Source of the DNA: Candidatus Thorarchaeota archaeon
GTDB taxonomy: Archaea > Asgardarchaeota > Thorarchaeia > Thorarchaeales > Thorarchaeaceae
DNA: 64,000 nucleotides
Direction: 5' to 3'
Assembly (NCBI GenBank): GCA_029855935.1
Contig: JAGSHN010000019.1
Span: forward strand, 1-64,000
How positions within the stretch are numbered: position 1 is the first letter of the stretch; every line of letters begins with the position of its first letter. Below the pieces are notes generated by a model. That model worked only from the letters and a program-made list of their open reading frames with translations, had not been told where the DNA came from and did no database searches. Of this stretch, positions 1 to 64,000 are shown in pieces. A program made the translations under genes and the position numbers.

Positions 1-2
1 AC

Positions 3-263
3 GTGAATGTGACAGGTGACTTTCGCCTGACGTATTCCCCGCCCGTGTACTATGAAAGCGAATTCTATCTGGACATTGACCTTCACGAGGATCTGGACGG
101 GGAGGTGCCCACTCCCAAATCAACCTGGCTGAGTCATTCTGGACGGTGGAGATTGACGGTCTACCCCACCTATTGGTTGTATCACACTTCCGACCGTCGG
201 GACTACCCCGATTTTGAAATAGATCTTGGCTATTCGGAGATTCACGGCAGGTTGCGGGGCTGA
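3..263 (+). CDS. 3' end of a hypothetical protein (truncated by window edge)
   Basis: Open frame from the window start to TGA at 263. Beta-rich text loosely resembles the C-terminal part of 619-1359 (e.g. LDIDL vs ISIDL). Confidence 0.45.
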   Translation: MNVTGDFRLTYSPPVYYESEFYLDIDLHEDLDGEVPTPKSTWLSHSGRWRLTVYPTYWLYHTSDRRDYPDFEIDLGYSEIHGRLRG

Positions 264-618
264 GTGTGCGATGACTTGAGGCATCTTGAAGAGGAGTGTG
301 GGCACTGAGGAATCCGGCGGGTCGTGAAACGGCGGAATGCAGTCCCTTCGCAACTCAAGTCCTGTGCCGACCACCCCCTCAGACTGATCGGGGGATTGCG
401 AGGGTGAGCTATTGACGCAGTGTATCGATGGTCTGAGCGTTGCACAGGGTTGAGATGGCCTCTCTCCTCTACAGGGTGCTGTCCTCATTCTTTGGAGAGA
501 AGATTAATACCGTTGCTGAGGCTGATATTGAGAGTGCGGGGGCGCCTGTGTGGACCTCGGCGGTGCGAGCGGTGCTGGTGTATTGTGGATGCAGAGGTAT
601 GTGAGAGGATGAGGAGGC

Positions 619-1359
619 ATGCGTCGCAGGAACAAGGTGGTGGCGGTGTTGCTGGTGATCGTGGTGTGTGCCGGGTTGGCATACCCCTACGTGGACCAGA
701 GCCTGCGCACGCGATACGTCTACGAGGTGCCCTATTCTCAGGTACCCGAGAAGGGTGAGATCTCCCTTGACCTGATGGAGATGAGCGACGCCAACGTGAC
801 GATCGGCTTTGACAACGAGACCGACCTGGCTGTCAGAGTGGTGATTGACTATTACTCCCCTCCGTCGCGTGAGCCGACTGTGGTGGCTGCGGTGCCGGGT
901 AGTCCTGATGCACTTCTCATGGTCGAATTCGATGCTCGCGTACGTCACGTCAGTGTCGTCTTCGGCACGCGCCGGCCTGTCAATCTCAACATCGACGGCC
1001 ACCACCTGAATGTCAGTATTCTACTTGACCACGGGGCGTACCTGCGGAGCTCCCTGATGAGGCTGGACTTCAGTGGAGTGCTGAACATCACTGTGACAGA
1101 GGACATCCGCATGGGGGGCGGCCGATCTGTGATCGAGACTCTCGGCCTTGAGTATGTGGCCCTTGCGGACATCTCCATTGACCTACCGGCTGATGTCTAC
1201 GGTGTGCTCGGACTGTACGGTGACTACCGCATCGAGGAGAATGAGGGCTGGAGTCTATACACTGCGGGCGTGTACACCCTACTTCGCGGGGAGGGTGTTC
1301 TCGGGCTGGTGGTGCGCCTTCGCGCAGTGGGCTTTGTAAGCGCTTGGCTCTACGACTGA
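619..1359 (+). CDS. Membrane-anchored/secreted hypothetical protein
   Basis: GAGGAGG just upstream of ATG; basic N-terminus plus hydrophobic helix (MRRRNKVVAVLLVIVVCAGLAY); beta-rich body. Confidence 0.75.
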   Translation: MRRRNKVVAVLLVIVVCAGLAYPYVDQSLRTRYVYEVPYSQVPEKGEISLDLMEMSDANVTIGFDNETDLAVRVVIDYYSPPSREPTVVAAVPGSPDALLMVEFDARVRHVSVVFGTRRPVNLNIDGHHLNVSILLDHGAYLRSSLMRLDFSGVLNITVTEDIRMGGGRSVIETLGLEYVALADISIDLPADVYGVLGLYGDYRIEENEGWSLYTAGVYTLLRGEGVLGLVVRLRAVGFVSAWLYD

Positions 1360-1439
1360 TCATCTGACTGGGCCCGAGCGAGATGACTGCCGCGCCGGCT
1401 GTTCCTGCATTCACTCCCAAAGACTTATCAACGCCGATG

Positions 1440-1479
1440 CAATATGTAGATTATCAACATATAATCAACCAACATATTG
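1440..1479. promoter_or_regulatory. Nested inverted-repeat operator upstream of 1493
   Basis: CAATATGT(1440-1447)...ACATATTG(1472-1479) encloses GATTAT-N6-ATAATC (1449-1466); AT-rich; directly before a membrane-protein gene that is followed by a PadR regulator. Confidence 0.55.
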
Positions 1480-1492
1480 TGGTGAGTGAGAG

Positions 1493-1981
1493 ATGAACAC
1501 ACTGGTGTTTACAATCGTCGACTTTCTCCATAGTCTGTTCACGGCCATCTGGATTGGAGGGATGGTGGCACTGGCATTTGCGGTGCTCCCATCGATTCGG
1601 CAGTCGATGGAGATGGGCCCTGAGTCCAAGAGGCTCATAGCGGAGATCCGTGGCAGGCTCAGCAAGCTCGTATACGTGGCGTTCGTGGTGCTGATCGCGA
1701 CGGGTGTCCTGATGAGCAACAGTTCACCGTTGTTTGAGGGTTTCTTCTCGCTCTCGAACCCATACTCTGCAGTCCTGACAGTCAAGCACATTCTTGTCGC
1801 AGCGATGATCGTCGTGTCATTGCTCAGGAGCGTCATCATCCCGGGGCGCAACATGCCCGAGCCGAAACGGATGAGGCTGATGATGGTTCTGCTGATCACG
1901 AACATAGTGCTCGGGTCGGCCGTGCTGTTGACGAGCGCGTATCTGAGTGCTGCCGTCAGGGAGATACTCCCTGTCTCATAG
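1493..1981 (+). CDS. CopD/DUF4149-like 4-TM membrane protein
   Basis: FLHSLFTAIWIGG motif, LTVKH, four hydrophobic helices. Confidence 0.75.
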   Translation: MNTLVFTIVDFLHSLFTAIWIGGMVALAFAVLPSIRQSMEMGPESKRLIAEIRGRLSKLVYVAFVVLIATGVLMSNSSPLFEGFFSLSNPYSAVLTVKHILVAAMIVVSLLRSVIIPGRNMPEPKRMRLMMVLLITNIVLGSAVLLTSAYLSAAVREILPVS

Positions 1982-2059
1982 AGCGCCCGACCGTGACACG
2001 ACCATCAGGCTTCTAAGGTCTGAGGACAGAGCAGTGCGCGACGCTGGCGGGTGATCCCG

Positions 2060-2449
2060 ATGTCACACAAGAGGGACGACGAGTCGGACGAGGGGACCCC
2101 CCCGAAACAGCTGGCACCCGTTCCTGTCGTCCGCGCACTGCTTCTCACACTGATTCTGGAACACCCCGACTCCACGGGCTACGTCCTGATGAGGCGCATC
2201 AGAGAGTTCACGGGCGGCCGCGTCGAGCTCAAGACGGGAACGGTCTACTCGGAGCTCAGACGTCTTGAGGACCAGGGTCTCGTCACGACGACGCGGGAGA
2301 GCGGTGGCAGACAGCGTCGCACCTATCGAATAACTGAGCGCGGAAGGGAGGAGCTCGGGATCATTGTGGAGGAGATCCAGAGGAGAGTGAACTTTGTTCT
2401 CCGCCCGCTTGTTGAGCTCGCGACAGAACATCTGCAGCAGGATCTGTAG
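2060..2449 (+). CDS. PadR-family transcriptional regulator
   Basis: GYVLM...GTVYSELRRLEDQGLV...RRTYRITERG winged-helix signature. Confidence 0.92.
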   Translation: MSHKRDDESDEGTPPKQLAPVPVVRALLLTLILEHPDSTGYVLMRRIREFTGGRVELKTGTVYSELRRLEDQGLVTTTRESGGRQRRTYRITERGREELGIIVEEIQRRVNFVLRPLVELATEHLQQDL

Positions 2450-3275
2450 ACAAGTGATGCATGTCAGACAGACTCTGGCATTTGGGTTGGATGAGAACAC
2501 ATCTCTGCGATGGCTCTCAGGATGTCAGGGTGGCTCATAACACATGAAGAGAGAAACAAGGCTCTTGAGTACGCACTTGAGATGGCGAGGGATGTCATCA
2601 GCATGAAGGCAATACAACGTTCAACGCCAGTTCGTGGGGTTGCCTGCGTGTCACCCCCGAGCCTGCAGTGTCACACAACCAGAGTCCATACAATCTCACA
2701 AACGTCCAAGTGGTTTCCCCCTGTTTTGACAGCTCGTTCTACAGCAGGAAACCGTGGCGAGATTGGTTAACACAAGAACAATCAAGGATTGAATCTCAAG
2801 CTTCTCCACAGTCCTCCGTGAGCGGTACAAGTCGATGTCTACGCTTGTCAGTTCGGTGAGTAGGGATGTTTCTGGAGCGGCTGGATGCGGCTCACAGTGG
2901 GAGATGAGTTTCGGCAGGTTTGCTGGTGTAGGTGAGCCATTCAATTCTGTCGTGCGTTCTCTTGTTGGCCGGCACGGAAATGGGTTGGGACAGTCCGGTC
3001 AGGCAATGAGAGCAGCTATGTGGTAGCAAGTCTGTGATCTTGCCTGCGTCGTGCTAGGACTACGTGCTTCCATGTTTCCAGTTGGGAAACAGCAGACAAA
3101 TAACAAATAAAAGGCCGAATTGAATCGAGCTTCGCAGGGTTGACTGGAACGCGGGGAATTGTTCTGTAACCGGGGAGTGGGCATCTTGCTTTTGTCAAGG
3201 CTCGTTTCATACTCCCTATAGAACTACCTTGCGCGTAGTCGTCCATAAGGGTAGTAACAGGACGTGATAGGTACA

Positions 3276-4442
3276 ATGAACTGGCAACGATTCATACTAT
3301 TGTCTGTGATTGTGGGGCTACTCTTTGTTCCATCTGTGAAAGCGGTCGCCTCTGACACAGTGACAGATGTCTTGGATCGTAATGATGGACTTATCGACAA
3401 CCGTGTCACAAGCATTGCAATTGATGAGCAAGCCTCTCTGATGTACATCGGGACACAGGAGGGCCTCAGTGTCTACAATCTGGAATCCAATTCGTTTGTG
3501 GACAATGTCACATTCTCTGATACTCCATACCGCAACTATGTCTTCGACATGTGCGTAACACCTGGCGGGGTCTACTTGGTGACAAGTGCCCTTGAGTACC
3601 CCCTCAAGTCATATTTCTGGAGGGAAGGCGGCGGTGAGTTATCGAATGTTCTTCTCCATCGTTCTACATCTGCGCCAAGCTTGACTTCTGTAGGTGTTAC
3701 CGAGAATGACAGCATCTTCTGCGTGGGTACCAATGGAAACGGACTGCTTGTCTATGATACGCATTCTGCCACCGTAGCGCAGTACACAACCGCATCAGGC
3801 CTTACGTCAAACGTGGTGTGGTCAGTCCTGCGAGCAGAGGTGAATGCGGGGCATGAGTGGTTCTTCCTTGGGACCGAGAGCGGAGTTTCGATCTTCGATG
3901 CGACGTCCTCTGAGATAGTCACTGACGAGGTGCTTGGAACAATCTCTCATCTTGTTCGTGCGATGCTGTACGACGCAGGCAATCGGCGTCTGTATGTTGG
4001 CACACCGGAGGGCCTCTTCGCATACTCTCTCGATTCACACGGCACCAGTCTTGTTGATGGATTCCCACTCACTCAAGATGACGGACTGGCGAGCAGTAAC
4101 GTACTATCGTTGGCAATAGATGGGGACCAGCTCTATATAGGAACCTCTAAGGGTCTACACAAGTACGATCTCACGAAGATGGACCGCACAGGCTTGTACA
4201 GACTGGATTTCAGCAATGGAATACTTGACGACGCGGTTTCTGCGCTTGCGGTTCACAAGTCGGGGTCCGCTGGCACAATCTATGCTGGCACTATCGGGGG
4301 CGGTGTGGCTGTAGTCCGCATCTCCTATGGACTGACGTGGGGTGAGTGGCTGGTCCTCTATGCCCCAGTAATTACCGTCCTATCCAGCGCGGCCGGTATT
4401 GCTACTGCGTTTTTTGAATGCAGGAGGAGGAATCGGGACTGA
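3276..4442 (+). CDS. Secreted beta-propeller protein with C-terminal membrane anchor
   Basis: Signal peptide; repeated blades (GLxxNxVxSIA...YIGTxxGLSVY) like two-component-regulator propeller repeats; C-terminal TM helix followed by RRRNRD. Confidence 0.85.
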   Translation: MNWQRFILLSVIVGLLFVPSVKAVASDTVTDVLDRNDGLIDNRVTSIAIDEQASLMYIGTQEGLSVYNLESNSFVDNVTFSDTPYRNYVFDMCVTPGGVYLVTSALEYPLKSYFWREGGGELSNVLLHRSTSAPSLTSVGVTENDSIFCVGTNGNGLLVYDTHSATVAQYTTASGLTSNVVWSVLRAEVNAGHEWFFLGTESGVSIFDATSSEIVTDEVLGTISHLVRAMLYDAGNRRLYVGTPEGLFAYSLDSHGTSLVDGFPLTQDDGLASSNVLSLAIDGDQLYIGTSKGLHKYDLTKMDRTGLYRLDFSNGILDDAVSALAVHKSGSAGTIYAGTIGGGVAVVRISYGLTWGEWLVLYAPVITVLSSAAGIATAFFECRRRNRD

Positions 4443-4504
4443 TTCTGTAGATGGTTCTACCAGTTCGATGGCTCACGCTCGGATTTATTGTCTAGCCGCC
4501 ACTC

Positions 4505-4538
4505 CTGAGAGAGCAGGAACCAATCTCTGCTCTCTCAG
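4505..4538. terminator. Perfect 12-bp hairpin downstream of the propeller gene
   Basis: CTGAGAGAGCAG-N10-CTGCTCTCTCAG. Confidence 0.4.
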
Positions 4539-4689
4539 AACCCGGGCCCCTAGGCCCCGCTCCGTCATTAGGTCGTTTTCATAGGGATTCCGATGGAGGA
4601 TTCGTTCTGCGAATCCCAGAGCCTGTCAATTCAAAGAAACAGAACCAGCTAAATGTGGCATCGCAATCCGTGCCGATGGGGCACGCGGT

Positions 4690-5154
4690 CGAGTTCCAAG
4701 TCTGTGTGGTCTTTGCGGTAGGTGGAATTCCGAGCAGGTAGGTGTGGCAATCGAGGGGTTCGCGAAACTAGACGAGAACGCCCCTCTAGGGATTGCAAAC
4801 TCGAGAGAGGACTATATCTCATTGGATCACCTTTGGCTACAGGTGTGCCTTTCCGAAGCGCGATGGGACATCAATTGGTCTGGGGGATCGTGTCAAAGAT
4901 TGGGTTCCCCACAAACTACTCCGCAAATTCGGACGCCATCTTGAGGGAACTCGGAGGGTTTCGCCTGAGTTACGAGGTATCAAATGCCGTACTATCTTTG
5001 CACGAGGGCCTAACTGCAGCATCGCGTCGGAAAGGGCAATCCGTTGCGGCGGTGGTCATAGCATTTGCAGCGTGTAGACAATCACAGATTGAGCAAACCG
5101 CTAATTGCTATGTCAGCTAAGACGACGGGAATGGAGATCGGAAACATCTATTGA
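4690..5154 (+). pseudogene. Degenerate TFB (TFIIB)-like cyclin-repeat remnant
   Basis: RKGQSVAAVVIAFAACRQ, then in a shifted frame LIAMSAKTTGMEIGNIY*; resembles TFB RGRS...AAxYAACR...EIAxxS...EIGRxY; CGLCG upstream in another frame. Confidence 0.35.
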
Positions 5155-5339
5155 GAGAAACTCATTCACTGGCTGGACTCTCTAGAAGGATGGCTTGGTT
5201 TCGGGAATAAAGGCGAAGCCGGACGTACGACTCCTCTACGAGGTGCAAAATGGTTATAGGATACTGACTCAAACTAGGCCATACGAACCCAGAGGGGCTA
5301 TCGGGTGAAACATCGTTAGTAGAGAGTGGAGAAGGGCGT

Positions 5340-6164
5340 ATGAAACATCTGCGCGAGCGAACCGGGAGAATGGATCGAAGGAGTTGGTTCAAAATCATCT
5401 CCGTGATCTCCTTTGCTATTGCAATTCTGACTGACATTCTACCTTTCGAACTCCCGGTATCAACTGTTCCGGATGTGAACGAAATGGTCAAGTCCAGCTT
5501 GGGCCTCCTCTTCATGTCACTTGCAGCGTGCTTCATCTTGCTCTATCTCCTTGAAACACAAGAACTACCAGCGGAGAATCTTGAAGGAATTCAAGGCCGC
5601 TCTGCAGCCGAGAAGCCTTACACTATGACGGTGGACTTTCTAGTCGGACGTTTTGATGCGCTGGAGAAGATACAGCATGACACGCGCTCTGGCGCAAGCA
5701 TCTTGATGGGTGTTTTTAGTGCTATGATATTATGGCTGCTGAATTTCGGTGGTACGCTGACTTCTTTTCAGAATGCTGTCGTCAGGGCTAGTGGGGTTGC
5801 CGTGGCAATCATCTCATGGGCGATTATGCTTTCTTTCAGAATCGACAAGGTCGAATCTCCATGGGGAACATTGGGCGAGGATCTTCTTGCCACCGGTCAA
5901 TCGGAAGAGGTCTTCAAAGAACAACTTTCGAAGTTGGTGGGGGAGAAATATGCGGTAGTCCGAAGGATGAAGGAAACCATTGGCTTTGCGGTGGGAGCCT
6001 TTATCGAGATTGTAGGGCTGGCCTATCTCGCGGACATGTTTGGCGACTTGACAAGGCCTTCAGTATTGCCTGTTTTCATACTGCAGGTTCTTTCCTTTAT
6101 CTTTCTTATCTTTGCCCTGCTATTATTCATTCTTGTTGTCCTTAGGGAAACATCCCTTGGCTAG
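5340..6164 (+). CDS. Multi-pass membrane protein, unknown function
   Basis: About 6 hydrophobic helices in a 274-aa ORF. Confidence 0.7.
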   Translation: MKHLRERTGRMDRRSWFKIISVISFAIAILTDILPFELPVSTVPDVNEMVKSSLGLLFMSLAACFILLYLLETQELPAENLEGIQGRSAAEKPYTMTVDFLVGRFDALEKIQHDTRSGASILMGVFSAMILWLLNFGGTLTSFQNAVVRASGVAVAIISWAIMLSFRIDKVESPWGTLGEDLLATGQSEEVFKEQLSKLVGEKYAVVRRMKETIGFAVGAFIEIVGLAYLADMFGDLTRPSVLPVFILQVLSFIFLIFALLLFILVVLRETSLG

Positions 6165-6716
6165 GCCCTCGACAGAAACGCATTCTGTTTCTGTCGTGTT
6201 TCACGGCCACTATCATTGCGTGGAATGAGGAGGACACGCCTGAGAAGATGCCAGCCGCTGAGTAGAACACCACCCAAGCCAGAAACTGCTAGTCTGGGGG
6301 GCCCGAAGACTGGCCACTTCATTTCTGTTCGCAATCTTCTGCTGACCTTTCCCTGAGAATCGGGTGCAACACCATATGGATGGTGCAATCCGCAGACAGA
6401 GTGTGCTTAGGAAAGTGGAGGACCTTTTTCAGAGTCATCCCTGGCTGACTGTCCGTGTCGTGAGTTGCGTCGCGAAAGTATTCCCAATTATAGGACAGGG
6501 AGCGTGAGCGTACCACGCAAGCATACGTCTGTTCCCCGGGGTCTTTACACACTGCTCTATGATTCGCTTGTTTTCCTCGTAACACTTTTCTTTAGTCTCT
6601 CTTGACGGTGTAACTGGGATGTGTGCACCTTGAACGACATTTCTCGTGAGATTGACCGAAGGTTCTCCCGCTGCATAAGGCGTAGAACCAAGATTGACGT
6701 ATTGGACTCTCAAGTC

Positions 6717-7436
6717 ATGTCGCGGCCATCTCCCGAGGAGATTGAAGAGCTGTTTAGACATCTTTTCCCTTGTTTTGTGGAGGTTGTGAAGCGTCTGGAA
6801 TCAAAGAAGTTCTCAGCTTGGATGAAGAATCAGATCGATGAGCTCAAATCACAGTTCGAAGAAGTTGGTCTTGACCTTCTCCGTTACTATATGATGACGA
6901 TTAGCCCAGAAGCTGTGTTCGGAGCACTTTCTGCCATTGGTGCAATGCAAGAGGGTGTAGAAAATCTCGTCAACGAGGAGCTCTTGGAAGATGCTAGACT
7001 CGTCAAGCGGCTACTCCTCTTGTCTTGGCTAGATCAAGCTCGACTTACTCTCGCCCAGAGAAGGATGACCTTGCTCTACGACGTGGTCACGCTTGCGAAC
7101 AGTGAAATCGGACGCGACTTGAACTGGGTTGTTTCACTGGTCGCACTGAGTATTGAAGAGGTACTAATCAAAAGCAAGGCCAAAGAGTTGGGAATTAGTG
7201 TTGAAAAACGTCGTTCTGTCCCGCGAATCTGCCAAGACCTCATCAATGAAATGGAACAACGAGGCCTGAGAGTGAACAGGGAGCTTCTCCTAGCACCGGG
7301 GCACAGGAGAATACGAAACCGGGTCTTGCATGAGGGCTGGCAGCCTACAAAGGAAGAAACTGAGCAAATTGTGTCACATGTTATCCGGTTGGCACAGTAC
7401 CTCGGCTCTTTTCGCACTATCATATTTGAGGTGTAG
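6717..7436 (+). CDS. Helical protein with C-terminal HEPN-like domain
   Basis: IEEVL...RRIRNRVLHEG carries the RxxxxH HEPN motif; ATG 6717 preferred over the longer upstream start at 6621. Confidence 0.6.
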   Translation: MSRPSPEEIEELFRHLFPCFVEVVKRLESKKFSAWMKNQIDELKSQFEEVGLDLLRYYMMTISPEAVFGALSAIGAMQEGVENLVNEELLEDARLVKRLLLLSWLDQARLTLAQRRMTLLYDVVTLANSEIGRDLNWVVSLVALSIEEVLIKSKAKELGISVEKRRSVPRICQDLINEMEQRGLRVNRELLLAPGHRRIRNRVLHEGWQPTKEETEQIVSHVIRLAQYLGSFRTIIFEV

Positions 7437-7848
7437 TTGGTCTAGGAATGTCGGTACTTGATGTTCACAAACCCGCAAGCAAGAGCTAGAACACGGATGT
7501 GTTCCCGTTGCCTCTATCTTCGCAATCTCCCTTCGTCCATCAATGCCCGATAGTCTATTGTCTGCATTAATTGAGGTTCTTGCCAGTTAGTACCAGAACA
7601 TATGGCCGACAGCAGCTACACCGATGCCTGGCCTGCAGTTCTGAAAGACAACCACGGGGAAGACCTTGCCTCCCGGATGTTCTGCATCATCATTATATTG
7701 GAGCAACTCTGACACTATTCGATATGTCAGGTACTGATGGTCAATAGTGGCGACTGCTCTGGTGATAATCTCCGCAACGCTTCCCAACAGTCCCACCATC
7801 AGTCACCCCGCTAGCAAGCGATGAGGATGAACAGAGGTAGAGATCTCG

Positions 7849-8967
7849 ATGGGTGAGTCGGAGGTCAAGATCTGGTACGAGACGAGCAGTGGCGAGAGGA
7901 GGTATGCGACTGCTGGCACTGTGGTCTGTGACCTGTCTGGTCTTGCCGAGCGTGGCGAGACCATCAGGATGATTGACCTGTCACCCCTCGCCTCCTGCAC
8001 GGGCCTCCGCGAGCTGAGGATTGTGGGGGACAGACTTCAGAGGGTCGATCTCTCGCCTCTTGCATCCTGTCCTCAGCTTGAAACACTGGTCGTGCAGTTC
8101 AACGAGCTGACGGAGATTGATCTGAGCCCTCTGTCCCACTGCGCGAATCTCAGGGAGCTTGGCCTGCGGAGGAATAGACTGAGGTCACTCGATTTGAGCC
8201 CGCTGACTGCGTGTATGCGTCTAGAGGTTCTGTCCCTTGCCGACAACGACTTCACAGAGCCCTACCTCGATTCCATGCCTCCGCTGCCGGCTCTGAGGAG
8301 TCTTCTTGTCGGTGCTGGCAGACTGCGAGAGATTGACCTGAGTCCTGTGCCTTCAAGATGTCCGTCACTCGAGTGGTTCGGCCTTGTCGGCAGGGAGCTC
8401 GAGTCTATCGACCTCTCTCCGTTAGCGGACTGTGAGCGTCTTCGGGCGGTCTGGCTTGACAATCTGTCTGTGAGGGCGGTGGATCTGTCCCCACTGGCCA
8501 GATGCTCTCATCTCAGGGAGTTCGGTGTTTCCGACTGTCGGTTTGAGTCCCTTGACCTGGCCCCACTTGCCTCCTGCTCGCATCTCAGAGAGGTGTGGCT
8601 TGAGGACCTTCCCATAGAGCGCATTGACCTTTCCCCACTGGAAGCGTCCCACGAGATTACAGAGATTTGCATCCGCTCCTGTCCGTTGTCGCATCTCGAC
8701 CTGTCACCTATCCAACATCATGATGGGCTCAGGGTGCTCGATCTTCGCGATCTGGCGGTGGATGAACTGGACATCACCCCCCTGTTCACCTGTTCCAGAC
8801 TGAGGACTCTTGAGGTCGACCCGGACGCGCACCTCACGGCCAAGCGCAAGGAGGTTCTTACGGAGGGTGAGTATGACGCACTGGACACACCGACCGTATT
8901 GGAGCGACTGAGGCAGAGAGTTCCGAGAGGACTGACAGAGATTCTTGACCGCATCGTGTGGCAATGA
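7849..8967 (+). CDS. Leucine-rich repeat protein (IDLSPL-type, ~23-aa repeats)
   Basis: About 12 repeats of IDLSPLxxCxxLxxLxL. Confidence 0.93.
   Translation: MGESEVKIWYETSSGERRYATAGTVVCDLSGLAERGETIRMIDLSPLASCTGLRELRIVGDRLQRVDLSPLASCPQLETLVVQFNELTEIDLSPLSHCANLRELGLRRNRLRSLDLSPLTACMRLEVLSLADNDFTEPYLDSMPPLPALRSLLVGAGRLREIDLSPVPSRCPSLEWFGLVGRELESIDLSPLADCERLRAVWLDNLSVRAVDLSPLARCSHLREFGVSDCRFESLDLAPLASCSHLREVWLEDLPIERIDLSPLEASHEITEICIRSCPLSHLDLSPIQHHDGLRVLDLRDLAVDELDITPLFTCSRLRTLEVDPDAHLTAKRKEVLTEGEYDALDTPTVLERLRQRVPRGLTEILDRIVWQ
8874..8966 (+). repeat. Direct repeat copy 1 (3' end of the LRR gene)
   Basis: TGACGCACTGGACA...CTGAGGCAGAGAGTTCCGAGAGGACTGACAGAGATTCTTGACCGCATCGTGTGGCAATG aligns with 12560-12649. 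Confidence 0.8.
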
Positions 8968-9251
8968 CGGGGCTCTTGAGACAGTCCCCTCTGACGCATT
9001 GGGGCAGTCTGCAGACACCAGGTATCCGTAGTCCAGCAGGTCCGGCTCGGAACTCTGAATCTGTCACCTGTTCTGCACAGGACTCCTGTGCCTCTCCTGC
9101 TATGGTGGTCGTCCAGCCTTGGCGAACAGGGCGTTTCCGCGTACTGTTTAGCTCATATGCGGGGGCCAACCCAGTCAGGTGACGAGAGAACACGAGTTTC
9201 GCATCGTGCCCGTTACTCTGTTCGTCTCTTTGAGCGAGAGCGCACTATCCC

Positions 9252-9995
9252 CTATGGGTTGATAGCCTCAATCCTGCTCCAGAGTCTATCGAGGACAGCC
9301 TCGTCGGTGATCAGTTTCGCAGTTCGGAAATAACTCGCAATTACCTCCAACTCTGTTGCGTGTGGTTTCCACTTTATGCGCCGTCCATCGGCATCCCGAA
9401 TTCGACAGGCCTCTATGAGTTTCCGGTCGAATGGCACCGCAATGTCGTATCTCCTTGATTCACGGGATCCCTTGAAGACCCAGAATCCATTATAGCATCT
9501 CGGATTGCATTCGCCTCGCAAGACATGCGCATTGTTCCGGATCTTGCGGAGTACCGATGGTTGGGGGCGTGTCCTGATGTTGGGATACACGTTCTCAATC
9601 ACAAAATGGCCTATGAAATAGAATCCTGCCCTGGCAGTATATCCGTCCTCCCAGTCTACGAGCCGTGCGTAGAACAATATCCTGTCGCCCTTTGACAGAC
9701 GGGCTAGATTGGCAGCACGGGGATATTCCTCAGGATCATCGCCATAGGTGAATGTCTTAAACTCCGGATCGTTATGTGTGGCTCTGGAGAGGTATCCTTG
9801 TGGAATAAAGACCTCAGGTGGCGTTCCTGTGACAGTGACCAAGTCCTTGTACTTGATAGCCCTAGGGCAGTGCTGAGGATCTATGTGTTTCTCTGGAAAT
9901 GTCACGAACTCAAATGTCCCGTCGCGGAACCGCGGGCTTCTGAGAGGACGGTGTCTTGTATTCACACCGACATTCACTATACACGTCTTGCTCAC
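9252..9995 (-). CDS. Nmad3-like (nucleotide-modification-associated domain 3) protein
   Basis: DGTFEFVTFPE, THNDPEF..FTYGD, LSKGDRILFYARL, YFIGHF motifs; GTG start after GAGGGGG. Confidence 0.7.
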   Translation of the reverse strand: MSKTCIVNVGVNTRHRPLRSPRFRDGTFEFVTFPEKHIDPQHCPRAIKYKDLVTVTGTPPEVFIPQGYLSRATHNDPEFKTFTYGDDPEEYPRAANLARLSKGDRILFYARLVDWEDGYTARAGFYFIGHFVIENVYPNIRTRPQPSVLRKIRNNAHVLRGECNPRCYNGFWVFKGSRESRRYDIAVPFDRKLIEACRIRDADGRRIKWKPHATELEVIASYFRTAKLITDEAVLDRLWSRIEAINP

Positions 9996-10287
9996 GTTGG
10001 CCCCCTCACCAAGCAACCTCTCTGCTCTCTCTCATTAATGTTTGTGCGCTATGCTCTTGAGAATACTCTGAAGACAGAGTCGAAGATATGGCCAATTCCA
10101 CTCGTTTCATGGATCTCGGTACATCAGCCCTTCCTCACTGAATGTTCTCTGAAATAGGAGGGAAACGGGTGGCGGTCATCTCGCTTAGTGAAGCTCGTGA
10201 CATGATGTTGGAAGCCCTAGACGCATCCTTCATATCGGTAAGCGAACATAGAACCGTGAACTAGCGATAGTCTCAGGGGTCAGTAGA

Positions 10288-11379
10288 GTGGCCACAAAAG
10301 AGGAAAGGACTGTTGAGAATCTCAAGGAGATTCTATCTGGGCTTGAATCGGGAGCCTCCATTGACTCGCTTCTTCGAAAGTGTCTTGAGGTCGCGGCGTT
10401 ACTAGGTCTTCCTGAGGAAGAGCGTAGTTGGATTATATGCGAGATTGAAGGGTATTCTCCTGGCTCTATCACAGACAAGACATACGCAACAATCCCCTCA
10501 CACTACCGGATTCCCATCTATCGATACTACAAGGCTCTCGCACGAGGTCCTAGACCTGTGCAGCTGTACGAGCCAATGGATTCGGAACTGTACGAACAGA
10601 TTCGCAGAGCGAACCGGGCCATTGAACACATATTCCTCATCCACCATCCCGCCGCCTTCCTAGAGAGCACTGCCACCTCTCTTGAACTAGTCGATACCTT
10701 TGTGATAGATAGTCCACGTGGCTATGACAGGACTGTGGTCACGCTAGTGGCGGAGATGCCAGTTTCCGCTATGAGAATGATTGTGAAGTCCGTAAGGGGG
10801 AGAATTCACAGCTTCGCCATCTCTCACCTACTTCATCTTGAGTTCGGAGAGTTCTTGGTATCAATTCTCGACGAAACCAAACACTTCGTCGCATCCAAGC
10901 TGCAAACGATAGCGCCTGACCTGTTGAAAGAATTGAACGAGATGACAAGGCGATTGGAACATGGATCGGGACATGTCACCTATGCGAATATCGCTCGGGG
11001 TTGTGTAACTGTCATTCAAGTTCTGACGGACCGCTTGATCCTTGACGAAATGATTTCTGAGGGTCAGGAAAAGCCCGCCCACGACAAAACCCGGGATAAG
11101 GTGAGCATGATTCTGAAGTGGGCATGTTCAAGACTGGGCGGTCGGTTTGGTGAAGAACGCGAATTGTTGATTGAGCTTCAGGAGCACTTCTTCCTCTTCT
11201 CAAAGTCCTTGGAGCGACTTGTTCACAAGACGCGGCACAAGAGAAGCGAGTCCATAGAACGTAGGGATGCTGGCAGGCTTTTGGCCTACCTATATCTCTG
11301 GATGGCAGATTTATTGGAATTGCTGGATTTGGCAGGCTATCCTTGGAACATATTCGCTCATCTCCAATCTGAACAATAG
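10288..11379 (+). CDS. AbiTii-like domain protein
   Basis: N-terminal SLLRKCLEVAALLG...WIICEIEGY...IPSHYR pattern typical of AbiTii; helical C-terminus. Confidence 0.65.
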   Translation: MATKEERTVENLKEILSGLESGASIDSLLRKCLEVAALLGLPEEERSWIICEIEGYSPGSITDKTYATIPSHYRIPIYRYYKALARGPRPVQLYEPMDSELYEQIRRANRAIEHIFLIHHPAAFLESTATSLELVDTFVIDSPRGYDRTVVTLVAEMPVSAMRMIVKSVRGRIHSFAISHLLHLEFGEFLVSILDETKHFVASKLQTIAPDLLKELNEMTRRLEHGSGHVTYANIARGCVTVIQVLTDRLILDEMISEGQEKPAHDKTRDKVSMILKWACSRLGGRFGEERELLIELQEHFFLFSKSLERLVHKTRHKRSESIERRDAGRLLAYLYLWMADLLELLDLAGYPWNIFAHLQSEQ

Positions 11380-11464
11380 CGTTTTGCTATTCAGTGGATA
11401 TGCGTCAGTTACATCAGACCACACGCCTCTCTTCAGTTTGGCCGTGTCAATCACTCGTACTGAT

Positions 11465-12127
11465 TCAGTCGCTTTGGTCTTGCGGCTTGATGATAAGGGA
11501 CCGGAGTTTCCACCCAAAGACCGTAAGTAGTAATCCTCCGACAGCACCAACAGCCGCAGCGAACCCGGGATGGATCATATACAATGTCACGATGCAGGCA
11601 CCATAGACTAGCGCGATTGCTGTGAGAGCAACTATTCCTCTTAGATGTAGGTCACCTACCGATATTGGGACCTTCGTAGTCGGTTGATCTAGATTACTGC
11701 TACTGGAACTGAGCTGTTTGTCATCCTTTCTCCGAGCCTTTGTGACCTTCACAACAAGATTACGGGTAATCTCTCGTGCCCGAATGCAGCTAATCAGCAG
11801 ACAGTACCTACCATCCTCTTGGAATGTGTATGATCCGCGAAAGTAGGTCTGGTGTTTCTTGTGGAGCAATGCGTATCTTTCGTCAAAGCCATCCTCGTCG
11901 ACATTCTCCTCGGGTAGCAGAAGTACGTCAAAATCGTATTCATCAATCTCTCTGACAACTATTGTTATGGTGTCGCCGGCACGTCCAGCAATTGGGAAAT
12001 ACCAAAAGTCCCCTGGATCCACATCTACCTCTTCGTCGACTATGTTTCCGTATTGAAGCCCACGCGTACTCACCACCACAACGGCAGCACAACTGCATCT
12101 GAGCACAAAAACTCTTCCCTGGTGCAA
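11465..12127 (-). CDS. Beta-sandwich domain plus two C-terminal TM helices, hypothetical
   Basis: GDTITIVVRE...FDVLLL...YTFQEDGRYCLLI followed by two hydrophobic helices; true start may be GTG ~12073. Confidence 0.7.
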   Translation of the reverse strand: MHQGRVFVLRCSCAAVVVVSTRGLQYGNIVDEEVDVDPGDFWYFPIAGRAGDTITIVVREIDEYDFDVLLLPEENVDEDGFDERYALLHKKHQTYFRGSYTFQEDGRYCLLISCIRAREITRNLVVKVTKARRKDDKQLSSSSSNLDQPTTKVPISVGDLHLRGIVALTAIALVYGACIVTLYMIHPGFAAAVGAVGGLLLTVFGWKLRSLIIKPQDQSD

Positions 12128-12193
12128 CAGAACTCGACAATATTTCTACGGGCAACAATGGTGGGATGCCGAACTGGCCAAGAGATAGCGTCG

Positions 12194-12552
12194 CTATGTG
12201 TGGGATGCGCCGGCCTCTAGCTGGTCATACATGCTCAGTCCTTCCCCCAAATACGACTCGTATACATGTTGATAGACCATCTCGCATCTCATGTTATAGA
12301 GATCCGTAGAATAAGAGTCGGCAGATTGTCAAGGGCCTCCTCAATTGCTACTCTGACAGCGGCCCGCGTTCTTTGGCTCTTGCGCCAGTCAAGAACCAGC
12401 TTCTCCTCCTTGAGGATTCGGAGAAGGTTTCTTGCGATTCTCTTCACAATCTCCCGCTCTCCTCTCTTTAGTTTCGGCTCGGGCCTAGTCAATATATCGA
12501 ACAGCGCGAGCTCCTCTTCCGTCAGGCCCTCCCTTATGTGGCGTTGTTATTC
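12194..12552 (-). pseudogene. hsdR: Type I restriction subunit R C-terminal (DUF3387-like) remnant
   Basis: E*QRHIREGLTEEELALFDILTRP...KLVLDWRKSQRTRAAVRVAIEEALDNLP, then frameshift to DSYSTDLYNMRCEMVYQHVYESYLGEGLSMY; internal stop plus 1-nt frameshift. Confidence 0.8.
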
Positions 12553-12559
12553 ATAGGAT

Positions 12560-12649
12560 TGACGCTCTGGACAAGCAGACCGCTTCAAGCAACTGAGGCA
12601 AAGTTCCGAGGGGACTGACAGAGTTCCTTGACAGTATCGTGTAGCAATG
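12560..12649 (+). repeat. Direct repeat copy 2 (degenerate LRR-gene 3' end)
   Basis: TGACGCTCTGGACA...CTGAGGCAAAGTTCCGAGGGGACTGACAGAGTTCCTTGACAGTATCGTGTAGCAATG. Confidence 0.8.
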
Positions 12650-13033
12650 GCAGCACTCGAAACAGTTCGTGGAACACGCTTGTGGCTATGGGGTTTGTCG
12701 CCATGGATATGATTGTCCGAGATAGAATACTTGCAAAGGGTACCACAACCGGAAAATCAATCAGCTCAATAGGCCTTGGAGCGGAAACATTATGACCGCC
12801 CCTACCTTTGAAGTAGCTCTATTGCATGCCTCTGACAAGAACCAGTTCCTCCTATCAGACGGCTCATAGATAAGTGTGCAGTTATGCTTGTACGTCTGGT
12901 GTAGTATGTGATCGAACATACCTGCGGCAGACACAGTACGGAGTGGGCGCTCCGAGAAGAGTTATGAATGTCCGAGTCAGATTGATTGATTCGTTCTCCT
13001 AGCGGTCACAGTCTGATATGAGAGGTTCTCACA

Positions 13034-14254
13034 ATGACTCCCACAGGCCAACAGCCCATAGAGTCTAGTCTTGCAATGAGAGGAGCAGCGGATGCACTCC
13101 GAGCAGTCTTGTTGGAAAATTGCGTTGAGGTCTACTCTGTTGATGTATCTGACATCGAGTTCGATCCGTATGTACAGATGAAATGTCAGAATTGTATCAA
13201 CTATGGCAGCTCATATCGTTGTCCTCCTTACACTCCGAGATACCATCAAGCACGCCACATAGTGGAGCGATTCTCGAATCACTATCTTGTGCTCATGCGT
13301 GAAGACAGGTTTCAATGGATTGAAACTCAGCGAGCGAGGCACCCTGACTACTCCTACAAGCGGCTTGTCAATCTCGCATCACGGAATTGGGATGTCACGT
13401 CATACTGGAAGCACCACAGGCTGATGCTAAGTATCAGAAGATTCCTCCAACAGGCGTCAGATGGGGGATTTGTCGTGCTTGGTCCTGGAGGTGGCTGCAG
13501 ACTCTGCCGAGTGTGCGCGGTACATCAAGGTGAACCGTGTCGGAGACCCACCGAAGCAATGGCTTCACCCGAGTCGTGGGGGATAGATGTCTACGGAACA
13601 CTCATTGAGAATGGAATCGAGATTGAAATACCTCCGCGAAGAGTATTTACTCGCGTTGGATTTGTTGCGTCTAACGTAGTTGTGCCAGAGGCTCGAATTG
13701 CAGACGGTTCTCGTTCGGATTGCACAGCCATCGGCAAGTATTCTAGGGATGCAAAGAGTGTAGATAGACTACTTGAAGAACTCAACAAGATTCCATTTGC
13801 AGAAGTGGTTGAAGTTCAATCGCTGAATGGATGTGAGATAGATCTTACCCGATGTAGCCAATGTGATCGCAATACCACGTGGCTCTGCGATCGGAGCTTT
13901 CTTCCCTCAAGTGAATTGGAGGATTTCCTTCATAAACGCATTTGTGTGGTCGTCCAATTGTCGGGACGGCAATCATTTGGGAAGAGGATATCCTACCTCG
14001 TTGATATCTGTCATAGGTGCGGATTCTACGATGCCTTGGCCTTTTGCAGTACAGTCTGCGATATATGTGACCAGTGCAGTGAACATGGATGTATGTTGAC
14101 AAGGAAAAGGACTATGAAATGGGGTAACAAACTTGCCTATCGCTGCCTTGGATATTTGGGATGGGTCTCAGGTCTGGAACAGGCCCCTCGGCGACAATCT
14201 CCCCTTGTCTTCTTGGTCATGAGTTCCTATGTAACACAGCCACAATCCCGATGA
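13034..14254 (+). CDS. Tandem DUF2284-like Cys-rich metal-binding protein
   Basis: CQNCINYGSSYRCPP, GGCRLCRVC...PCRRP...SPESWGIDV; second degenerate repeat CSQC...C...CDICDQC...C. Confidence 0.8.
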   Translation: MTPTGQQPIESSLAMRGAADALRAVLLENCVEVYSVDVSDIEFDPYVQMKCQNCINYGSSYRCPPYTPRYHQARHIVERFSNHYLVLMREDRFQWIETQRARHPDYSYKRLVNLASRNWDVTSYWKHHRLMLSIRRFLQQASDGGFVVLGPGGGCRLCRVCAVHQGEPCRRPTEAMASPESWGIDVYGTLIENGIEIEIPPRRVFTRVGFVASNVVVPEARIADGSRSDCTAIGKYSRDAKSVDRLLEELNKIPFAEVVEVQSLNGCEIDLTRCSQCDRNTTWLCDRSFLPSSELEDFLHKRICVVVQLSGRQSFGKRISYLVDICHRCGFYDALAFCSTVCDICDQCSEHGCMLTRKRTMKWGNKLAYRCLGYLGWVSGLEQAPRRQSPLVFLVMSSYVTQPQSR

Positions 14255-14287
14255 AACGCGGGTTTCCGTAAGGCGGTAGCACAACCT

Positions 14288-15826
14288 CTAGAACTGGCGA
14301 TCTAGCCAGTAGAACCAATCAAAGTCGCTACTTTTCTCTTCATCCTCACAGATTCCCTGTTCCCCAAAGTCATCTGCGAACTCTCTTCTGATGAATTCGT
14401 ACCAGCTATCATGGTTGGGAAACTGTATTGTTATGTCTCTTGGGCTTGGTGATGTGTGTTTCATCTGATATGTCCACTCGGGGTCCTGTGTTGAATCAGT
14501 AATCGTGAATATGAAGTTGAGTTTTCGATCACTAGTGGACACTGCACTCCTCAGGATTTTTGAGAACTTCGCGAATTTTCTTTTCACATATCTGTAGACC
14601 TCGCTGTGATTTGTTTCGTCATCGCCTTCCTTGAACTTGAGCTCAAATTCCACTCTCTCGGGGCTCAGGCACTTGATTTCGAGTTCTGCTTTCAAGACAT
14701 TGTCTTGGAGAGTCATATAGGGTCTCGCTCGATCCCACTCCTGCATCTCGTCGAAAAGCGTCAATAGAAACGGAAAAGTCATGATTGAAAGATGGTATAT
14801 GCTGTCACAGTTGTGTGACGCAATCGCGCGGAGTATGGTTCTCCTGATAAGGAATTGTCGCGCGTCCTCACGGGTAAAAAGTCTAGTGTCATCGAGAAGG
14901 AAGTCAGCCTCTAGGAAATAGACTAGATTCTTGATCAGAATGATGCAGCTCAGCACCCCGTGGTCATAATCATCCAATGCGCTCAGGAATTTCTGGTAGA
15001 ACTTGTATTGTGTGTGTACTCTGAATATCCTAGAGTCATTCCTATGACTGGGTAGCTGTTCATCGCCAGCTGAGTTGTTGTCGGTATCAGGGGGTCCTTC
15101 GCGGCTGTCATAGTCTATTGTAGAGCTAATCAGTTTCAACGTATTATAGCACATATGCTGAAACATTGGTGAGAGTCCGTACTCAAGCTCGCGAACTGAT
15201 ATTCTCCCAAGGCGGTCAAACAACTTGCGGGCTTCTTGATTCACCTGAAAGACATTCTCCATAGCCAGTCCCAAGTCGTGGCAGAGTGCAATGATACACC
15301 ACATAGCCTCCTTCTCTTCAGCCTCTATCTTGAGCTCGTCATTCACAGGTCCATCAGACAGGCGCAGTTCTCCACAGTCGACACCGTCTATTCCAACTTC
15401 TTTGAGTGCAACAATTCCCAACATAAACACGCGCATTACGTGTGCTATATGATCTCGTACCCGTGTGGTGATAGGAGAAAACGATCTCTCGAAACCACCA
15501 AGAGTATCAAAGAGATTGCTCAGCCTGTTCACTCCTATAGCGAACGAGTCGTGCCAACTCTTTTCTCTAGCATCCTTGTACTTGAGGAACACTATTGCAT
15601 CGCTAAGCAGGTGTTTCCATAGCCGTTTCAGACTGGCGGTCTGCTTTGTCAAGTCCTTGTCATGCAGGCCATCCACAAGTTCGTGGGTTATGTTCTTCTT
15701 CTTCTTCTCTCCCCATATTTCCGCCGAATATCTGAATCCGATGAATGCTATGTCACCAACAATGGCCTTGAATCTCTCTATCAAGTCCTCATCTGATGTG
15801 ATTGTTATGGAGAACTCGCGTGCCAA
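14288..15826 (-). CDS. Large HD-domain (metal-dependent phosphohydrolase-like) protein
   Basis: RDHIAHVMRVF, ALCHDLG, DHGVLS, IASHN, FDEMQEWDR; TTG start with GGAGGG upstream; 19 nt after the rSAM stop. Confidence 0.8.
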   Translation of the reverse strand: MAREFSITITSDEDLIERFKAIVGDIAFIGFRYSAEIWGEKKKKNITHELVDGLHDKDLTKQTASLKRLWKHLLSDAIVFLKYKDAREKSWHDSFAIGVNRLSNLFDTLGGFERSFSPITTRVRDHIAHVMRVFMLGIVALKEVGIDGVDCGELRLSDGPVNDELKIEAEEKEAMWCIIALCHDLGLAMENVFQVNQEARKLFDRLGRISVRELEYGLSPMFQHMCYNTLKLISSTIDYDSREGPPDTDNNSAGDEQLPSHRNDSRIFRVHTQYKFYQKFLSALDDYDHGVLSCIILIKNLVYFLEADFLLDDTRLFTREDARQFLIRRTILRAIASHNCDSIYHLSIMTFPFLLTLFDEMQEWDRARPYMTLQDNVLKAELEIKCLSPERVEFELKFKEGDDETNHSEVYRYVKRKFAKFSKILRSAVSTSDRKLNFIFTITDSTQDPEWTYQMKHTSPSPRDITIQFPNHDSWYEFIRREFADDFGEQGICEDEEKSSDFDWFYWLDRQF

Positions 15827-15845
15827 TTGAAACCCTCCGTCGTAT

Positions 15846-16838
15846 CTACTGTGGCAATTGAACTGTCTTTCGATTATTGCCGGTTTTGCCTGCTATTCCA
15901 CCTAAAACTCTCTGAGCAAAGCAACCCGTTTCATCGTTAGGGAGCATACTTGCAAGGCATTTTGGAAAAAACATCCTCATCCAGTCGGTTCTGAGTAGTT
16001 TCTGCAATGAAACATGTCTTACATTGACGGGGCTCATCTGTGCAGCATATTCTTTCAGGGCTTCGCAAGGCGCCACGAACCCATTCGGCTGAATGGTAAT
16101 GCGGGAACCCAAGCTGCATCTCTGTTGCGTCAGAGATGGAACCAAGCTGAACGGAGCACCCAGCCTGATAAACGCTCTATCTTCCGGCGGGAGTCTGCGA
16201 ACGATTTTGATAAACTCCCCGAATTCTCCCGGTGTCATCTCAAGTAGATCCCTATTGCGTTTTCCTCTGCCCTGAGGAACAAACATCAGTATACCAAGTC
16301 TGGAGAGGCCAATGTCTTTTGCCACACGAATTGTTTCACCAAGAGTATAGTAGTTCTTCTTGAGGGGCACGAAATGGCCAGTACACAGAATCCCTGCGGC
16401 ACGCGCACGACGCACGGACTCGACCAAATTGTGAAAGCTTCCTCGCGTTCCGGTGATGGAATCATGGATACTCGCACTAGGACCGTGAAGGCCAAACGCA
16501 AAGCGGCTGACAAACTCTCTCCATCGCCTGAAATCATCAATCGCGATCGGGACCATTTTGGTTCTTCGAGAGTTGTATATATTGCCGGACGTATACACGA
16601 CAACTTGCAGTCCTCTCGAATGGGCATATCTGGCTATAGTCTCGAAATCACTTCTTAGTATAGGCTCTCCCCCCGATATGCATACTCTGTCAGCACCGAC
16701 TGCCTCGCAATCGGCTATTATTGTCAGCCACTCTTCTGTGGTGAGTTCATAAGGGTCGCAATCTCCCCCATTTGACGAACACATCAAGCAACTGAGGGGG
16801 CACTCACGAGTTATCTCCAACGTGACCTCCAGTCCCAT
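15846..16838 (-). CDS. Radical SAM protein with SPASM/Twitch domain (PqqE-like peptide-maturase type)
   Basis: CPLSCLMC, ISGGEP, HDSITGTRGSF, C-terminal CSLG...QPNGFVAPC...C...GCFAQ; ATG 16838 preceded by GGAGG. Confidence 0.92.
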   Translation of the reverse strand: MGLEVTLEITRECPLSCLMCSSNGGDCDPYELTTEEWLTIIADCEAVGADRVCISGGEPILRSDFETIARYAHSRGLQVVVYTSGNIYNSRRTKMVPIAIDDFRRWREFVSRFAFGLHGPSASIHDSITGTRGSFHNLVESVRRARAAGILCTGHFVPLKKNYYTLGETIRVAKDIGLSRLGILMFVPQGRGKRNRDLLEMTPGEFGEFIKIVRRLPPEDRAFIRLGAPFSLVPSLTQQRCSLGSRITIQPNGFVAPCEALKEYAAQMSPVNVRHVSLQKLLRTDWMRMFFPKCLASMLPNDETGCFAQRVLGGIAGKTGNNRKTVQLPQ

Positions 16839-16911
16839 CGCCTCCGTTTGCCGGTTCTCCCGACATCGCTCTATCGGCCGCAATACTCCCGTTGTCTGAA
16901 GCTGCCTCTCT

Positions 16912-17013
16912 TCATTCAGCTGGTGATTCTCTCACCCAACCCTCTGCTGTGCCACTCCACAGTTGGCCTGTTGGGTTGCTGATAATACGTGAGTTTGAAG
17001 CGTTGCCGGGCAC
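16912..17013 (-). CDS. Putative RiPP-like precursor peptide MPGNASNSRIISNPTGQLWSGTAEGWVRESPAE (33 aa)
   Basis: Translated by hand (below the ORF-track cutoff); co-oriented, 73 nt upstream of the rSAM ATG; two Trp in the C-terminal part. Confidence 0.55.
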   Translation of the reverse strand: MPGNASNSRIISNPTGQLWSGTAEGWVRESPAE

Positions 17014-18169
17014 TCCGTTTTCATTCTTGCTCCTTGTATTGTATGTAAGACTTCTCTGCTATATGATTTTTCATTGAATAGCACATGTCCTCTCATATCA
17101 CCCAGTGCTGTGCGGTTGAATTTAAGGTCAGAGTCTTGCCTTGTGATTTGGGTCATTCCATTTTGCCTCTGTACACCCACTTTTTACAAGTGGGGTGAAT
17201 CACAAACGAGCTTCGATCCTCGAAGTTCCTCTGACGTATCCCAACTGGCTCTCAGGTTCCACCATTGTGACCACAATGCCATTCATGCACAGAGACCTGC
17301 GTCAACTCTCTTGTAAGGCGAGAACAGGACTCAAAGACCTCAAGCGCAGAGCTGAGGGAGTCACCATTTGATTGCAACACCACGATGATCTCTCCTGCCT
17401 CTGACCCGGTAAGTGCAGGTCCCTGTTATTGACATAGCAGACTTGGCTGGGACTATCTCAGCTGCATACCCTCTCGAATGGGAGCATCAGCACCTGCGTT
17501 TGCGCTGATAGCAGGGATCTGCTATCGCCTTTTGCTTTACGTCTTTGTCCCTAGAGACAGTGACCGCTTTCCAGTTGATAAGTTCGGTACGGGAATCGGG
17601 ACCCTGGATTGACTGGCGCTTGTTGACGCGGAGTGTCATTTTAGGTCCTGCTATGGTTGGCGTGTCGGTGGTATTGACAGGCGTAGCACAGCACAGTCCG
17701 AAGGCAGAGTTTATTACGTACGGCTGAGCATCACTACGTGAGCATTCTTCTTCACAAGGAATGATGCTCCAGTGTACAATTTATACAGACTAACAGTCAT
17801 ATTCTCATTTTTTTCTTGAGTCTATTCGTGCCCCTATCTCCGTGCACTGACATATCGCGGCAGAAGGATGATGAGAAACGCAACAAAGAGTCCGGCCGGG
17901 ACCGCGATGGTGGCATGAGAGGCCCAGAAAGAGCTCCACCACTCCCAACCCCCACTAATAACGTATGTTCCAAGGCACCCACACTGAGCCTGTCTATCAA
18001 TCATTCAACGCGGGTTCTCTCACGTATCGTGCGTGTGCGAACCATAGCAGGCCTGACTGTGACTCCTCGAAATGATCCCGTCGACCGACGTGTCCACAGA
18101 CGCACCCCGACTCGGTCGACAGTATGATTATAGGCGCCAGTCACACACCGACGATGGAGCCGATTTGCT

Positions 18170-18541
18170 ATGGATCCTGAAGAGCGACTTGAGACTGTCC
18201 GGAGCGCACTGCGGGGACTCGTTCAGCCCGATACGCCGGACGGTTCATTTGTGATCTTCGAGCATCCCGACTCGGGCAAGTTCGTGCAGTTCGTTTCGGT
18301 TGGAGGCGCCCTCATCTGTGACATACCTGTGCAGGAGCTCTCCGATGCTGAGGCGGCACGCCTGCGCGTGGTCCCGGGCATGTCGTTGATCGAGGCCGAA
18401 GACGGCGAGCCCGTGTCCTACCAGGCGATGTTCTCTCCCTCTGAGATTGAGGCGGCGGCAGAGCTTGTCGAGTCGGTGTTTGTGAACGTGTTTCAGATAG
18501 TCGGGGGCCTCGCATTGCGGGTGACGGGCCCCTCACAGTGA
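18170..18541 (+). CDS. TY-Chap/YbjN-like chaperone-fold protein
   Basis: SFVIFEH...KFVQF and C-terminal AAELVESVFVNVF pattern. Confidence 0.5.
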   Translation: MDPEERLETVRSALRGLVQPDTPDGSFVIFEHPDSGKFVQFVSVGGALICDIPVQELSDAEAARLRVVPGMSLIEAEDGEPVSYQAMFSPSEIEAAAELVESVFVNVFQIVGGLALRVTGPSQ

Positions 18542-18583
18542 CCCTACTGGTACAGCCCGCTCCACGGTTGCCAGATAATCAGG

Positions 18584-19204
18584 TCACTCAATCTCGGCTG
18601 GCTGCTCCTCGGAACTCTCCTGCTGCTGTCGTGACTGCTTCCATGCCTCCTCCTCGCCGACTATCTCCTGCAGCTCTGGGCTCAGGCGGCCCGTATAGAA
18701 CACCTCAAGCAGGACGGCAATGATGGCCGCGAGAAGGAGGTACACGATGGGTAGCGCTGCAATGAACAACAGGCTGTGTTTCGCCCGTGTATACTGAAAC
18801 AGCATCCAGATGATGGGGCCCATGACACTCCAGAGGAGCTGGCATGGAAAGATCGCGAGGAGTCCGCCTACCTCCATGAAGACCCGTCTCATCCGGACAA
18901 CCTTTGAGTACTGTCTGATTGTGTACTCTGAGTATGGATGCCGTGTGATGAGCTCCGGGATGAACTCCTCTCTCAGGACCGACCATGAGTCGCCACCGAG
19001 ATGGAATATGCCCAGTGTCCCGACCATAAGCGGGACCGACAGCCCGTAGGTGAGGAACCACTCCGTGGCGTCCCACGTCTGGATGAGAACGAAACACGAG
19101 ATGACGACGGCAATTATGATGTGACCGAAGATGAGCAGCTTTCTCCCACGTTCCAGCGGGCGGTGTGCTGATTCTTCTCCTCTCTGCGTTTCCACATCTT
19201 CCAC
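18584..19204 (-). CDS. 4-TM hypothetical membrane protein
   Basis: Four hydrophobic segments, acidic tail, GGAGAGG upstream. Confidence 0.7.
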   Translation of the reverse strand: MEDVETQRGEESAHRPLERGRKLLIFGHIIIAVVISCFVLIQTWDATEWFLTYGLSVPLMVGTLGIFHLGGDSWSVLREEFIPELITRHPYSEYTIRQYSKVVRMRRVFMEVGGLLAIFPCQLLWSVMGPIIWMLFQYTRAKHSLLFIAALPIVYLLLAAIIAVLLEVFYTGRLSPELQEIVGEEEAWKQSRQQQESSEEQPAEIE

Positions 19205-19394
19205 TGCGGACCTCTCCTGCAGCGTGTTGCATCGTTCTATGCATCGTGCTCTAATAAGATTCTAGGCGGCAAGTCCCGTTCCCTAGACTCCGGCAACAGT
19301 TCTTTGCCGAGACGCAAAGCGCTTAAATCCCAGTTTGTCCAAACATATGGATGCGTGAGCGTGCGAATATGCGGCTCACGTATCGGTTATACTC

Positions 19395-19468
19395 CCCCCC
19401 GACGCCTGGCAGGGGCTGCCACTGTGACCATTGAAACAGTGCTGGCTCACGCCGGGAGCGTTGGGGGG
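19395..19468 (+). ncRNA. Long stem-loop in the leader of the NYN gene (putative cis-element or RNA antitoxin)
   Basis: Four stacked helices: 19395-405/19458-68, 19406-10/19451-55, 19413-18/19443-48, 19420-25/19436-41; 10-nt loop; TATA-like TTAAAT at ~19323. Confidence 0.55.
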
Positions 19469-19504
19469 TGTTATATCTTTATCATAGCAGTAAGGGGACG
19501 GCAA

Positions 19505-20107
19505 ATGCCTCAGCGACCTCATGCCTGTCTTTTCGTCGATGGCGGCTACATGGCCAAGGTGAACGACAACTTCGATGGTCGGATTGAGCTGAGAAGGTTT
19601 CTCGACGATCTCGTCACGATGCAGGGCTATTGGAGGAAGCGTACGTATTGGTTTGATGCTCTTCCGTGGTGCGGGAGGGGCTCTACCGAGGAGGACCGCC
19701 GACGACGTGACAATAAGCACAGGTTTCTCGACTCCCTGGCATATTTCCCGCGCACTGAGATCTATCGTGGTAGGGTTGTGAGACGGGTTCCGACCCCGGA
19801 GGGGGATGGTTCCCCCGTCTATGTTCAGAAACAGGTCGATGTGCTATTGTCTCTCAAGATGGCAGAGATTGCCTTTAGGGGCGATGTGAAGTTCATCTCT
19901 CTCATCGCTGGCGACTCCGACTTTGTTCCCGCCGTACGGCTCGCAAAGAATGCAGGCGTTGTTGTCACACTCATATTCGCCTCTATGAAGGGGGTCCTGA
20001 CTCACAATGAGTTGAAGAGGGAGGCTGACGAGAGGATTGAATTGACTCCAGACCTCATTCGGCCCTACCTGATGAGGGAGAACGATGACGGCACGGTCGT
20101 GGAGTAG
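19505..20107 (+). CDS. NYN (LabA/DUF88, PIN-like) ribonuclease
   Basis: FVDGGY, QKQVDV, LIAGDSDFVPAV, ELKREAD; ATG 19505. Confidence 0.92.
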   Translation: MPQRPHACLFVDGGYMAKVNDNFDGRIELRRFLDDLVTMQGYWRKRTYWFDALPWCGRGSTEEDRRRRDNKHRFLDSLAYFPRTEIYRGRVVRRVPTPEGDGSPVYVQKQVDVLLSLKMAEIAFRGDVKFISLIAGDSDFVPAVRLAKNAGVVVTLIFASMKGVLTHNELKREADERIELTPDLIRPYLMRENDDGTVVE

Positions 20108-20163
20108 GACTGCAGTCAGGACCTTCAATCATCAATCATTGAACTGGGTACTGTGAACAATGT

Positions 20164-21375
20164 TCACAGTAGGGCAAGAGCGTCCCTCGGTCTCTTTCTG
20201 ATCATCCTGAGCATCAGACGCCTCTTGACGGTCGCCATCGGCAGCAGTCCGCCGATGGATGCAGCGACAAGGTAGGCCGCATACTCATCGTCGTGGAAGA
20301 ACCTGCACAATATCTCCATGTTCTTCCTGCTCTTGTAGAACATCTTGGCCATCGATGCCGAGACCCCGAGGTCCTTGAGAACGTGCCTCTTACAGAGTCG
20401 GACATACTCTCTCAGGCGTCGTGGGTCGTCCTCCTGCGCAGCCCCAACAAGTGCCTGTGACGCGTATATCCCTGACCTGATTGCGTGGACGATTCCCTCT
20501 CCCGTGAACGAGTCGACGAACCCCGCAGCGTCGCCGACGAGGAGCGTCCTGCCTCTGACGAGCGTCCTGCTGGGTCTGACCGGAAACCTCGCCGCCGACT
20601 CGGAGATGACCTCACCCTCTATGTCGTACTCAGCAGCGAACTTCTGGTACCATCCGTCATATGCCGTTCGGATGTTCTTCGCACGGTCTTGACGGCAGCA
20701 TACACCGAGACTGAGGTGGCTCCGCTTTGGGAAACACCACGTGTAGCCGTGTGGGACAGCCCCGAAGTAGAGCAGAAAGATGTAGGCATCATATCCTGTC
20801 GGGTCGGCACATATCTCGTGGACCTTCTTCTCCCCGACTTCGACCTCAATCTCAATGGCGACCATTGCGGCATCGGCCTCCCACCTGTCGTAGAAGCCGA
20901 GTCGTCTTGCCACCACACCGTTGATCCCATCTGCCCCGACGAGGAATCGTCCCGTGACCTCCTCACCTCCCTTGGTTCGTACCAGGACTCGTCTGGAGTC
21001 CTGCTCGACCTCGGTGACCCTGAACTCCTCCCTCACTTCTACTCCCGCCTCTTCGGCCCTTCTGAGCAGCAGGTGGTCAAACTCCTCTCTCATGATGGTG
21101 TGTCCCGGTCTGGACCTATCCTCAGGGATGCAGTCCACGCGGATGCCCGACGGACTGAAGATGGCCAGCCCTGAGATCTTCCTGTGGACTATCCCTGATA
21201 TGTCAAAGTCGAGCCTCTGACTCACCTCGTTCCTGATCGCTCCCGCACAGGGTTTCGCTCGTGGGAATCTCTCCCTGTCAAGGAGTATCACGCTCAGACC
21301 AGCCTGCGCGGCCCTTCTTGCGGCCGTGGAACCGCTGGGGCCGCCACCGACAATCACAACGTCAGCGTCTGGCAT
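20164..21375 (-). CDS. Geranylgeranyl reductase family flavoprotein
   Basis: VGGGPSG, FPRAKPCAG, GADG, GYTWCFPK, LVGDAAG..DSFTGEGI. Confidence 0.92.
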   Translation of the reverse strand: MPDADVVIVGGGPSGSTAARRAAQAGLSVILLDRERFPRAKPCAGAIRNEVSQRLDFDISGIVHRKISGLAIFSPSGIRVDCIPEDRSRPGHTIMREEFDHLLLRRAEEAGVEVREEFRVTEVEQDSRRVLVRTKGGEEVTGRFLVGADGINGVVARRLGFYDRWEADAAMVAIEIEVEVGEKKVHEICADPTGYDAYIFLLYFGAVPHGYTWCFPKRSHLSLGVCCRQDRAKNIRTAYDGWYQKFAAEYDIEGEVISESAARFPVRPSRTLVRGRTLLVGDAAGFVDSFTGEGIVHAIRSGIYASQALVGAAQEDDPRRLREYVRLCKRHVLKDLGVSASMAKMFYKSRKNMEILCRFFHDDEYAAYLVAASIGGLLPMATVKRRLMLRMIRKRPRDALALL

Positions 21376-21591
21376 CGTCAATCTCCCCTCGCAGAAGTGT
21401 GCAGGCCGCGATAAATAGCCCACGTCCGTAGAGGAGAGTTCTCAGACGGAGATATGCTGTACTGTTTCGCCCTCTAGCCCTGAGAAACAGCGCAGGGGAC
21501 ACAGAAGAGAGATGAGAGAGTTTGGAGGTGAGAGGAGCCACCCCATCTCCTCCCTCCTCCGGTGGCGTGCTTATGTCTCTACCCGGTCATC

Positions 21592-22329
21592 TCATCTCCC
21601 TGCCATCTCGCGTAGCAGGTCCCGGATCTCGCGCAGCACTGTGAGTATCTCATCCTGAAGTGTTCCCTCAAGGCTGGGAACGGGTCTCTCAGGAGCCACC
21701 AGCTCGGTGGTAGTCGCGTACGGGGCCCTGAACTTGCGCAGCTCCTGCAGGATGAAGTCTCGCAGCTCCTCATAGAAGACGACACCCTCCAGCTTCTCCT
21801 CTGGTCCCCATTGGCTGGTACCGGAGTATCCTGCAGTCTCGATCTCCACATTGCCTATCCCGAGCAGCCGGTCGAACGGTCCCGCCCGACTTGAGATGTT
21901 TGTGATGGTCCTGAACGGTACGTGCTTCCGGGTCACATTGATTATGCCCTTCTTCACGTATATCTCTGGCATCGCCTCTCCCGACTTAGAGATGACACTG
22001 TACTCTATCGATTTGTAGTATAGCGGTATGAGGATTGTAGCTGGCACCATCCAGACTGCCATGATGACCCAGAACCACAGATTCACAAGACCGAACCAGT
22101 CATTGATGACTGCCTCAAAGTCGGCATACGTGATTGTCTCGTCGACGGTCGCGACGAGATATCCGATTCCCAACCACGAACCGATGATCAACACGTACAG
22201 TCCGACGGCGATGAGTACCATCATCAGATAGTACTTGTACATGAACCGCCGGTCCGGTCTGAACACTTTTCCACTGGTCACTGGCTCCATAGGCGGCCGT
22301 ATGACAATCCCTTCCTCTTGCCCACCCAT
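21592..22329 (-). CDS. Membrane protein with bacterial PH-like (bPH_2) domain
   Basis: Two TM helices, then KGII...VPFRTITNIS...GPFDRLLGIGNVEIETAG. Confidence 0.85.
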   Translation of the reverse strand: MGGQEEGIVIRPPMEPVTSGKVFRPDRRFMYKYYLMMVLIAVGLYVLIIGSWLGIGYLVATVDETITYADFEAVINDWFGLVNLWFWVIMAVWMVPATILIPLYYKSIEYSVISKSGEAMPEIYVKKGIINVTRKHVPFRTITNISSRAGPFDRLLGIGNVEIETAGYSGTSQWGPEEKLEGVVFYEELRDFILQELRKFRAPYATTTELVAPERPVPSLEGTLQDEILTVLREIRDLLREMAGR

Positions 22330-22332
22330 AAT

Positions 22333-22989
22333 CTATTCTGCCTCCTTTCTCTTGTATCGAGGTACCTGCTTTGCTGCCAGCTTGTGGAACACTGCGATGG
22401 ACTGTTCAGTCATCGGGAGATCGCGTTCATCGTCGCGGAGGGAGAGATTGTATTCCTCGATGATCGTGTCGAGAGTCTTCCTACATTCTGCCTCCTTCGG
22501 GCACTCTGAGCAGGGCCTCCCCGCGTAGGAGTCGTGCTTGTACCAGACGATGATGCCCAGTCTCTTGGTGAAGACGATGTACACCTGAGCATTTGCCTGA
22601 TAGTCAAACCCTATGAGCAGTCCTTTGTAGTCAAGGACACTCTCAATGTCGAGTCTGTGGCTCGTCGCATGGTCCCTGAGGGCCCTCTCAATCTTCTTTC
22701 TGGCACGATTCAGCACGCGTGAAACGTACGCAGGGCTCCACGCCCATTCGCGCTGCACCCTCTCAAGGGCCCGTTCTGCACGACGCCTCTCAGCGGTACT
22801 CTCCGCTCTCTCGATGTCCTTCTCCAGTGTCTTGACTCTCTTCAGAGCCTCTCTCGCCTCCGACTCGGAGATCACTCCCCTGTCGCGCAGCCACGCGGGG
22901 TCTCTGCTGGCCTCCGCTATCTGGCTTGTACTCATCCCTCTCTGGAACTCGTTCCAGACGATTGACTCGTGTGCTGAGAGTAGGCCCAT
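22333..22989 (-). CDS. Putative DNA-binding protein (split HTH plus CxxC-x4-C)
   Basis: STSQIAE...SPAYVSRVLNRARKKI; PCSECPKEAEC; 3 nt from the downstream gene. Confidence 0.65.
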   Translation of the reverse strand: MGLLSAHESIVWNEFQRGMSTSQIAEASRDPAWLRDRGVISESEAREALKRVKTLEKDIERAESTAERRRAERALERVQREWAWSPAYVSRVLNRARKKIERALRDHATSHRLDIESVLDYKGLLIGFDYQANAQVYIVFTKRLGIIVWYKHDSYAGRPCSECPKEAECRKTLDTIIEEYNLSLRDDERDLPMTEQSIAVFHKLAAKQVPRYKRKEAE

Positions 22990-23207
22990 AGTTGCATCAC
23001 CCTGTCAGCGCCGTCCACTCGCCGGACAGCAATCAGGTAATTCTCAACCTTCCTGTGGTAAAGATTTATAGATAAGTCTTTCGGCCCCGATGGGCCTCTG
23101 GCGGGGCAATGAGCACGGAGTCACGTATCTCGGTAGATTAATGAATAGGGAGTTGATTACGGTCTCTCTGCCATTCCTGGTGATGCGACGACCCCGGAGG
23201 ACTTACC

Positions 23208-24515
23208 GTGAATGATCTTGGACTGGCTGTTCTGATGGTCTTCATTGCGACCTATGCGATAATCTCGACAGAGAAGGTCAACCGTACTGCAATGTCACTT
23301 CTCGGAATGGCCGTAGTGGGTGCGGTTCTCTGGGCCGGCTATCAGGCTGGCATACCGGGTGGCATATCCTTTGCCGGGATGGCCGAACACATCGATTGGT
23401 CCACAATCCTCTTCGTCACTGCAATGATGATAATCGTGGGCGTGGCGGGCGCCTCCGGGATGTTCCAGTACATCGCGCTGCGCCTGTCGCGACCCAGCGG
23501 TGGCGACCATAGGCGTCTCTTCCAGACATTCATAGGATTCACCTTCGGCATCTCGCTGTTCTTCGACACCACCTCAACAATGCTGATAATGGCGCCGCTC
23601 ACGATTGAGGTCTGCAAGGCCTTGGAGATAGACTTCAAGCCATTCCTCGTCTGCGAGTCGTTGACAAGCAACTTTGCGTCAATTCCATCGATAGTGGGTG
23701 CGGTCCCGAATCTCGTCATCGCCGGCGAGACGAATATGGATGCCGGGTTTCTGTTCATAGTGTTCATGCCACTTGCCATTGTGCTGCTTGTGGTCACGCT
23801 CCCAATCATGACCTGGTGGTATCGTTCATCCTTTGGGAGGACGGAGGCATATCGTGTACAGGCTGTGTTTGACATCGATCCGAGCCACATGATACGGTCG
23901 GAGCGTGACTTCTACGCAGCGGTACTGGGAATTGGCGCTCTGGTCGTGGGCTTTGCTCTTGGTCCGTCCCTCCACGTGGAGCCCCCCATGGTGGCTCTCA
24001 TTGTGGCGTCTGGTCTCCTGCTGCTCTCACACGACCGTGCGAATCGCTTTCTCCGTGAGGTCGGCTGGGACACCGTCTTCTTTCTGGTAGGCCTCTTCGG
24101 ACTGGTTGTGGCGCTCGAGGTCACAGGGCTGATCGAGGAGCTCGGCGTGGCGATAGGCGGGATAATCGGCGAGAATGCCATCTTTGCGACCGTGTTCCTA
24201 GTCTGGGTGCCGGCGATGCTCTCCGCTTTCCTCGATAATCTCCCTGTGTCGGCGGTTCTGGCACCGATTGCAAGCAGGTTCTCCTACATCAGTCCCGTGC
24301 TCCCCCTTGCGCTCGTCTTTGCTGTCAACATTGGTGGCTATCTCTTCACCCCACTCGGTTCCCCCGCGAACATGGTCGCAATGGGCTTTGCTGAGAAGGA
24401 ACACGACCGAATCCCGTTCAGCGAGTTCGCAAAGATTGGGACAGTCCTTGGTCTCATTCATCTGGCGATAGGCAGTCTCTGGCTCATCGGAGTGATGTTC
24501 CTGATGGGTTTCTGA
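23208..24515 (+). CDS. ArsB/NhaD (SLC13/P-protein-like) ion transporter, paralog 1
   Basis: IDWSTILF, SLFFDTTST, IVGAVPNLVI, SAFLDNLP, TPLGSPAN. Confidence 0.9.
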   Translation: MNDLGLAVLMVFIATYAIISTEKVNRTAMSLLGMAVVGAVLWAGYQAGIPGGISFAGMAEHIDWSTILFVTAMMIIVGVAGASGMFQYIALRLSRPSGGDHRRLFQTFIGFTFGISLFFDTTSTMLIMAPLTIEVCKALEIDFKPFLVCESLTSNFASIPSIVGAVPNLVIAGETNMDAGFLFIVFMPLAIVLLVVTLPIMTWWYRSSFGRTEAYRVQAVFDIDPSHMIRSERDFYAAVLGIGALVVGFALGPSLHVEPPMVALIVASGLLLLSHDRANRFLREVGWDTVFFLVGLFGLVVALEVTGLIEELGVAIGGIIGENAIFATVFLVWVPAMLSAFLDNLPVSAVLAPIASRFSYISPVLPLALVFAVNIGGYLFTPLGSPANMVAMGFAEKEHDRIPFSEFAKIGTVLGLIHLAIGSLWLIGVMFLMGF

Positions 24516-24591
24516 GATGTCGCCTGACGAGGGAAGAGAGATGGATGGCCTAGACATCGTGGTCCGTGCGCTGGCGTTCTGAACTGGAGGC

Positions 24592-25905
24592 GTGGAGCGG
24601 TTGCAGCCAATCGGTGGCCCTGTTCTGCTGGTCTTCATTGGCACCTACCTCCTCATCTCAAGCGAACGGGTCAACCGCACAGCGATGGCTATGACTGGGA
24701 TGGGCATCGTTGGCACCGTAATGTGGATCGCGCACGCGCTCGACTCGTCACAGGGCGCGACCTTCAGGATGCTTGTTGAGCATATCGAGTGGCACACAAT
24801 CCTCTTCATCACTGCGATGATGGTCATCGTGGCAGTTGCCAGTGCATCGGGGATGTTTCAGTTCATCGCCATCACTATCGCGCGGCCGACCAGAGGTGAC
24901 ACGCGCCGGCTGTTTGTCGTATTCATGGTCTTTGTCTTCGCCATCTCGTTGTTCTTTGACACTGTGTCGACCATCCTCATAATCGGTCCTCTGACGATAG
25001 AGGTGTGCAAGGCGCTTGACATAGACTTCAGGCCCTTTCTCATCGCAGAGGCTGTGGTCTGCAATTTTGCGTCCATCCCCTCGATTGTCGGTGCGGTCCC
25101 GAATCTCGTCATTGCTGACAGGACCGGCATCACAGCCTCATTCCTTTTCCTCGTACTGATGCCCCTCTCCGCGATCCTGATGCTCATCTCGCTTCCCATC
25201 TTCCTGCACAGGTTCAGGGACATACTGCAGCCAGCACCTGAGGAGCTGGTCCATCAGATGATGTTAATCGACCCCGAGCTGATGATTCGTTCCCGCACGG
25301 ACTTCTACATGTCCGTTGTGGGGATGGCAGCACTCGTCCTCGGCTTCACGGTGGGAACGACTGCAGGTGTCGAACCAGCTCTCATTGCCATCGTGGTGGC
25401 CTTCGTGATGCTCCTGCTGACCCGTGAACGGGTCGAGAAGATCCTCGCGCGGATTGGTTGGGGGACCGTCTTTTTCCTCATTGGTATCTTTGGTCTTGTT
25501 GCTGCTCTGGAGATCACTGGCATCATTGATGACATCGGTCGCGCCGTCGGCCAGATTGTGGGTGGCAACATCTCCTCGGCCGTGGTGTTCCTCATCTGGG
25601 TGCCAGCAGCACTCTCTGCGGTCATCGACAACATCCCCGTGTCAGTCGTTCTCGCTCCGATAGTCATACAGTTCTCCGGGCTCTCCCCTGTCCTGCCCGC
25701 CGTGTTGATATTTGCAGTCAATGTCGGAGGATATCTCCTCCCCATTGGTGCGCCCGCGAACTTGCTCGTTCTCGCCCTTGCAGAACAGGAGGGCAGGCCG
25801 ATCTCACTGGGCAGTTTCGCACGTGTGGCCACAGTTCTGGCCCTGTTGCACCTTGCGGTCGGCACGGTGTGGCTGGTCCTGCTGTCCCTCTTCTTTGCAT
25901 GGTGA
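24592..25905 (+). CDS. ArsB/NhaD (SLC13/P-protein-like) ion transporter, paralog 2
   Basis: Same motifs as paralog 1 (SAVIDNIP, LPIGAPAN); long identical peptide stretches. Confidence 0.9.
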   Translation: MERLQPIGGPVLLVFIGTYLLISSERVNRTAMAMTGMGIVGTVMWIAHALDSSQGATFRMLVEHIEWHTILFITAMMVIVAVASASGMFQFIAITIARPTRGDTRRLFVVFMVFVFAISLFFDTVSTILIIGPLTIEVCKALDIDFRPFLIAEAVVCNFASIPSIVGAVPNLVIADRTGITASFLFLVLMPLSAILMLISLPIFLHRFRDILQPAPEELVHQMMLIDPELMIRSRTDFYMSVVGMAALVLGFTVGTTAGVEPALIAIVVAFVMLLLTRERVEKILARIGWGTVFFLIGIFGLVAALEITGIIDDIGRAVGQIVGGNISSAVVFLIWVPAALSAVIDNIPVSVVLAPIVIQFSGLSPVLPAVLIFAVNVGGYLLPIGAPANLLVLALAEQEGRPISLGSFARVATVLALLHLAVGTVWLVLLSLFFAW

Positions 25906-25976
25906 CCGTCACCAGAGTCTTTATCCATCACTGATCGTGACGGACGATACAGCCAGAGAACAGAGGTCTGAGATTC

Positions 25977-26489
25977 TTGCCGCGTCGAGCACGGTGTCCC
26001 TATTGTGACAGGTTGTTCCGTGTGGACAAGCTCGATGAACATGTCGTCCGCTGCAGGCAGCGCCACCTCGAGAGGAATCAGCCCCAGCAGCAACAGCAGT
26101 GGCAACGTCCTGTCGGTGGCGAGATAGTCGTGGATGGGACCAATATTGCACACTATCTCACAGCGACCGGCACGCCACGTGTGCACAACCTCGTCATCGC
26201 ACAAAGGAGCCTCATCTCGGCTGGCTACACGCCCATCACGGTGGTGTCTGCCGCGCTCATCCACAGGATTGACCATCCTGACATACTGGAGGAGATGATC
26301 GCCAGCGGCGAGGTCGTAGAGTCGGGACGAGGTCAGAACGATGATCTTGTGATGATCAGACTGGCGCAGAGAAAAGGCATCGAGATAGTCACAAACGACA
26401 GGTTCCTCGACTGGCTCGACAGGTATCCCTGGCTGGCAGGCCGGCTGCGACGCTATCGGATGACTCCTCACGCTCTGATATTGCTCTGA
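25977..26489 (+). CDS. Zc3h12a/Regnase-like NYN ribonuclease with N-terminal Zn finger
   Basis: CPYC...HVVRC finger, Q-rich linker, IVVDGTNIAH...NDDLVMIRLA...IVTNDRFLDW. Confidence 0.8.
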   Translation: MPRRARCPYCDRLFRVDKLDEHVVRCRQRHLERNQPQQQQQWQRPVGGEIVVDGTNIAHYLTATGTPRVHNLVIAQRSLISAGYTPITVVSAALIHRIDHPDILEEMIASGEVVESGRGQNDDLVMIRLAQRKGIEIVTNDRFLDWLDRYPWLAGRLRRYRMTPHALILL

Positions 26490-26589
26490 GTCACGGCCAG
26501 TTCGAAAGCGTTAAAATCGGAGTAGTGGCGGTTGAACTGTCGAGCGGCACTTCTGCTGGCTGGCCTGATTGGTTGGTTGGTGACGCCCA

Positions 26590-28392
26590 ATGAAGATCGA
26601 TGAACTTCGCTCCAAGTACCTAGAGTTCTTCCGACAGAGAGGCCACGCGGTGATACCTTCTGCATCCCTGCTTCCTGAGAACGACCCCACAGTGCTGTTC
26701 ACGACAGCTGGGATGCATCCTCTCGTACCGTTCCTGCTTGGAGAGCCGCACCCGAAGGGAAAACGTCTCACCAACTGTCAGAAGTGTATCCGGACGACTG
26801 ATATCGACAGCGTGGGCGATACGGTCCATCTGACGTTCTTTGAGATGTTGGGCAACTGGAGTCTTGGCGACTACTGGAAGCGCGAGGCAATAACGTGGAG
26901 CTATGAGTTCCTGACATCGAGGGACTGGCTTGGCTTCGACCCGGAGCGTCTGTACGTCACGGTCTTTGCTGGCGATGACGACGCACCACGTGACACAGAG
27001 TCCGCAGAGATATGGAAGAGTCTCGGCATCCCCGAGGAGCGAATCTACTACCTGCCGAAGGAGGACAACTGGTGGGGTCCTGCGGGAACGACTGGTCCCT
27101 GTGGACCGTGCACTGAGATGTTCATCGAGATCGATGAGATTCCCAAGTGTGGTCCGGACTGCCGTCCTGGTTGTAGCTGTGGCCACTTCGTCGAGGTCTG
27201 GAATGATGTCTTCATGGAGTACAACAAGCGTGCCGACGGGACCTACGAGCCGCTAAAGCAACGCAATGTCGACACGGGGATGGGCGTCGAGCGTACGGCT
27301 GCGATGCTTCAGCGGGTGCCGACGGTCTATGACACGGAGGCCTTCCGTCCCCTCATTGACAAGATAAAGGAGCTGTCCCCAAGAGAGCAGTTCTCGGAGG
27401 ACGATGAGGTCCTATGCAGGATAATCGCTGACCACACGAAGGCGGCCGTGATGATAATGGCTGACGACGCTCGGATATCCCCCTCGAATGTCGAACAGGG
27501 CTACGTAGTCCGGAGGCTCCTCAGAAAGGCCATTCTCAGTGCCGAGAGGCTGGGTATCGAGAGCGGTTTCCTGACGGTGCTCGCCGACATCGTCATCCAG
27601 ATGTATCGTCACGTCTATGACGAGACCGAGCGCAACAGGGACTTTGTCATGCAGAATCTTGTTGACGAGGAGCGGAAGTTCAGGAAGACGCTCGGAAAGG
27701 CCCTCAGACGTCTGGAGCGAATCATTGAGACGAATGGCACAGTGACGGGCAAGGACGCTTTCCTTCTCTTCACAAGCTTTGGTCTCCCCCTAGAGATAAC
27801 GCGAGAGATTGCCGAGGAGAAGGGCATCAGCATAGATATGGACGAGTTCCGACGCGAGTTCGAGCATCACAGGGAGATCTCCCGCACTGCCACACAGGGC
27901 AAGTTCAAGGGTGGTCTTGCGGACCACAGTGAGGAGATAACAAAGCTGCACACGGCAACGCATCTGCTCCAAGCGGCTCTGCGGAAGGTGCTGGGCGAGT
28001 CCGTGCGTCAGATGGGCAGCAATATCACGAGAGAGCGTCTCAGGTTCGACTTCACATTCCCACGAAAGCTGACGCCTGAGGAGATAAAGCAGGTGGAGGA
28101 CCTCGTGAACGATGTGATAAGACGCGACCTGCCTGTCAAACGTGAGGTGATGCCCTATGATGAGGCCATCGCAAGCGGTGCCTTGGCATTCTTCCGTGAC
28201 GTCTACGGCGATGAGGTCTCCGTCTACTCTGTTGGTGACTTCAGCAGGGAGGTCTGCGGTGGTCCTCACGTGGAGCACACTGGTGTGCTAGGTCGATTCA
28301 AGATCACCAAGCAGAAGAAGATAGGTGCCGGTCTGATGCGTATCAAGGCGGTCCTCATAGACGAGGAGGGCGGTGACACGGGGCAGCAATAG
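26590..28392 (+). CDS. alaS: Alanine--tRNA ligase (short form without C-Ala domain)
   Basis: LFTTAGMHPL, HLTFFEMLGNWS, GPCGPCTE, DTGMGVER, editing motifs HTATH and CGGPH; 600 aa. Confidence 0.97.
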   Translation: MKIDELRSKYLEFFRQRGHAVIPSASLLPENDPTVLFTTAGMHPLVPFLLGEPHPKGKRLTNCQKCIRTTDIDSVGDTVHLTFFEMLGNWSLGDYWKREAITWSYEFLTSRDWLGFDPERLYVTVFAGDDDAPRDTESAEIWKSLGIPEERIYYLPKEDNWWGPAGTTGPCGPCTEMFIEIDEIPKCGPDCRPGCSCGHFVEVWNDVFMEYNKRADGTYEPLKQRNVDTGMGVERTAAMLQRVPTVYDTEAFRPLIDKIKELSPREQFSEDDEVLCRIIADHTKAAVMIMADDARISPSNVEQGYVVRRLLRKAILSAERLGIESGFLTVLADIVIQMYRHVYDETERNRDFVMQNLVDEERKFRKTLGKALRRLERIIETNGTVTGKDAFLLFTSFGLPLEITREIAEEKGISIDMDEFRREFEHHREISRTATQGKFKGGLADHSEEITKLHTATHLLQAALRKVLGESVRQMGSNITRERLRFDFTFPRKLTPEEIKQVEDLVNDVIRRDLPVKREVMPYDEAIASGALAFFRDVYGDEVSVYSVGDFSREVCGGPHVEHTGVLGRFKITKQKKIGAGLMRIKAVLIDEEGGDTGQQ

Positions 28393-28513
28393 GGCCGCGC
28401 CAAGACACATACCCACGTTACCGCAGCAATATCTTTTTGTCCTATGCGTTCGTATGAACATAATGCCCCGCAATAGGATAGACTAGCCACTATCCGTCAG
28501 GGATGGTGCTGAG

Positions 28514-28882
28514 ATGAAGAAGGAGCGCACGCTGGAGGCAGTCAGAGAGTCATGCCGCCGGCTCATTGAGCAGCTTGAGCGAGGTGCCGACTGTGATGAG
28601 CTTCTTGTTGCTCAGAGAGAGTTCGAGCAGGCAGTAGATGACGCGATGGATGCGTATCGTAGAGGCGAGATACGAGTCGACGCTGTGGCCCTGCCCGAGC
28701 TGATGTACGAGTTTGTCAAGACCGAGCTGCCAATGTTGTGCAGAGGCGACTCGGCGATGAGGACAAGGGCCCTGCAACGTGCCCGACTGTTCCTAAACAC
28801 AATGGACCTTGTGGTGGCACCCGTCGAGGTGGACGGGGAGGACGGATCCGAGAGGGTAACTGGGGAGGCGGTCTCTCACTGA
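28514..28882 (+). CDS. Hypothetical helical protein
   Basis: 122-aa ORF with host-like codon usage. Confidence 0.6.
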   Translation: MKKERTLEAVRESCRRLIEQLERGADCDELLVAQREFEQAVDDAMDAYRRGEIRVDAVALPELMYEFVKTELPMLCRGDSAMRTRALQRARLFLNTMDLVVAPVEVDGEDGSERVTGEAVSH

Positions 28883-28892
28883 CTCTCCTCCA

Positions 28893-29801
28893 TCATCGTC
28901 GCGCCATCGCGTACGGCATCCCCTCGCAGATATCGCCGCTGACGAAGTCGACAACCTTCACCTCGCCGTCATCGATCTCTACCTGTGCCACTGCGTCTCG
29001 CGCCAGTGACTCGAAGTCGCCATCAGCAGGTCGTCCGTATCCCAGTGGGACGGTCATTGCAGTGATGCCATCTATGCGGATGAGATTTCGGATGTGGCTG
29101 TGGCCAGAGATGCTCAGTACCACTCTGCCGTCCCTGCGCAGGATCTCGCCTGTGCTGGTGGCGCCCATGAAGGCACTGAAGAAGTCCCATGGGAGTCGGT
29201 TCTTGTAGACGGTGAGTTCTCTGAAGGGGAGGTGGTGCGAGACATAGACCACCCATCTGACCCTCTCTGGTAGCGTCTTGAGGTCGTACTCAAGCTTGCC
29301 ATTGAAGAGCTCGGTGGCCTCCCTATCGGTGAAACTCCAGTCCACATTGAATACGTCGAACCAGACAGCACCCCTGTACTCCTTGCGCCTGTACTGCTCC
29401 TCTGATATGCCCAGCTCAGGTCTTGCAAACGAGTAGTCCGACCATCCGATGCTGCCCACGAAGGCGCCCTCGCCATCGATGTACGGCTCGTCTGGCAGGT
29501 AGTGAAACCCTGTGTTCTTGCAGGCGTCGCCAATCAACCGTGCGTACTTCTCAAGCGAGCCAATCTGTTTCTCGCTCTCGAACCAGATGTCGTGATTGCC
29601 GGGGACAAAGAGTCGCACCGCATCGTCGACTGCAAGGGTTGCCAGCGCCTCCTCAAGAATACTCAGGTCATGACTCAGATCGCCCGCGATCACGAACACA
29701 TCGGGTGCAATGTCCTCCACGCGGTCCTTGATGGCCATCAGGAGCGGCTCGTCCGCTCCTCCTGGGACCACATGGATGTCCGACACGGCGGCAATCTTCA
29801 T
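28893..29801 (-). CDS. Metallophosphoesterase (calcineurin-like)
   Basis: SDIH, AGDL, PGNHD, SHH, GHSH. Confidence 0.93.
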   Translation of the reverse strand: MKIAAVSDIHVVPGGADEPLLMAIKDRVEDIAPDVFVIAGDLSHDLSILEEALATLAVDDAVRLFVPGNHDIWFESEKQIGSLEKYARLIGDACKNTGFHYLPDEPYIDGEGAFVGSIGWSDYSFARPELGISEEQYRRKEYRGAVWFDVFNVDWSFTDREATELFNGKLEYDLKTLPERVRWVVYVSHHLPFRELTVYKNRLPWDFFSAFMGATSTGEILRRDGRVVLSISGHSHIRNLIRIDGITAMTVPLGYGRPADGDFESLARDAVAQVEIDDGEVKVVDFVSGDICEGMPYAMARR

Positions 29802-30014
29802 TGTGAGTCACACCGTATGAGGCCAGCGTTCTTTCACTCACGTTGTCGATTATTAAGATAGCGAAGACGCCACCGCTCTGAGGTCTCTCACCAGTCATCC
29901 TGCAGGTGTGGGCATCCGCGCCACAACGACCTTGCTCGGACCAGAGGGTGCCACCCGAACCTTGATATTCCGTGTTGTATGATTGTCCCGTCACATATCT
30001 CGGGTGATGTGACT

Positions 30015-31670
30015 ATGACCAATCGGATTGAGGCGCAGGCTCTCCCTGATGTTGACCTGTCGGCTGTCAAGACCGTCAGTGACCCTGAGCAGATTGCGGA
30101 CACTTACGCACTCTACCTTGACGACGAGTCGCACTCCTTTGACGGTCGTGCCGAGCGAATACTGTTTCCGACCACTGAGGAAGAGGTCGCGACGATACTC
30201 CGTGAGGCGAATGCCTCAGGCACTCCGGTGACGGTCCAGGGTAACCGCACTGGCCTGACAGGAGCGGCCGTACCGCTTGGCGGCATTGTGATCAATCTTG
30301 AGAAGATGAACAGGCTCCTCTATATGGACTACAATGAGGAGCGTGGAATCTACACTATCGCTGCAGAGCCGGGTCTTCCTCTTGAGGACCTCGTCGATGC
30401 AGTCACCATGAAGCGTCTGGATGCACTGAGGGGCAAGGGTTCGCCTGAACAGCAGGCTGTTCTTGAGAGGTTCCTCAACGAGTCCGCAATGTACACGTTT
30501 CCAGTGGATCCCACAGAGAAGAGTGCCTTCATAGGCGGCATCACAGCGTGCAATGCCTCTGGCGCGAGGACATTCAGGTACGGGGCAGTGCGTGACTGGG
30601 TGTTCCGCATCCGTGTGGTCCTGATGAATGGCGATGTACTTGACATACGTCGTGGCGAGGTCATTGCGCAGGATGGCAAGTTCGAGATAGTGCTCAGTGA
30701 TGGCGGCACAGTGACCATACCCGTTCCTTCATACACGATGCCGAACACGAAGAATGCTGCAGGCCTGTTCGCCCGACCCGATATGGACCTGATTGACCTG
30801 TTTGTTGGCTCAGAGGGCATCCTCGGAGTGATAACACTTGTTGAGCTTGGTCTGGTACCCCTCCCCGAGAACATAATGACCGTGATGGCGTTCTTCCCCT
30901 CCGAGGAGGATGCCGTGGACTTTGTCTACGAGGCACGCGCCCCCGACTCTCCCGTACAGATGGAGTTCCTCGAGTACTTTGGTCCCAACGCACTGAAGAT
31001 AATCCGTGAGAAGGCCAGCGATGCTGGGATAAGGGTCCCAGCCCTGACCGACGAGACACAGGCAATAGTCTTCTTCGAGTTCGCATACACGGAGGAGGAC
31101 ATGGAGGAGAAGATAGTGGCCCTTGAGGAGATGCTCAACAGGCACAACTCCTCTTCCGAGTCCAGCTGGGCAGGCCTCGACCGGACGGAGCTGGAGAAGA
31201 TGAAGACCGTCCGCCACTTCATCCCCGAGACGATAAACGCGACCATTGTGCAGAGAAAGCAGCAGTACCATGAGGTCCACAAGATTGGCACCGACATGGC
31301 CGTTCCCGACGAGGCCCTTCGAGACTATCTAGAGTTCTATCGTCAGGTTCTTGACGAGCAGGGGATGGAGTATGTCATCTTTGGTCATATCGGGAACAAT
31401 CACCTGCACGTCAATATGATACCGCGAAACAACGAGGAGGTCCAGCAGGGCATGGACAACTACATGCTCTTCGCCAAGCGCGCTGTGGAACTCGGCGGGA
31501 CAGTCGCTGCTGAACATGGTATCGGGAAGCTCAAGCGCGAGTTCCTCAAGGTGATGTACGGCGACAAGGGCATTGCCGAGATTCAGGCGGTGAAACGTGC
31601 GCTTGACCCGAAGTGGCTGCTCAATCCCGGCAACATGGTCGAGGTGCCTGCTGACGTCTCAGTGGGCTGA
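30015..31670 (+). CDS. FAD-linked oxidase (GlcD/D-lactate dehydrogenase family)
   Basis: QGNRTGLTG, IGGITACNASG, FVGSEGILG, FGHIGNNHLH, AEHGIGKLK, LNPG. Confidence 0.93.
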   Translation: MTNRIEAQALPDVDLSAVKTVSDPEQIADTYALYLDDESHSFDGRAERILFPTTEEEVATILREANASGTPVTVQGNRTGLTGAAVPLGGIVINLEKMNRLLYMDYNEERGIYTIAAEPGLPLEDLVDAVTMKRLDALRGKGSPEQQAVLERFLNESAMYTFPVDPTEKSAFIGGITACNASGARTFRYGAVRDWVFRIRVVLMNGDVLDIRRGEVIAQDGKFEIVLSDGGTVTIPVPSYTMPNTKNAAGLFARPDMDLIDLFVGSEGILGVITLVELGLVPLPENIMTVMAFFPSEEDAVDFVYEARAPDSPVQMEFLEYFGPNALKIIREKASDAGIRVPALTDETQAIVFFEFAYTEEDMEEKIVALEEMLNRHNSSSESSWAGLDRTELEKMKTVRHFIPETINATIVQRKQQYHEVHKIGTDMAVPDEALRDYLEFYRQVLDEQGMEYVIFGHIGNNHLHVNMIPRNNEEVQQGMDNYMLFAKRAVELGGTVAAEHGIGKLKREFLKVMYGDKGIAEIQAVKRALDPKWLLNPGNMVEVPADVSVG

Positions 31671-32066
31671 CCTCGTCTCACGAACCACTCCGATACAGAT
31701 CTCCTCCACGGTTCTCATCTTGAGGCACAGCTCCTCATCCTCCTGACAGACTCGATCCCTGTCCTTGATACCCATCCCTCTCCAGAACTCCTCGGCGACC
31801 TGCCGGAACTCTCGATGGTCAGACGAGCCTGTCCTCTCATTCTGAACACGAGGCCGCGTCTGTCTGTGCGCCTCCAGAGACTGCGTGAGCATTCTCACAA
31901 GATCATCAACCGATGCCTTTCGCACTCTTACACGACCCCAGTAGTCACACATCGCTCCTCTGCAGGGGCCTCTGACCATGACGCACCAGTTCACTGTCTC
32001 ATCACTCTCTCCCGTCACTGATTGTCGTTGCTGCCGAGCGCGGAGAGCGTGGTCCTCGCTGGCCAC
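31659..32066 (-). CDS. Hypothetical Cys-containing protein
   Basis: WCVMVRGPCRGAMCDYW motif. Confidence 0.55.
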   Translation of the reverse strand: MASEDHALRARQQRQSVTGESDETVNWCVMVRGPCRGAMCDYWGRVRVRKASVDDLVRMLTQSLEAHRQTRPRVQNERTGSSDHREFRQVAEEFWRGMGIKDRDRVCQEDEELCLKMRTVEEICIGVVRETRSAH

Positions 32067-32157
32067 ATCTCTGCTCGAGTGACCACCTTGTGACCACTCA
32101 CGCGCCCCTGCTCTGCAATGACTTCTCTTAAGATCTCAGGTGAGGATACGTCTCATC

Positions 32158-32928
32158 TCACATCTCACTATCGCTGGGTGGTGTCCATCCCTCTATCTTG
32201 GGGATATTGTGGACCAGCATGGCCTCCCGAGCAAGAGTAGCGAGCTTTTTCGCCTCGTCGACAGTCATATGCACTCGCGGTCCCGCCCTCGGCGCGGTCT
32301 CTCGTGTCGCCTCGATCACCGCGAGGTCAGCATCGCGGACCATCTTCTCCACACTCTCGCACATCCTCGTGTCGCCGGTGTAGGCTATCACGGTCGTGCC
32401 CACTCTGACGCGGTATCCAAGCGCTGGCATCGGGTTGTCCTGCCCGGTGGTGTTCTCCAGTCCCCAGTGCTCCACTTCGATGGCCTCAATCTTGAAGAAG
32501 TCGGTGTCGAAGCCAGTGCCACTGCCCACCTCGTGGATGAATATCCTGTAGGGGATTGTCTCCGAGTATGCCCGACGGAAGGCGGTCACGACGGCAGGGA
32601 CCTCTACACACCCCGCGGGGACAAGGATGTTCAGAGGCTCCGTTCGGTGCATCATTCTCAGGAAGCCGAGCAGCGCATAGATCCCGCCCATATGGTCAAA
32701 GTGTCCGTGAGTGATGGCTATCACGTCAATGTCCTCTACAAAGTCGAGACTGCCTGCTGACAGCAGGTCCCTGAGAACACCGTCGCCAGCGTCGAGCAGC
32801 ATTATCTTTCCTGTGAACTTGGATATCACGATCACCGACGAGCTGACGCCCGCCTGACTGTATCTGACCTCAACTCTCGCCTCGGGATTCTCCCACGTTC
32901 GATGCGATTCCACAGACTGAGATGTCAT
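32158..32928 (-). CDS. MBL-fold hydrolase (RNase Z-like)
   Basis: LLDAGDG, THGHFDH, YTGDT, IEAT...HMT. Confidence 0.9.
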   Translation of the reverse strand: MTSQSVESHRTWENPEARVEVRYSQAGVSSSVIVISKFTGKIMLLDAGDGVLRDLLSAGSLDFVEDIDVIAITHGHFDHMGGIYALLGFLRMMHRTEPLNILVPAGCVEVPAVVTAFRRAYSETIPYRIFIHEVGSGTGFDTDFFKIEAIEVEHWGLENTTGQDNPMPALGYRVRVGTTVIAYTGDTRMCESVEKMVRDADLAVIEATRETAPRAGPRVHMTVDEAKKLATLAREAMLVHNIPKIEGWTPPSDSEM

Positions 32929-33140
32929 CTCTTCTCGCTTCTGCCAGCGTTTCCGCGGCTTATAATCGTGAGGATATGCTGTATCACTGCCGACACATCA
33001 TCGGGACTTGCCCCGAACCATCCCTCTCTCATTCTCCACCTGTCCCTGTCTGCGGTGGGGAGCAAGGGCTGAGTGAGGTGGCAGCACGGACATTGATGCT
33101 ACGCGCTGCCTCTCTTCTCGTCGGACTGGCTGATCTTGGA

Positions 33141-34376
33141 CTACCCCTTGTCCTCCTTGTATCCCATCTCGGGGACTCTGGCCAGCCAGTTCATACAGCC
33201 AGCGACAACAACGGAGATCACCAGGCCTGCGGTCGTCGTGAGGAATATGTCGATGAGCGAGGGTGTCGCATAACCGAGGATCTGCAGCCACGAGAAGTAC
33301 GTCCCAGCCAGCGCCATTCCCGAGGTCGCGACCTTGTTCAGTGGGACCTTGACACTGCGTGTCTGGAACACCCTCAGCTCTGTGAGAGCGGCTGCGAGCG
33401 CACCGCCCTTGTCCCTTGGAAGCCTCACCTTCTTGGAGAATCTCTTGACGGTCATCTTCGACTTGGGCCTCATCACACGTAGGGCCTGTGGGACCTTCTC
33501 GGCGAGTTGCTCAGCAAACAGTGCTCTGGCGTCCGTCTCGGTGATACCGCACTTCTTGCACGAGTCGCCCTCCTTGGGCCACTTCTTGCCACACTTTGGA
33601 CAGCGCCGGTGGTCCCACAGCTGCCCCGCAATCTCCTTGACGCGTCTCTTCAGCTCCTCAGGATCGACCTTCTCGTCCTTCTTGGGACGGCGTCTGAGGA
33701 CCACTTGGGCGGGGAAGACCTTTACTCCCAAGGGAGTCTCGCCACCGCGCATTCTGCGTGCTGACAGAATTCCGCGCTGGAACTCGTCGAGTGCGAACAG
33801 GAGGCCAAAGACGGACAGCACCGTAAACAGGAGCGTGAGGGCTCCGGAGACAGTCAGTAGTGATGCCAGACCTGTCTGGCCTATATGAATCACAAAGTCA
33901 TCAGAGATGGTGACATTGGTGTCGGGGGTGGTGACTAGAGAGTACGTGAATGAGATGTATCCGTCGACAGTTCCGGAGAACAGACTGATGCCCCCGGCAC
34001 CGAGCGCCTGCGCCAGCGAGATGCTCGTGTTGAGCAGATGGGCTGTCGTATTAGAGGGCACAGGCATATTGAAGTCGAACGGCTGGTCAATGAAGGCAAT
34101 CGACAGGTAGCGCATCACCAGTTGGCCCGACTTCAGAATGATGTCCTCTCCCGTGTTGATGGTGAGATTGAGTGTCAGGGTTGCGTTGGGCGTCACCTGA
34201 ATGGGTGTCGTGATGTTGGAGTCTGCCACAGATATACCGTTTATCTCGAAGAGAAACGCCAGTTCGTCGTTTCCGCTCCAGTGGGCCGGCTGGGCTCCAG
34301 CAGGGATGACAAACAGCACTGCGACCGACAGACTCAGAAGAGTGAATGACAGAAGGCTATACCTCTTTCTTCTCAG
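33141..34376 (-). CDS. Membrane protein with extracellular beta domain and cytoplasmic Zn ribbon
   Basis: Signal peptide LRRKRYSLLSF... begins at CTG 34376 after GAGGAGAGG; CPKCG...CKKCG; TM helices. Confidence 0.75.
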   Translation of the reverse strand: MRRKRYSLLSFTLLSLSVAVLFVIPAGAQPAHWSGNDELAFLFEINGISVADSNITTPIQVTPNATLTLNLTINTGEDIILKSGQLVMRYLSIAFIDQPFDFNMPVPSNTTAHLLNTSISLAQALGAGGISLFSGTVDGYISFTYSLVTTPDTNVTISDDFVIHIGQTGLASLLTVSGALTLLFTVLSVFGLLFALDEFQRGILSARRMRGGETPLGVKVFPAQVVLRRRPKKDEKVDPEELKRRVKEIAGQLWDHRRCPKCGKKWPKEGDSCKKCGITETDARALFAEQLAEKVPQALRVMRPKSKMTVKRFSKKVRLPRDKGGALAAALTELRVFQTRSVKVPLNKVATSGMALAGTYFSWLQILGYATPSLIDIFLTTTAGLVISVVVAGCMNWLARVPEMGYKEDKG

Positions 34377-34460
34377 CGTGATCCTCTCCTCAGAGGTACT
34401 CGCTGCGGTATAATCTCTCTGCCCATAAATGATTGGGCGACGTACCGAGAGGTTGTCAGA

Positions 34461-34625
34461 CTACCTGACTTCCATCGGCACGCCACAGTGTACCGGGATA
34501 TCCTGATGGCCGCACTCAGCGCCCATCCAACATACGAGCTGTTCGCCCTCCACATGCATCTCCTTTCCACAATGCATTGGGACGGGCTCCTCGTGACCGC
34601 ATTTGACGCACACAAGCTTTGCCAT
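34461..34625 (-). CDS. Small duplicated metal-binding protein (desulforedoxin/rubredoxin-like), 54 aa
   Basis: LVCVKCGH..PVPMHCGKEM repeated as LVCWMGAECGH..IPVHCGVPM. Confidence 0.8.
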   Translation of the reverse strand: MAKLVCVKCGHEEPVPMHCGKEMHVEGEQLVCWMGAECGHQDIPVHCGVPMEVR

Positions 34626-34702
34626 ATGTTTCACCGTGTAACTTTGCGCCCCGCACCTATTGACCCTTTTGCATGAGGCATCGCTCTCTTCACTGCCGAC
34701 GC

Positions 34703-36025
34703 TCACAGGTCCTTGGGACGGTACTTGTTCGGATCCTCCGCAAACACCTTCTCAGCCGTCTTGTGGGCACCCGGTGTGTCGAGCTCGATGTCACGCTTGG
34801 TGCTGCGGTCTGCGGACAATATCTCATGGCACACCTCGCTCTGGATGATCAGACGCTGTACCTCATTGCTGCCGGTCCAGATGATGCCCAGTCGGGCGTC
34901 ACGGAACAGCCTCTCGATGGGGTAGACATCGGTGTATCCTATCCCGCCCAGTATCTGCATTGCCTCGTTCACCGCTCGGAAGCCAGCCTCTGTACAGAAG
35001 ACCTTCGCCTGAGAGACCTCCTTGCGGCACCATCGACCTGTGTCGGCAACTCTTGCAGCACGGTAGACCAGCGCCCTCCCCGCATCAAGGAGCGTGGCAC
35101 AGTCTGCAATCTTGAAGCTGATTCCCTCGAATCTCCTGATGGCCTTGCCGAAGGCCTCTCTCTTGTCGGCATACCTGACAGCAATCTCGAGTGCGGCCTG
35201 TCCCATCCCGAGTGGTCCTGCTGCTGATGTCAGACGTTCAGGCACCATCATCGCATTGAAGACATCTGCGCCGCCGTTCAGCTTGCCGACAAGGTTTTCC
35301 TCCGGTACTCTGACATCCTTCAGGACGATACGCGCTGCTCCCATCCCACGACAGCCAAGGAGTTCATACTCCTCCTCGACACGCACGCCGGCATCACGGT
35401 CAACCAGGAAGGCACTCAAAGACTTGTGCGGTGGGGCCTCAAAGTCCGTCTTCGCATATATCAGAAAGTAGTCGGCACCGACGCCGCCAGCGACGAATCT
35501 CTTCTCCCCGTTGATGACATACTCATCTCCGCGTCTCACTGCGGTTGTGATTGTACCGAAGAAGTCCGAGCCGCTGCGTGGCTCGGTCAGGCCCTCTGCA
35601 CAGATCTTGTCCCCCCGGAGGGTTGGAAGAAGGTACTCCTCCTTCTGCCTGCGTGTACCGAACTTGTTGATGGCCTCTCCGACAATGCTGGGTAATGAGT
35701 AGGCGCAGCTCAGTGCAATGCCCAGCACGCCGACCTCCTCAACAGCCAACATCTCGGCGACCCAGCCCAGTCCGCGACCGCCGAACTCCTCTGGAAACCT
35801 CAGTCCGAGGAGGTTGGCCTCTCCTGCAGCCCTGACGAACTCGTAGGGATACTCCTTCTCGCGGCTGTCCATCTTCAGGATGAGCGACCGGTCCACCTTG
35901 TCACGGACGAAGGCGCGCACCTCGTCCCTGATGGCCTTCTCTTCTGGAGTGAGCAACTCGTCGAACAATCTTTCCACCTCGGGTCTGTTGATTCTACTCC
36001 AGAACCGTTTGGTCGCGGCAGGCAA
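34703..36025 (-). CDS. Acyl-CoA dehydrogenase
   Basis: GLTEPRSGSD, INGEKRF, REAFGKAI, AMQILGGIGY, IWTGSNEVQR. Confidence 0.96.
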   Translation of the reverse strand: MPAATKRFWSRINRPEVERLFDELLTPEEKAIRDEVRAFVRDKVDRSLILKMDSREKEYPYEFVRAAGEANLLGLRFPEEFGGRGLGWVAEMLAVEEVGVLGIALSCAYSLPSIVGEAINKFGTRRQKEEYLLPTLRGDKICAEGLTEPRSGSDFFGTITTAVRRGDEYVINGEKRFVAGGVGADYFLIYAKTDFEAPPHKSLSAFLVDRDAGVRVEEEYELLGCRGMGAARIVLKDVRVPEENLVGKLNGGADVFNAMMVPERLTSAAGPLGMGQAALEIAVRYADKREAFGKAIRRFEGISFKIADCATLLDAGRALVYRAARVADTGRWCRKEVSQAKVFCTEAGFRAVNEAMQILGGIGYTDVYPIERLFRDARLGIIWTGSNEVQRLIIQSEVCHEILSADRSTKRDIELDTPGAHKTAEKVFAEDPNKYRPKDL

Positions 36026-36107
36026 TAAGAGGTGTCACTGGTGCTTGGCGGAAGGTGATCTCTTCCTCGTTCCGTGACGGTAATACTCCCCTATGACATC
36101 GCCGCCA

Positions 36108-36455
36108 TCAGTCATTGCTGTGAAGCAGCGCCTCAAGGGTCTCGGGCGATCCACCACTCCTCTCCACGTGAAGGGCCTCCACCGGGCAGACCATCTCACA
36201 GGCATAGCAGAGAATGCACTCCTCCTCCCTCTCAGGATCCACCACGGGGAGTCCATCATCGGTCCTGTCGACTTTGAAGACACTCACGGGACACACAGGG
36301 ATACATCTCATACACCCCGTACACGAGGTCCAGTGAACACCGACTCGTGTGCCGTGGATGACTTCCCCAACGTGGTCCCTGCTGGACCATACGCTGTGAC
36401 CAGCATGTGTTCCGACCGGTCTCCAAGTGCTCCTGAAGGAGCGGTCTATGGGCAT
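36108..36455 (-). CDS. 2[4Fe-4S] ferredoxin with N-terminal extension
   Basis: CTGCMRCIPVCP and CILCYACEMVCP. Confidence 0.9.
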   Translation of the reverse strand: MPIDRSFRSTWRPVGTHAGHSVWSSRDHVGEVIHGTRVGVHWTSCTGCMRCIPVCPVSVFKVDRTDDGLPVVDPEREEECILCYACEMVCPVEALHVERSGGSPETLEALLHSND

Positions 36456-36506
36456 TGCACGAGCGCCTCCGTCACCCCGTATCCACTGCACCAGGCCCGC
36501 AACTGG

Positions 36507-37637
36507 CTACTGCAATGCCTGTGTCAGAACATCTTCCACCATGAATTCTCTGTCGGTACGCCACCTGTGGTTCTCCTCGTCCAAGGTCTGTGACCATATG
36601 TAGAATATGTAGCTGTGTGTGTAGTCCATCAGGAACACGGACATCTCAGTCAGCAGCGAGTAGAGGCTCGACAGCAGTGGCGATAGATGTGATGGCTGGA
36701 GTCGGACGAACCAAAAGAGCTCATCTCCACTGACACGCATTGTGGACTCGAAGGGTATGGGACGGGCCTGCAGTCTTGACCAGAGGTCGAGCAGTTCGTC
36801 TGGATCGCCTCTCCCGACGACTATGATGTTGCTGTAGATGTCGAACGCCTCTGGGTCAAAGGCGACCCTATATCCCTCGATGCACTCCTCTCTGAGCATC
36901 CTGAGTCGTCGACTGAAGGTGGTCGGCGTGATGTCTACTCCGCGCCGTCGCAGAGCGTCTATGATCTCCACATTCTTCCGTCTGGCGTTCTTCATCAGCT
37001 CATAGAGTATCTCAAGATCCCTCTGAGTCAGCCACTCTAGTGCAACGCCCGAATCGCCCGTGGGGCTCTCCTGAGGCGGGGCCATCACGTCGGTCTGGAA
37101 CCAGTTCGCCCAGTCAAAATCCCATCTCATCGACTCTGGGTCCCAGCCATCTATTTTCAGCGACGTGTAGATTGTGGGTTCGTTGGCCACCACGAACTGC
37201 GCCCTCTCGACGACTCCAGCCTGCTGCAGTAGTCTCACAAGCCCTCTGACCTGTGATGAGGTGCCGAGGGGCACTCTGAACTGCAGGAACACGCCATTGA
37301 ATGCGCCATAGCATCTGCATCTGTACGCGGTGTACGGATGCACCCTGGCAACTCTCTCAAGGACTGTCGTTGCCTCCGGCCCAGTCGCCTCCAGCAGAAC
37401 GTCGGTGGCCTCAAGACCGAGGTTGTGATTGTTCAGTAACGGGTTGACCGTGAAGTATCTCTTCCCTCCCTCCTCACCACTGAGAAGACGTAGCCTCCTC
37501 AGTGCTGTCGGCTTGGAGACACCAATCCTGGTTGCAAGTTCCTCGATTGTCGCCAGGGGCCTCTCCTGGAGGGCAATCAGTAGCGAGAGATACTGCGCCG
37601 TCAGGCCAGCCACCAGACTCACGGCTCCCCCCTTCAC
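36507..37637 (-). CDS. Double winged-HTH (Lrp/AsnC-like) regulator, module 1
   Basis: ATIEELATRIGVSKPTALRRL; second HTH DLEILYELMKNARR...TTFSRRL. Confidence 0.85.
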   Translation of the reverse strand: MKGGAVSLVAGLTAQYLSLLIALQERPLATIEELATRIGVSKPTALRRLRLLSGEEGGKRYFTVNPLLNNHNLGLEATDVLLEATGPEATTVLERVARVHPYTAYRCRCYGAFNGVFLQFRVPLGTSSQVRGLVRLLQQAGVVERAQFVVANEPTIYTSLKIDGWDPESMRWDFDWANWFQTDVMAPPQESPTGDSGVALEWLTQRDLEILYELMKNARRKNVEIIDALRRRGVDITPTTFSRRLRMLREECIEGYRVAFDPEAFDIYSNIIVVGRGDPDELLDLWSRLQARPIPFESTMRVSGDELFWFVRLQPSHLSPLLSSLYSLLTEMSVFLMDYTHSYIFYIWSQTLDEENHRWRTDREFMVEDVLTQALQ

Positions 37638-37657
37638 TTGGTCGACTCAGAGAGGGC

Positions 37658-38164
37658 CTATGGTGTGGCGGTGAACGAGAGCACCTCTGCAAGCGGAGGC
37701 CCTGGATTACCCTCTGTCGGCGGGTCGAATGCGAGTGAGTCGGCTGACCAGTATGTCGTCTGCCCGCACTCTATCTCGGTGTAGACGAGAAACCTGTACC
37801 AGCCGGGTTCGGTGATGACATTATACCATCCGACGTTGAGATGTACGTGCCTGTAGGTCCCCACAATTGTCACAATGAAGAGATAGGCATCACCAGACGG
37901 TAGGACAAGATAACAGTAGACATCCGTGAGCGTGAAACACGCCGGGCAATAGACCTCGATGAACAGGCCTGTCACGGCGTCGTCCCTCACACCATCTGCA
38001 TCGAGGTCAACATACTCTCCTCTCTCTGCAATCACGTTGAACCACGTGGCCCTGCAGGAGCGTCTTCCCGCAGCACTGGCTGGGGTAACGAACGACACAG
38101 ATGCCACGACAATCATGACGAGGAGCAACAGCCTTGTTGTGCGACTAATCATATGAGCAGTCAC
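37658..38164 (-). CDS. Secreted beta-sandwich protein with DxDxD motif, module 1
   Basis: Signal peptide; DLDADGVRDD, LPSG, TEPGWY, FDPP. Confidence 0.75.
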   Translation of the reverse strand: MTAHMISRTTRLLLLVMIVVASVSFVTPASAAGRRSCRATWFNVIAERGEYVDLDADGVRDDAVTGLFIEVYCPACFTLTDVYCYLVLPSGDAYLFIVTIVGTYRHVHLNVGWYNVITEPGWYRFLVYTEIECGQTTYWSADSLAFDPPTEGNPGPPLAEVLSFTATP

Positions 38165-38267
38165 TCCGTACCACCGAATGGACGGCGACTTTTATCTCTA
38201 TTGACCCTCTCTGGCCCGCCAGCCATTGGCTCATACGTTGACTGGGCCGCTGTGTATAGTTCCCTGG

Positions 38268-39032
38268 TCAGCTCTCCATTCTCCGCGCCACGACAACAAT
38301 TGACCGATGCTGTCTCTCGTCCAGCTCCCTCCCGTCATAGCCACCGTTCCAGCTGGTGGGGGCGAGGCCCGCCTCTCTCAGTGCGGCGTTCAGTATCTCT
38401 CTGTTGAGATGCAACACACTCTGAGTGCGGACTGTGGTGGCCCACTCATCGTCCTGTCCGATGATCCCCGTCATCACAAGAGTGGACCTGCTCTCTGCTG
38501 GCCAGTGTTCGAAGAATCTGGCAAACACGACTGTACGACCGTCGGACATCTGGCCGTGGGTGAGCGGGAAGAACCTGAATCCGCTCTCCAGCACCTCCCG
38601 AGAGTTCAGAACTTGGATCACGACCCTGCCGTTCGCTGCAAGGACGCTGGCCATTCCCCGCAGTGTATCAATCACCTCGGCGCGACTAGAGAGTAGTGAC
38701 AACGAATTGCCCAGGCATATCACGAGGTCTGCCCTGACGTCCATCTCTCCGACATTCCGCATGTCCATCACATTGAACTCTAGGTCGACATTGTGTTCAG
38801 AGGCAAGTTGACGGGCCTGCTCAATCATCTGTGAACTGATGTCGATGCCCACGCCACGATGGCCGTGTTCTGCAAGAGCAACAAGGTGTCTCCCGCTTCC
38901 GCAGGCGATATCGAGGACGAGGCCGTCCTCCGGCGGGAGATGCTGTAACAGAAACGGTATCTCGCGTCCGAGTCGTGCCTCCCAGTCAATAGCCCGGTCG
39001 TAGGCCAGTGCCACCTCATCAAACTCTGTCAG
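38268..39032 (-). CDS. Class I SAM-dependent methyltransferase
   Basis: VLDIACGSG, GIDIS, ICLGNS; probable CTG start at 39032 after GGAGGAGG. Confidence 0.92.
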   Translation of the reverse strand: MTEFDEVALAYDRAIDWEARLGREIPFLLQHLPPEDGLVLDIACGSGRHLVALAEHGHRGVGIDISSQMIEQARQLASEHNVDLEFNVMDMRNVGEMDVRADLVICLGNSLSLLSSRAEVIDTLRGMASVLAANGRVVIQVLNSREVLESGFRFFPLTHGQMSDGRTVVFARFFEHWPAESRSTLVMTGIIGQDDEWATTVRTQSVLHLNREILNAALREAGLAPTSWNGGYDGRELDERQHRSIVVVARRMES

Positions 39033-39080
39033 TGTGGTCCTCCTCCAATTCCGAACTGGTCAGGGCGAGCGTCTGGCCGC

Positions 39081-39662
39081 CTATACCTTGCCCTGTTTCC
39101 AGTCGCCATGGGTCCAGAGTATCCTGTGATACTCTCTCATCAGCACATCTGGCCAGCTCCCTACAGACCTCAGAAAGATGTTGGCCGTCAGCGATACGTG
39201 GTCATCGCGTGCAAAGACCTCTAACTCGGGGCACTCGAACAGCGGTGATATGTCAATTCTCCGCAACTCGTTATGGTCGAGACGTATCTCACGTAGATGT
39301 GGACAGTCAGCCAGTGGTGTCAGGTCTATGCTCCGCAGCCTGTTGTGGCTCAGGTCAATCTCCCTGAGGGCCTTGCATCGTGACAGCGGTGTGAGATCGA
39401 GTTCCGTGATGCGGTTGTACTGCAGCCACAGGCTCTCCAGCTGAGGGCAATATACGAGGGGCCACAGGTCGATGCGTGCAATATCTCTCAGTTGGAGGTT
39501 GACCCTAGTGTCGTCCCGCCCGATGAGAATCTGAGTCTCAAGACCGCTCGTGGTGACGTACCTCACACTCACACTACGGTCGTCCTGCTCGACCCCGGCA
39601 ACCAGCCGCCCCTCTGGGTCGCTGTCATTCCTCTCGTGTTCTTGTTGATTGATGCGCATCAA
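39081..39662 (-). CDS. Short leucine-rich repeat protein
   Basis: IDLWPL/LDLTPL/IDISPL repeats. Confidence 0.9.
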   Translation of the reverse strand: MMRINQQEHERNDSDPEGRLVAGVEQDDRSVSVRYVTTSGLETQILIGRDDTRVNLQLRDIARIDLWPLVYCPQLESLWLQYNRITELDLTPLSRCKALREIDLSHNRLRSIDLTPLADCPHLREIRLDHNELRRIDISPLFECPELEVFARDDHVSLTANIFLRSVGSWPDVLMREYHRILWTHGDWKQGKV

Positions 39663-39778
39663 CTCATAGTCTGGACAAACAGTATATCAATCCTGTCAAT
39701 CCCACTCTCAGGCTGTGTGAGCGCAACTGGGGCTCTGATGATCGTGCGGTGCCTGAGCATATCCTCTCTTCGCGTCCC

Positions 39779-40438
39779 TCACATCAGACTCATTCTCTCT
39801 CTCAGGTACTCGAGACCCCTCTCCAGAGTGAACAGGCGTCTGAAGTCTCCTCTCTCCTCAGCCTCTCTGATCTCCTCGATGAAGGCCTTCTCGACCTTCT
39901 CACAGAGTCTGAATCTCAACGTCTCATCGACGATATGTGCGTTGTCGGGGCTTGGATACAGGTCTGCAAGCTCAGCATAGATTCTATTCTTGATGTTCTC
40001 GACAACACGCTGTGGGTCCATCTCCTCCGGAGTGCGTGTCCAGTGGACAGCACGCCTGCGTCGCAGTCCGTCGAGTGGACGTGGTCTGGGTCCGCTGGTT
40101 CCAATCTCGTAGTCGGCACGGATGACGACTGCAGGATCGACCTCTATTGTGGAGAGGTGTGGACAGGAGAACAGCGGGGTGACGTCAAGCTCTGTCAGAG
40201 GGTTATTGATGAGATTGAGACTTGACAGTCTCTTGCATCGGATTAGTGGCCACAGGTCAATCTGAGTCAGGCTGTTGTTGGACAGGTCTAGTGACCTCAG
40301 TTCCGTGCACCTAGCTAGGGGTGCAAGATCGATACTGGTGATGTGACGGTATGAGAGGTCGATGGCTGTGATCTCAGGCTCCAGACGGAGGATGTCCTCG
40401 CCGCGCCTCGTCCTGTACCTGAGCAGAATTGTTTCCAC
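39779..40438 (-). CDS. Short leucine-rich repeat protein with helical C-terminus
   Basis: IDLAPL/IDLWPL/LDVTPL repeats. Confidence 0.9.
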   Translation of the reverse strand: METILLRYRTRRGEDILRLEPEITAIDLSYRHITSIDLAPLARCTELRSLDLSNNSLTQIDLWPLIRCKRLSSLNLINNPLTELDVTPLFSCPHLSTIEVDPAVVIRADYEIGTSGPRPRPLDGLRRRRAVHWTRTPEEMDPQRVVENIKNRIYAELADLYPSPDNAHIVDETLRFRLCEKVEKAFIEEIREAEERGDFRRLFTLERGLEYLRERMSLM

Positions 40439-40607
40439 GGTCCTCGGCCTCCTCTTGGTAGATGAATCAATTGATAATTATATCGTCTAATGTTAAGACA
40501 CACTCTATAATAATCTATTGCAATGTGCTGGACGACGCGGACAACGAGACGCACCACACAGTGACGTAGCCGATATTGAACAAGTGCTCAGCACGAGGGT
40601 CTCGGTC

Positions 40608-41612
40608 TCAGTCGGTGCCATCTTGCCTACTCTGGGCGGACCTGGCATAATAGGGCGACATGCTGAGCATTCTTCTTCTGATGTACCAACGTACGAGCGG
40701 AATGAACCACCGACGCCACCCAAGCGATCTCCGCAGGTCCTCCAGATAGTCATCGTAGGTCCTTGTCTGATATTGTAGCAGTGCCTGTGACTCTGTGGTG
40801 TCCATAAAGTCAGTATGATAGTAGTCCTCGTCTCTATCAGGCACTATGAATGCCTCTTCCGGTAGCATGCCAATTCCCATCGCCTCAAGAGCACGCTTGA
40901 TGAACTCCCTGTACGTCATCCGGCACCGTTCACCTCCTGCTATGAGGAGGACCCTGCCGACTACGTCTGCTGTAACTGCATTGGTGATGGCGAGACCCAC
41001 ATCACGGGGGTGCACGAACTCGACTCGCTGACTCAGTGGCACGTGAAACATCTCACTGCGCCTCGACCGGGCGAGCCAGTCATAGTCCACTGCTGGGGCC
41101 GCGCTCAGCCTCAGGACGACCCACTGTAGACCACTCTCCCTGACTAGCCGTTCAGCCTCAATCTTTGTTTCAGAGTAGACATCGACGGCCACCTGTGGAT
41201 CAGTCGCCGTCTTCGGTGGTCCTCTCCCAGTGGAGTGGCCATAGGTTGCGACTGAACTTGTGTATATGAGCCTAGGGGGTTGTTCGAGATCTCGTGCCGC
41301 CTCAACGACATTTCTGGTGCCTCCAACGTTGACAGCCCTAGTCAGTTCTGGTTGCTCCTCCGACGCTGGGGGCAGGACTGCAGCAAGATGCACTATACAG
41401 TCGACATCTCTGACTGCATCTCTCACGTCCTCAGGCGATCTGATGTCGCCCCATATCACATCCACTCTGTCCAGATGCCTTAGGCGGCGGGCACGGCGCT
41501 CATTGGTCTCTGTCCGGAGATCGAAGGCCATCACGGTGTTTCCCTGCTCAAGCAGCTGCGGGACAGTGTTCTGTCCGATGTTTCCCAGTGCACCAGTCAC
41601 CAGTACGCGCAT
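40608..41612 (-). CDS. NAD-dependent epimerase/dehydratase (extended SDR)
   Basis: TGALGNIG, HLAA, YSETK. Confidence 0.93.
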   Translation of the reverse strand: MRVLVTGALGNIGQNTVPQLLEQGNTVMAFDLRTETNERRARRLRHLDRVDVIWGDIRSPEDVRDAVRDVDCIVHLAAVLPPASEEQPELTRAVNVGGTRNVVEAARDLEQPPRLIYTSSVATYGHSTGRGPPKTATDPQVAVDVYSETKIEAERLVRESGLQWVVLRLSAAPAVDYDWLARSRRSEMFHVPLSQRVEFVHPRDVGLAITNAVTADVVGRVLLIAGGERCRMTYREFIKRALEAMGIGMLPEEAFIVPDRDEDYYHTDFMDTTESQALLQYQTRTYDDYLEDLRRSLGWRRWFIPLVRWYIRRRMLSMSPYYARSAQSRQDGTD

Positions 41613-41641
41613 ACCTACACCGAGCCCAGTCTACTAATTAG

Positions 41642-41659
41642 TATTTCGGCGACGAAATA
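41642..41659. promoter_or_regulatory. Palindromic operator between divergent SDR and MarR genes
   Basis: TATTTCG-GCGA-CGAAATA perfect 7-bp inverted repeat; degenerate second site ~41664-41682. Confidence 0.65.
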
Positions 41660-41745
41660 TTGGATATCGAACAAAACGAAATGCTATTATCCGGGCCTGT
41701 GCCACTTGTTGTTCGCACCCCTTGCGATGGACGAGGTAGCGTCTG

Positions 41746-42180
41746 ATGGCGGATGATCGTGAGCGTCTCCTCTACGAGTTTGTGGGACTTCTCAGAGAGC
41801 TCAGCAGGATGAGATCGTTCTTTGTGATTGAGGGTCTCACCCTTGAGGAGTTCATGGTCCTAGATGAGGTCTCCGAGTCGGGGCCCTGTGTGATGCGTGA
41901 CATTGCCACGGCACTGTCTCTTCCCCCAAGCACCGCCACGGGGATAGTGGATCGCCTCGTGGAGAAGGACTATGTCCGGAGACGTCACTCCGACCGTGAC
42001 CGCCGAAGGGTGATCGTCGAACTGACGCCAGCAGGACTCTCCGCATACAACAAGTTTCGGGACAGAGCTCTGGCTCAGGTGGAGGACTCTGTGAGACATC
42101 TGAGCAATGGCGACCTGCAGGCACTAATGAAGATAATACGCAAGATACTGGACCGTGCTGGAGAGCGGATGCAGTCCTGA
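41746..42180 (+). CDS. MarR-family regulator
   Basis: STATGIVDRLVEKDYVRR...DRRRVIVELTPAG. Confidence 0.94.
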   Translation: MADDRERLLYEFVGLLRELSRMRSFFVIEGLTLEEFMVLDEVSESGPCVMRDIATALSLPPSTATGIVDRLVEKDYVRRRHSDRDRRRVIVELTPAGLSAYNKFRDRALAQVEDSVRHLSNGDLQALMKIIRKILDRAGERMQS

Positions 42181-42327
42181 TGGGAGCCTTGGCCAAGGTT
42201 GAGGACGGACATTTTCTCCGACGAGATGTGTTCGTCTATCTGCCAGGACAGTCCGTACCAGAGAAAGAAAATGAGGATGGAGGCGATGAGTCTGAGACTC
42301 ACCGCTCCATATACTGGGAGTCCTGTT

Positions 42328-44145
42328 CTACGGTACAGTCAGGGTCTCGGATGTCTCCACGTTGTCCGCGGAGTTATAGGTGTATCCCGTCTTGACGAGA
42401 TTGGTCACAGTGGATGTGTACGTGCCGGTCCCGCCACGCTGATACACGAACGTCACAGTTCCATCCGTCCCCGTGTCTGCGTTACCAGTGGCATGCGAGC
42501 CATCAGGTAGTGTCATATCCAAGTAGACGGTCACGCCCGAGAGTGGCGAGCCAGTTCCGTCGTGGACTGTCACCTTGGTGTAGACATCGTACCAGACGAA
42601 GATCCAGAAGCCGCCCTTCTGATACCACATGTCGATGCTGGCGACATGCATTGTGTTGGCAGATCCTTCCTCTGTGGTCGCAGAGGCTGGATCAGACTTC
42701 TCACCCTCGTTGCCTGAGGTGTCGACCGCTGAGACCTCGTAGGTGTAGGTTGTGCCTGGGGACAGACCTGAGTCGGTGTAGGTCGTGTCCGTAGTCTCGG
42801 CAATCTTGGTGCCGTCACGGTAGACGTTGTAGTGGTCGAGGTCCGACTCGGTGTTGGCATCCCACGTCAGCTTGATCTGGGTTGACGACAGGGTCGTTGC
42901 GGTCAGGCCGGTCACCTTGGCTGGTGGGGTCGTGTCAGGGGGTGTGCTGCCACCGCCCGCAGCGTCCACTGCAGCTGGGGCGTTGACCTCACCATATCCG
43001 TACCGTTCGTCCCAGCCGGAAGGTCCGAGGTCGGTGGATGTCGTGTGGAGTATGTCCCTCACCTGGGCGGGCGTCAGGTCATGATTGGCACTCAGTATCA
43101 GTGCAACGACGCCAGCGACCATCGGACAGGCCATTGAGGTACCGCTCATCGTGTCATAGTTCTTGCTGTAACCGTACCACCAGCTGGTGAGTGTCACCGA
43201 GTAGGTGGGCATCGTGCTATATATGTCGACACCGGGAGCGACAACCTCCTGCTCAGGGCCGTAGTTGCTGAAGCTTGCGAGCTGATGGTCCTTGTCAATT
43301 GCTCCCACTGCGATGGCGTTATCGTATGCTGCAGGATAGGATATCTGGTTCTTGCCGTCATTGCCTGATGCTGCAACGACAACTATGCCGGCATTGTATG
43401 CGCGGTTGACCGCATCATTGAATGCCGAGTCGTAGCTACCACCGCCAAGGCTCATAGAGATGACGTCCATCCCGTTGTCTATCGCCCAGTCTATGCCGGC
43501 GATGATGTCACTTGTGTAGCCTGAGCCGTAGGCATCGAGTACACGGACAGCATAGATCGAGGCGTGGGGTGCAACTCCTATGACTCCCTCACCATTGTCC
43601 TCTGCCGCGACAATTCCCGCGCAGTGCGTGCCATGGCCATTTTCGTCCTTCGGGTCGTTGTCATCATCGACAAAGTCGTGACCGCCCGCGTAGACATCGT
43701 CAAGGTCGGGGTGCGTGTAGTCAATTCCGGTGTCCAGTATGGCGACCTTCACGCCACTACCATCCGGATTCCCTTGGACCACGTCGACAGCATCCTCGGC
43801 TCCGCCCCAGACCTGTTCGGCGTCCACATCGTCGACACCCCAGTCCAGGGTGTCTTGGAACAGACTGACTCTGTGGTCAATCTGGATTGACGACACGAAC
43901 CACGCATGTTCGAGTGTATGGTACAGCGCCATGGGGATTCGTGCGGCCATACCGTTCAGCACACTGTATTCTTGATACACATCTATTCCCGCTATGTTGA
44001 CCTCTACTCCCGGTTTGAACAGAATGACCGCGTTGACATAGCGATCAGTCTGTGGCGACCGATTAATCGCGACGAGCGCGTTGGAGAAAATGAGTACTGA
44101 GATCACCACAGCGGAGAACAGAACCGCTCTCTCTCTTCTCCTCAT
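42328..44145 (-). CDS. Secreted subtilisin-like S8 protease with FN3 and Ig-like C-terminal domains
   Basis: Catalytic triad motifs ILDTG, HGTHCAG, GTSMACP; signal peptide and propeptide; FN3 (LTW...YTDSGL..GTTYTYEVSAVD). Confidence 0.96.
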   Translation of the reverse strand: MRRRERAVLFSAVVISVLIFSNALVAINRSPQTDRYVNAVILFKPGVEVNIAGIDVYQEYSVLNGMAARIPMALYHTLEHAWFVSSIQIDHRVSLFQDTLDWGVDDVDAEQVWGGAEDAVDVVQGNPDGSGVKVAILDTGIDYTHPDLDDVYAGGHDFVDDDNDPKDENGHGTHCAGIVAAEDNGEGVIGVAPHASIYAVRVLDAYGSGYTSDIIAGIDWAIDNGMDVISMSLGGGSYDSAFNDAVNRAYNAGIVVVAASGNDGKNQISYPAAYDNAIAVGAIDKDHQLASFSNYGPEQEVVAPGVDIYSTMPTYSVTLTSWWYGYSKNYDTMSGTSMACPMVAGVVALILSANHDLTPAQVRDILHTTSTDLGPSGWDERYGYGEVNAPAAVDAAGGGSTPPDTTPPAKVTGLTATTLSSTQIKLTWDANTESDLDHYNVYRDGTKIAETTDTTYTDSGLSPGTTYTYEVSAVDTSGNEGEKSDPASATTEEGSANTMHVASIDMWYQKGGFWIFVWYDVYTKVTVHDGTGSPLSGVTVYLDMTLPDGSHATGNADTGTDGTVTFVYQRGGTGTYTSTVTNLVKTGYTYNSADNVETSETLTVP

Positions 44146-44340
44146 CTACATCACCAGTGTCCTGTGCTGCGATCAGGACATTTCCAATCTCTCATCCAAT
44201 AGATGAGATGATGCAGTAATGACTAATCTGATATTTAAAGACACTGGCAAAAACTGCACGCGTCTCGAACGTCGCACAGACGCACCCAGTTGTGTTCTTA
44301 GTGAGTGGGTCAGCTCGCTGGTGGAGTCGCCCGTTCAATA

Positions 44341-45531
44341 TCAGCGCTCCATATCGCGGAGCGGGGTCTCGACCACATACGACCGGTCGTTTCTCCAGCC
44401 ACTCTCTGGGTCATAGTTCTCGTGATAGAAGAAGTACGTGTAAGAAGAGTCGAGCTGAAGCTGATAGACGTGGACATCTCTACAGTGCTCCCAGAAGAAC
44501 TCGGAGATCTCAGGAGCGAATGATGGCGGTGTCATCGAGTAGAGCAGGAAGTCGTTGCCGTTGGTCACGCCCTTCATCTCGAAGGGTATGGCGCCGCTGT
44601 CGATGAACCAGTGGAAGGTCCGGGCATTGAGTTCTCCCTCTGTGTCGAACGTGCCGATGATCAGTTGCGGATACGTGAGGTCAAAGATTGTCCGGTCGTA
44701 GTAGAGGATGTCCTTAGGAGCAAAGAGCCTTCTGATTCGTTCGACGCGTCGTGAGATGGTCGTGGCATCTCTGTCATAGACCTCGGCCAGTCGAGTGAAG
44801 TTCGGATGGGCGTTGATTGTCAGTTCGCGCAACAGCTGTAGGTCGAGCAGGTCTATGGACTCAGGTGGGGTCGGCCTGTCCTCGGGTGGGCTCTTGTCAG
44901 GACAGCGCTCAAGGAACTCACTCCAGATGGACTCGACACGACTCAGACGAATCCCTATGGCTGACTTCCTCCCGTACTCGATCTCCCATCTATTGGTCTT
45001 GATGTCCCAGCGCTGGAGGTCGGCACCACGACCTGCAACGAATCTCGACTCGATGACTCTATAGTCCTCGCACGCGCCTCTCTCAACAAGAGCGTTGTAC
45101 AGGTCACGTATCATGATGTCTGTCTGAGGCGGGATGTCAAACTGGGCGTACAACACAGCCTCGTCTCCAAAGGCGACGACACGATAATGGGTGTGTGGAT
45201 GGACATCGCAGAGTCGTTTGAGCCTGTTCAGCTGGTCCCTTGTCTGTATCCCTAGGAAGATAATATGGTGCCTAAGCAGGCCGAGGCTACTGGGGACGTA
45301 GGCGGCCTCGACCTCCGTCTGGAGACGCTCTCCCAGTAGCGGATCGGTTATCACCCTGCTGGGACGTAGAACTCCTCTCTCACGCAGTTTCATCAGGCGG
45401 AGTCGGACTGTCTCTGGTGCGACACCCATCTTCCTTGCTATCTGTGTGTTGCTCAGTGAAGGTTCCTGTTCGAGGGCCAGCAGAATCTTGAGGTCCCTAC
45501 TATCAATGTGTGTCGACGTGGAGGCCACCAT
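44341..45531 (-). CDS. Double winged-HTH (Lrp/AsnC-like) regulator, module 2
   Basis: DLKILLAL...SNTQIARKMGVAPETVRLRL; second HTH DLQLLRELTINA...TTISRRV; HPHTHYR parallels HPYTAYR in 36507-37637. Confidence 0.85.
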   Translation of the reverse strand: MVASTSTHIDSRDLKILLALEQEPSLSNTQIARKMGVAPETVRLRLMKLRERGVLRPSRVITDPLLGERLQTEVEAAYVPSSLGLLRHHIIFLGIQTRDQLNRLKRLCDVHPHTHYRVVAFGDEAVLYAQFDIPPQTDIMIRDLYNALVERGACEDYRVIESRFVAGRGADLQRWDIKTNRWEIEYGRKSAIGIRLSRVESIWSEFLERCPDKSPPEDRPTPPESIDLLDLQLLRELTINAHPNFTRLAEVYDRDATTISRRVERIRRLFAPKDILYYDRTIFDLTYPQLIIGTFDTEGELNARTFHWFIDSGAIPFEMKGVTNGNDFLLYSMTPPSFAPEISEFFWEHCRDVHVYQLQLDSSYTYFFYHENYDPESGWRNDRSYVVETPLRDMER

Positions 45532-45591
45532 TGCTCTGTCTTCCTGTCAGATGTTTCATCGGGCTTTGGAGGGGACGTTGTATTGTGCTCC

Positions 45592-46101
45592 TCAACGGAC
45601 CCCGAATGTCGGCTTTCCGCCCTCACTTCCGCCTGGCGGGTCGAACACGTAGTGTTTGTAGTCATATGGGGTCCCAGGTGTGTAGAGTATGGCGTGGACA
45701 TAGACGGTGTAGTCGCCGGACTCTGTGGCGTGATTGAAGAACAGATTCTCTATCGTCACTGTGTCATAGAATGCGAGCACGTAGACTATGTACGAGTAAT
45801 TGGTCCCCGAGGGTAGCTGTAGGGTGATCAGGTAAGCGAACCGGCAGTACGGGAAGAGGCCCTCGATGTCGAACCGTGTGATCACGAGGACATCATCGGA
45901 GAACGAGTCGTGGTCGAGGTCAGTGTAGGTCGCATATGTTATCGTCACAGTGATAGTCGGCTCGGTGCTGTCAGAGGAGTCGTCGGTGGAGGCCGCATAC
46001 GCGGGCTGGACTCCAAGCAGCGCGAAGACCGTGAGCACTAGCAGGCCCGCCACGAGCGCTCTTGATTTCATCCCTCTCGGCGGGGTAAGCATCTCTCTCA
46101 T
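45592..46101 (-). CDS. Secreted beta-sandwich protein with DxDxD motif, module 2
   Basis: Signal peptide; DLDHDSFSDD, LPSG, TESGDY, FDPP. Confidence 0.75.
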   Translation of the reverse strand: MREMLTPPRGMKSRALVAGLLVLTVFALLGVQPAYAASTDDSSDSTEPTITVTITYATYTDLDHDSFSDDVLVITRFDIEGLFPYCRFAYLITLQLPSGTNYSYIVYVLAFYDTVTIENLFFNHATESGDYTVYVHAILYTPGTPYDYKHYVFDPPGGSEGGKPTFGVR

Positions 46102-46253
46102 CTCTTGCCTCCTCTCAAGTAGGCTGCACGCTGGTATGGCAAGATGGCTATATATTGGTTTTGGGAGAAACTGCGTTGCAGCTGGCAGTGCCGTACTACT
46201 GAGGGACCGTCAGCCGTGCTTGTCGAGGAGCGGAGGGGCGGACAGTAGCCGCC

Positions 46254-47510
46254 TCATGTCCCCTCGGCATATGCTCTGGCGTAGGCCTCCTGTTCCTCCG
46301 TCCACTCATCTATCTCTATGCCCATCGTGTGGAGCTTCATCAGGGCGGTCTGTTGGTCCAGCTCGTGCGGGAAGTCGTAGACCCCAGGTTCCAGCTCCTT
46401 GCCGTGTCGGGAGAGCCAGAGCATCGCATTGAGCTGCCCTGCAAAGCTGAGGTCCATTACCTCACTGGGATGTCCGCTTGCTGCAACAAGATTCACTAAT
46501 CGGCCCTCTGCCAGCAGATAGATGGTCCTGCCGTCCTTGAGCGTGAACTCCTCAAGAGCGTGACGCACCCTCTTTCGCGAGACACTCATTGCCACCAGAT
46601 CGGGCTCGTTGATCTCCACATTGTAGTGGCCAGCATTACCGAGCACGGCGCCGTCCTTCATCAGCTTGATGTGCTCGCCTGTGATGACATCCTTCATCCC
46701 GGTCGCCGTGATGAACAGGTCGCCCTCGCGTGCAGCGTCCCTCATTGGCATCACACGGTAGCCATCCATTCGTGCCTGCAGAGCTCTGACCGGGTCGACC
46801 TCCGTCACGATGACATCAGCGCCCAGCCCTCTTGCACGCATCGCGAGGCCTCTGCCGCAGTAGCCATAGCCCGCAATCACGACGGTCTTTCCTGCAATCA
46901 GTATCTCTGAGGCCCGGAGGACCCCATCAAACGTGCTCTGTCCCGTCCCGTAGACGTTGTCGAACATGTGCTTTGTGTCAGCGTCGTTGACGGCCATTAT
47001 CGGATACTTCAGTACGCCGTCCTCGGCCATCGCTCTGACCCTGATCACACCGGTCGTGGTCTCCTCGGAGCCGCCGTACAGATTCGGTATGAGATTCTGA
47101 TGCTTGTTGTGCAGTGTGAAGATCAGGTCGGCGCCATCGTCAAGCGTCAGGTGCGGCTCTATCTTCAGAGTCTGGTCGATGCACCAGTAGTACTCCTCGG
47201 TGGTGAGGCCGTTCCACGCAAAGACCGAGACATCGTTTGCAGCAAGGGCGGCGGCGACCCTGTCATTCGTCGACAGGGGATTGCATCCACACCAAGCCAC
47301 CTGCGCGCCCAGCTCTCGGAGGGTCTCCACCAGCACTGCTGTCTCCTTTGTCACGTGAAGACAGCCCGAGATTCTGAAGTCCCTCAGCGGCTTCTCCTTC
47401 GAGTACTTCTTCCGCAGATGCATCAGCACTGGCATATGCTTCTCAGCGTAGTCAATCAGCCTCCGGCCCTCTTCGGCCAGTGAGATGTCCTTCACCTTGT
47501 AGTCCGTCAT
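46254..47510 (-). CDS. ahcY: Adenosylhomocysteinase
   Basis: GCLHVTKET, CNPLST, LDDGADL, EETTTG, KHMFDN.YGTGQS, EGRLVNL...GHP. Confidence 0.97.
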   Translation of the reverse strand: MTDYKVKDISLAEEGRRLIDYAEKHMPVLMHLRKKYSKEKPLRDFRISGCLHVTKETAVLVETLRELGAQVAWCGCNPLSTNDRVAAALAANDVSVFAWNGLTTEEYYWCIDQTLKIEPHLTLDDGADLIFTLHNKHQNLIPNLYGGSEETTTGVIRVRAMAEDGVLKYPIMAVNDADTKHMFDNVYGTGQSTFDGVLRASEILIAGKTVVIAGYGYCGRGLAMRARGLGADVIVTEVDPVRALQARMDGYRVMPMRDAAREGDLFITATGMKDVITGEHIKLMKDGAVLGNAGHYNVEINEPDLVAMSVSRKRVRHALEEFTLKDGRTIYLLAEGRLVNLVAASGHPSEVMDLSFAGQLNAMLWLSRHGKELEPGVYDFPHELDQQTALMKLHTMGIEIDEWTEEQEAYARAYAEGT

Positions 47511-47594
47511 AGTCTCATCCTGCCGTGACTCGCGGGCACAGTCATATTAGTGTTACATCACTGTCGGGAATCAATTGCACGGTGTTGTCCCGCA

Positions 47595-48539
47595 ATGAAG
47601 CAGAAGATTACTAGCGATGAACAGAGGTTACTGTGGCTTCTCGTCCGGAACGCGAGGACGCCTCTGACCGTGGTCGCCGAACAGGTCGGTCGCGGTCGTA
47701 ACTGGGTCGCACGGACGGTACGTCGTCTTGCAAGGACCGGTGTGATCCGGGCCTATACCACAGTCGTGAATCCGCTGGCGGGCCACATAGAACGCAGCAC
47801 GATACTCCTTGTGAAGACGAATCCACGTGAGACTCATCTGAGTGGTGCATTGCTCAGAGTCCCAGACATCGAGTCCCTTGACGGGATCTCGGGGGAACAC
47901 TCCCTGCTTGGGCTCTTCAGGTTCTCCAGCGCAACATCGTTTCGCGACTTCCTCGACCTTGTTGACAGTACGATAGCACGCAGCTCGTGGAAGACCTACT
48001 CACTCGTGCAGGTCCTCGCGACATACAAGACCAGGGGTTTTGAGGTGATGGCCCCTCCGCGAGTCAACTCGCCTCTCTCGGCCACTGACCTTGAGATACT
48101 GCGCATAGTCCGTCGTCAGACTCCCTCCCCTGAGAGACCGTTCCCGCTCTCGCAACGCGACATCGGTTCACGGCTGAGGCGACCACTGAGCCAACCGGCT
48201 GTGTCCAAGGCACTCGGGCGTCTTGAGTCAAGTGGTGTCATCCTCGGGTACTCTGTGGACATACCATTCCAGTATCTGGGCCTGCCAATCAAGTTCTTCG
48301 TGCAGATCAAGGCCTCCCCCGGGACAATTGCTGACACTGCACGCACCATTGCCGCAATCGAGGAGGTGTGGGACCTGCACAGGACGAGTGAGTCGTACAG
48401 TCTGTTTGCCACTGTCAGGACATCAAGTATCGACGACTACAATCGCTTCCTGCGCAGGCTCTATGGCGACGAGAATGTTCTCGACACTCACTCATACATC
48501 TCGCTTGAGGAGTGGCCGCTGCCTGCTCATAGTGGTTGA
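47595..48539 (+). CDS. Tandem Lrp/AsnC regulator divergent from ahcY
   Basis: Two HTH-plus-ligand-domain units (GVIRAYT; GVILGYS). Confidence 0.88.
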   Translation: MKQKITSDEQRLLWLLVRNARTPLTVVAEQVGRGRNWVARTVRRLARTGVIRAYTTVVNPLAGHIERSTILLVKTNPRETHLSGALLRVPDIESLDGISGEHSLLGLFRFSSATSFRDFLDLVDSTIARSSWKTYSLVQVLATYKTRGFEVMAPPRVNSPLSATDLEILRIVRRQTPSPERPFPLSQRDIGSRLRRPLSQPAVSKALGRLESSGVILGYSVDIPFQYLGLPIKFFVQIKASPGTIADTARTIAAIEEVWDLHRTSESYSLFATVRTSSIDDYNRFLRRLYGDENVLDTHSYISLEEWPLPAHSG

Positions 48540-48616
48540 CGCCACTTGGCTGTGAGCGCTGACGGAGGATCAACTTGGTCTTCCGTGCTCACACAGCGTG
48601 CCCCCAAGTTGGCCCA

Positions 48617-48988
48617 TCAGTAGATGACCATGTCCTCACGACTCAGATAGGCCATCTCGAACTCGCCGGTCAGACGGAGGACATTTCGAGGGCAGGACTC
48701 GACGCACTGGTTGCACAGTGTGCATCGGTCGAAGTGACAGATTGGACGGTAGCCGGTCTTTGTCTTCACGTCCTCAGGCCGACACTCTATCATCTCAATT
48801 GCGCCGGAGGGGCATACTCTCTCGCAGATCTTGCAGCCGGTGCACTTGGCGGGCTCGGCGTACTCCCAGCGTCCTCTCAGCCCCTTGGGGATATTCAGTC
48901 CCCTCTTTGTCGCCGGATATACCACGGTGGCAGGCTTGGACACAGCACCCCTCAGCAGCTCTCTCTCCATCTTTCCGAGTCTTGGCAT
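48617..48988 (-). CDS. Hydrogenase NuoI-like 2[4Fe-4S] subunit
   Basis: PATVVYP, CTGCKICERVCP, CTLCNQCVESCP. Confidence 0.93.
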   Translation of the reverse strand: MPRLGKMERELLRGAVSKPATVVYPATKRGLNIPKGLRGRWEYAEPAKCTGCKICERVCPSGAIEMIECRPEDVKTKTGYRPICHFDRCTLCNQCVESCPRNVLRLTGEFEMAYLSREDMVIY

Positions 48989-48992
48989 CTTC

Positions 48993-50084
48993 TCACACCA
49001 CCCCCAGCATCGGGAACACGTAGACCAGCGCGACCTGTACTATGAAGAGTGACAGGATGGCAAGCGGGACCATAACCCTCCAGGCGTAGCGCACAATCTG
49101 ATCGATACGCCATCGTGCGAATGCAGCCCGCATGTTCGACAGAATCACCACGACGACAGCGGACTTCAGCATGAAGACCAGCGGATAGTACACCCATCCG
49201 ACCCAGGTCGTCGCAGCCAGTGTTGCAAAGTCCACTGAGAACAGCCGGAGTGGGATGAACTCAAGCAGGTACGGTCCTCCGAGAAACAGCGTCGTCGCCA
49301 GTCCTGCGCTGTACACGAGAAGGATGTCCTCAGCGAGGTGAATCAGCGCGAGCTTCTTGCCACTGTACTCGACCTGCCAGCCATGAACAATCTCAGTCTC
49401 GGCGTGGCTCACGTCGAAGGGTATGCGCTCGAGCTCGGCCTCGCTTGTGATCAGGAATATGATGAAGGGTAGCATAAGCAGCCAGACGGTCGCAGGGCTT
49501 GACCGAACGAGGGTGTTCATTATGGTGCTGACGGACAGGCTACCCGCCAGAGTGGCAGGGATGATCAGGGCGATGATGAGCGGAATCTCAAAGCTGACCA
49601 ACAGCATACCCGTGCGTGCCGCCCCAGTCTGACCGAACGGGTTTGAGGAGAAGTATCCCGCGAGGATGATGAGTATTGCCACGAGGGTGCTGAGGAACAG
49701 TATCAGTATGAGGTCACCCTCAAAGCTCAGGATACCCTGAACGCCCGGCATGCTTGGGTTCACGTCCACCACTGGTAGGAACATGCAGAGGGTGAGGCTG
49801 AGAACCAGCATCACCACTGGGACTGCAGCGAATCCGCGTCCGTCGGCCTTCTCTGGCGTGAGGTCCTCCTTGCCCAGCAGCTTGAAGAAGTCCATCAGAG
49901 GCTGGAGGATTCCCCTCCATCCGGTGTGAAGCGGGCCTATTCGGTTCTGCATTCTCGCGTAGACCTTTCTGTCTACCCACTCCCAGAGGAGTGCCAGAGT
50001 TGTGATGAACAGGATTCCAGGAAAGACTAGGACCCAGAGTATCTGTAGGAGTATGTCCAGAGGCGTCGAGGCGAAGATCTGCAT
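48993..50084 (-). CDS. Hydrogenase NuoH-like membrane subunit
   Basis: RKVYARMQNRIGP, QPLMDFFKLLGKE, RIPFD..AETEIVHG. Confidence 0.95.
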   Translation of the reverse strand: MQIFASTPLDILLQILWVLVFPGILFITTLALLWEWVDRKVYARMQNRIGPLHTGWRGILQPLMDFFKLLGKEDLTPEKADGRGFAAVPVVMLVLSLTLCMFLPVVDVNPSMPGVQGILSFEGDLILILFLSTLVAILIILAGYFSSNPFGQTGAARTGMLLVSFEIPLIIALIIPATLAGSLSVSTIMNTLVRSSPATVWLLMLPFIIFLITSEAELERIPFDVSHAETEIVHGWQVEYSGKKLALIHLAEDILLVYSAGLATTLFLGGPYLLEFIPLRLFSVDFATLAATTWVGWVYYPLVFMLKSAVVVVILSNMRAAFARWRIDQIVRYAWRVMVPLAILSLFIVQVALVYVFPMLGVV

Positions 50085-50088
50085 CTCC

Positions 50089-51318
50089 TCACTCCTCCCT
50101 CCTCGGGTGCATCTTGTACCATTTGTTCGCCCGGACGCGCATCACATCCAGTGGGACCAGCTCCATCGTATCGTCCTCGGCATCGACTATGACGACCCTG
50201 TCGGTGCAGCTGTAGCACGGGTCGATGGCTGCAAGGATTATCGGGGCGTCCGCGAGATAGTTTCCTCTCAGTGTGTGCGCCATCGATACCCAGTTGGCGT
50301 GAGTCGGCGCCCGCACCTTGATTCTCTCGGGCTTGTCGGTGCCGTTGGTCACCAGATAGTGAATGAGCTCTCCCCGCGGTGCCTCGTGACGTGCGAGGAC
50401 CTCGTTTGGCTGAATCCGCGGACGGACGCGCTCACGGATAGGGCCGTCTGGCATGTTCTGGAGCAACCAGCGGCACATATCGATTGCCTGCAGTGTCTCG
50501 ACGACTCTGACGACCGAACGGCCCGCGACATCGCATCTGTCACTGAGGACCATCTCGAAGTCGCCAGTGTCCATCATAGGTATGTAGGCCTGTGTCGGGT
50601 CATTGAATCTGACGTCAACCGGGACATTGCTCCCCCGTGCCGTGGGACCAACGGCGCCTGTTCTCTTTGCAACATCAGTCTCCAGAATTCCCACACCCGC
50701 GACGCGATCCCAGAAGGTCTTCTCATAGATGACGACATCGCGATAGTACTTCATTCGTTCCTCTAGCCTGTCGAGACCCCTCAACAGCCTCGGTACGAGT
50801 TCGTCTGGGACGTTTCTCCGTACACCGCCAACGGTGTTCATATCATGGTGAACCCTGTTACCTGAGATGCTCTCGAGCATGTCCATCACGACCTCGCGGT
50901 CGCGCCACGTGTACATGAACGCCGTGTCAAAGCCCACCTCGTGGAACGCCACGCCGAGCCAGAGGATGTGAGAGTGAATCCTATCGAGCTCCCAGATCAG
51001 TGTCCTGATGTACTTGGCCCGCTCCGGGATCTCGACCTCGGCGGCGAACTCCACGGCCTGGGCGTAGTTCCCGTTGTGAGTGGCGGAACAGATGCCACAG
51101 ATGCGGGCCAACAGGTACAGGTTCTGGATGTGAGTGTTGGACTCTGCGAGCTTCTCCACGCCTCTGTGATTATAGCCGATGTTTACCTCAGCATCGACTA
51201 TGTACTCACCCTCTATTGTCAGCTTGAACATCCCGGGCTCCTTCAGTGCCGGATGCTGTGGGCCTATCGGGATGGACACACGCGGTGGGATGACGACTCT
51301 CTTCTCTGTGCTGGTCAC
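50089..51318 (-). CDS. Group 4 [NiFe]-hydrogenase large subunit (NuoD-like)
   Basis: GPQHP, HRGVEK, L1 RICGIC, L2 DPCYSC followed by a C-terminal extension. Confidence 0.95.
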   Translation of the reverse strand: MTSTEKRVVIPPRVSIPIGPQHPALKEPGMFKLTIEGEYIVDAEVNIGYNHRGVEKLAESNTHIQNLYLLARICGICSATHNGNYAQAVEFAAEVEIPERAKYIRTLIWELDRIHSHILWLGVAFHEVGFDTAFMYTWRDREVVMDMLESISGNRVHHDMNTVGGVRRNVPDELVPRLLRGLDRLEERMKYYRDVVIYEKTFWDRVAGVGILETDVAKRTGAVGPTARGSNVPVDVRFNDPTQAYIPMMDTGDFEMVLSDRCDVAGRSVVRVVETLQAIDMCRWLLQNMPDGPIRERVRPRIQPNEVLARHEAPRGELIHYLVTNGTDKPERIKVRAPTHANWVSMAHTLRGNYLADAPIILAAIDPCYSCTDRVVIVDAEDDTMELVPLDVMRVRANKWYKMHPRREE

Positions 51319-51319
51319 T

Positions 51320-51889
51320 CTACATCTCCTCCCTTGGCTTGGGTCCTGTTGTCTTCGAACGCTCCATCAGTCCACGCGGGTCGGACCAGTCCTTGCGCAG
51401 AGGATACTCGCCTCTTGGCCAGTTCTCAGGCAGTTCGCAGCGTCTCGGGTTCGGGTGGCCGACGGGGACTATTCCGAAGAGCTCCCGGATCTCGTTCTCC
51501 ACGAACTCCGCGCCCGGTACGAGGTCGGTGATCGACGGATACTCTGGCCTGTCACGTGGGACGTTGACCCTGATTGTGATGGCGACTCTCTGGCTGTTCA
51601 GGAAGAAGTGATAGTTTGCCTGCAGCTCCTCTCCCAGGTCCCTGCCTGAGAGTGTGCCGAACTGCCACATATCGTGTTCCCGCTGCATGTACTGGATGAA
51701 CTCTCTGAGCCTGTCCGGATGAACCCTCACGAAGACCCTCCTCGGCTGGACATGTACATAGCACTCGTCGACCACAAGGGCGTCGCCCATATCGGCAATG
51801 ATCCTGTCCAGTATCTCATACTCCGTCTTGTGGGTGTCGTCGCGTGGTGCTGGGCGCCTCTCGGTCGTCTCTGCCTCTACACTGCTCAT
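51320..51889 (-). CDS. Hydrogenase NuoC-like subunit
   Basis: SITDLVPGA..ENEIRELFGI..GHPN...YPLRKD. Confidence 0.93.
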   Translation of the reverse strand: MSSVEAETTERRPAPRDDTHKTEYEILDRIIADMGDALVVDECYVHVQPRRVFVRVHPDRLREFIQYMQREHDMWQFGTLSGRDLGEELQANYHFFLNSQRVAITIRVNVPRDRPEYPSITDLVPGAEFVENEIRELFGIVPVGHPNPRRCELPENWPRGEYPLRKDWSDPRGLMERSKTTGPKPREEM

Positions 51890-52416
51890 ATCTCAGCCAC
51901 CTCCGTCTCGATAGTGCCGCACTCTGGTGATGGTGGTGCGGGCTCCTCAAACTCGGGGGCCAGCTGTGCAGGCTCCACTCCCATCATGTCGGCCAGCACC
52001 CTCAGGAGCTGGTACGCACCGTAGGTGATTGCTGCTGGCTTAGGCGGACAGCCTGGGATGTAGGCCGTCACAGGGATTGCTTGGTCAACGCCACCGAGGA
52101 CATTGTATGCCCCTCTGAACACTCCCCCACTACAGGCACACGACCCGACCGCGACCACATACTTCGGTTCGGCCATCTGCTCGTAGATTCTCTGTAGTCG
52201 TGGCTTGATCTGCTCTGTGACGGGTCCGGTGCACAGCATTATGTCAGCGTGACGCGGGCTTCCGACGAGCTTGACACCAAACCGCTCAAGGTCGAGTCGC
52301 GGCATCAGGGCGGCAATTATCTCGATGTCACAGCCGTTGCAGCTCCCACTATTGAAGTGGAACACCCACGGCGACTTCACCTTCGCCTTGTTGAAGAGTC
52401 TCTTCAGGAATCCCAT
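51886..52416 (-). CDS. Hydrogenase small subunit (NuoB-like)
   Basis: GSCNGCDIE, SPRHAD, GSCACSGG, IPGCPP. Confidence 0.95.
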   Translation of the reverse strand: MGFLKRLFNKAKVKSPWVFHFNSGSCNGCDIEIIAALMPRLDLERFGVKLVGSPRHADIMLCTGPVTEQIKPRLQRIYEQMAEPKYVVAVGSCACSGGVFRGAYNVLGGVDQAIPVTAYIPGCPPKPAAITYGAYQLLRVLADMMGVEPAQLAPEFEEPAPPSPECGTIETEVAEI

Positions 52417-52437
52417 GTGTGATGCCCTCCTTGTTGT

Positions 52438-52776
52438 TCACTCATTCTCCGGTGTATGAGACACGTAGGCTGCAGCCACAAGCGTGATGATCAGGTACAC
52501 AATGACAACCAGTCCGGGGTTCGACCATGAGAGAAAGAGAACGAAGCCGATGATATCGAACAGCATAAAGTACAGGGCGTAGTTGAAGAAGTGCAGATGG
52601 AACTGCACCTTTCCACCCAAGAACGCGGGCTCTCCACAGGCGTAGGCCTCAACGGCAGCGCCTGTCCTCCGGGAGGGTGGTGCATATGCCCTCCCCATCA
52701 GGAGGAGCATCCCCGCAAAGATGAGGCTCAGTGCAACGACCAGTATGAGTCCCAGTACCAGCTCCATGCCTACCAC
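52438..52776 (-). CDS. NuoA-like 3-TM subunit
   Basis: EAYACGE, FFNYALYFMLFD. Confidence 0.85.
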   Translation of the reverse strand: MVGMELVLGLILVVALSLIFAGMLLLMGRAYAPPSRRTGAAVEAYACGEPAFLGGKVQFHLHFFNYALYFMLFDIIGFVLFLSWSNPGLVVIVYLIITLVAAAYVSHTPENE

Positions 52777-52962
52777 TGTCCTGCGTGATACGGGCCGCGC
52801 GCATCAGGTCGTACTAATATGCTTGGTGGTCGAGGCGGCAGACCTGAGCCCAGTGTCAAGTCCTGCCGTACGGTCACAGCGTCTTCCGAACGGGCTCGAC
52901 GCAGACAATGATATCTCTCTCCACGTAGAACACAGTACCCCTTGCTGGCGATGTCCCTCCCC

Positions 52963-53502
52963 CTATGGAGGCTGTTCTGCATCTCCACTCTCTAGATGCC
53001 TGCGGTAGATCTTGGCCAGCTCAATGTAGGACTTGGCCCCGACGGCAAAGGCGTTCTTTAGGGTCTCGGAGACCTCCTTGACGACCTTTCCAGGGATGCC
53101 CAACACCAGCGAGTTTGGCGGTATCACCGTGTTCTCGGTCACCACTGCTCCCGCACCGACGACACTATCATCACCGACCTTGGCCCCTGTGAGAACAATG
53201 GCGCCAATGCCCACAACACATCTGTCGCCAATCTCACACGCGTGGATGACCGCATTGTGCCCAGCGGTGACATAGTCGCCGATGTAGGCGCCATTGCCGA
53301 AGGTGGTGTGCACGGTCACATTGTCCTGTATCGAGGTGCCCTTTCCCACCCGGATCTCGTTCATATCACCGCGCAGGACGGCAAACTCCCAGATGGAGGT
53401 GTCTTCGTCGACCTCGACATCGCCAATCAGTGACGCTCTGGGCGACACGTACGCCCGTGGATGGACTCTTGGAAACTTGTCCTCGAAGCGGTACAGTCCC
53501 AA
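52963..53502 (-). CDS. Gamma-carbonic anhydrase family protein
   Basis: Hexapeptide repeats; LRGD, IQDNVTVH, GHNAVIHAC. Confidence 0.93.
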   Translation of the reverse strand: MGLYRFEDKFPRVHPRAYVSPRASLIGDVEVDEDTSIWEFAVLRGDMNEIRVGKGTSIQDNVTVHTTFGNGAYIGDYVTAGHNAVIHACEIGDRCVVGIGAIVLTGAKVGDDSVVGAGAVVTENTVIPPNSLVLGIPGKVVKEVSETLKNAFAVGAKSYIELAKIYRRHLESGDAEQPP

Positions 53503-53589
53503 CTCTCAGCACCAATCAGTTCACAGCCCAACGGTTCCTTAAGCTTATGTATTGCACCACTTCCATGTGAGGGTCGGAGTGATCTCACA

Positions 53590-54207
53590 TTGCCGTGGAC
53601 CCCGATGCACTATCCACTGGCCTACGTGCTCAGACGTGTTGACAAGCGTCTATCGCTCCCTGCGCTCACTGTCGGAGCTGTGCTGCCTGACGTCGAGGTG
53701 CCCATTCTGATTCTCTTCTTTCCGACCCTCCCCGACCATCTTGTACTGCATAGTCTGCTGGGCGCCCTGACAATCGGTGTGGCAATGGGAGTCCTCGTCA
53801 CCCGTCTGTTCTATGCGCCACTGATGGGGCGGCTCTTCGCCCTAGACAGACAGCGTCTAGACCGCGAGTGTAGGCTGTCGCCAATGCTCGTCGTTTCGAC
53901 GGTATTGGGCCTGCTCAGTCATCTCGGAATTGACTATCTGATGCATCCGTTCAACCCGCTCCTCTGGCCGCTGGTCGATCCCTATTCGTTGCCGGGCCCC
54001 CTTGTTGTCCTCCTCGCAGCAGACGGTGATCTCTCAATCGGCTTCTTCAATGCTGCGCTTGTGACCAACAGCCTGATGGTAATTGCGTGGCTGACCATAT
54101 TGTTCGTGGAACGTGGTCCCAGGCTGTGGACTCATCTCTGGGTGGCACCACAGTCGGGCTATAGCAAGCCGCTCTCCGTGGTCACAGATGCTGAAGCCAC
54201 AGTGTGA
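53590..54207 (+). CDS. DUF4184-like membrane-bound metal-dependent hydrolase
   Basis: (M)PWTPMH, GAVLPD, HS, SHLGID...H; TTG start 53590. Confidence 0.8.
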   Translation: MPWTPMHYPLAYVLRRVDKRLSLPALTVGAVLPDVEVPILILFFPTLPDHLVLHSLLGALTIGVAMGVLVTRLFYAPLMGRLFALDRQRLDRECRLSPMLVVSTVLGLLSHLGIDYLMHPFNPLLWPLVDPYSLPGPLVVLLAADGDLSIGFFNAALVTNSLMVIAWLTILFVERGPRLWTHLWVAPQSGYSKPLSVVTDAEATV

Positions 54208-54239
54208 GCGAGTTCTCGGGTTGCATGCGAGGGAGTCGT

Positions 54240-54800
54240 CTACGAGGCCTGTGTCAAGGCTCTCTCTCCAGCCTTCATTCCCAGCTCCAGAGCCTTGAGA
54301 TTAGTCTCGGCGAAACGCGGCCATCGTTGAACTATCCGGTCCTTGAGTCCCTCAATTGAGACGGCCTTGGTGATGACAGAGAAGGCACCGAGCATCACCA
54401 CGTTGGTCGCCTGCTTTGTGCCGACCTCCTTGTCTGCAATCCTTGTTGCGGGTATCTTGTACACCCTGACCCCCCTCGGTAGGTCCCCCTCAATCTCCAC
54501 GAGGTCCTCATCCACTATCAGGACGCCGTTCTCCTTCAGACCATCCTTGTACGACAGGTAGGCTGCCCTGCTCATCGCGATGAACACGTCGGGCTCCTGT
54601 ACCTTTGGATAGTCGATCTCCTCCTCATCGTCCATCACAACCTCGCCCTTGCTCGCACCGCCTCTGGCCTCTGGACCGTAGGACTGTGTCTGCACAACGA
54701 ACTTTCCGTCGTAGAGAGCTGCGGTCTCTCCCAGTATTACTGCCATCGTCACTATGCCCTGTCCGCCAAAGCCAGCTATCCTGATCTCATATCGGGTCAT
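54240..54800 (-). CDS. korC: 2-oxoacid:ferredoxin oxidoreductase gamma subunit
   Basis: AGFGGQG, QSYGPEARGG, NVVMLGA. Confidence 0.93.
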   Translation of the reverse strand: MTRYEIRIAGFGGQGIVTMAVILGETAALYDGKFVVQTQSYGPEARGGASKGEVVMDDEEEIDYPKVQEPDVFIAMSRAAYLSYKDGLKENGVLIVDEDLVEIEGDLPRGVRVYKIPATRIADKEVGTKQATNVVMLGAFSVITKAVSIEGLKDRIVQRWPRFAETNLKALELGMKAGERALTQAS

Positions 54801-55648
54801 CGGGCCTCACTCCTTGCCTTCTCTTGGGCCTTCTTCAGGACCTCCGTGTACTCGGGCTTGTCGATATCTACAAACTCCCCACAGACAATCCTTGAGTCGT
54901 ATTCGAGCTCGGCCTCGTGTGGCGGAAGTCCGTTCTGGATGTCTGCGACCTTGAGGAGGTGTCTATGCATCTCCACGCCATCACCCAGTCTGTTGCTCCT
55001 TCCGTACGATGTGGGACAGGCACCTACTATCTCAACAAATGAGAAGCCCCTCTTCGCAATGGCCTTCTCAATCGACTTGGTCGCTCTTCTCACTTGGACT
55101 GCCGTCCAGCGTGCCACAAAGGTGGCCCCCGATGAGGCCGCGAGTTTGACGAGGTTGAATGGCCATTCGATGTTTCCAATCGGCCGTGGACTGGTCTGTG
55201 TGTATCTCTCGTGTTCGGTGGTCGGACCGAACTGACCACCAGTCATCCCATAGTTGAAGTTGTTGAGGCACACGACCGTGATGTCGATGTTGCGTCTGCA
55301 GGCATGAATCAGATGATTACCACCGATTGCAGCAATGTCGCCGTCACCTGAGACCACTATCACCTCAAGCTCTGGATTGGCTATCTTGACGCCCTCCGCA
55401 AATGCGATTGGGCGGCCGTGCGTTGTGTGGAACGTCCCGGTCTTGAAGTATCCCGAGACGCGTCCCGTGCAACCTATGCCTGAGACTATCACGACCTTGT
55501 TGAAGTCTATTCCGAGATTCTCTATGGCCCGGGCGACCATACCGGTCACTATTCCGATCGAGCAGCCGGGACAGTAGATCCATGGCAGCCTGTCGGTACG
55601 CATGTACTTGGCCAGCGGATGTACGAGAGTGTCAGACTCTGTAGTCAC
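54797..55648 (-). CDS. korB: 2-oxoacid:ferredoxin oxidoreductase beta subunit
   Basis: YCPGC, SGIGC, HGR, GDGD...GGNH, YGMTGGQ. Confidence 0.95.
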   Translation of the reverse strand: MTTESDTLVHPLAKYMRTDRLPWIYCPGCSIGIVTGMVARAIENLGIDFNKVVIVSGIGCTGRVSGYFKTGTFHTTHGRPIAFAEGVKIANPELEVIVVSGDGDIAAIGGNHLIHACRRNIDITVVCLNNFNYGMTGGQFGPTTEHERYTQTSPRPIGNIEWPFNLVKLAASSGATFVARWTAVQVRRATKSIEKAIAKRGFSFVEIVGACPTSYGRSNRLGDGVEMHRHLLKVADIQNGLPPHEAELEYDSRIVCGEFVDIDKPEYTEVLKKAQEKARSEAR

Positions 55649-56781
55649 TGTGTAACGACCTCCCTTATCTTCTGCAGTATCTCCTGTGGCAGCTGTGGGG
55701 TCCCCACGGGCTTCCTCATCATATGCACGGGGGTAGTCCCTGCGCTTGCTCGTACCATATGATAGAGCTGGCCCATGTTCTGCTCAGCCACAACTATATG
55801 ACGCACCTCGCTTGCAAGGTCCATTATGGCCCGCTCTGGGAACGGCCATATGGTCTTGAGCCTGAGCAGTCCTGCCTTGAGCCCCTGCCTACGCGCCTCA
55901 CGAATGGCCCTCTTTGCGCTGCGTGATGGAGTACCGTATGCTATGATTGCGACATCAGCGTCGTCGAGTTGGAATCTCTCCATCTCCACGATCTTGTCGA
56001 CATTCCTGAGTATCTTCTCGTTGAGCCTAGTGATCAGCTCCATCTGAACGTCGTCCTTGTCCGACGGATAGCCTCTCCAGTCGTGAGTGAGACCTGTGGC
56101 GTAGAACTGATACCCCGACCCGAAGGTCGCCATTGGTGGGACGAGGTCTTCGTCTGGCTTGAAGGGAAGGTACTCCTCCGGTGGCACTGTGGGCCGTTTG
56201 CGATCTACAATCTCAAGGTCCTTCTCATCCGGGATGACGAGTTTCTCTCGCATATGACCAACGGTCTCGTCCGCGAGGACAAAGACTGGCACCCGGTATT
56301 GTTCAGCAAGATTGAACGCCCTGACTGTCTGGTCGAACATCTCCTGCACAGATGCGGGCGTGAGAGCAATGATCTGGTAGTCTCCGTGGCTCCCCCACTT
56401 GGCCTGCATCACATCGCCCTGCTGCCCTCTCGTCGGCTGTCCAGTGCTCGGACCGCCTCTCATTATATTGACGAGGACGAGTGGTGTCTCGGTCATCACA
56501 GCAAGCCCGATGGCCTCCATCATCAGGCTGACACCCGGTCCTGAAGTGGCAGTCATCGCCTTTGTTCCTGCCCAAGACGCACCAATCACACTGGTTATCG
56601 ACGCAATCTCATCTTCATACTGGACATAGGCGCCACCGACCTGTGGCATCCGGATTGCCATCCACTCCGCAATCTCCGTTGCTGGCGTGATGGGATATCC
56701 TCCGAAGTACCTACAGCCAGCACTCAGCGCGCCCTCCGCACAGGCGACATCGCCCATTGTGAACATCACCCGCTCTGGCAA
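55645..56781 (-). CDS. korA: 2-oxoacid:ferredoxin oxidoreductase alpha subunit
   Basis: GYPITPATE, EDEI, TATSGPG, RGGPSTG. Confidence 0.95.
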   Translation of the reverse strand: MPERVMFTMGDVACAEGALSAGCRYFGGYPITPATEIAEWMAIRMPQVGGAYVQYEDEIASITSVIGASWAGTKAMTATSGPGVSLMMEAIGLAVMTETPLVLVNIMRGGPSTGQPTRGQQGDVMQAKWGSHGDYQIIALTPASVQEMFDQTVRAFNLAEQYRVPVFVLADETVGHMREKLVIPDEKDLEIVDRKRPTVPPEEYLPFKPDEDLVPPMATFGSGYQFYATGLTHDWRGYPSDKDDVQMELITRLNEKILRNVDKIVEMERFQLDDADVAIIAYGTPSRSAKRAIREARRQGLKAGLLRLKTIWPFPERAIMDLASEVRHIVVAEQNMGQLYHMVRASAGTTPVHMMRKPVGTPQLPQEILQKIREVVTQ

Positions 56782-57141
56782 CTACTCGTCCTCCTCCTTC
56801 TCTCTCTTTGCACGCTCCTGCTCGAACTCCGGGATCAGTGTCCCCTCCTGAAGCGTTCCCTTCTCGTATGCCTCTCGTGCCTTCTCTCTCTCTGTCAAGA
56901 AGATCGCCATATCCGGGCATATTCTCTCACAGAACTCGCAGTTCACACACGCATCAATGTCGCACGCCGTGACGGGATGGTACCCCTTCCGGTTGTACTT
57001 GCTCATATCGAGACACAGCACATTCTTCGGGCAGAACTCAACGCAGAGGCCGCACTGCTTGCACTGCTCTTGGAGAATGACCAGAACCTTCTCTCTCTTT
57101 CTGGCCGGTCTTGGTACTATTGGTCTGCGGACGGTTGACAT
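56782..57141 (-). CDS. korD: 2-oxoacid:ferredoxin oxidoreductase delta (ferredoxin) subunit
   Basis: CKQCGLCVEFCP...NRKGYHP...CVNCEFCERICPD. Confidence 0.92.
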   Translation of the reverse strand: MSTVRRPIVPRPARKREKVLVILQEQCKQCGLCVEFCPKNVLCLDMSKYNRKGYHPVTACDIDACVNCEFCERICPDMAIFLTEREKAREAYEKGTLQEGTLIPEFEQERAKREKEEDE

Positions 57142-57348
57142 CGCTGACTACTCCTTGCCCAACGCGTCATCGGCGGTGATGCGGAGCGTTGACCGATGGT
57201 CTTCTCCATCGGCGACCCTCGCAGAATCCCACCGCTATAAGAGCATTACCTTGTTGGCCTGTCCTCTTCCTGTTGGAAACAGCCACAGTTAAGTTCACGT
57301 ATTGTATCACCTGCACGCACAGACAGAGAACGAGGTGGACTGTGCGTC

Positions 57349-57822
57349 TTGCCCGACGAAGAGATTGACGAGAAAGAGCTCGCAAAGGCGCTTAAGGGCA
57401 AGACGCTACAGGTATACTGGTATATGCTACGTCATCCCGAGCCGCTGACCGCCAGAGAGATTCAGCGTGGCACACGCCTGTCTAGTCCCTCCTTGTCAAT
57501 GCATCATCTAGAACGTCTGCGTGCGCTCGGACTTGTGGACAAGAACGTCCACGGGGAGTATACGGTCAGGCGTGATGTGCGTGTTGGAGTGCTGAAGCTC
57601 TTTGTTGGTCGTGGTCGTCTGATGGTCCCCCGCTTTCTCTTCTATGCCACCTTCTTCTCATCGATAACCGCCGCACTGCTCACTGTCATCATACTCACGT
57701 GGAGCATCGCCGAGTGGGTCGCTGCCACCTTTGTGGCGCTGGAGATCCTGACGTGCCTCATACTGTGGACCGAGGCATTTCGCATATGGAGAGAACAACC
57801 TTTTCCGGAGGGTGAGGATTGA
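57349..57822 (+). CDS. Membrane-anchored winged-HTH regulator
   Basis: AREIQR..LSSPSLSMHHLERL..GLV..GEY plus two C-terminal TM helices. Confidence 0.85.
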   Translation: MPDEEIDEKELAKALKGKTLQVYWYMLRHPEPLTAREIQRGTRLSSPSLSMHHLERLRALGLVDKNVHGEYTVRRDVRVGVLKLFVGRGRLMVPRFLFYATFFSSITAALLTVIILTWSIAEWVAATFVALEILTCLILWTEAFRIWREQPFPEGED

Positions 57823-58844
57823 GTACTACGGTTAGAACTATCTGTCTTCTGACACACCGTTATGGTGTGAACATAAGACAGGGCATATTCCGTCTGAGGC
57901 GCAGCAGACGCATTGCACCGCTTATGGTGCTGATGCTGTCCATCGCACTGGCCAGTGCACTTGCCGTCCCGCTGGCCACAGAGACCACGACGGTGTCTTC
58001 TACAGCTCCGGTGAGAGAGGTGATGGGGGCTGCTGGCACCCCGAATGTCACACTCACCTATAACTCTCTGTGGAATCAGACAGAGTCGCCAGTCCACTCT
58101 GGTGATCGCATCGAGGGTGACCATATTGTCCTATTTGCTCGCTGGAGCCCTGCTTCTTCTGTCAACTCCTCAACGATTGAGGTCAATGCGACAGTCGTTC
58201 CAACGGTGATATGCGCGACGAACGACTCTGCGGTCGTGTCCGTAGACACGCGGGCGCTGGGAAACAACTTCACCTGCACGATCAATATGACCGCTCATTT
58301 GGCGAATGGGTCCGTCGTATACCAGCTTGTGGAGGACGTCTTCCTTGGGAACTTCTTCACCCCGCACGTGACAGTGGTCACTCCCAACGGTGGTGAGGTA
58401 TGGACCGGTGTCAACAACATCACGTGGGTCGCGTGGGACAACAACACCGAGGAGACACTGACCTTCGAGGTGCTGCTCTCATCTGATGGCGGCAAGACCT
58501 TCGAGTTGATAGCAAGCAAGATAACGGTCACTTGGTACGAATGGAACTGCACTCCCTTCTATCATCTCGACACCTATATGGTCAAGGTGCGAGTGACCGA
58601 CGGGATCTACTGGTCAGAGGACACATCTGATGGCCTCTTTTCGGCAGGTGAGGTGCCTGTTCCGACAACAACCACCACTACCACCACTACCACCACGACA
58701 ACCAGTACAACGCCCACGACGAGTACTACCACAACAACCACTGCGCCAATTACTGAGCCTGCCATCATGTTCCTCGCTGCCGTGATGATCGTCGCCTCAG
58801 TCTTTGCTGTGGCCGCATACTACTCCGCCCGCCAGTGGATGTGA
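57819..58844 (+). CDS. Cell-surface glycoprotein (Ig/FN3-like domain, Thr-rich linker, C-terminal TM)
   Basis: Signal-like segment, many NxS/T sequons, PNGGE..NITW, poly-Thr, TM anchor; overlaps the upstream stop. Confidence 0.85.
   Translation: MSTTVRTICLLTHRYGVNIRQGIFRLRRSRRIAPLMVLMLSIALASALAVPLATETTTVSSTAPVREVMGAAGTPNVTLTYNSLWNQTESPVHSGDRIEGDHIVLFARWSPASSVNSSTIEVNATVVPTVICATNDSAVVSVDTRALGNNFTCTINMTAHLANGSVVYQLVEDVFLGNFFTPHVTVVTPNGGEVWTGVNNITWVAWDNNTEETLTFEVLLSSDGGKTFELIASKITVTWYEWNCTPFYHLDTYMVKVRVTDGIYWSEDTSDGLFSAGEVPVPTTTTTTTTTTTTTSTTPTTSTTTTTTAPITEPAIMFLAAVMIVASVFAVAAYYSARQWM
58665..58742 (+). repeat. ACN codon repeat encoding a Thr-rich linker
   Basis: acaacaaccaccactaccaccactacc... 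Confidence 0.8.
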
Positions 58845-58925
58845 CACTCTGACAGGCTGACAGATGGTCATCCACGTGGACGAAGATGCTACACAAGGCA
58901 ACACTAGGTCATAGGCGATGGCATC

Positions 58926-59828
58926 TCATTGGCCAAGGATGCGGCTGAGGAGGTCCTCGGTACTGATGACATGCTTGTGTAGACCCAGCTGTTCTGGCTC
59001 AAGGCCGAGCGCCAGCCCCAGAAGCTGTGTATAGTAGAGCACCGGCAGGTTGTACCTGTTCTCGCCGAGTTCCTTGTTGAGCTGCAGTTGTGAGAACTCG
59101 AACTGTAGATGACAGAAGGAACACACGTTGATGACAGCGTCTACTCCCGCAGCCATCATATTGTCGAGCTTCTCTCTGGCGATGTCAACGCTCACGGGCG
59201 CATTGCTCCCACGGACGCCGCCGCCCGCACCACAGCACATGAACTTGTCCCGGTACTGCACACTCTCTGCACCGGTCGCCTCCACGAGTTCATCAAGGAA
59301 CCTGTGCCTCTGAGTTCTTCTCCAAGGCCTGTTCTTGCTCGGTTTGAGCAGATGACACCCATAGTGGACCGCCACTCTGAGGCCCCTCAGTGGTCGCTTG
59401 ACGAGTTCCCGTATTCTGTCCAGCCCGACGTCGAAGTAGATTACCTCGATGAGATGTCGGGCATCCACGTTCCCGGTGAACTTGATACCAAGCCCCTTGA
59501 AGACCCTCTGAACCTCTGCGAGCCGTTCAGGATGCTCGTGCAGCTCTGCAAGGGTTTCCTTGAATGTGCCATAGCACCCGTTGCAGCCAGTGATGATGTC
59601 GTGTCCGGCCTGCTCGGCAAGGGCGAGATTCCGGGAGGCCAGAGCAAGCCAGGTCGGCTCGTCAAACGACCTGATTACACCGGGTGCAGGGCAGCAACTG
59701 GCCCCTTGGAGATCCTCGAGCTCAATGCCAATGCGTGGCAGGACCTCCCTGATACTCTTCTCCACGTTTGGAAAACGATTCGGCATCACGCAGCCGAGAA
59801 AGAATGAATACGTTCTGCTCTCAGTCAT
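58926..59828 (-). CDS. hdrB: Heterodisulfide reductase subunit B, copy 1
   Basis: FLGC, SCCPAPG, GCNGC, HYGCH, CCGAGGG, CSFC. Confidence 0.94.
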   Translation of the reverse strand: MTESRTYSFFLGCVMPNRFPNVEKSIREVLPRIGIELEDLQGASCCPAPGVIRSFDEPTWLALASRNLALAEQAGHDIITGCNGCYGTFKETLAELHEHPERLAEVQRVFKGLGIKFTGNVDARHLIEVIYFDVGLDRIRELVKRPLRGLRVAVHYGCHLLKPSKNRPWRRTQRHRFLDELVEATGAESVQYRDKFMCCGAGGGVRGSNAPVSVDIAREKLDNMMAAGVDAVINVCSFCHLQFEFSQLQLNKELGENRYNLPVLYYTQLLGLALGLEPEQLGLHKHVISTEDLLSRILGQ

Positions 59829-60376
59829 TGACCGGACTCCTCCGTGCTCTCAATGAGGTCGATAAAGCCGGTCCTCCGCATTATCTCCTGGACCTGTTCC
59901 AGAGCCTCCCCGCTGGAGTGTGTCGTCGGCGGAATCTCCTGAAGCCCGAGCTCCCTGCGCATCTCCCGGTTCGCGTCGTCAAGTGGTACTGCGTGTCCGG
60001 TCTTGATCAGCTTCCGCGACGCCTTTCTGTGCTGAGGCAGCATAAAGCCCTCCTCCACGGCCATGTTCCTCATTATGATGATTGCATCAGTCACCTTGAT
60101 CTGTCGCGGACAGCGTTCGAGGCATGTGAGGCACGTTGCGCACAGCCACAGATCGGGGGACGTGAGCACCTCCTCTTTCAGTCCGAGAAGTGCCTTCCTG
60201 ATTATCTCCCGCGTTCTGAAGGCCGTTCTTCTGCCGCTGGGACAGACACTGGAACACGTGCCGCACTGAATACAGGTACGTATCCTATCAGCCCCAGCCT
60301 CAACAAGGGTGTCCACAAACTTCGGGTCAATGTCCTCATCATCAATGATATCGCGGACAATAGTGGAGTCGGTCAT
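59825..60376 (-). CDS. hdrC: Heterodisulfide reductase subunit C, copy 1
   Basis: CIQCGTCSSVCP, WLCATCLTCLERCPR, GHAVP. Confidence 0.94.
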   Translation of the reverse strand: MTDSTIVRDIIDDEDIDPKFVDTLVEAGADRIRTCIQCGTCSSVCPSGRRTAFRTREIIRKALLGLKEEVLTSPDLWLCATCLTCLERCPRQIKVTDAIIIMRNMAVEEGFMLPQHRKASRKLIKTGHAVPLDDANREMRRELGLQEIPPTTHSSGEALEQVQEIMRRTGFIDLIESTEESGQ

Positions 60377-60461
60377 CAGGAACCCTCAACGCTTGTACTG
60401 GCGTGGAAGCGCGGCTATCAAGACGATATAAGCCTTCAGTACGGAAGTGCTGTTCTGATGC

Positions 60462-61544
60462 TCACTCGATATCGTACTCTGCGTCCGACAGTAGACCCAC
60501 ATTTCCCACTCGGACGTTTGTCAGACCCGCCTCTCTTGCCACCTCGGCGGCTCTTCTTGCGTGCCTTCTGCTGGTCCTTGGAAGATCTGTCATATGGTGG
60601 TGTGGGGTGAAGCCCAGCAGGGCTGTAGGAATGGTTGGATCGCAGGATGCAATGAACTGGCACAGCTGGCGGACCTCGTGAAGACCGACGTAGCCCGGCA
60701 CAAGCAGAATACTGGCCACTAGAAACTCGCCATCCCTGTTCCTTCCTCTTCCGGCGAGCGTTCTGAAGTTCTTGAGGACCAAGTCATTTCTGACGCCTGT
60801 GAGGGCGGTGTATATCTGCGGGGAGAATGCCTTGAGGTCGAACTTGATGGTCCCTCCAGTAGACTCCACCATATCTGCGATTCTGTCGAGCCACTTGAAG
60901 GAGATGTTTCCATTGGTCTCGTAGCAGACCCGGACGAGTCGCTCCTCGTTTAGGAGGCGGGCGGTCTCCAGTGAGTGGGCTGCGTTGCACGCAGGGTCGC
61001 CCCCAAAGAAGCAGACGCAGGCTGTGGCGGTGTCTGACACAGCGGCCAGTCCAGCAGCGGTCATCCGAGGTCGCCCTGTGACCATCATCTCCTTGTACGA
61101 CTCGTTCTGACAGAAGAGGCAGTCGGAGTTGCACGAGCCGTAGAAGACTGCCAGATTCTTGAGACGTCTTCCATCGCGCGACAGCCCGCTCTTAGTAGTG
61201 ACAGGGCACACCCAGTCGGCGACGCAATTTGTCGGGAGCGGGTCAAAGTACCATGAGACAATGGCCTCATCTGGATATCTCTCGACAACTCTTCCATCAC
61301 GTACCGTGAAGGAACCGCAGAAGCCAATCTCTCCCTCACTCAGCCTACAATGGTTACCGCACTCAGGACAGACATACTGCCCATCTGTCGGAGGCCTCGG
61401 AATCAGCCCCGCACGGGCCCGAAGGCTGGCGTGTGTGTCCACTGCTGTATTGACGAGGGTGCTGTCCTCTCTGTAGCACGCCCCACATCGTCCGAGGACG
61501 GATGCCGCCAGCGCCTCACGGTCCGGGTGCGCTGCACAGAACAT
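60462..61544 (-). CDS. Radical SAM protein (PFL-activase-like/AmmeMemoRadiSam-type)
   Basis: CPECGNHC..GEIGFC, CNSDCLFCQN, FFGGDP, ETNG, FDLKA. Confidence 0.88.
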   Translation of the reverse strand: MFCAAHPDREALAASVLGRCGACYREDSTLVNTAVDTHASLRARAGLIPRPPTDGQYVCPECGNHCRLSEGEIGFCGSFTVRDGRVVERYPDEAIVSWYFDPLPTNCVADWVCPVTTKSGLSRDGRRLKNLAVFYGSCNSDCLFCQNESYKEMMVTGRPRMTAAGLAAVSDTATACVCFFGGDPACNAAHSLETARLLNEERLVRVCYETNGNISFKWLDRIADMVESTGGTIKFDLKAFSPQIYTALTGVRNDLVLKNFRTLAGRGRNRDGEFLVASILLVPGYVGLHEVRQLCQFIASCDPTIPTALLGFTPHHHMTDLPRTSRRHARRAAEVAREAGLTNVRVGNVGLLSDAEYDIE

Positions 61545-61703
61545 AGTGGGCTCTGTATGCCCGGAAGCAATCTAATGTTTTGCCCTGTTCTAGGCCACTT
61601 CTTGGTGCCCCCTCCAGACGCTCAGACCGACAACGTGTCTTGCCCTTTGGTAATGGATTTAAGGCCGGAAGCAGAGTTGACCAGAGCAGTCGGTGGAACA
61701 ACA

Positions 61704-62291
61704 TTGACGAGCCCTGAAACAGAGTCGGCAGTCATCATCGATGAGCCTGACACCTCGTTTGTCGAGATGATAAAGCGCACAGGTGGTCCGAACGTCCAGA
61801 ACTGTTTTCAGTGCGGCACATGTAGCGGGAGCTGCCCCGCTGGGGCCCGGACGAACTATCTGGTCCGTCTGATCATAAGGAAAGCGCTGCTGGGCCTCAA
61901 AGAGGAGGTCATCTCGGCGCCAGAGCTGTGGTACTGTACCACGTGTTACACGTGTCAGGACCGCTGTCCTCAGGAGGTCAATCCGACGGACGTGATCAAG
62001 GCCATCCGCAACATTGCCGTGGCCGAGGGTTATATGCTGGACAATCACAGAAAGACCGCCGCAAAGGTCGTCGATGCTGGTCATGCTGTCCCCCTCGACA
62101 AGGACACCTGGAGAAAGCTTCGCGAGTCGGTCGGGCTTGAGCCAGTCCCGCCGAACGCCAGCGGCAATCCTTGGGCCATAGAGGAGATACGCAAGATCAC
62201 GAGAAAGAGTGGCTTCGACTCACTCATCGGCTATGAGGAGATGCGTCGGGCTGCGGAGGAGAAGGCTCGCCAGAAGGCCAAGAAGGGGTGA
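61704..62291 (+). CDS. hdrC: Heterodisulfide reductase subunit C, copy 2
   Basis: CFQCGTCSGSCP, WYCTTCYTCQDRCP; TTG 61704 is the likely start (the upstream extension overlaps the rSAM gene). Confidence 0.93.
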   Translation: MTSPETESAVIIDEPDTSFVEMIKRTGGPNVQNCFQCGTCSGSCPAGARTNYLVRLIIRKALLGLKEEVISAPELWYCTTCYTCQDRCPQEVNPTDVIKAIRNIAVAEGYMLDNHRKTAAKVVDAGHAVPLDKDTWRKLRESVGLEPVPPNASGNPWAIEEIRKITRKSGFDSLIGYEEMRRAAEEKARQKAKKG

Positions 62292-62299
62292 TTTCACGG

Positions 62300-63214
62300 A
62301 TGGCACGGCCCAAATTCTATCACTTCTTGGGATGCATCATCCCGCACAGATATCCCAGCATCGAGAGAGCTGCGAGGCTCGTCTTTGAGGACCTCGGTGT
62401 CGAGCTTCTCGATATGGTGGGCGCGACGTGCTGTCCCGCCCCGGGTGTGTTCGGCTCTTTCGACCGCGTGACGTGGGCCAGCATTGCAGCGCGCAATCTC
62501 ACCATTGCTGAGGCTGGTGGTCATCCGATCACTACTGGCTGCAACGGCTGTTTCGCGAGCCTTTGGGACGCGAACCATGAACTGCACGTGGACGAGGAGC
62601 TTCGGAAGAGGGTCAACGAGAACCTTGCCGAGATTGGACGCGAGTTCAAAGGCACTATTGAGGTCACCCACTATGTCGATGTGCTTGTGAACACCGTGGG
62701 TCTGGATGAGGTGCGCCGACACGTGGTCCGTCCCCTTGAGGGTGTCAGGATGGCACTTCATCCCGGTTGTCACTGGATGCGTCCGCGCGCACTGAAGAAG
62801 AAGGACAATTCTGAGCGACCACGCATATTTCGCGAGCTCTGCGAGACCTCGGGCGCTGAGTACGTTCCCTACAAGGACGAACTGATATGCTGTGGCGCAG
62901 GTGGTGCCGTAAGGACCGCGGATCTCAAGGTGTCACTTGACTTTACAAAGCAGAAGTTCGAGAGCATAGAGGAGGCGGGTGGCGCCGACATAATCGTCAC
63001 GCCTTGCCCGTTCTGCGAACTTCAACTCGACCTAGGCCAAGTCGAGATTCAGAAGAACTTCGGAGTGGAGTTCACATACGATGTTCTTCACGTGATGGAG
63101 CTTCTTGCTCTCGCGTTCGGTCATGAGCCCGGTGAGTTTGGACTGAAGACGCACCTGCAGTATCTGCAGCGGAAGTCGGAGCCACGCTGGGAGCGTCTGG
63201 GTGTCAAGGCGTAA
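62300..63214 (+). CDS. hdrB: Heterodisulfide reductase subunit B, copy 2
   Basis: FLGC, TCCPAPG, GCNGC, HPGCH, CCGAGG, CPFC. Confidence 0.94.
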   Translation: MARPKFYHFLGCIIPHRYPSIERAARLVFEDLGVELLDMVGATCCPAPGVFGSFDRVTWASIAARNLTIAEAGGHPITTGCNGCFASLWDANHELHVDEELRKRVNENLAEIGREFKGTIEVTHYVDVLVNTVGLDEVRRHVVRPLEGVRMALHPGCHWMRPRALKKKDNSERPRIFRELCETSGAEYVPYKDELICCGAGGAVRTADLKVSLDFTKQKFESIEEAGGADIIVTPCPFCELQLDLGQVEIQKNFGVEFTYDVLHVMELLALAFGHEPGEFGLKTHLQYLQRKSEPRWERLGVKA

Positions 63215-63226
63215 TAAATGCGTAGA

Positions 63227-63265
63227 GAGGCAGAGTCTCGACCCTGGGGCCTACCTCTCTGCCTC
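63227..63265 (+). terminator. Hairpin after hdrB copy 2
   Basis: GAGGCAGAG...CTCTGCCTC 9-bp stem. Confidence 0.35.
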
Positions 63266-63603
63266 ACCTCAGGTAATCACTCGGTGTCAGTCGCTATCAG
63301 GCGATGACTGAGTCTGCACCTCCACTCGTGCAAGATCTGTCTCCTCCTCGTAGGTCCGGCCATTGGACCTACACCGAGAGAGATACGCACGCGTATACCT
63401 TCTCGTCGCTCTCATCTGTCTGCGTCCCAACAGGTATTCTTGACCTCATCATATAGAAATCCTTCGGACTCGAAAGGCCTGTCTAGTCTTTGTCACACTG
63501 CTCTGATGATGTGTCACAGGACCTCAGACGCACGGCGCGACAACTAACCTTTTATCGTGCAAATTCGACCACTGAGGCTATCACGGACGGAGTGACCTCA
63601 GAT

Positions 63604-64000
63604 ATGGCGGCGACTGCAACCAAGCCGGTCGTTGTGATCGGCGCAGGGATTGCTGGCATCAGAGCAGCGCTCGACCTTGCGGACACAGGCATCAAGGTCT
63701 ATCTTGTGGAGCGAAATCCGTCGATTGGCGGCCACATGTCACAGCTTGACAAGACCTTTCCGACCCTTGACTGCAGCATGTGTATAATGGGTCCGTGGAT
63801 GGTCGACTGTTCACGGCACCCCAATATCGAGATACTCTCCTATTCCGAGGTCGTCGAGGTATCTGGTCAGCGTGGTGACTTCAAGGTCCGCGTGCTGAGG
63901 CACAATCGTCGTGTGGACCCTGACAGGTGCACTGGCTGCGGCGACTGTCAGCGAGTCTGTCCAATCGAGGTGCCAAACGAGTACGACCTTGGCCTAAAGA
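63604..64000 (+). CDS. hdrA: Heterodisulfide reductase subunit A (N-terminus, runs off the window)
   Basis: Translated by hand: VVIGAGIAG..AALDLA...SIGGHMSQLDKTFPTLDCSMC...CTGCGDCQRVCP. Confidence 0.95.
   Translation, partial: MAATATKPVVVIGAGIAGIRAALDLADTGIKVYLVERNPSIGGHMSQLDKTFPTLDCSMCIMGPWMVDCSRHPNIEILSYSEVVEVSGQRGDFKVRVLRHNRRVDPDRCTGCGDCQRVCPIEVPNEYDLGLK

Follow-up and report, generated by a model that had tools for sequence, protein, structure and literature searches.

The window analysed here is a stretch of 64,000 nucleotides from a Candidatus Thorarchaeota archaeon contig. An island in it, with a GC content of 0.49 as against 0.57 elsewhere in the window and 0.56 across the genome (the AT-richer island of an earlier, sequence-only reading), carries a gene cassette together with genes of defence type, namely Nmad3, AbiTii, and a type I R fragment. 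The constant core of the cassette is a radical SAM gene (15846..16838, minus strand; 330 aa, ATG at 16838). After a gap of 19 nt it is followed on the same strand by a gene for a predicted HD/PDE-fold dimetal hydrolase of an unnamed family (14288..15826; 512 aa), the TTG start of which is preceded by GGAGG. Convergent with the HD gene is that of a Cys-rich DUF2284 protein (13034..14254, plus strand; 406 aa; PF10050 at E 7e-28), a conserved cassette member that had been overlooked. A 33-codon ORF with a GTG start (16912..17013, minus strand), previously proposed to encode a peptide precursor, does exist and ends 73 nt upstream of the radical SAM gene. A candidate archaeal TATA box, CTTAAAT (17120..17126, minus strand), precedes the radical SAM start by about 250–290 nt and does not vary among the four Thorarchaeota leaders that were aligned.

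The radical SAM protein contains the CxxxCxxC and GGEP motifs and matches PF04055 at E 1.6e-19 (71 bits against a cut-off of 29.5), which places it in the radical SAM superfamily. The CxxxCxxC cysteines are 97–99% conserved in the family, the form in the window being CPLSCLMC, and FVPQGRG is a family motif of the cassette enzymes. PF13186 is present in most homologs of the enzyme, whereas the SPASM match of the window protein stays under the cut-off (E 0.007, 17 bits vs 21.5). The Thorarchaeota copies, the window protein included, have kept three of the family's six C-terminal cysteines, and their sequence predicts that the C-terminal Fe-S domain is reduced and Twitch-like. By sequence, its nearest characterised relatives are maturases of peptides and cofactors, namely PqqE (E 1e-36), which is also the top PDB sequence match, and SkfB; cytosylglucuronate decarboxylase, a nucleoside enzyme, matches as well (E 4e-17). 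No peptide-maturase family of NCBIfam was matched at its cut-off, as the best score of the window protein was 82.8 bits and all cut-offs shown were at least 231; a full-length ortholog, with a best score of 121 bits, likewise fell under the NCBIfam cut-offs.

Pfam gave no support for the HD label of the 512-aa protein, a PDB sequence search returned no match, and Foldseek with the structure model (pLDDT 87) found nothing at E 0.001 or better. Despite the silence of Pfam, all of the 103 full-length distant homologs share the six putative metal ligands (H129, H183-D184, H289, H338, and D359) without exception. The top VIA structural matches of the model are all HD/PDE proteins, with Z up to 9.5, a middling value for a helical protein, and an rmsd of approximately 5 Å over about 235 residues; the Atlas features of the protein reach HD and HD-CE clusters. 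On the ligands and the modelled fold we assign the protein to the HD/PDEase superfamily, in which its family comprises 247 clusters at E 1e-30 or better. The two genes named in the sequence-only reading, with their motif, spacing, and Shine–Dalgarno sequence, were confirmed.

The adjacency of the radical SAM and HD genes recurs in many archaea and bacteria, and the synteny of the cassette spans Asgard, Bathyarchaeia, Methanosarcinales, Chloroflexota, Bacillota, and others. Six radical SAM-HD fusions were found (P0207, P0232, P0272, P0333, P0336, and the partial P0331), one of which has DUF2284 next in line. Synteny and fusions thus bear out the idea that the two proteins form a conserved functional pair. 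A comparison of the loci (numbered L001 onwards) showed that the radical SAM gene is the constant core, accompanied by two interchangeable partner slots. The first slot is filled by the HD hydrolase or by a Dcd/dUTPase-fold protein (Dcd-TM), and the second, usually filled, by a family 4/5-like uracil-DNA glycosylase (UDG) or by DUF2284; the combination in the window is HD and DUF2284. When loci with full flanks were retrieved by the radical SAM gene alone, HD or Dcd-TM was present in 30 of 31 and never both, and UDG and DUF2284 never co-occurred. The pooled co-occurrence tables for the slot alternatives (60 loci) read 0/46/11 and 0/33/14, and Fisher tests on the exclusivity overstate it because the loci are related. 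There is one exception, L102, in which HD, DUF2284, and Dcd-TM all occur in one locus, and about a quarter of the loci have no slot-2 gene. Partners have been swapped between sister branches of a quick version of the tree (L013/L016, L018/L101, L117/L119, and L141/L154). A profile comparison of UDG with DUF2284 gave a probability of 9.6%, i.e. no homology, and a common role of the two is therefore suggested by their exclusivity alone. The radical SAM/HD/UDG-type gene combination was not found described in the literature, in keeping with the sequence-only reading, which knew of no such system in Asgard archaea; it may be mentioned in Iyer et al. 2013, which deals with predicted systems of base modification.

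The 406-aa slot-2 protein of the window consists of an N-terminal DUF2284 and a second Cys-rich half, and its convergent layout with the HD gene is repeated in L001 and L003. DUF2284 is carried by 27 loci, and it never occurred with UDG. Its fold shows a weak likeness to nitroreductases (Z up to 7), Foldseek found nothing at E 0.001 or better, and two passing mentions of it were found in the literature. The alternative slot-1 partner, Dcd-TM, scores 68 bits against TIGR02274 (cut-off 93). The residues matching Ser111, Arg115, and Glu138 of E. coli Dcd are all absent, none of the 24 proteins retaining any of them, the RSS motif is lost, and a C-terminal hydrophobic helix is present in all 24, from which we predict a membrane-anchored protein of the dCTP-deaminase fold devoid of the deaminase catalytic residues. 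The cassette UDG retains the Fe-S cysteines, the Asn, and the HP motif and adds invariant Arg/Asp pocket residues of its own; scores of 78 and 66 bits leave it far below the UdgX cut-off of 190. Elsewhere in the window genome there are a family 4 UDG of the canonical type and a gene of the Dcd fold.

The cassette is a mobile gene module, patchy across lineages, occurring in 5 of 87 Thorarchaeota and 8 of 268 Asgard genomes. In other loci its further neighbours include enzymes of nucleotides and bases (TS-like with HMUDK_hel, Nmad2, NDK, and CYTH), and dedicated HTH regulators stand upstream of it. Many of the neighbours are housekeeping genes, which we count against a defence reading. Many of the hosts are deep-sediment archaea. 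No PADLOC model was matched by either core gene, save for a weak pVip match of radical SAM residues 6–90 (35 bits). In viral contigs no relative of the HD protein was found, and two distant radical SAM copies occur there without the partners.

The common theme of the partners is probably nucleotide and DNA-base chemistry in antiviral defence. The reading that we favour, though tentatively, is that of a mobile two-slot antiviral cassette centred on a non-canonical nucleotide, which would be produced by the radical SAM enzyme and then read or destroyed by the slot-1 protein. The starting compound would be a (deoxy)nucleotide, probably of the pyrimidine type, and slot 1 would sense the product. 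The Dcd-fold protein might then bind the product as a receptor with a membrane effector coupled to it, and the HD protein might be a nucleotide-activated or nucleotide-destroying hydrolase, e.g. one that drains a nucleotide pool. Slot 2 could either provide the trigger, in the form of a base excised from viral DNA, or else reset or protect the host. It is rather unlikely that the cassette represents a new form of immune signalling in archaea and bacteria, with the radical SAM/SPASM enzyme making a novel nucleotide second messenger, the dead Dcd/dUTPase-fold membrane receptor or HD acting as interchangeable effectors, and UDG/DUF2284 as trigger or off-switch. The signal or defence role that the sequence-only reading had suggested for the radical SAM/HD pair is plausible on circumstantial grounds, namely the patchiness, the island, and the neighbours.

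The possibility exists, without being a likely one, that the cassette processes bases directly and sends no signal, i.e. that it strips or reverses a modified or damaged pyrimidine by the logic of Dut and Ung, an established pair of pool sanitiser and glycosylase which the slot pairing resembles. The HD or Dut-fold protein would clear the pool, UDG or DUF2284 would clear the DNA, and the radical SAM enzyme would make or remove the modification; such a system might serve to restrict modified viral DNA or act in self-modification. The residues that the UDG has kept, its own invariant pocket, and the association with TS-like, HMUDK_hel, and Nmad genes are consistent with this, but a sanitiser needs no membrane anchor and would not lose the RSS motif, and the genome already possesses the canonical UDG and the Dcd-fold gene. 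That the cassette makes a small metabolite or cofactor of the nucleoside type outside defence, with HD as the phosphatase step and DUF2284 as the redox partner, appears improbable. The SPASM/Twitch enzymes BlsE and BtrN, found among the sequence matches, act on small molecules, DUF2284 is weakly nitroreductase-like with many cysteines, and the dedicated regulators would suit such a pathway; against it, no conserved transporter or further tailoring genes were found, it is hard to see what a DNA glycosylase or a dead, membrane-anchored Dcd would do in a route of this kind, and the distribution is very patchy. Quite improbable, too, is a protein maturase modifying its slot-1 partner in the manner of anaerobic sulfatase-maturating enzymes. 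The HD fusions, the tight coupling, and the fact that SPASM-class enzymes often act on polypeptides speak for it, yet HD and Dcd-TM are unrelated folds that share no motif and nevertheless swap beside near-identical enzymes, and the UDG/DUF2284 slot is left unexplained.

The sequence-only reading had taken the 33-codon ORF for a RiPP precursor cross-linked by the radical SAM enzyme at its Trp motifs WSG and WVR. The position of the ORF and the PqqE-like sequence matches favour this, and RiPP precursors can diverge fast. However, no homolog of the peptide was found upstream of 80 other radical SAM copies (best local scores 17–34 vs 174 for self), not even in the nearest Thorarchaeota copies, the enzymes of which are 47–50% identical, and within 2.5 kb distant loci have no short ORF in common. 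The ribosome-binding site serves another frame: an out-of-frame ATG (17024) follows the AGGAG element at 5 nt, the GTG of the ORF only at 16 nt. Among simulated leaders of the same composition, 31% yielded an ORF of 20–70 aa with at least two Trp, and 12% one with an SD-like word too. In other loci the upstream place belongs to a regulator (winged-helix or XRE), a UDG, or a Dcd-fold gene, and since these abut the enzyme, many loci have no room for a peptide gene. The recurrent neighbour clusters included no conserved protease or exporter, in agreement with their earlier noted absence. Rfam and tRNA scans found nothing. The leader DNA gave just two 23-nt chance matches in about 86–87 related genomes, and its letters were identical, with no indel, in one DNA run that is possibly the assembly's own source and not independent. 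We also considered whether the peptide is left over from a regulator, UDG, or Dcd gene in the upstream position; profile searches of the leader gave only unconvincing matches (best E 0.017). Thus, the RiPP reading is largely refuted and very improbable, and the ORF has most likely arisen in the leader by chance and stands outside the system.

As to known systems, viperins are radical SAM enzymes that alter a nucleotide, and the two-slot cassette resembles pVip in that a radical SAM enzyme is proposed to alter a nucleotide for defence. It differs in giving no full-length match, in the SPASM/Twitch C-terminus of its enzyme family, and in its fixed HD/Dcd and UDG/DUF2284 partners. Triceptide, darobactin, and PqqE-type maturases combine radical SAM with a C-terminal auxiliary-cluster domain, as do most homologs of the window enzyme, whereas the cassette has no conserved precursor, protease, or exporter and scores far under the NCBIfam cut-offs shown. 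In the TIGR03916/DUF4130/UdgX repair operon, too, a radical SAM protein is coupled to a family 4-like UDG, but TIGR03916, which is absent from the top 25 NCBIfam matches of the window enzyme, represents another family of radical SAM proteins, and the cassette UDG is not a UdgX by score; HD and Dcd-TM are not known to belong to that operon. In Kongming (KomABC), which signals by dITP, the receptor KomB is a dead housekeeping nucleotide hydrolase (10.1101/2024.12.20.629578). KomB is thereby a precedent for Dcd-TM as receptor. The cassette would resemble Kongming in combining a base-modifying enzyme with a housekeeping nucleotide hydrolase devoid of activity, and the partners are modular in both, uracil-DNA glycosylases being among those of Kongming (10.1101/2024.12.20.629578). 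Unlike in Kongming, the constant gene is a radical SAM gene, with signal and effector only predicted; no KomA deaminase, KomB HAM1, or KomC Sir2 was found among the recurrent cassette partners, and the likeness is one of logic only. The validated anti-phage system DS-4 (NTTI) of DefensePredictor comprises TS, a dNMP kinase, a hypermodification protein, and TIR (PMC13092281). Similar genes (TS, a hypermodification/5hmdU kinase-type protein, TIR, and Nmad) flank L034, L138, L140, L157, L163, and L177; DS-4, however, lists no radical SAM or HD, and no DS-4 genes adjoin the window cassette.

If the favoured reading is true, the cassette would show that, besides viperins, antiviral defence has a further way of making a non-canonical nucleotide by radical chemistry, one that reaches Asgard archaea. 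The dead Dcd-fold membrane protein would offer a ready trap for the radical SAM product. The cassette would also give testable roles to three uncharacterised families: the FVPQGRG radical SAM enzymes, the unnamed HD family, and DUF2284.

The window corresponds to contig C8 of a 2.97-Mb genome, and three minus-strand ORFs were verified in it: one of 33 codons at 16912-17013, a radical SAM gene encoding 330 aa (15846-16838, ATG at 16838), and a 512-aa HD gene (14288-15826) starting at TTG 15826 with its own GGAGG ahead. As described from the sequence alone, they lie in an AT-richer island (GC 0.49 at 9000-17500 vs 0.57 in the rest of the window). The sequence-only observation was confirmed in part; its RiPP interpretation, in which the radical SAM enzyme modifies the 33-aa Trp peptide, was rejected. 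No similar ORF was found upstream of the closest enzyme copies (L001, L003, and L005; 45-50% identical), the leaders of which share a CTTAAAT block with that of the window. Against 80 other enzyme upstream regions, the best local scores of the ORF were 17-34 (self, 174). Clustering of 1393 intergenic short ORFs located ≤2.5 kb from the enzyme gave only near-identical strains, regulator-gene shadows, and a ribbon-helix-helix-like regulator, with the window in none. In many loci there is no space for a precursor, since a regulator, UDG, or Dcd-fold gene abuts the enzyme. The AGGAG ahead of the ORF suits an out-of-frame ATG at 17024, ORFs of 20-70 aa containing two Trp arose in 31% of simulated leaders (in 12% if an SD-like word was also required), and the enzyme approached no NCBIfam peptide-maturase cut-off. 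The peptide was therefore rejected as a precursor, and the RiPP interpretation is very improbable.

Homolog searches turned up 476 HD-like proteins and 86 of the radical SAM type, many of them located on equally long contigs, with Thorarchaeota as the closest relatives of the cassette genes. An intact radical SAM gene was located ≤3 kb away in 30 of 34 genome loci found by strong HD match (of the other four, one begins at a contig end and two carry fragments), and the two were fused in six proteins. Thus, the proposed synteny holds elsewhere, and the radical SAM-HD enzyme pair is real. The HD protein had no match in Pfam or in a PDB sequence search. The HD label was borne out by six metal ligands invariant in 103 distant homologs and by a confident model (pLDDT 87) resembling HD/PDE folds at middling Z, and the protein appears to be a catalytically active dimetal hydrolase from a family that has no name. 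Since only three of six C-terminal cysteines are retained, the Thorarchaeota radical SAM enzymes appear Twitch-like, most of the family being SPASM-like.

A distant HD family, sharing 21-30% identity with the HD protein over its central part, was seen at loci L043-L087, many from Loki-, Hermod-, and Heimdallarchaeota. At L177:5687-11120 a fused radical SAM-HD gene adjoins type I RM, Nmad2, TIR, and HMUDK_hel, and at L178:872-6318 another adjoins NDK, CYTH, and UDG. Copies that have decayed or are incomplete comprise L019:6643 with a 117-aa radical SAM remnant, L033:5877-8353 with HD but not the enzyme next to a dTMP-kinase-like gene, and L172/L173 (G055), where HD matched as two pieces. Viral contigs (L174:6980-7855, L175:3951-5015) carry distant radical SAM family members without any cassette partner, the latter amid replication-type genes.

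Genes recurring beside the enzyme encode a family 4/5-like UDG (52 loci), a Dcd/dUTPase-fold protein (33), DUF2284 (27), and small HTH regulators; some loci also have a TS-like gene together with HMUDK_hel. After 90% dereplication, 60 loci had enough flank: UDG (33 loci) and DUF2284 (14) never occurred together, nor did HD (46) and the membrane-helix Dcd-fold protein, Dcd-TM (11), although P values for this exclusivity overstate it because the loci are kin. Restricting the count to loci found via the radical SAM enzyme takes away the bias towards HD; of these loci, 30 of 31 had HD (19) or Dcd-TM (11), and none had both; the sole HD/Dcd-TM exception, L102, appeared with a looser flank requirement. 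The cassette is accordingly organised in two slots, slot 1 taking HD or Dcd-TM and slot 2 UDG or DUF2284. A quick tree required many partner changes, with swaps between strongly supported sister branches. The clade of the window has DUF2284 and its sister clade (L007, L012) UDG, so the convergent DUF2284 gene (13034-14254, plus strand) is part of the system. The DUF2284 protein is unrelated to UDG, and its fold may be weakly nitroreductase-like (Z up to 7). At L127:1433-2647 and L159:1813, where a TS-like gene lies directly 5' of the radical SAM enzyme, an extra C-terminal domain, which may resemble Panacea/SocA-type antitoxins, brings the UDG partner to 400 aa.

The distribution is patchy, with 5 carriers among 87 Thorarchaeota genomes and 8 among 268 Asgard genomes. 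These carriers are spread across five families, and four congeners, including one that is 98% complete, lack the cassette. Its neighbours, as a raw listing and not an enrichment, include type I/II restriction genes, TIR, Nmad2, IS transposases, integrases, and also housekeeping genes. In the window, the low-GC island also contains DUF2284 and defence-type cargo adjoining the cassette at 9252-12492: Nmad3 (9252-10016, minus), AbiTii (10288-11379, plus), a membrane protein (11465-12127, minus), and a C-terminal fragment of a type I restriction R subunit (12289-12492, minus). Degenerate direct repeats of ~90 bp (8874-8966 and 12560-12649), found by eye and corresponding to the end of a leucine-rich-repeat gene, flank the Nmad3-AbiTii block, with the cassette outside them. 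A stand-alone NYN nuclease (19304-20107; PF01936, E 8e-11) lies just beyond the island. A dispersed intergenic repeat, starting CATCTCATTTTCAACAAC and ending GGATGGAAG, occurs near DUF7347 genes in several Thorarchaeota (L001:6640-6700; L003:4860-4980 and 5490-5620; L005:1120-1200). The TS, hypermodification protein, and TIR set beside some cassette copies resembles the validated system DS-4 (PMC13092281), the gene list of which, unlike the cassette, has no radical SAM gene.

The best clue to cassette function is Dcd-TM. Alignment showed that residues matching the catalytic Ser111, Arg115, and Glu138 of E. coli Dcd are absent in all 24 Dcd-TM proteins, while all retain the DPG motif and terminate in a hydrophobic helix. 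From these features, Dcd-TM looks like a noncatalytic nucleotide-binding fold on the membrane, with the appearance of a receptor-effector. Kongming KomB, a dead housekeeping hydrolase serving as a receptor (10.1101/2024.12.20.629578), provides a precedent. Because an active HD hydrolase can replace Dcd-TM, we suggest that both answer one common small molecule, which the constant radical SAM gene would make. This antiviral read-out is a tentative model, somewhat short of an even chance; the rival is that the cassette processes bases directly, and one or other of the two is probably correct. Searches of the openly accessible literature gave no description of this gene combination. The cassette is real and apparently undescribed; it probably works through nucleotide chemistry, and its role is most likely antiviral.
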